Shown here piece after piece: positions 1 through 32,000 of a DNA stretch of 32,000 nucleotides; the first letter of the stretch is position 1; every line of letters starts with the position of its first letter. The notes under the pieces were generated by a model, which saw only the letters and a program-made list of their open reading frames with translations, did no database searches and was not told where the DNA came from. The DNA comes from an uncultured Myxococcales bacterium. Lineage in GTDB: Bacteria; Myxococcota_A; Polyangia; Polyangiales; Polyangiaceae. The translations under genes and the position numbers were made by a program. The stretch lies in contig CALFEQ010000194.1 in assembly GCA_937949945.1 (NCBI GenBank), positions 96,620 through 128,619 of the forward strand. Direction: 5' to 3'.

Positions 1-701
1 CGGACAACTTCGACGACATGGTCGAGCACGCGCTCTCCACGGGCGCAGAGCCGGACTCGATGGTGGAGCACGCGGTGATCATCAACCCGGACGGCCCGCC
101 GCAGGCCGATCGATCCGGTCCGGCCACGCGAGCGACGATCGAGAGCGAGCCGCCGACGATGCTGGACGAGGAGGCAGCGCCGCCGGTGCCCGACGAGTCC
201 GCCCCCGCGCGCTCGGGACCGTCGCTGTCCCGTGACCCGTCGAAGCCGCCCGCGTCGGACGGCGGCAGCCTCGCGCGCCGACTGGCGGAGCTCGCGAAGG
301 AGGTCCTCCAAGCGGCGGACGACGCCGCGCTCGCGCGATGGGCCGACGGCCTTCCTCCGGCCGGCGAGAGCGCCGCGTTCACGGGACGTATGCGCGCGAT
401 GGAGCAGCTCGGCCGCGGAGACATCGGCGATGCGCTGCGCGTCCTCCGCCGAACGCGCGCGCAGCTCGATCCATCGGATCACCGCCGCCGCTGCCAGACG
501 TCGCTCGCGCTCGCCGTCGCCCTCAGCGTCGCCGGCCGCCCGCAGGAGGCTCTGCTCGAGGGCCTCGACGCCCTCGCGCGCGCCCGCCAGGTCGGCGACG
601 ACCGCGGCGCGAAGGCGTGCCTCGCGTTCCTCGCGAAGCTCTATTCGTCCGTCTCGCGCGACGAGGAAGCAGAGTTGCTGCGAGCTCGGTCGATGAGCTG
701 A
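1..701 (+). CDS. hypothetical protein, C-terminal part (5' end lies outside the window)
   Basis: The frame of ORF 18..701 stays open back to the window edge (..DNFDDMVEH..). Third codon positions are GC-rich. The C-terminal half is Ala/Leu/Arg-rich, helical and TPR-like. No catalytic motif was recognised. Confidence 0.5.
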   Translation, partial: DNFDDMVEHALSTGAEPDSMVEHAVIINPDGPPQADRSGPATRATIESEPPTMLDEEAAPPVPDESAPARSGPSLSRDPSKPPASDGGSLARRLAELAKEVLQAADDAALARWADGLPPAGESAAFTGRMRAMEQLGRGDIGDALRVLRRTRAQLDPSDHRRRCQTSLALAVALSVAGRPQEALLEGLDALARARQVGDDRGAKACLAFLAKLYSSVSRDEEAELLRARSMS

Positions 702-707
702 CGCACC

Positions 708-1760
708 TTACTCCGAGGCCTTCTCCTCCGGCGGCCTCTCTTCCCAGGCCTCTCGGAGAATCTCGGCGACCGCTTCGTAGAGCGCCTCTGGGATCTCGTC
801 GCCGACCTCGAGCTCTATCAGGGCGCGTGCGAGCGGGACGTCGCGGAGGACCGGGACGCCGTAGTGATGGGCCGCTTCGACGATGCGCCTCGCCAGGTCG
901 CCACGGCCGGAGGCGACGACGACGGGGGCCTCGTCGCCTTCGCTCTCGTCGTACTTCAGGGCGCACGCGATGTGGGTGGGGTTCACGACGACCACGCTCG
1001 CGTTTCGGACGTTGGCGATCGTCGCGGCGGCGAGCATCTCGTGATGCGCGCGCTCGCGCGCCGCCTTCTGTTGCGGATCTCCCTCGCTCTCCTTGTGCTC
1101 ACGCTTGACCTCCTCCTTCGACATCATGAGGCGTTTGCGCCAGGAGCGGCGCGTGACGACGATGTCGAGGACGGCGAGGAAGAGGCCGACGACCGCCGCC
1201 TTCTTCGCGACGTCGATCGCCACCGTCGTCGCGACGACGATGGCGGCGTCGAGGCGGCCCGCCACGCGGGCGAGCGACGGCGCGTGCTCGCGGAACGCGC
1301 CATGGACGATCCACGCGACGGCGGCCGCGAAGAGCGCGGCGCGTAGCACGGCCACGAGGCGCTGCGCCGAGACGAGGCGCTTCATCCCCTCGATCGGGTC
1401 GAGCTTGTTCAGGCTCGGGACGAGCTTCTTCGTCGCGATCACTCCGCCGGTCTGCACGACGGACGCGACCGCGCCCGAGACGCCCGCCGCCGCGAGGATC
1501 GGCGCCGCGAGGACGAGGACGGAGGAGGCGAGGGAGCTCGGATCGAAGCGGATCTCGGGCGAGGCGTCCCCCGCGCGCGCGATCGCGGCGCGGAGCTCGG
1601 TGCCCGCGGTCGCCGCGAGCGCCGCGACGGCCGACGGTGCGATCGCGACGGCGCAGAGGAAGGCGATCGACTGGCTCGCGAAGACGCTGAGCGGGCTGTC
1701 GCCTTCCTCCTGCGCCTTTCGGATCCGCTTTGGTGTCGGCTCCTCCGTCTTGTCGCTCAC
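708..1760 (-). CDS. sctU: type III secretion export-apparatus switch protein, FlhB/SctU (YscU/EscU) family, full length
   Basis: The N-terminus MSDKTEEPTPKRIRKAQEEGDSP is typical of the family. Four hydrophobic helices follow. The NPTH autocleavage motif is present (VVVNPTHIACALKY), as is the cytoplasmic C-domain (VPVLRDVPLARAL). The GTG start overlaps the obg stop (GTGA). Confidence 0.8.
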   Translation of the reverse strand: MSDKTEEPTPKRIRKAQEEGDSPLSVFASQSIAFLCAVAIAPSAVAALAATAGTELRAAIARAGDASPEIRFDPSSLASSVLVLAAPILAAAGVSGAVASVVQTGGVIATKKLVPSLNKLDPIEGMKRLVSAQRLVAVLRAALFAAAVAWIVHGAFREHAPSLARVAGRLDAAIVVATTVAIDVAKKAAVVGLFLAVLDIVVTRRSWRKRLMMSKEEVKREHKESEGDPQQKAARERAHHEMLAAATIANVRNASVVVVNPTHIACALKYDESEGDEAPVVVASGRGDLARRIVEAAHHYGVPVLRDVPLARALIELEVGDEIPEALYEAVAEILREAWEERPPEEKASE

Positions 1761-3352
1761 GCTCGTCTCTTCGCAGGCCTCTTCGACGACCTCTTGGTGG
1801 AGGCCGTCCGGGTGGACGTCTTCGCCTTCGTCTTCTTCGGCGTCGCCTTCTTCTTGCTCGCCTTCTTGGTCGTCTTCGAGGTCTTCGCCTTGGCCTTGGC
1901 CTTCGCGCGGGCCTTGGCCTTCGCTTTCTTGGCCTTGGCCTTGGTCTTGGCGTTGGCTTTCGCTTTCGTCTTGGCCTTGGCCTTGGTCTTGGTCTTGGTC
2001 TTGGCTTTCGCTTTCGTCTTGGCCTTGGTCTTCGCGGCTTTCGCCTTGGCCTTCGTCTTCGCCTTCGGGCTCTTCGTCTTCGCCTTCGTCTTCTTCGCTT
2101 CCTCGACCGGCTCCTCCTCCTTCGGCTCGCCCTCGGGCGCGCTCTCTTCCATCGGCCCAGCCTCGGTCGCGGTTGCGGACTTTTTCTCCTCGGCCGTCGT
2201 TTCCTCTCCCTCTGCGAGCTCCTCCTGATCGGTCGGGGCGTCGGGCGCCGCATCGGGCGACGCCTCTCGTCCGACGGACGGCGTCGTCTCCGCTCGAGCC
2301 GGCGCGGCGGCAGGCGGCTGCGGCGCAGGGAGCTCCCAGTCCTCGAGCTCGGACTTGCCGGTCACGAGCTTGTAGAGGTCGATCGTGAGGTCACGCACGC
2401 CCTCGCCGGTGACGGCCGAGATCAGCCGGATGGGGATGCCGCGCTCGGCGAACTGGGCGGAGACGCGAGGAAACGCCTCCCGAACCTCGGGCAGGTCGGC
2501 CTTCGTCATCGCGACGATCTGCGGTCGCTTGGCGAGCTCGGGATCGAAGCGCTCGAGCTCGTTCATGAGGGCGTCGTAGTCGGCGAGCGGGTCGCGATTC
2601 TCGTCGAAGTCGAGCGTCACGAGGTGGAGCAGCGCGCGCGTGCGCTCGACGTGCTTGAGGAAGCGATGCCCGAGGCCCGCTCCGTCCGCCGCGCCCGGGA
2701 TGAGCCCCGGGATGTCGGCGATCACCATCGTGGCCTCGTCACCGATGCGCACGACGCCGAGGTGGGGTGTGAGCGTCGTGAAGGGGTAGTCCGCGACCTT
2801 CGGGCGGGCGCGCGAGACGGCGCGGATGAACGTCGACTTCCCGACGTTCGGGAAGCCGAGGAGGCCGACGTCGGCCATGACCTTCAGCTCGAGCCGGAGC
2901 TTCTTCTCCTCGCCGGGCTCGCCCGGCTCGGCTCGTCGCGGCGCACGATCGTAGGGCGTCGCGAAGTGGATGTTGCCGCGGCCGCCCTTGCCGCCCTTCG
3001 CGACGACGACGCGCATCCCCGGCCGATCGATGTCGTAGAGGAGCTCGTTCGTCTCGCGGTCGAAGACCTGCGTGCCGACGGGGACGCGGACGACGAGGTC
3101 GTCCGCGCCACGGCCGTACATGTCCTTGCCCTGACCATGCTCGCCGTTGGCGGCACGGAGCGTGCGCGCATACGTGAGATCGGAGAGCGTGGAGAGCCCT
3201 TCGTCGGCGACGAACACGACGTCGCCGCCTTTGCCGCCGTCGCCGCCGGATGGGCCACCGAACGGCACGTACTTCTCGCGGCGGAACGCGATCGCTCCGT
3301 TGCCGCCCTTACCGGCGATCACGTCCACATCACATGAGTCGACGAACTTCAC
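1757..3352 (-). CDS. obg: GTPase Obg/CgtA with a long acidic plus Lys/Ala/Thr-rich C-terminal extension
   Basis: The Obg fold N-terminus is present (MKFVDSCDVDVIAGKGGNGAIAFRREKYVPFGGPSGGDGGKGGDV). GTPase motifs are GFPNVGKST, DIPGLI and TKAD. At 531 aa it is much longer than typical Obg proteins because of the tail. Confidence 0.95.
   Translation of the reverse strand: MKFVDSCDVDVIAGKGGNGAIAFRREKYVPFGGPSGGDGGKGGDVVFVADEGLSTLSDLTYARTLRAANGEHGQGKDMYGRGADDLVVRVPVGTQVFDRETNELLYDIDRPGMRVVVAKGGKGGRGNIHFATPYDRAPRRAEPGEPGEEKKLRLELKVMADVGLLGFPNVGKSTFIRAVSRARPKVADYPFTTLTPHLGVVRIGDEATMVIADIPGLIPGAADGAGLGHRFLKHVERTRALLHLVTLDFDENRDPLADYDALMNELERFDPELAKRPQIVAMTKADLPEVREAFPRVSAQFAERGIPIRLISAVTGEGVRDLTIDLYKLVTGKSELEDWELPAPQPPAAAPARAETTPSVGREASPDAAPDAPTDQEELAEGEETTAEEKKSATATEAGPMEESAPEGEPKEEEPVEEAKKTKAKTKSPKAKTKAKAKAAKTKAKTKAKAKTKTKTKAKAKTKAKANAKTKAKAKKAKAKARAKAKAKAKTSKTTKKASKKKATPKKTKAKTSTRTASTKRSSKRPAKRRA
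1860..2100 (-). repeat. in-frame 6/12-nt periodic tract encoding the (KAKT/KAKA)n tail of Obg
   Basis: The plus strand reads gccttggccttggtcttggc... many times. Translation gives KAKTKAKAKAAKTKAKTKAKAKTKTKTKAKAKTKAKANAKTKAKAKKAKAKARAKAKAKAK. Confidence 0.8.
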
Positions 3353-3581
3353 GGGAGCGCGATACTAGTGCCTCGTTTCCATCGAAGCGAGGGGGCATCG
3401 GCTCGATGCTCGCGGAGCGCGAGGGCGCCTCGCGGCTCGGCGTGCGTCAATGGGGCGCGAGGCGTTTCTCCCCTGAAGATCCATCGATTCGGTACAATCG
3501 GACGCCTCGTCGGCCGACCGCCGCTCGTTCGTCGCCGGCGAGCACGAGCGGCACGCTCGCCCACGAAGGCTCCGTCTCGCG

Positions 3582-4451
3582 ATGAAGATCCACCACCTCA
3601 ACCTCTGCACGATGTGTCCTTTCGGGGGTCGGCTCCTCTCCGGGGGAGCGACGCCGGTGTACGGGGCCGCCGAGCTCGTCGTGCACGCGCTGCTCGTGGA
3701 GACGGACCGCGACGGGCTCGTGCTCGTCGACACCGGAATCGGCCTCGAGGACGTCCGCTCCCCGCTCCGCCGGCTCGGTGCAGGCTTCGTGGCGCTGACG
3801 CGGCCGAGGCTGCGCGAGGAAGACACGGCCGTGCGGACGATCGAGCGGCTCGGGTTCTCGCGCCGTGACGTACGGCACATCGTCGTCACGCACCTCGACC
3901 TCGATCACGCGGGCGGCATCCCCGACTTCCCGGAGGCGACCGTTCACGTGTACCGGCGCGAGCACGAAGCGGCGACGCGCCCGCGCACGGCCAGCGAGCG
4001 GAGGCGGTACCGGAAGAAGCATTTCGAGGGCGCGCGGTGGAAGCTCTACGACGACGGCGGTGACACGTGGTTCGGGCTCCAGGGCCTGCGCGTGATCGCG
4101 GACGAGGTCGTGCTCGTCCCGCTGCCCGGCCATACGCGCGGGCACTGCGCCGTCGGCGTGCGGGTCGACGAGCCGGCCGGCCCCGAGTGGCTCCTCCACG
4201 CCGGCGACGCCTACTTCTTCCACCTCGAGAAGGAGGACCCGGAGTGCTGCCCGCCGCTCCTCAAGGCCTTCCAGCGCGCGGTGGCCGTCGACGACGCCGA
4301 GCGGCGCGCGAACGCGAAGCGCCTCCGCGAGCTGTACCGGAAGCACGGGCGCAAGGTACGCGTCTTCTCGGCGCACGATCCGACCGAGTACCGCGCGCTC
4401 GCCGCCATCCAGCGCGACCGCAGCGAGCCGCGCGTGGCGGTCGGGAGCTGA
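3582..4451 (+). CDS. MBL-fold metallo-hydrolase
   Basis: An HxHxDH-type motif is present (VVTHLDLDHAGG). Downstream metal ligands are PLPGHTRGH and SAHD. The length of 289 aa is typical. Confidence 0.8.
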   Translation: MKIHHLNLCTMCPFGGRLLSGGATPVYGAAELVVHALLVETDRDGLVLVDTGIGLEDVRSPLRRLGAGFVALTRPRLREEDTAVRTIERLGFSRRDVRHIVVTHLDLDHAGGIPDFPEATVHVYRREHEAATRPRTASERRRYRKKHFEGARWKLYDDGGDTWFGLQGLRVIADEVVLVPLPGHTRGHCAVGVRVDEPAGPEWLLHAGDAYFFHLEKEDPECCPPLLKAFQRAVAVDDAERRANAKRLRELYRKHGRKVRVFSAHDPTEYRALAAIQRDRSEPRVAVGS

Positions 4452-4472
4452 GCGGTCACCGAGCCCAGGCGG

Positions 4473-5327
4473 TCACTGGATCGAGAACGTGACGCGCCCC
4501 GATCCGGCGTTGTCCGGGGGCAGCCCGGCTCCGTCCACGAACACGTAGTATCGCTTGCCCGCTTCGACGGGGAAGGTCAGCGTCTCGCCGCCGACCGAGC
4601 CGTTGTCGTTGACGCATGCGAGCCACTTGATGGAGTCCGCGGCGCACTCGTCGGAGACGTAGAGGAAGCTGTTGTAGTCGACGTCCTCGGTGCGCACCGT
4701 CATCGTCCCCGTGGCGTGCGCCACGACCGAGAAGATGCGGTCCGGCGCGGCCGCTCCGCTCGTCGGATTCGGGCCGCCGGTGCAGTTCGGGCTGACGCTC
4801 CGATTCCCCGAGCCCGTCGTCTGGACGACGATGGAGGGGCGGTGCTCCCCGCCCCAGACGTGCACGTCGATCCCGGGGCACGCGTTGCTCCTGGCGGGCG
4901 CGATGCCGGCGAGCTTGCAGCTCGAGTTGCAGCCGTCGGTCTCGTCCGAGTTCCCGTCGTCGCAGTCTTCTCCGTCCTGGACGACGGCATCTCCGCACTC
5001 CGCTTTCGACGGCGCACCGGAGTCGCGCTGAGGACGCTCGCCGTCGATCGGGTCGTGAGGCTCGAACGGATCGTCCGGATCGAACGGAATCTCGGGGTTG
5101 TCGAACGACTCGCACGGCTCGCAGGGCCCGAAGCTCTGGCCGTCTTCCTTGCAGAGCTTCGTGCCCTCCGACCGATCCTGGCACCGGCAGAAGACGTATT
5201 GGCCGGGCGTGCAGAGCTTCTCCTCCTTGGCCTTCGGCGACGTCGCGCAGGCGATCAAGACGGTGGCGGCGATGGCGGCGGCGCCGAGGGCGCTCGAAGC
5301 ACGAGAAACGAGGGGAGGGAAGAACAT
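4473..5327 (-). CDS. secreted lipoprotein: N-terminal Cys module + one myxobacterial Cys-rich repeat + PPC-like beta-sandwich
   Basis: The signal peptide has the lipobox LIAC. It carries a CTPGQYVFCRCQDRSEGTKLCKEDGQSFGPCEPC module and the repeat CGDAVVQDGEDCDDGNSDETDGCNSSC. The C-terminus (YYVFVDGAG...GRVTFSIQ) resembles a pre-peptidase C-terminal domain. It is a paralog of the next gene. Confidence 0.75.
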   Translation of the reverse strand: MFFPPLVSRASSALGAAAIAATVLIACATSPKAKEEKLCTPGQYVFCRCQDRSEGTKLCKEDGQSFGPCEPCESFDNPEIPFDPDDPFEPHDPIDGERPQRDSGAPSKAECGDAVVQDGEDCDDGNSDETDGCNSSCKLAGIAPARSNACPGIDVHVWGGEHRPSIVVQTTGSGNRSVSPNCTGGPNPTSGAAAPDRIFSVVAHATGTMTVRTEDVDYNSFLYVSDECAADSIKWLACVNDNGSVGGETLTFPVEAGKRYYVFVDGAGLPPDNAGSGRVTFSIQ

Positions 5328-5343
5328 GATGAGGTCGACGCTG

Positions 5344-6585
5344 CTACTCGAGCTCGAAGCTTATCGTGTAGTCCCCCTTGTTGCTCGTCACGCCGCCTCC
5401 GTCGACGGCGACCCAGATCTTCTGGTTCGCGGTCACACTGACCGTGAGCCTCTCGGGGCTGCTGCTCACGCCGAAGTCGTTCACGCACATGGCGGCCGTC
5501 ATCGTCGACGGATCGTCGCAGCTTCGGCGCGCCGTGAGCATGAAGTTCGTCGCAGTCGCCGGCGTGACCGTCACGACCATCGTCCCCGACGCGTGCGGGG
5601 TGACCTCGTAGACGTGGTCCTGATAGGCGTTCGAGAAGTCCTTGTCGCACGCCGCGGAAGGCTTGTTCCACGCGTTGCCGTAGGCCGCGGTCGATCCCGT
5701 GCCGGTCACGACCTGGCCCGGCCAGAGGTGGAGCGGGTGGCCCGGACAGCCGCCGCCGCTCGGCGGGTTGCCGTTCACCTTGCGGCAGTCGTTCGAGCAC
5801 CCGTCGTCGTCCGTCTTGTTGCCGTCGTCGCAGGCCTCGCCCTCGTCGATCTGTCCGTCGCCACAGAACGACCTCGTCGTGAGCTTCGCCGTGACGACGT
5901 ACTTGCCCGTCGAGCCGGACGCGCCGTCGATGACGAGATAGTAGCTCTTGCCGGTCACGACGTTCGTCTTGAGCTGCGCCGTCGATTGTGCCGTCGGCGG
6001 GGCGCACGCGACCTGCGCCTCCGCGTCGTCGCAGGTCGTGCGGATGTACGCGAGCGGGTTCAGGCCGTCGGACCCTTTCACTTGGATCTCGAGCGAGCCG
6101 CTCCCGGACGGGATGAGCCGGTAGACGTGGTCGTTCGCGCCGGCGCCGACGGCGCATGCTCCCGACCTGCCCTCGCGATCGCTCGTCGCCTTCGAGGTGT
6201 CGCCTTCGATCTTCAGCTCCACGTTGGGCAGGACGGCCGTCGACTTGCCGGGGCACTCGTTCTCCGCGTCGAGCGGCTCTTCTTTGCCGGGCTCGTAGTC
6301 GTCGGGCGGCGGGATGATCTCCTCGTTCGTCCGCTCGTCCGGGATCTCGCCGCCGCGGCACTCGCCGTTCTCGCTCGTCTGGCACGGCTCGAACGACTTG
6401 CCGTCCGGCTTGCACAGCTTCGTGCCCTCGGTGCGGTCGGCGCATCGGCAGAAGACGTAGGCGCCCGGCGTGCACAGCCGCTCTTCCTTGACCGGGCGCT
6501 CCTCGCCGAGCAGCGCGCAGCCTTGCGCCGCGATCAGGACGATCCCGAACGCCGCGACCGTTCCGAACAACCTACCGAGCCTCAT
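5344..6585 (-). CDS. secreted lipoprotein: N-terminal Cys module + PPC-like domain + Cys-rich repeat + second PPC-like domain
   Basis: The ORF runs 5344..6603. The preferred start is the second Met (MRLGRLFGTVAAFGIVLIAAQGC), which gives a lipoprotein signal. It carries CTPGAYVFCRCADRTEGTKLCKPDGKSFEPC and CGDGQIDEGEACDDGNKTDDDGCSNDC, plus two PPC-like endings (YYLVIDGASGSTGKYVVTAKL and WVAVDGGG...GDYTISFELE). Confidence 0.75.
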   Translation of the reverse strand: MRLGRLFGTVAAFGIVLIAAQGCALLGEERPVKEERLCTPGAYVFCRCADRTEGTKLCKPDGKSFEPCQTSENGECRGGEIPDERTNEEIIPPPDDYEPGKEEPLDAENECPGKSTAVLPNVELKIEGDTSKATSDREGRSGACAVGAGANDHVYRLIPSGSGSLEIQVKGSDGLNPLAYIRTTCDDAEAQVACAPPTAQSTAQLKTNVVTGKSYYLVIDGASGSTGKYVVTAKLTTRSFCGDGQIDEGEACDDGNKTDDDGCSNDCRKVNGNPPSGGGCPGHPLHLWPGQVVTGTGSTAAYGNAWNKPSAACDKDFSNAYQDHVYEVTPHASGTMVVTVTPATATNFMLTARRSCDDPSTMTAAMCVNDFGVSSSPERLTVSVTANQKIWVAVDGGGVTSNKGDYTISFELE

Positions 6586-7531
6586 CCCACCCTCCGAGCG
6601 CACCGGCTTGTGCCGGTGGGTCCACCCTCTTCGACGATGCGTCGATACGGGGCGAAGCCTTCCGCCGACGCGCGCGCGCGGCGAGGAGCCCCGAGCCGAC
6701 GATGATCCCCGCCACGCCGTAGGACGCTCCGGCGCCCGGCTGGATCGAGCACACCGTGGCCGGCTCGGGATCGTCGCAGCGCGGGCCGAAGCCGCCGCGC
6801 GGCTCCGTGTTGCACGGCGCGTCCGACGTCGACGGGTAGATCGCGCACACGGCCTCGATGTCGTCGGGGTGGAGCTCCCTCTGCGTGATCGAGCCGGGCG
6901 CGTACGACGGGTACATGACCGCGCCAGGGTGGGGCGAATGCGCGATGCCGATGAAGTGGCCGACCTCGTGCGTGAGGATCGCCTGGAGGTCGTACTGGAC
7001 CTTCGCCGGATCGTCCGTGATCGTGACGGTGTTGTTGGCCGTGTTGATCTCGATGTCGGCGTCGTAGATCTCGCCGGTCTCGTCGTTGTACGTGACGCTC
7101 GTCTTGGCGAGCGTGCCGTCGATTCCGCGGTACTTCCAGTCGTCGTCCTGGAAGAGGACGACGTTCACGTTCGGACCGTTCTTGTTGTATTGGCTCTTCT
7201 TGCACGGGACAGGCTCGCGCTCCTGGAACGTCATCTTCGCGATCGTCCCGTCCGGGCATTGGACGTCGCTCCACGCGAGGAACGTCTTCTTGATGACGGC
7301 GCGCGCGTCGGCCGGATCGAGATCCTGCGTGCCGAGCCGGTTCATCGCGTAGCTGACGCACGACGTGGGCCAGAACAGCTTTGCGCCTTCGATCGGGCAG
7401 CCGTCCTCGTCGGTGGCGCACTCCTTCTGGGGGGTGGAGCGGCACGTCGTCGATCGGCAGAACGCGGACGCTTCGCCCGCGGAGACGAGCAAGCCCAGCG
7501 CGAGACAGGCCGAGACGAGGAAGCGGGACAT
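6572..7531 (-). CDS. secreted zinc metalloprotease, matrixin (M10)-like, with MYXO-CTERM-like hydrophobic/basic tail
   Basis: The signal peptide ends ..SAGEASA. The zinc motif is HEVGHFIGIAHSPHPGAVMYP (HExxHxxGxxH plus Met-turn). The C-terminus reads CSIQPGAGASYGVAGIIVGSGLLAARARRRK. The stop overlaps the start of the next gene by about 14 nt, consistent with an operon. Confidence 0.85.
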   Translation of the reverse strand: MSRFLVSACLALGLLVSAGEASAFCRSTTCRSTPQKECATDEDGCPIEGAKLFWPTSCVSYAMNRLGTQDLDPADARAVIKKTFLAWSDVQCPDGTIAKMTFQEREPVPCKKSQYNKNGPNVNVVLFQDDDWKYRGIDGTLAKTSVTYNDETGEIYDADIEINTANNTVTITDDPAKVQYDLQAILTHEVGHFIGIAHSPHPGAVMYPSYAPGSITQRELHPDDIEAVCAIYPSTSDAPCNTEPRGGFGPRCDDPEPATVCSIQPGAGASYGVAGIIVGSGLLAARARRRKASPRIDASSKRVDPPAQAGALGGWDEAR

Positions 7532-8000
7532 CGGTCCTCTCCGAGCCCGAGTGCACGTCCGATGCCAGTGTATGACAAGGTGGTCGGCCCGCGGGCTCGG
7601 CGAAATCAGCCCTCATTCTATCGCCGGCGGACGACGTCGTCGTCCCGCAGACCGGGTCCTGGATGAACGGCGATCCACCGCGGCCGCGTGCTCGTGTGCC
7701 GTTCGCGGAGGATGTTCATCGAGGGCGACGAGGCCACGCGAGAGGAGAGGGGGAGCGGTTGGAGCGTCGCCTCGTCGCCTCGATGTCTGCCCTGGTCCTT
7801 GCGTGGAGCGTGCCGAGCTCGGCGCCGCTTTTCGCTGCGGTTCGTCTCCGGCGTTCGTCGCGCGTATCGGCGCGACGAGACTGGGATCGTCGGGCGGAGC
7901 GCGGGGACTGCGGGCGAACGGTCTCAGGGGCCTCGTGCATCCATCTCACCTGGTCGTGTTTTCCGCGGTCGGACTACGATGGGAGATCGTGGTGCGCTCC

Positions 8001-8408
8001 ATGATCGGTCACGGATCGTTCGTCCTGGTCTCGACGGTCTTCGTTCTCGGTTGCGCACGATCGACGGCGGACGCTCGCGGAAGCGACGACGCGGGCGCTG
8101 CGACGACGCGTACGACGAGCGCGACGACGCGCATCGCGAGCTGCGAGCGGACCGCCGTCACGGGCACGTGCTCGGAGTACGCGGGCAACCACCTCGCGAA
8201 GAACGAGGTCTTCCTCGCATCGAGCTGCGCGAAGCTCGGCGGCACCTTCGTCTACGCCGAGTGCCCCAACACCTCCGTCATCGGAGACTGCACGCTCTCC
8301 ACGAGCGAGGTCCGGAAGTTCTACGGCACCGGTGCGTCGGCCTGGGATCCGGAGCGCGCTCGGAGCGAGTGCACGGGAGCGCTCGGTGGCTCGTGGCAGC
8401 CACGTTGA
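8001..8408 (+). CDS. small Cys-containing lipoprotein (hypothetical)
   Basis: Only the 3' part of ORF 7365..8408 looks coding. MIGHGSFVLVSTVFVLGC provides a signal and lipobox. GGGAGA lies upstream. An in-frame GTG at 7992 is an alternative start. Confidence 0.6.
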   Translation: MIGHGSFVLVSTVFVLGCARSTADARGSDDAGAATTRTTSATTRIASCERTAVTGTCSEYAGNHLAKNEVFLASSCAKLGGTFVYAECPNTSVIGDCTLSTSEVRKFYGTGASAWDPERARSECTGALGGSWQPR

Positions 8409-8494
8409 GCTCGGACGAAGTTGGGAAGAGCGGAGGCGGTTCTCCGGTTTCTAGCTCTGGCAGCCCGCGCGGACTTCACGAGCGCTCGTTCGTT

Positions 8495-8536
8495 GCGTTT
8501 CGTGACAACGACATCGCGTTTCGTGACGTCGACATT
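8495..8536 (+). promoter_or_regulatory. tandem 21-bp direct repeat, candidate regulator binding site upstream of the 8602 lipoprotein gene
   Basis: gcgtttcgtgacaacgacatc (8495-8515) is followed directly by gcgtttcgtgacgtcgacatt (8516-8536), with 18/21 identical. The 21-nt period equals two helical turns. The site lies about 65 nt upstream of the ATG at 8602. Confidence 0.45.
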
Positions 8537-8601
8537 TGCCACGTGCGAGAAGGGCTGAAATCGACCGTATCGCGCGAGGGGAGCGTGCTAATCCGTCACG
8601 T

Positions 8602-9123
8602 ATGCACCTGCGTGCTCGGCACCGGCAGGATCTCGCCGGAGCGCGCGGCCTGCGGCGGCGCGCGCTGCTCGCCGTCGTGCTCATGTTGGTGGTGACGGGT
8701 TGCAATCGGTCGAAGCGCTACGAGACCGAGGTGGAGGTCACGCGCGTCTCGGCGGTGCAGAAAGATCACGAGGGCAACACGCAGACGCTCGACGTGGAGA
8801 TGCGTTACGTGGAGTGCCCGGGCTCGCAAATCGAGATCGTCCGCGGTGACGCCGCGTTCGCGGCCTGCGCGGGCAGGTACAAGGTCGGCGACAAGCTTCG
8901 CGTGTCGATCGATCACGTGCTCTCGTCCGACGGCTACTACCGGTGGAGGATTCGCAAGCTCGGTGATTGCGTGCGGCCTGCCGATCCGGCCGACGAGACT
9001 GCCTACGCGATGATCCGCGAGTGCGACGACTCGGTCGTCAACGGGACGCGCGTGGGCTTCCAGTGCAAGCACGTCCCGGATCAGAAGGTCGTCGAGAAGT
9101 GCCCGTGGTTCCGCCGGCGCTGA
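8602..9123 (+). CDS. lipoprotein (hypothetical)
   Basis: The internal Met of ORF 8536..9123 gives MHLRARHRQDLAGARGLRRRALLAVVLMLVVTGC, with a basic n-region, a hydrophobic core and the lipobox VTGC. Codon bias is coding-like. There are six further Cys. Confidence 0.65.
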   Translation: MHLRARHRQDLAGARGLRRRALLAVVLMLVVTGCNRSKRYETEVEVTRVSAVQKDHEGNTQTLDVEMRYVECPGSQIEIVRGDAAFAACAGRYKVGDKLRVSIDHVLSSDGYYRWRIRKLGDCVRPADPADETAYAMIRECDDSVVNGTRVGFQCKHVPDQKVVEKCPWFRRR

Positions 9124-9195
9124 CGCTCGGCGCCGCGATTCGGGACGAACGCGTCACGGCGCGTCGCTCGGCGTCGTGGACTCGCGCTCGTCGCG

Positions 9196-9879
9196 TCACT
9201 TGGCGATCGTCGCAACGACCGCCGCGAGGGCGAGCATCACGCCGAGGACGATGGCGAGCAGCCGGATGGACGCGAGCGTCGACGGGCGCCTGGGCGGTGC
9301 GTACGACGCTCGCGGTTTGTCCGCGGAGGCGGCTGCGAGCGTGTCCGTCTCTTCGTCCTCCGTCGCGGCACCGTTCACCTGCGTCGAGGCCGCCGACGGC
9401 GCGCGATCGACGGCGGCCGCTCGATCGCGGCGATCGCGGCGCGCGCCGCTCTCCTGCGTCTTCGACGCGGAGCGGCTCTTCTTCGTCTTTTGCTTCTGGC
9501 GCATCGCCGCGGCGCGCGCCTTCTGGCGAGCGCGCTTGGCCTCGAGCTTCGCGCGCTTCTTCTCTTTGCGTTTCGCCGCGCGCTCCTCGCGCGCTTTGCG
9601 GGCGGCCGCGTAGGCCTCCGGGTCGAGGCGCTCGTCGGGCAGGGAAGGCTCGGGCTCTTCGTCGGTCTCGTCCTCGTCCTCGTCCTCGTCTTCGGGGAAC
9701 AGGTCGTCGAGCCAGCCAGCGTCGAGGGAGTCGACGTCCGGCTCGGAGGACGCCGGCTCGCGGGCCTCGCCGTTCGTGGACGCGGCAGCGGCCGGCTGCG
9801 GCGGCGGTGGCGTCATCCATCCGTCTTCCAGCTCCTCGAGCAGGTCACGGGAGCTGTCTTGGCGCTGCCGTTCGACCAT
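9196..9879 (-). CDS. highly charged tail-anchored membrane protein (hypothetical)
   Basis: The start was chosen at the internal Met (MVERQRQDSS) of ORF 9196..10158. The protein has an acidic block (EDEDEDEDETDEE), then a Lys/Arg/Ala coiled-coil-like block, then a single C-terminal TM helix (IRLLAIVLGVMLALAAVVATIAK). Confidence 0.55.
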   Translation of the reverse strand: MVERQRQDSSRDLLEELEDGWMTPPPPQPAAAASTNGEAREPASSEPDVDSLDAGWLDDLFPEDEDEDEDETDEEPEPSLPDERLDPEAYAAARKAREERAAKRKEKKRAKLEAKRARQKARAAAMRQKQKTKKSRSASKTQESGARRDRRDRAAAVDRAPSAASTQVNGAATEDEETDTLAAASADKPRASYAPPRRPSTLASIRLLAIVLGVMLALAAVVATIAK

Positions 9880-10027
9880 CCTTGAACCCCGTGAACACGA
9901 GACCCTAACCGCGATCGACTGCGATTTCCAAGGCCCATGCGGCGGCCGGACGCGGAGGAGCTCTTGCGTGCGTCGCGGGACGACGGCGCGCGGCGATCGA
10001 AGGGCACGCCGTTTCCGCAGCGGCGAC

Positions 10028-10071
10028 AAAAAAGCCACGAGGGCGATCCGGTCACCCGGTCGCCCTCGTGG
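10028..10071 (-). terminator. Rho-independent terminator (minus strand)
   Basis: The minus strand reads CCACGAGGGCGA-CCGG-GTGA-CCGG-A-TCGCCCTCGTGG-C-TTTTTT. This is a perfect 12-bp GC-rich stem with a 4-bp extension, followed by six U. Confidence 0.8.
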
Positions 10072-12400
10072 TCGTTCGCTTTCCGTGGGGGAGCATCTTC
10101 TGCCCCGTTGCGGATCTCTGTCCGCCCCATTGGACGTTGCGTCAGGGGGCCTTTCCACCCGCCTGCGCCATCGTCGCGTTCGTATCGGGTGCCGTCACCA
10201 CGACCCCGGCCATTCGCGTGGTCAGGGAAGGGGACGATCGACGAAGCTATTCGCTGTCGTCAGCTTCGGCCGAGCACGATGCGGCGCACCGCTGGACCGG
10301 CGCCTTTTCAGCGCCGAGGATGCGGACTCCCCGTGGACCTTCTCGGACCTTGAAGAGCCTTCACCGAACCGCGTCGACCTCTGACGTTCCCATCGTCACT
10401 CGCAGGCACACCCGAGTCGAAACCCGCTTCGCCCGATGTGCTGGCCGGGTCACGTCCTCGCGGACGTCACGCGGCGTTGACCTGCGAGCCGAGGACTCCC
10501 GTGCCGCCCTGCCGGTGAGAGCCTGACGGCCAAGAGCCCGGGAACGCCTTCCATCGTATCGAGACCTCGCGAGCCGAAACCCACGAGTCGTGCGAAGAAG
10601 AACTGGTTGGAACGTCTTCCCACGCGCACCGTTTCGCCTTCTACCCATCCGCGCCCCGCGTCAGACGGAGCTACGGACTTCCTCCCGGCTAGCGCCCTTC
10701 GACACCACGAGGTCTTGCGACCTCCCGGTGGGAAAGACGCGCGATGCGTCCGACCGATGTCTGCCACCCAATCGAATCGCGCGCACCCGCACCTCGCTCG
10801 TTCCCGGCTCGCTCTCGCCGCTTTCGCGGCGGGGACGCCCCACGGAGTCTAAGGCTCCGCACGGCATGACCGGGGGACCGGACGTTTCACGACGTCCGAG
10901 ACCGCTTCGGCGGATCGTCATCGAACACGAACCTCGTGGTTTCGGCCGCGTTACCTCTGCCACGAGCGTGGGCGTTGTCTTCCCACGGCGCCCGATGCGA
11001 TCGAGCCTCTGACACCCCTGTCGCGGACCCCCGTTCACCCTCCGCCTCTCCAGGCTTCCCCGGAGCTGCAACCTGGCCGTACGTCCGTTCGTCGTCCGGC
11101 TCGTACGGGTCGGAAGATGCGGAGGCCGCCGAGATCATCGTCCACGCCGCCCCGTGAAAGACGACGCTTCGTGATGATCCGGGATGCCTTCCACCGGTAG
11201 GAGACCCTTCGTAGGATCCGGTGGCCATTACAGCCCCGGTCCCGCGACCGCATCACCGCTCGAGGCGATGCTGCGACCGCTGGATGGCGATCTCTCGCCA
11301 CCCTGGGCCCCGTGCCGGTCCTCTCCCGTCTCAGCGGTGAGGCCGACCCACGATTCGTCCCTTCGCCCGGCGTGCTCGCCGACGGTCGCCCGCCGACGCT
11401 CGCGCCGTGCTAGGCCCCCGTTCACTCGACCCTGACCGCCCTTTTTGGGGCGCGTGTGCCGAGCTTATTCGAGGCCAGACGTCGCCTACCGACTTGCTGC
11501 AACGAAACAACGACGTGCGGGCACCAACCGGAGCTTCCGATCCTCGCAGGGACGGAGACCTCGATCTCCTTCCTTTTCTGACGTGCCACGCCCTCTCCCA
11601 TCGAGGGGAGCGGTGACACGCGGCGAGCCGCGCGACGCCCGTTCGACCGACCCCAGGGCTGGTTCCTTCGGAAGATCCGATTTGCCCAGCCGTGATACCG
11701 GACCGAACGCCTCACCACCGAGGCTTTCGCCGCGGTGTAGAGTGAGGATCGACGCGCACGGGTCGAAGGACCGAGCGAAGGACGCGTCCTCCGTGGCAGC
11801 ACGCGTGCTTGCCAGGAGTGCATGCGCTTAGGGCGCATGCCCGACGGCGTTCCCCTCCTCGGCGACCTCCGGACATCCGCTGTCATCGGCGCGGCGCCGG
11901 CGCGGAGGGGATATCCGCGTCGTGCGACGGACCGATCTAGGTCCTCGTTCCGACGGCGCCCCGCGAAGAACGCCGCCTTCCGGAAGACCGGGATGCCTTC
12001 CACCGCCACGGTCGCCGACGGATCGCGAAGGGAATCCCTCCGGCCTCGGCGCCGGCCCTCTCGCTCACGCCGCCCACACTTCGTCCCCAGGTCGGAGACG
12101 GTGCCTTCACGGGCATTGCAAGCTCACGGCGCGGTCACCCGCGTTCCCGTGATTTCGAGAGTGCAGACACCTTTTTCACCCGCTGGATTCCGCGCCTGGA
12201 GCTGACGACCCAAGCACGCCACCGGGCTCGGCCGGCTCGGCCGTCGACGAGGTCAGGTTGCCCCGCTCGCACCGATGCCGGCCGCAGTGCCTTGACGGCT
12301 TCTACGACCAGAAGCTCACGGCCCGATGTGCCGCGAACTTCATGAGCGCTTTATGCCCGAACGGCTCCGGCATCGCAACGGAAAAATTCGCGGCTCAATC
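10072..12400. other. ORF-poor, hairpin-dense, internally repetitive non-coding region (candidate structured RNA locus and/or origin-flanking DNA)
   Basis: The longest ORF is 195 aa, and all ORFs here are Arg-rich with no third-position GC bias. GC is locally lower (my hand count of 11461-11520 gives 35/60). Many perfect hairpins and exact internal repeats are present; see findings. Confidence 0.5.
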
Positions 12401-12406
12401 ACTTTT

Positions 12407-12427
12407 TTATCCACAGGATTATCCACA
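12407..12427 (+). promoter_or_regulatory. two perfect consensus DnaA boxes, direct orientation, 12 nt start-to-start
   Basis: TTATCCACA occurs at 12407-12415 and again at 12419-12427. Confidence 0.75.
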
Positions 12428-12507
12428 GCGCACTCCACTGTGTGGGTGCCTTGAATTTACGGTTGCCCGTGTTTTTCGACGCGAGAGCGCGCGGAAAACG
12501 CGAGGCG

Positions 12508-12516
12508 TCGTGCGCC
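12508..12516 (-). promoter_or_regulatory. DnaA box (8/9 match), inverted relative to the pair at 12407-12427
   Basis: The plus strand reads tgtggaaaa, which is TTTTCCACA on the minus strand. Confidence 0.55.
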
Positions 12517-12564
12517 CTGTGGAAAACTCATGCAATTGATTTGTAATCGTATTGGCTAGAAAGT

Positions 12565-12603
12565 GGATTTGATTTTGGTGTTTGATTTTCTCGATTGATC
12601 GAG
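12565..12603. repeat. AT-rich tandem 13-mer-like repeats (candidate DNA unwinding element)
   Basis: The sequence is ggatttgattttggtgtttgattttctcgattgatcgagg. tttgatttt occurs at 12568-12576 and 12581-12589 (period 13), followed by a degenerate third copy (attgatcga). Confidence 0.5.
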
Positions 12604-12773
12604 GCGAAGGCCGCGCGACGACGGCGTGCTTTGCTCGCGAGCTCCTCCGCCGCAGGTCATCGCGCCGCACGTGCGCCTTCGCGCGATCCGAGAGCGTCGT
12701 CCCGCACGTGGAACGGTCCTTCCCGACAGCCGTCCTTGTGGCTCCTCGCTCGAGGCCCGACATTCCGAAGACG

Positions 12774-13577
12774 ATGAGTGCCTCGATGCCGACCCTCTAC
12801 ATCCCGCACGGAGGCGGGCCGTGCTTCTTCATGGAGTGGACGATGGGGCCGCCCGACACCTGGGATCGCATGGCCGCGTGGCTCCGCAGCATCCCGGGCT
12901 CGCTCCCGCGCGCTCCGTCGGCGCTGCTCGTGGTGTCGGCGCACTGGGAGGCGGACGTCCCGACCGTCCTCGCCTCGGAGGCGCCGCCGCTGCTCTACGA
13001 CTACTACGGGTTCCCGCCACATACGTACGAGCTCGAGTGGCCGGCGCCGGGATCGCCCGCGCTCGCGAGTCGCGTGCGCGAGCTGCTCTCGCGTGCGGGC
13101 ATCGCCTCCGCGGCGGAGACCGAGCGAGGCTTCGACCACGGCGTGTTCATCCCGCTGAAGGTCGCCTTCCCGGAAGCTCGAATCCCGACGGTGCAGCTCT
13201 CGCTCCAGCGTGGGCTCGATCCGAAGACGCACCTCGCCATCGGAAGGGCGCTCGCGCCGCTACGCGACGAGGGCGTCCTCTTGATCGGCAGCGGGATGAG
13301 CTACCACGACATGCGCGGCCTCTGGTCCGGCACCGGCCGCGCGGTCTCGGAGGCATTCGAGCGATGGCTCACCGACGTCGTGTCGAAGGACGCGGCGGCG
13401 CGCGAGGCCGATCTCGTCGCGTGGGAGAAGGCGCCGGGCGGCCGCGCGAGCCATCCGCGCGAGGAGCACCTGCTACCGCTCATGGTCGTCGCCGGGGCCG
13501 CCGGAGCGGACCGCGGCGAGCGCGTCTTCTCGGACGAGGTGATGGGCGCACGCGTCGCGGCGATCCGCTTCGGCTGA
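12774..13577 (+). CDS. class III extradiol ring-cleavage dioxygenase, LigB/YgiD (4,5-DOPA dioxygenase)-like
   Basis: The start was chosen at the internal Met (MSASMPTLYIPHGGGP) of ORF 12582..13577. Family motifs are present: VVSAHWE, GFDHGVFIPL, GSGMSYHD and EEHLLPLMV. Confidence 0.8.
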   Translation: MSASMPTLYIPHGGGPCFFMEWTMGPPDTWDRMAAWLRSIPGSLPRAPSALLVVSAHWEADVPTVLASEAPPLLYDYYGFPPHTYELEWPAPGSPALASRVRELLSRAGIASAAETERGFDHGVFIPLKVAFPEARIPTVQLSLQRGLDPKTHLAIGRALAPLRDEGVLLIGSGMSYHDMRGLWSGTGRAVSEAFERWLTDVVSKDAAAREADLVAWEKAPGGRASHPREEHLLPLMVVAGAAGADRGERVFSDEVMGARVAAIRFG

Positions 13578-13583
13578 CATCGG

Positions 13584-13698
13584 TCTCCAGACTCCAGACT
13601 CCAGTCTGCGGTTCTCTCCAGCCTCTCGTCTTCGAGCGCGACTCGGTCATCAGATTTCGACTCGAAACAGAGACGAGACCCGCCGAGGACCGAGGACC
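13584..13698. repeat. intergenic heptamer repeats and imperfect palindrome between convergent genes
   Basis: (ACTCCAG)x3 lies at 13584-13604. An imperfect inverted repeat ctcgtcttcgag...ctcgaaacagagacgag follows. (GAGGACC)x2 lies at 13685-13698. Confidence 0.6.
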
Positions 13699-13702
13699 GA
13701 CC

Positions 13703-15472
13703 TCAGGGCTTCTTCGGCGCGGCGCCGCTCGGCGGCGCCGTCTTGTCCGCCGGCTTCGGTGCGGGCGTGGGCGCCGGCGCGGGCTTGGCGTGCTTCTCGA
13801 GCGTGTGCTGCTTCTTGAGCTCCGCGAGCCACTTTTCGAGCGCGCTGTCACGGCCGCGGGGGCGGACCATCGCTTCCATCGGCCACACCGCGATGGGGCG
13901 ATCGTTCAGCGTGAAGACGACGTCGTATTTCCCTTCGCGTGCGACGAGCGGGGTACCGCCCGTGCCCGAGCACTGCCACGTCTGCTCGGGGCGCATCTCC
14001 GGGCGCAGGCACCCGACGCCGCGGCCCACGATCTTGCCGTTCTCGTCGAGGACGAAGGCGGTGATCGCGACGTTCGTCCCGCTCCAGCCGCGCGAGCCTC
14101 GGGCGTACCAGGTGAAGTTCACGCGCCGCGGGTAGCGCCACTCGACCCACCCGGAGCGGATGCCGCTCAGCGCGAACGGATCCTCGCGGCCGTACGACGC
14201 GACGACGACGTCGACGCGCGGCTCGCCGTCCTCGGAGTCATCGACGTCGTCGTCGTCGATCGGTTGATCGTCGTCGTCGGGATCCTCGATCCAGACGGTG
14301 GTGCTTCCGATGCGCCTCGCGCCGATCTTCGCGACGACGTCGTAGCGACCGGAGACGACCGGGTCGAAGCGGAAGTCGGCGCGCGTGAACGTGACGCGTT
14401 CGCGCTCGGCGACCTTCACTTGCTTCTTCACCGTCGCGATGACGGCGTCGTCCGGGTCCTGGAGCTCGAAGGTGATGTCGTGCTTGCCCGGGCCGAGCCC
14501 GAACAGCATGGCGACGACGGGGACGCGGGCGATGTCGTCGGGGCCCGTCTCGATCACGCGCTCGTTGCCGCTGATCGCCGCGGTCGTGAGCATCTGCGGA
14601 TCCCGGTGGACCGAGAGGTTGCGCGTGATGAACAGCTCGGCGCGGCGCTCCGAGCCCTTCGTCTTGGCGTACTGCGCGAGCTTCGACTCGATCGCCGGCG
14701 GGCGCTTCGCGAGGACGTCTCGGATGTCGGCGACCGACGCCGCGCTCGAGATCGTCGCGACGGGCGTGAGCCCGCCCGTGAAGAGGATGGCGTGGTTGAC
14801 GCCCACCACGGCCGGCCTGCCCGCGCCGTCGAGCGTGACGACCGGGCCGCCCGAGAAGCCCGGGTACACCGGCGCGTCGAAGAGGACGAGCTTGGACCCG
14901 AGCAGCTCGACGATGCCGGACGTGATGCCCTCCGAGATGCCCCACGACAGCGCCCAGAGGCCCGAGCCGGTGTGCCCGAGGGCCCAGACGCGGCGACCCG
15001 GGGTGGGATCGGCATCGGCGAGCCGGAGCTCGGGCACGTCCTTCAGCGGCGCCTTCGGCTCGAGCAGCGCGACGTCCCGGACCTCGTCGATGTGGACGAG
15101 CTCGGCGTCGACGGTCTGGCCGTGGCGCGTCGTGAGCCGCAGCAGCTCGGGCGACTGGATCACGTGCGCGGCCGTGATCACGGTTCCGCCCTCGACGACG
15201 AAGCCGGTGCCGTGCGGTGTCGGATCCTTGCGCAGCGAGACGTCCACGACGGTCTTCGGCGCCCGCCTCTCGAGGCCGACTTGCCGCATCGCCTCCTCGG
15301 CCTCTTCTTCGCGCACCGCGCGGTCGTCGTTGAGGATGGCGACGACGGACGGCGAGACGAGGTCGAAGACCGACTGGGTGGAGTGGCCCGCCGGAGGCGA
15401 GCCTACGTTGGCGTTGGAGCCGGCGCAGCCGGCGAGCACGGCGACCGCGGCGGAGAGGACCAAGGCGCGCAT
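13703..15472 (-). CDS. secreted lipoprotein, trypsin-like serine protease (S1C/HtrA-like catalytic domain) with large C-terminal extension
   Basis: The start was chosen at the internal Met (MRALVLSAAVAVLAGC, lipobox) of ORF 13703..15616. The catalytic triad context is TAAHVI, DVALLE and GFSGGPV. An acidic linker (DPDDDDQPIDDDDVDDSEDGE) and two G[RK]YDVV-containing modules follow. The tail is Pro/Ala/Lys-rich. Confidence 0.8.
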   Translation of the reverse strand: MRALVLSAAVAVLAGCAGSNANVGSPPAGHSTQSVFDLVSPSVVAILNDDRAVREEEAEEAMRQVGLERRAPKTVVDVSLRKDPTPHGTGFVVEGGTVITAAHVIQSPELLRLTTRHGQTVDAELVHIDEVRDVALLEPKAPLKDVPELRLADADPTPGRRVWALGHTGSGLWALSWGISEGITSGIVELLGSKLVLFDAPVYPGFSGGPVVTLDGAGRPAVVGVNHAILFTGGLTPVATISSAASVADIRDVLAKRPPAIESKLAQYAKTKGSERRAELFITRNLSVHRDPQMLTTAAISGNERVIETGPDDIARVPVVAMLFGLGPGKHDITFELQDPDDAVIATVKKQVKVAERERVTFTRADFRFDPVVSGRYDVVAKIGARRIGSTTVWIEDPDDDDQPIDDDDVDDSEDGEPRVDVVVASYGREDPFALSGIRSGWVEWRYPRRVNFTWYARGSRGWSGTNVAITAFVLDENGKIVGRGVGCLRPEMRPEQTWQCSGTGGTPLVAREGKYDVVFTLNDRPIAVWPMEAMVRPRGRDSALEKWLAELKKQHTLEKHAKPAPAPTPAPKPADKTAPPSGAAPKKP

Positions 15473-15566
15473 GGCGCCGCAGCGTACATCAACGGGGCCG
15501 TCCGATGGCCTGGAGCGCGCGCGGCCGGGCCGCTCCGATGCGCACCCGGCCGCTACGGACGTACGT

Positions 15567-18488
<2,922 letters not shown>

Positions 18489-18718
18489 GGTTTACGCGGT
18501 GACCCTCCACATGGTAAGAGCGCGCCACCTCGCACCGGCGGTTTTCTCGCGAAAAACGACGTATGCGAGGCGAGGCGTGCTGAAGCGCCACCGCGCGTCA
18601 CCAACGTGGAAGCCCCACGTGACCGGCGTGCCGAGGCGGCCAACCCCTCGAGTCGCTGGGCTCGATAGGGAAGCTGGAAGTCCCCGAGAGCTCACTCAAC
18701 TCGGAGAGGACTCGGTCC

Positions 18719-21361
<2,643 letters not shown>

Positions 21362-21500
21362 TCGGACAGCGAGCCTCACGCTCGTGATCGAAGGCCGGCG
21401 CGCTCGAAAGAGCCGCCGGCCTTCGTGCGTTCGGGCGTCCGCGGGTCCCGCCGAAGGAGAAGAAGGGGAGCAGCTTCTGGTTCGCGCTACGATCGAGGCC

Positions 21501-21914
21501 ATGCGGAGCTGGGGCCTCGCGCTGCCCGTCCTCGTGAGCTGTCATCTCGCCGAGCCCGTCGATCCGCCGCGATGCCCGCCGGGCTTCCACGTGGAGCTCC
21601 AGATGTGCGTCGCCGACGAGACGGCCGAGAAGCGTGTCAGCATCGCGCCGCCGCCCGGGGGCACCTCCTGCGGAGGGGACCCCGCGACGGAGCGCGCCCC
21701 GGTGCTCGATCCCGAGACCCTGACCGTGAAGGCCGGCGAGCCGTTCCAGTTCGAGAGCTCCGACACGATCGAGCACGAGATCCGCGGGCTCGACGGGACG
21801 GTCTGGGTGAAGGTGCCGGCCGGCGGGCGCTCGGACATGGCGTCGATCGCCAAGCCGGGCTCGTGGCCCTACCGGGTGTCGGGCTGCCGGGGCGGCACCA
21901 TCCAGGTCGAGTGA
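21501..21914 (+). CDS. small secreted cupredoxin-like protein (hypothetical)
   Basis: The start was chosen at the internal Met (MRSWGLALPVLVSC) of ORF 21384..21914. The C-terminal ~90 aa (LTVKAGEPFQFESSDTIEHEIRG...GSWPYRVSGCRGGTIQVE) resembles a cupredoxin strand pattern. The canonical C-x-x-H-x-x-M copper ligands are incomplete. Confidence 0.45.
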   Translation: MRSWGLALPVLVSCHLAEPVDPPRCPPGFHVELQMCVADETAEKRVSIAPPPGGTSCGGDPATERAPVLDPETLTVKAGEPFQFESSDTIEHEIRGLDGTVWVKVPAGGRSDMASIAKPGSWPYRVSGCRGGTIQVE

Positions 21915-21930
21915 ACCCGCGCCCTCGGCG

Positions 21931-21960
21931 CGGAGTCCTCGGTCCTCGGTCCTCAGTCCT
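21931..21960. repeat. heptamer array (RGTCCTC)x4 downstream of the cupredoxin-like gene
   Basis: The sequence is agtcctc ggtcctc ggtcctc agtcctc. Complementary GAGGAC-type copies lie at 22058-22080 and 22088-22108, and also at 13685-13698. Confidence 0.65.
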
Positions 21961-21973
21961 CAGCGGGGCAGCG

Positions 21974-23125
21974 TCAGGGCTCGCGTTCACGCCCACTCTC
22001 CTTGGCAGGCGCAATTCGCTGGACGCGCTCGTGGGCACGCGCTCGCGTCACCCAGACGAGGACGACCGAGGCCCGAGGCCTTTCTTGCTGAGGACCGAGG
22101 GCCTCGAGACGAGGCTCCTTGCCTCCGCTCTTGATCGTCCACACCTCTCCATCGGGCTGCTCCGCGCCGGCCAGGCGAGCGAGGACCTGTGCCGCAATGC
22201 GGCCTCGGTCTCGGGCAACAGCTCGAGGGCGTCGCCGAGCAGCGTCATCAGCGTGCCGTCGACGTGAGCGACCGCGATCTCGGCGCCGGAGGCGAGCGCG
22301 GCGCGAGCGAGCAGGACGCCGTCTGCGAGGCTCTTCGCGATCGCGGCGGCCTCGACGGTCGCGGCGCGTCCCTCGGCGTTGGAGCCCGTGCGCATGTGCG
22401 GCTCGCCGGCGAGGACGAGCCCCTCGGCGCGCAGCCGCCGGTCGACGCTCGCCGGACCGATCATGGCGGTCGCGCGGCCGACGATGGCGATGACGTCCTC
22501 GAACGCGAATGTCTCGGCGGCGTGGCGAGCCGCGTCCAGAGCGGCGCGGAACGCGCGCTCGGGACCGACCACGTCGATCGCCTCGAGCAGGTGCGAGGTC
22601 ACGCGCGACGAACTGGAGGAGCGCGAGCGAGGACGGATCGGCGGTGTGGATGTCCTCGAACAACAGGGCGAGGGGAGCGTCGCGATCGGCGATCTCCCGC
22701 AGCGCGTCCACCACCTCCTCGAAGAGCGCGAGCCGCGCCTGCGTGGGATCCACGACCGCGGCGGCCGGCTCTTCTCCCTGGAGCTGGGGCGAGAGACGCT
22801 CGAGCGTCGCCGCGTCCTTCGACGAAGAGCCGCGCGCGCGGGCACGACGGATCGAACGGAGGATCTGGATCCAGGGCCAGAACGCCGGTGCGCCGCCGAC
22901 CTCGGCGCACCGGCCCCACGCGACGGTGAAGCCGCGATCGATGGCGCGGCGCGACAGCTCGGTGACGAGGCGCGTCTTTCCGATCCCACCCTCGCCGGTG
23001 ATCACGTGCAGGCGGCCGCGCCCGGCCGCCGCTCCGTCGAGGCCCTCTTCCAGCTGTGCGAGCTCCGCGGATCGGCCGACGATCGCCCCCTTCTTCGTCA
23101 CTTCCGTCTGCGGCGCTCCTTGCAT
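21974..23125 (-). pseudogene. frameshifted/truncated AAA_16-type ATPase (N-terminal module of large LuxR/kinase-associated regulators)
   Basis: The frame of ORF 21974..23125 is protein-like for about 177 aa, with Walker A (VITGEGGIGKTRL), then ..FEDIHTADPSSLALLQFVARDL. After about 22595 it turns to Arg-rich junk. Protein-like sequence resumes in the frame of ORF 22048..22989 (HLLEAIDVVGPERAFRAALDAARHAAETFAFEDVIAIVGRA...). It degenerates again near 22190. Confidence 0.55.
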
Positions 23126-23158
23126 GATTGCGCTCTACGGACCGGCTAAAGTACCGCC

Positions 23159-23959
23159 ATGCGAACGTTCCGCGCCGCGACGCTCAACATTTGGAGTCGC
23201 TTCGGCCCCTGGGAGGAGCGGCTCGTCGCGATACGCGAGGGCCTTCGCACGCTGCGTCCGGACGTGATCGGCCTCCAGGAGGTCCTCCGCTTCGAGGGGT
23301 TCGATCAGGGCGCCCTCGTCGCAGAAGGGCTCGGCTACGAGGTCGTGTGGGGCAAGGCGTCGGAGAATCACGGCTACCCGACGGGCAACGCCATCCTGTC
23401 GCGCTGGCCGATCCTCCGATCCGAGGTCATTCGGCTACCGGACGGGGGCAGCGACGAGGAACGCTGCCTCTTGTTCGCCGAGATCGACGCGCCGTTCGGC
23501 AAGCTCCCGTTCTTCTGCACGCACCTGAACTGGAAGTTCACCGACGGGCACGTCCGTGTCCTCCAGGTCAAGGCGATCGCCAAGGAGGTCGAGCGTCTCG
23601 CGCCGGTGCACCGCTCGTTCCCGCCCGTCGTCGTCGGCGACTTCAACGCCGATCCGGACGCGGACGAGATCCGCTACATGAAAGGCCTCACCGGTCTCGG
23701 CGGACGCTACGTGTACTTCGCCGATGCCTTCGGCGTCGCAGGGGACGGCTCGCCCGGCGCGACGTTCTCGAAGAAGAACCCCTTCGCGGAGCCGATGCGC
23801 GAGCCGGAGCGCCGGATCGACTACGTCTTCGTCCGGGGCCCGGACGACGCGCAGCGCGGCGAGCCGACGGAGGCCCGCGTGTGCTTCGACCAGCCCTACG
23901 ACGGCATCTTCCCGAGTGACCACTTCGGCGTGATCGCGACGATCACGGCCGGTCGCTGA
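23159..23959 (+). CDS. endonuclease/exonuclease/phosphatase (EEP) family hydrolase
   Basis: EEP signatures present are ATLNIW, VIGLQEV, GDFNADPD and SDHFGVIATI. No signal peptide is present. Confidence 0.85.
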   Translation: MRTFRAATLNIWSRFGPWEERLVAIREGLRTLRPDVIGLQEVLRFEGFDQGALVAEGLGYEVVWGKASENHGYPTGNAILSRWPILRSEVIRLPDGGSDEERCLLFAEIDAPFGKLPFFCTHLNWKFTDGHVRVLQVKAIAKEVERLAPVHRSFPPVVVGDFNADPDADEIRYMKGLTGLGGRYVYFADAFGVAGDGSPGATFSKKNPFAEPMREPERRIDYVFVRGPDDAQRGEPTEARVCFDQPYDGIFPSDHFGVIATITAGR

Positions 23960-24046
23960 CGCCTCGCCCGGATCCCGGCCGACCATCACCCGTCGGCCGA
24001 CGGGATCGGCAAAAGACGCCGCTCCCTTCCGAGACATTCGGATAGG

Positions 24047-25936
24047 ATGCGGCGCGTGCGGAGGCGTGCCGGACGTCGCTTCGTGGTCGCGTTCCTCGGC
24101 GCCGTCCTCGCCGCCCCGAACGCCGCGCAGGCGCAGAAGCCGATCTCGCAGACGACGGAATACTCGCCGTACGAGAAGGAGGCCATCGACGAGGCGCTCA
24201 AGAGCCTCGGCCGTGAGGTGGACCCGAGCCCCGAGGGCAAGACGATCGGCGAAGTCCACTTCGTCCGCCTCGAGATCCTCGAGCCGCGCGATCCCGGGCC
24301 CGAGCTGTTGCGGCCCATCCCGATCCTCTCACCGCTCGGCAAGTACGTCACGAAGCGGACGCTGAACTCGCTCCACTCGCTGTCGAAGGAGTGGGTCATC
24401 GATCGCGAGCTGCTCCTGCGGCCGGGGGACCCCTACGTCCAGGTCGTCATCGACGAGACCGCACGGAACATGCGCAGCCGCATGCCGCTGCAGATCTCGC
24501 TCGTCGTCATCCTGCCTCTGAAAGCGAAGGACCCGGACAAGGTAGACCTCCTCGTCATCACGAAGGACATCTGGAGCCTCCGCTTGTCCTTCGATCTCGC
24601 GTACACGCCGGGTGGTCTCGAGAATCTCGTCGTCGTCCCGCAGGAGACGAACGTCTTCGGTTTGCACCACACCGCCCAGACGTCGTTCCAGCTGCGGCCC
24701 GAGACCTACACTCTCGGGCTCGGCTACAACATTCCTCGGTTCGGCTACTCGTGGATCGGCGCCGGCGCGAGCGCGTCGATCACGATCAATCGACGCGAGG
24801 CGTCCCCCGAGGGCTCGGCCATGGGCATCAGCGTGGGGCAGGGGCTGTACTCGACGCGCACCGAATGGGCGTGGGACGTCGATCTCGGCTACAGCGTCGG
24901 CATCGCGCGGCGCTATTCGAACGCGCAAGTCTTCCTCTTCGACTCGCGGCTCACAGCCGAGCGCGAGCGCATCCCTTTCCAGTACCGGAGCCGCTCGTTC
25001 GGCGCCTCGGCGTCGATCACGCGCTCGTTCGGGTGGGCGATCAAGAACAACTTCGCGCTGTCGTTCAACGCCTCGACCGCGAGCTACGAGCTCTTCCGCG
25101 AGTACCTCGAGGGCGTGGATCCGGTCGCCGTCGCGGACTTCACGAACCGCGCCCTGCCGACGAGCGAGTCGCGGGTGTACCCGGCGATTTCGTGGAGCAC
25201 GTTCACGACGAACTACCTCCGCACGCTCGACGTCGACACCCTCGCGCTCCAGGAGGACTTCCGCCTCGGCCACAACGTCGGCGTGACCATCTACCCGGTC
25301 CCGAAGGCGCTCGGGTCCTCCCGCGATCTCGTCGGCGTGAGCGCGCGAGCAGGCTACACCGTCGCGCTCGGCGACGGCCTCGCCGGCGCGAGCGTCTCGA
25401 CGTTCGCGGAGGAGCAGGAAGGTTTCCCCGTCCCTTGGCTCTGCCCCGAGAGACCGAGCTGCACGGACGCCTCGATCGGCGCCGCGCTCGGCGCGGTCAC
25501 GCCGCGCATCTTCGGCGCGGGCCGCATCGTCATGAACGCGTCGTTCAACAACCGTTACAAGAACTACCTGAACGCGCGCACGTTCATCGGCGGCGAGGAC
25601 CGCCTCCGCGGCTATCCGACGGGCTTCTTCTTCGGAAAGGACACGGTCTTCTTCAACATCGAGTACCGGTCGCGCTCGATCGAGGTGCTCAAGGCCCGCA
25701 TCGGCGGCGTCCTCTTCTTCGACTCCGCAGACGCCGCGAGGAGCTTCGACATGCTGCGGGCGAAGCAGTCCGTGGGCTTCGGCATCCGCACGCTGCTCCC
25801 GCAGATCAATCGGCTCGTGCTGCGCCTCGACTTCGCATTCCCGCTCAAGCGAGGCCCGTTCCCGGAGACGGGAAGCCCGGCGCCGGTCGATCCGTTCGGC
25901 TTCTTCTTCGCGTTCGATCAGGCGTTTTCGCCGTGA
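24047..25936 (+). CDS. Omp85/BamA-family outer-membrane beta-barrel protein (short form with few POTRA domains)
   Basis: The signal peptide ends ..APNAAQA. A POTRA-like segment is present ([10 protein letters not shown]..., LLRPGDPY...VDLLVITKD). The C-terminal barrel motifs are [27 protein letters not shown] and LRLDFAFPL. Confidence 0.8.
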
Positions 25937-25940
25937 GCAG

Positions 25941-26167
25941 GCCGAGTCAGGCTCCAGGCTCCGGGCTCCAGGCTCCAGGGAGAGCAAGCTTCTGCCTCCC
26001 CGCATCCAAAGAGTCGGTCGGGCTCACGGCAACGAGCCATAGCTTCCGATCCGAGGCCGAGTCAGGTCCAGGCTCCGGGCTCCAGGCTCCAGGGAGAGCA
26101 AGCTTCTGCCTCCCCGCATCCAAAGAGTCGGTCGGGCTCACGGCAACGAGCCATAGCTTCCGATCCG
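25941..26167. repeat. near-perfect tandem duplication of a ~114-bp unit
   Basis: Copy 1 (25941-26054) and copy 2 (26055-26167) differ by a single 1-nt indel. Each unit starts with (GGCTCCR)x4 and then has a core with two small hairpins (GGGAG..CTCCC and GGCTC..GAGCC). Confidence 0.9.
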
Positions 26168-26185
26168 AGGCCGAGGAGGTCCTTC

Positions 26186-26272
26186 CTGGAGCCTGGAGCC
26201 CGGCCTGGAGCCTTCCCCTGGAGCCTGGAGCCTGGAGCCTGGAGCCTCCTTCGTCCCTGGAGCCTGGAGCCT
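26186..26272. repeat. array of ~9 CTGGAGC heptamers, the inverse complement of the GGCTCCA heptamers in the 114-bp units
   Basis: The sequence is ctggagcctggagcccggcctggagccttcccctggagcctggagcctggagcctggagcctccttcgtccctggagcctggagc. It abuts the lon stop codon at 26277. Confidence 0.85.
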
Positions 26273-26276
26273 CCTG

Positions 26277-28679
<2,403 letters not shown>

Positions 28680-28759
28680 GTCGGGGGAGCTCTCCTGGGA
28701 GTTCGGCAGCCAGCGGCGCCTCGCTCGAGGCGGCGCCGTGAAGCGCGGGCATTGAGCGA

Positions 28760-28782
28760 TGAATGAAAGCTAAGTTCGTTCA
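28760..28782. promoter_or_regulatory. operator-like inverted repeat TGAATGAA-N7-TTCGTTCA in the lon upstream region
   Basis: It has the same architecture as the tetR-proximal palindrome at 29772-29794 (TGAACGAA-N7-TTCGTTCA), with one arm mismatch. It overlaps the predicted lon -10 element. Confidence 0.5.
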
Positions 28783-28794
28783 CAGTTCCGTCAA
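28767..28794 (-). promoter_or_regulatory. candidate sigma70-type promoter for lon
   Basis: The minus strand reads TTGACG (28794-28789), a 16-nt spacer, then TAGCTT (28772-28767). This lies about 90 nt upstream of the lon ATG in a locally AT-richer patch. Confidence 0.4.
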
Positions 28795-29098
28795 CGACCG
28801 CAGGCTCGGCCTGCCGTCGCGAAACGCGACCGGTGGCGGAGCATCGAAGAGCGAAGGCGAATCGAAGAAGGAGACGAAAGCGGCGACGTCTCGCTCCGCC
28901 CTCGAGCACGAGGGTGGAGCTCGATGCGTCACGGGTCGGCTCGACGACGGCCGAGCCTTCGCATGACGACGGTTTCGCCGACGACGGACAGCGCCGACCC
29001 GATCGCGTAGCACACCGTCACAGGCATCGCGAATCGAGGCGCGCGTGTCGTTCCGCTCGACGCTCGCGCTCGAGCTCGAGCGCGCTTCGACGCTCGCG

Positions 29099-29755
29099 CT
29101 AGGCCGATCGACGCGACCGTCCGCGGGCGGTCGTCTGCTTCGTCGACCGCTGCCGCTCTCTGCGCGCGTTCGGCGCTTCGTTCGGACGCGACATCAGCCC
29201 GACGAGCACGAGCTCGCACATCTCCGAGGCGATCGCGAGCATGTCTCCGGTCCCCGAGAAGATCCAAGGAGGGGAGAGGCTCGCGAACGCGCGCTGGATG
29301 ATGGCGGCCTTGCGTGGCGGATCGATGTCTCCGAACACGCCGAGCTTCCGGCCCCGCTCGAGGATCTCGACGAGCAGCGCGTGCTCCTCTTCGCGGAAGC
29401 GCTCGTGCGCGGCGCGTACGCCCTCCGTCTTGCAGTGCACGAGCTCGCACGCATGCTGGCCCTTCGCGCGGAGCTCGAGGAAGCGCGCCGTCCGCGCCGT
29501 GAGCACGGACGTCAGACACGTCGCAGGGTCCTCGTTCACCGCCGCCGCCCGCATGGCCTCGAGGACGGCGGCATGAGCGGACTGCGAGAGCTCCCGGACG
29601 ATCGCCTCCTTCGAGTCGAACTCGAGGTAGACGGTCCCGACGCCCACGTTCGCCTCGCGGGCGACGTCGGCCATCGTCGTCTTGGCGTACCCGTAGTGCT
29701 CGAAGAGCCGGGACGCGGCGCGGAGGATGGCGGCGCGGCGCTCCTCGGAGCTCAT
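29099..29755 (-). CDS. TetR/AcrR-family transcriptional regulator
   Basis: The N-terminal HTH is RRAAILRAASRLFEHYGYAKTTMADVAREANVGVGTVYLEFDSKEAIV. At 218 aa the size is typical. Confidence 0.9.
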   Translation of the reverse strand: MSSEERRAAILRAASRLFEHYGYAKTTMADVAREANVGVGTVYLEFDSKEAIVRELSQSAHAAVLEAMRAAAVNEDPATCLTSVLTARTARFLELRAKGQHACELVHCKTEGVRAAHERFREEEHALLVEILERGRKLGVFGDIDPPRKAAIIQRAFASLSPPWIFSGTGDMLAIASEMCELVLVGLMSRPNEAPNARRERQRSTKQTTARGRSRRSA

Positions 29756-29768
29756 CGCGGCGAGCTTA

Positions 29769-29797
29769 GCATGAACGAAAACGAGGTTCGTTCATGC
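29769..29797. promoter_or_regulatory. perfect 11-bp-arm palindrome, probable TetR operator
   Basis: The sequence is GCATGAACGAA-aacgagg-TTCGTTCATGC, located 14-42 nt upstream of the tetR ATG. Confidence 0.65.
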
Positions 29798-29821
29798 TTC
29801 GCCGCTCGCTCGGCCCGCGCG

Positions 29822-30361
29822 TCAGGACCCCGCGCAGGCGTTCGTGGGCGGATCGTCCGTCAGGCGCGCGAATCGCCCGGCCGAGTACTGCGGGAGGATG
29901 TGGCGGACGATGATGCCGTCGTTCGTCTCGCTCATGACGATCTCGCCGCTGGACTCCTTCGTCGACGCCTGCAGATCGGGCAGGTCGACGCGCCACACCG
30001 TCCCGTCCCACGTGACGGTCCCATAGACGCAGTCGTATGCCTGGGAGTCGGCGCAGCGGACGGAGAGGAGCGCCGGCTCGTAGTACGGCTTCGTGCAACG
30101 GCGCGCGATCGCTTTTCCGTCGGGCCGGAGATCGAGATAGAGATGGCCGAACGCATACGCCGACCGTTTGCCGCCGGGAGCGCCTTCGAGCCAGACGAGA
30201 TCCCAGGCGCCCCAAGGCGCGTTCGACGGGGCGAGCCGTGCGGAGAGCGTCGTCCTCGGTCCCGTCGCGTCACCGCTCCCGTCGTCCTCCTGGATGGCAC
30301 CGCCGCACGCGACGAGGCCGATGCATGCGAGGGCGACCGAAGAGCAGACCTTGCGCAGCAT
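29822..30361 (-). CDS. lipoprotein (hypothetical)
   Basis: The start was chosen at the internal Met (MLRKVCSSVALACIGLVACGG, lipobox LVAC) of ORF 29822..30481. Composition is coding-like. No family was recognised. Confidence 0.6.
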   Translation of the reverse strand: MLRKVCSSVALACIGLVACGGAIQEDDGSGDATGPRTTLSARLAPSNAPWGAWDLVWLEGAPGGKRSAYAFGHLYLDLRPDGKAIARRCTKPYYEPALLSVRCADSQAYDCVYGTVTWDGTVWRVDLPDLQASTKESSGEIVMSETNDGIIVRHILPQYSAGRFARLTDDPPTNACAGS

Positions 30362-30537
30362 GCAATGGATCGAAGCAAGCGGCGCGGGACGCTTGCAACG
30401 ATTTTCGACCCCTGCGAGGCGCGAGCGCGTGCTCGCACGGCCTCGCACGCTCCGGGGACGGCGACCGGAGCGTGGGAGCATTGGTCACCTTCGACGCTTC
30501 GGGCCGAGCACGGCCTCGCGCGCGTCGTGCGCGCGCC

Positions 30538-30960
30538 TCATTGCGAGCCGGGCGGCTTGGGCGCGCAGACGCCCATGAAGCACTGGTTCCCGTCGAGGCA
30601 GTCCACGGCGGTCGCGCAGGGGAACGCGCACTTCTGGAACTGGAGGTTGCAGCGGTGCAGGCCGCACGCCGAATCGTTCTGACACGGCAACGCGAGCGGG
30701 CCCGGGGTCGCCATCGTGCCGGCCGGCGCCGTGTCCGTCGGCATCGCCGTCGCCGTCGGATACGGCTGCTGGGGGTACTGCTGCGGATACTGCTGCGGAT
30801 ACTGCTGGGGGTACTGCTGCGGGTAGCCCTGCTGGTACTGCGCCGTGGGCGCCGTCGCCGGCTGCGGATCGCTGCTGCCGCACGCCGAAGCCACGACCGC
30901 GAGCGCGGTGGCGGCCACGATCACGCCGGCGGAGGTGAGCTGAATCGTCGAGCGTCGCAT
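30538..30960 (-). CDS. small lipoprotein with (YPQQ)5 repeat and 8-Cys C-terminal knot-like domain
   Basis: A strong SD (AAGGAGG) lies 5-6 nt upstream of the ATG at 30960. The signal is MRRSTIQLTSAGVIVAATALAVVASAC. The repeat is QGYPQQYPQQYPQQYPQQYPQQPYP. The C-terminus is PCQNDSACGLHRCNLQFQKCAFPCATAVDCLDGNQCFMGVCAP. Confidence 0.8.
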   Translation of the reverse strand: MRRSTIQLTSAGVIVAATALAVVASACGSSDPQPATAPTAQYQQGYPQQYPQQYPQQYPQQYPQQPYPTATAMPTDTAPAGTMATPGPLALPCQNDSACGLHRCNLQFQKCAFPCATAVDCLDGNQCFMGVCAPKPPGSQ

Positions 30961-31172
30961 GGGATCCTCCTTGAAAGTGGGCGCGTAGGCGACCTTCGAG
31001 GCCGACGACGTTATCACGAGATGAGCGCCCACGAGTCCATCCTTCGACGGAGGGGGGCGTCCTCGGGACGAGCGTGCGTGGGGGGGGCGACTGGTTGGCG
31101 AACCGGGCCCGTCCACGGTACCTCGCGCACGGGGCGCGCGGCCATCGCGCCGACTCGGCGCACGATCTCGCG

Positions 31173-32000
31173 TCAGCGCCGGGTATCGCCCGGCAATGCG
31201 ATCTCGCTCGTCGGCTCGTCGTCCTCTTCGTCGAAGTTGTAACGCGGCTGCACGTTGTTCGACATCGGGCGCTTCACGCCGTGGACGAGGTCCCAGCCCA
31301 TGTCGCCGGGCTCGGCCCGCGGCGGTGCCCACGGCGGATCTTCCTCTTTCGGAATCTCGAAGCTCGGAATCGCCACCTCCGGCTTCGTCACCTGGAACGG
31401 AGGAGGCGCGCCGACGCCCGCGAGCGTGGCAGCCGGGGGACGCATCGGCGGCAGATCGCGTGGCGCGGCATCGGGCGCGCCGAAGAGCGCGCGCGGATCC
31501 GGCCTCGTGGACGTCGGCGCCGGCGACGCGAACGGATCGGGCTCCACGATGACGCCCGGCGGCTGCCCCTGTCGCGACTGCGGGGCAGGAGGGTCGGGCT
31601 CGATGATCACGCTCGGGAGATGCTCGACCGGCGGTGCGCGCGGCACCGGCTTCGCGGCCACGACGACCGACGCGGGCTTCGAGGGCTCCGCGGATCGCGC
31701 GCGGGCGGGAGGAGGCGGCGGCGGCTCGGGCTCGAGCTCGACCTCCAGCTCGTCCTCCGGCGGCATCTCCACCACCGGCAGCTCGCTGAAGTCGACGGTC
31801 TGCGGTTGCTCCGGGGCGGATGCCGCACCGGCGGGAGCCTTCGAGCTCTCGGTCGCCGCGGGCTCGGGTGTCTTCGCGGGCGCGCCGTTCGTCGCCTCGG
31901 CGGCGGCGGCCTCGGGTGCCTTCGCCGGCGCGGGCTTCGCCTCGGATGGGGTGGGCTTCGAAGGCTCGGCGGTGGGCTTCGGAGCGTCGGCGGGCTTCGG
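31173..32000 (-). CDS. proline-rich low-complexity protein, C-terminal part (5' end outside the window)
   Basis: The frame of ORF 31173..31775 stays open to the window edge (PKPADAPKPTAEPSKPTPSEAKPAPAK...). The sequence is Pro/Ala/Glu-rich and ends with an acidic DEEDDEP segment. Confidence 0.55.
   Translation of the reverse strand, partial: PKPADAPKPTAEPSKPTPSEAKPAPAKAPEAAAAEATNGAPAKTPEPAATESSKAPAGAASAPEQPQTVDFSELPVVEMPPEDELEVELEPEPPPPPPARARSAEPSKPASVVVAAKPVPRAPPVEHLPSVIIEPDPPAPQSRQGQPPGVIVEPDPFASPAPTSTRPDPRALFGAPDAAPRDLPPMRPPAATLAGVGAPPPFQVTKPEVAIPSFEIPKEEDPPWAPPRAEPGDMGWDLVHGVKRPMSNNVQPRYNFDEEDDEPTSEIALPGDTRR

Follow-up and report, generated by a model that had tools for sequence, protein, structure and literature searches.

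A conserved module of DnaA boxes and AT-rich 13-mers beside a large structured RNA gene: a candidate replication origin in Polyangia

We analysed a 32-kb stretch of DNA (the window) from an uncultured Myxococcales bacterium. The features found at the locus of interest are collected in Table 1. An earlier note, made from the letters of the sequence, had described an oriC-like module here, placed between a dioxygenase gene and a non-coding desert, with no dnaA or dnaN nearby. The dioxygenase was borne out as a LigB-family gene, for which public assemblies give a product of 263 aa. The module is flanked by housekeeping genes (Obg, Lon, H+-PPase) in synteny with relatives.

Table 1. Features of the locus, in window coordinates.
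Feature	Position	Strand	Basis
Structured non-coding RNA gene, ~2.3 kb	10028–12345	−	folding, covariation, identity, non-coding tests
Intrinsic terminator of the large RNA: 16-bp G+C-rich hairpin (10035–10071), then U6 (10028–10033)	10028–10071	−	
Candidate RNA promoter of sigma-70 type: −35 TTGCGA (12373–12378), 17-nt spacer, −10 CATAAA (12350–12355)	12350–12378	−	
A-tract/T-tract segment, UP-element-like, with TCAAT/ATTGA motif	12380–12406		runs conserved in 27/27 loci
Tandem perfect DnaA boxes, TTATCCACA gga TTATCCACA	12407–12427	+	consensus scan, relatives
G+C-rich spacer, ~90 bp, with small hairpin and T5 run at 12458–12476	12428–12517		feature scan, relatives
Inverted DnaA box adjoining the AT-rich tract, reading TTTTCCACA on the minus strand	12518–12526	−	consensus scan, relatives
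AT-rich candidate unwinding element	12527–12604		stability minimum, 13-nt repeats, relatives
LigB-family dioxygenase gene (neighbour, outside the module)	12786–13577	+	Pfam LigB, E = 1.5e-27

The supposed desert was indeed non-coding, but it was not empty, because it holds the gene for a structured RNA. The region 10031–12380 was 76–86% identical between relatives. A protein-coding role was ruled out: 10028–12345 showed no GC3 or codon periodicity and no 3-nt periodicity of substitutions, it carried many 1–2 nt indels, and none of 10 ORFs matched Pfam. A small ORF at the 5′ end of the RNA (MKFAAHR..., 10–14 codons) was also rejected, as its length varies and wobble variation is absent. The consensus fold reached −939.6 kcal/mol on the sense strand versus −590.7 kcal/mol on the antisense strand, and 224 of its 744 predicted pairs showed compensatory changes, compared with 38–55 in a control with slid partners. 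Of the 40 pairs in the 5′ domain, 19 covaried, and the observed score was reached in 0 of 500 shuffles. The RNA is about 2.0–2.4 kb long, with a 5′ end uncertain by about 6 nt. The sequence-conserved block begins at the terminator (fold −40.3 kcal/mol, z = −4.6), and contigs L077, L104 and L081 end at the 5′ foot of the terminator hairpin. Transcript-like contigs of the RNA were present in environmental assemblies; their ends disagreed (3 to 89 nt upstream), some of them starting as much as 49–89 nt ahead of the main 5′ end.

Searches of Rfam 15 returned no family at the gathering score, none at E ≤ 10 for the window region and none at E ≤ 0.1 for eight homologous loci, and a tRNA/tmRNA scan found nothing. 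The Polyangia RNA exceeds GOLLD, ROOL and OLE in length by a factor of roughly three to four. Like these non-coding RNAs (PMC12286853) it is long and highly structured, apparently abundant, and has extensive covariation and no assigned function; it differs in its length, in its lack of an Rfam 15 match and in the tandem DnaA boxes that always precede it. The giant RNA is new and apparently undescribed, and the literature searched contained no description of a link between such an RNA and the replication initiator.

The call of the RNA promoter is a prediction from a conserved TTG-N17-A-rich layout. An ungapped stack of 27 distinct loci, inspected by eye, showed a nearly invariant −35 TTG with an A-rich hexamer 17 nt downstream, which leaves 4–7 nt to the conserved 5′ end of the RNA. 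A generic promoter scan missed this promoter because position 6 of its −10 is not a T. The A-tract/T-tract segment just upstream may act in the manner of an UP element. Separately, the upstream box and its spacer together form GATAAT, a possible −10 of a second promoter.

Upstream of the promoter lie the DnaA boxes. Two perfect TTATCCACA copies, which the earlier note had placed 12 nt apart, were present as described at 12407–12415 and 12419–12427 (plus strand; 12 nt from start to start). The TTTTCCACA box in the opposite orientation also exists, but at 12518–12526 and not at 12508–12516, where it had been reported. Two further weak boxes that had been proposed at 12441–12449 and 12562–12570 did not survive: each has three mismatches, a scan allowing two mismatches missed both, neither is kept in relatives, and such matches are expected by chance. 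The tandem pair and the inverted box were the only boxes with at most one mismatch in the 32 kb, where 0.46 were expected, and none of 100 shuffles reached three. Likewise, TTWTNCACA occurred three times in the window against 0.11 expected. The window contains a single cluster of near-consensus boxes, all three of them inside 120 bp.

Next to the inverted box is the AT-rich tract. The tttgatttt copies reported at a 13-nt period (12568, 12581) were confirmed, and a third repeat unit could be added to them. TTGA occurs at 12536 and again in three 13-mers (12566–12604), at 12569, 12582 and 12595; a TTGA triple with an exact 13-nt period was found once in the window versus 0.00 expected. The lowest duplex stability of the whole window fell at 12521–12600 (66% AT, z = 5.6), so that, as a sequence feature, the least stable 80 bp adjoin the boxes. 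The three tandem 13-mers begin ~40 bp from the inverted box, the arrangement of an E. coli-type unwinding element. Between the two groups of boxes, the hairpin and T-run listed by the feature scan recur in relatives by eye, and the length of the spacer is constant within the window's clade.

We compared the window with 26 distinct Polyangia loci (55–74% GC) from Labilithrix- and Polyangiaceae-like MAGs and from metagenomes. Two to four tandem boxes stood at a common offset in 25 of the 26, with Polyangiaceae-type loci carrying three or four boxes at an 11–13 nt period. TTGA-N9-TTGA was found at +232 to +255 in 17 of the 26, whereas the background for an equivalent stretch was 0.0005. The inverted box lay at +190 to +192 in 11 loci, and TGTGGAnAA occupied that offset in 11/11 of the window's clade. 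A search made independently of the RNA, through the LigB protein, recovered five loci with the same box triplet ~490 bp upstream of LigB. One locus (L001) has lost the 2.3-kb RNA and has two protein genes in its place, and it nevertheless retains the TTTGA repeats together with the tandem and inverted boxes. In loci where the neighbour on the right presents the 3′ end of its gene, the AT-rich repeats still accompany the boxes, so they are not the promoter of that gene. MAG JAFAER01 contained two module loci, ~81% identical at LigB, which look like orthologous loci of two organisms. Long contigs with the module include MKVQ01000005.1 (755 kb, module near 540 kb), Ga0164290_1000019 (630 kb) and ERZ778025 NODE-52 (395 kb). 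We concluded that the elements of the module are real and far beyond chance, and that their order and spacing are kept across diverged genomes, with many soil myxobacteria of the class Polyangia sharing the module. The claim that DnaA boxes next to tandem AT-rich 13-mers form an origin layout was strengthened by this comparison.

Genes that usually, although not universally, mark an origin were absent. As had been claimed, no dnaA or dnaN lay nearby; neither these genes nor parB occurred from −19 kb to +19.5 kb of the module, a span made up of the window and 6.4 kb further left. The contigs found for the right side were short and fell inside the window, giving no extension beyond its right edge. 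No related locus had dnaA, dnaN, parB, gidA, recF or gyrB within 10–19 kb, motif scans for dnaA in all 120 loci found none, and parS had no match with up to three mismatches. A ~600-aa flanking protein of Polyangiaceae-type loci could be traced into contigs of 3.5 Mb and 1.9 Mb, where the module was not beside it.

The earlier note had also offered an origin of a secondary replicon, and an integrated plasmid or another mobile element would similarly account for a site away from dnaA. A long RNA beside an origin recalls the primer and regulator RNAs of plasmids. However, the RNA could not prime at the AT-rich tract, because it is transcribed away from it. The syntenic housekeeping flanks argue against a mobile element, as do the lack of rep, par, integrase and phage genes at the locus and the lack of any match in a similarity search against 72,556 plasmids, 50,697 phages and viral contigs. 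A plasmid or phage origin was accordingly rejected, and we consider this whole class of explanation extremely improbable.

Strand asymmetry gave no signal at the module. Pooled GC skew, taken over flanks of 10–20 kb only, did not flip (left +0.012, right 0.000), and the replication component of GC3 skew was −0.004 and +0.006 on the two sides, no measurable skew. The KOPS-like motif GGGNAGGG was biased to the plus strand on both sides (7:1 left, 6:3 right; small counts). Local GC skew and flipped k-mer skews were uninformative or confounded by the coding strand. Genes of the left flank leaned toward the module (26 on the plus strand versus 21 on the minus strand, again small numbers), in keeping with the earlier statement that gene orientation gives no clear support either way.

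The position of the boxes relative to the RNA promoter bears on a different explanation. In 27 of 27 loci the tandem boxes lay 29–54 bp upstream of the conserved −35 (~30 bp in the window), within the ~100 bp that characterises a DnaA-regulated promoter, the promoter here being a predicted one. Because of this placement, which the earlier note had missed, a DnaA-regulated promoter is a serious rival that was absent from its list: the module would serve solely as regulatory DNA upstream of the giant RNA gene, and the chromosome origin would lie elsewhere. DnaA on the tandem boxes (about −65 to −85) would activate or repress the RNA promoter according to the level of DnaA-ATP, and the 13-nt TTGA repeats would bind another regulator or form a curved or easily melted upstream element. 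This explanation suits the fact that the RNA gene is the only invariant neighbour of the module while the opposite flank differs between lineages; it is also consistent with the missing replication genes and skew flip, and with GATAAT as a possible second −10 when set beside the contigs that start well upstream of the main 5′ end. On the other hand, two to four boxes at an 11–13 nt period with a facing box 90 bp off far exceed what is known at DnaA-regulated promoters, and so do three exact 13-mers at a fixed distance of ~150 bp. Purely regulatory DNA also fits poorly with the persistence of the module in L001 and with an AT-rich tract where duplex stability falls to its extreme low for the 32 kb. 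We regard a solely regulatory role as the main rival, less likely than an origin.

Comparison with well-studied origins revealed both likenesses and differences. The module shares with E. coli oriC three tandem AT-rich 13-mers with one adjoining box, a further group of boxes in the same orientation with 2–4 bp gaps roughly 100 bp off, and a strong promoter (gidA in E. coli, a predicted one here) that fires away from the unwinding side. Unlike oriC, its 13-mers are based on TTGA and not on GATCTnTTnTTTT, the box proximal to its AT tract is opposite in orientation to R1, it has only three strong boxes, and gidA, mioC and other origin markers are not nearby. The origin of Caulobacter crescentus, Cori, is not flanked by dnaA-dnaN either and has the strong hemE promoter Ps, whose transcription is linked to initiation; the module likewise has a predicted promoter at the site and no dnaA-dnaN flank, but its neighbour is a giant RNA gene and not hemE.

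The incC and basal unwinding system (BUS) of B. subtilis also has a tandem box pair a few bp apart (PMC6669920, PMC8287927), and a distal box group combined with an unwinding-proximal box is the layout of both B. subtilis incC and E. coli oriC (PMC6669920). The distal boxes of B. subtilis tolerate distances of 132–462 bp (PMC6669920, PMC8287927). In contrast to box 6/7 of B. subtilis, the box proximal to the AT tract of the module is in the opposite orientation. Under the BUS rule (PMC8287927), at least three DnaA-trios (3′-NAN-5′) stand at most 16 bp from a box, 3′ of it in the sense of TTATCCACA. Next to the tandem boxes of the module the longest trio run was 1–2; a run of five found 13 nt from the inverted box lies to its wrong side and was not kept in L005. 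From the tandem pair, whose orientation is correct, the first trio-like run is 112 bp away, and relatives do not conserve that run.

In Sorangium, a relative within the class Polyangia, the origin is unresolved and dnaA lies ~2 Mb from dnaN (PMC2650636, PMC8538405), so that it would be no surprise if members of this class had their origin away from dnaA. The oriC predicted for Sorangium cellulosum by Gao and Zhang (2008) is a 629-bp spacer adjacent to dnaN with three weak boxes (PMC2650636). The module resembles that prediction in its class, in a predicted location away from dnaA and in weak GC skew, and the last box of Polyangiaceae-type arrays, TTGTCCCC, is close to the Sorangium motif TTATCCCCC. 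It differs in having perfect, conserved boxes, in lying away from dnaN and in adjoining a 2.3-kb RNA gene.

DnaA boxes also form clusters outside origins, as at datA and DARS1/2 of E. coli, where IHF/Fis sites accompany the boxes and there is no unwinding element, at the DnaA-box clusters of B. subtilis and at the promoters of dnaA, mioC and nrdAB. A locus of this kind beside the RNA gene would titrate DnaA or control its nucleotide state without being an origin. Like such loci, the module has high-affinity boxes in both orientations away from the dnaA region and near a promoter; its boxes are conserved in relatives and origin-indicator genes are missing. Yet the window has just three strong boxes, and datA and DARS have no need of tandem AT-rich 13-mers. 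None of these non-origin loci is known to have such an element conserved with a set spacing to its boxes, as the module does. We therefore judged this explanation quite improbable.

Because the module always stands against the RNA promoter, it is either an unlocated chromosome origin or a DnaA-controlled RNA switch. Our leading interpretation is that 12380–12604 is an oriC-type module for DnaA assembly and unwinding, probably the chromosomal origin of the lineage and coupled to the RNA promoter, and we give it about an even chance. The box statistics, the stability minimum and the unique three-fold 13-nt repeat favour an origin, as do the fixed offsets of boxes (25/26) and 13-nt repeats (17/26) in relatives, the retention of the module without the RNA in L001, the recovery of the box triplet by the LigB-based search and the match to the layout of B. 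subtilis incC and E. coli oriC (PMC6669920). The same interpretation is weakened by the absence of replication genes nearby and of a flip in strand asymmetry, by the departure from the DnaA-trio rule and the opposite orientation of the AT-proximal box, and by the unbroken linkage to the RNA promoter, which is more simply explained by a cis-regulatory role.

If the module is an origin, we infer that DnaA binding, unwinding, origin firing and a coupling to transcription take place at it as follows. DnaA-ATP would fill the two high-affinity tandem boxes and the inverted box, and the two bound groups of DnaA would meet across the conserved ~90-bp spacer, possibly with the help of a DNA-bending protein. 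Their contact would open the adjacent three 13-mers, leading to helicase loading. The RNA promoter, ~30 bp from the boxes, would fire away from the unwinding element and add negative supercoiling behind RNA polymerase; DnaA could in turn modulate this promoter. Transcription of the RNA gene would run in the same direction as the leftward fork. A bolder version, which we think unlikely, is that the Polyangia origin, away from dnaA and dnaN, is fused physically and functionally to the 2.3-kb RNA gene, so that transcription or the RNA would be part of initiation control, for example through supercoiling-driven opening or through initiation proteins being bound or scaffolded by the RNA.

Sorangium-type myxobacteria have genomes that are among the largest of bacteria. 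Their origin has never been convincingly located; GC skew fails, and the only proposal was made in silico with weak boxes (PMC2650636, PMC8538405). The sharply defined, deeply conserved module of DnaA boxes and 13-mers provides a concrete candidate. Whatever the outcome for the origin, it marks a new and very large structured RNA with 224 covarying pairs, and the tandem boxes that always precede the predicted RNA promoter suggest that the replication initiator and this giant RNA are linked. If origin and RNA gene were truly fused, the RNA involved would be the largest known bacterial non-coding RNA outside the ribosome.

Scanning the window (69% G+C) for DnaA boxes with at most one mismatch returned only three matches in 32 kb, at 12407, 12419 and 12518, where 0.46 were expected; no shuffled sequence reached three. 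For the relaxed DnaA consensus TTWTNCACA, the chance expectation in the window was 0.11. The two perfect TTATCCACA boxes described in the earlier note were present on the plus strand, and its inverted box exists but lies 10 nt away from the reported 12508–12516. Two further ‘weaker boxes’ were discounted because each has three mismatches, neither appeared in a two-mismatch scan, and both vary freely among relatives. A small G+C hairpin followed by T5, which resembles a terminator, lies in the spacer that separates the tandem pair from the inverted box, and as judged by eye it recurs at the equivalent position in relatives; it may act as a bend site or terminate antisense transcripts.

Duplex stability in the window was lowest at 12521–12600 (66% AT, z = 5.6). 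Three copies of TTGA, at 12569, 12582 and 12595, follow an exact 13-nt period, and this triple pattern was found once in the window versus 0.00 times in shuffles; the strongly AT-rich tract with a 13-nt repeat, proposed from the sequence alone, was thus borne out. A single further copy of the TTGA/ATTGA motif of these 13-mers, oppositely oriented, lies in the stretch separating the boxes from the RNA promoter. This site is kept as GTGATTGAGC or GCATTGTT in most loci, and may serve a second protein bracketing the DnaA boxes.

Features of the DnaA-box module and the adjoining RNA gene
Feature	Window position	Strand	Basis
Tandem DnaA boxes TTATCCACA	12407–12415 and 12419–12427	+	sequence match
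Inverted DnaA box TGTGGAAAA (TTTTCCACA on minus strand)	12518–12526	−	sequence match
TCAAT on plus / ATTGA on minus strand	12396–12402		sequence match
Spacer hairpin with T5	12458–12476	+	
Candidate RNA promoter, −35	12373–12378	−	conserved layout
Candidate RNA promoter, −10	12350–12355	−	conserved layout
Short ORF MKFAAHRAVSFWS plus stop	12303–12344	−	
RNA terminator, 16-bp hairpin and U6	10071–10028	−	fold −40.3 kcal/mol, z = −4.6

The so-called non-coding desert left of the module proved free of protein coding but not empty, as a structured RNA gene fills 10028–12345. Between 9880 and 12786 public assemblies have no called genes, and there was no codon-position G+C bias. The segment 10031–12380 is a sharply bounded conserved block that aligns over 2.3–2.5 kb with three relatives that a search with the dioxygenase LigB had brought up (BLAST identity 76–81%; pairwise identity of the four sequences 76–86% over the block). 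Substitutions in the RNA region of these four lacked 3-nt periodicity, indels were mostly 1–2 nt, and ten ORFs in the region gave no Pfam match; on these grounds and the lack of codon bias we rejected protein coding.

The minus strand of the RNA region is G-rich. The consensus fold of ten full-length homologues (744 pairs, 95.8% of cells paired) reached −939.6 kcal/mol in the minus-strand sense versus −590.7 in antisense, and compensatory double changes fell in 224 pairs versus 38–55 after partners were slid by 1–3 columns. For the 5′ 180 nt, compared among 22 diverse sequences, 19 of 40 pairs covaried, 91% of cells could pair versus 35–44% when slid, and none of 500 shuffles reached the observed score. 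The window and eight homologues had no Rfam 15 match at any threshold, and we found no description of a 2.3-kb RNA of this kind in the literature. We appear to have an undescribed family of structured non-coding RNAs of ~2.0–2.4 kb with its own terminator, with homologues in loci L003, L005, L068 and L077–L113. Several environmental contigs of 2.0–2.5 kb consist of the element alone, starting 3–62 nt from the conserved 5′ end and stopping at the terminator foot. Some rank 143–2543 among JGI contigs despite a length of only ~2.3 kb, as is typical of metatranscriptome assemblies, and from these transcript-like contigs we infer that the element is an expressed RNA. A short ORF begins at the conserved 5′ end. 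It was rejected as coding because homologues differ in its length (10–14 codons) and every codon position shows nucleotide conservation, a pattern that fits RNA-level constraint (helix 1).

Searching metagenomes with a 19-mer from the 5′ end of the RNA gave 38 loci, two of which look like chance matches. All 27 distinct loci shared one order in the sense direction: A-run, ~14 nt, T-run, TTGnnn, 17 nt, and an A-rich hexamer (CATAAA in the window) placed 4–7 nt before the conserved 5′ end. Judged by this layout, a sigma-70-type promoter with an UP-like tract is plausible. The DnaA boxes lie directly upstream of it. At least two tandem boxes occurred at +80 to +116 from the 19-mer in 25 of 26 loci with enough sequence, Polyangiaceae-type loci having three or four at an 11–13 nt period; an inverted TGTGGAnAA followed ~100 bp beyond in 11/11 loci of the window’s clade; and TTGA-N9-TTGA was found at +232 to +255 in 17/26 loci (background 0.0005 per equivalent stretch). 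Because the box triplet also turned up in five loci from a LigB-based search, which is independent of the RNA, conservation of the module does not depend on the RNA-based search alone. To the right, the module borders on different genes in different loci: LigB, a ~600-aa hypothetical gene (its 3′ end), a glycosidase or an adenosine-deaminase-like gene. This indicates that the AT-rich repeats are part of the box-and-RNA unit rather than of a neighbor’s promoter. For such unbroken linkage to the RNA promoter, cis-regulation is the most economical explanation, and it is possible, though we hold this only tentatively, that the module is a DnaA-regulated upstream region of the RNA gene and nothing else.

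The module can persist without the RNA, as locus L001 (9140–9520; MAG JAFAER01, contig 263) showed. L001 shares the window’s synteny on the left flank and retains LigB, the TTTGA repeats, the inverted box and both tandem boxes, each of the latter with one mismatch, together with a diverged promoter. The 2.3-kb RNA is replaced by a palindromic hairpin GTTTTCCCCAGGCTGGGGAAAAC and two protein genes, of which one encodes a receiver-domain protein. L001 and L002 are orthologous loci ~81% identical at LigB, yet both come from MAG JAFAER01 (isolate OH_SBlB_141), so this bin is probably a mixture of two related organisms.

Eight distinct relatives (L002, L005, L068, L080, L091, L093, L094, L097) keep a 15-mer, TGTCAC[GA][CT]GATCGTT, whose palindromic core is CACGTG-like. 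It lies at +348 to +353 relative to the 19-mer, past the AT-rich repeats but before the next gene. Past it, at ~+450, relatives have a conserved box-like CTGTGGAnAG. The 15-mer is absent from the window (best match, 6 mismatches), which has a ~110-bp deletion in this region. In the high-GC lineages (L085, L088, L076, L111, L082), the module adjoins a minus-strand gene that ends beside the AT-rich repeats and encodes a hypothetical protein of ~570–600 aa; two megabase contigs (L119, L120) with this gene lack the module beside it. The family (proteins P0001–P0120) has no Pfam domain and 138 homologues at E ≤ 1e-10, some of them named as Polyangiaceae MAGs. L113 changes abruptly at ~+230 from module to rpoC-like coding sequence and looks like a chimeric contig, and the right-hand end of L079 is Illumina adapter sequence AGATCGGAAGAGCACACGTCTGAACTCCAGTCAC.

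Coding genes in the window include Obg, Lon, H+-pyrophosphatase, several DUF4215 proteins (DUF4215 being the myxococcal cysteine-rich repeat) and, as previously noted, a LigB-type dioxygenase right of the module. The nearest LigB loci are in MAGs named Labilithrix sp., Myxococcales and Polyangiaceae, which assigns the window to class Polyangia of the Myxococcota. Metagenome contigs as long as 123 kb encode identical proteins. Three DUF4215 proteins (one of 973 aa with at least eight repeats), a matrixin and a trypsin-like protease lie in 4473–6603 and 15567–18488, a secreted-protein-rich neighborhood typical of predatory myxobacteria. Searching the window plus 6.4 kb of contig past its left end, we found no dnaA or dnaN, in agreement with the earlier note, and no parB, gidA, recF or gyrB, a span reaching about 19 kb to the left of the module and 19.5 kb to its right. 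There was no parS either.

The related Sorangium has no GC-skew inversion and its dnaA is ~2 Mb from dnaN (PMC2650636, PMC8538405); thus, an origin away from dnaA is not surprising in Polyangia. The only origin proposal there is computational, with weak TTATCCCCC boxes (PMC2650636). The module at 12380–12604 has an oriC-type architecture: two high-affinity boxes in tandem, another box next to an extreme AT-rich tract of three 13-mers, rigid spacing and deep conservation. Its distal and proximal box groups resemble those of B. subtilis incC and E. coli oriC (PMC6669920). In contrast, its AT-proximal box is reversed in orientation relative to R1 of E. coli and box 6/7 of B. subtilis, and the module does not follow the DnaA-trio rule of the basal unwinding system. 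No strand-asymmetry flip was seen at the module, in small numbers partly confounded by coding strand: pooled GC skew was +0.012 left and 0.000 right, GGGNAGGG favored the plus strand on both sides (7:1 and 6:3), and gene orientation was 26:21 and 38:29. The replication component of GC3 skew was −0.004 and +0.006. We consider the chances about even that the module is of oriC type and probably the chromosomal origin, its boxes also serving the RNA promoter. A datA/DARS-like locus is improbable, and a secondary or mobile replicon origin is very improbable, an origin of plasmid, phage or mobile-element type having been rejected.

The two leading readings, a chromosomal origin and a regulatory region of the RNA gene, are not mutually exclusive: boxes at the origins of B. 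subtilis and E. coli regulate neighboring promoters as well. Whichever reading holds, this is no ordinary locus. It gives the clade a candidate origin that can be tested, and it reveals a structured RNA of very large size with tandem DnaA boxes always lying ahead of its promoter.
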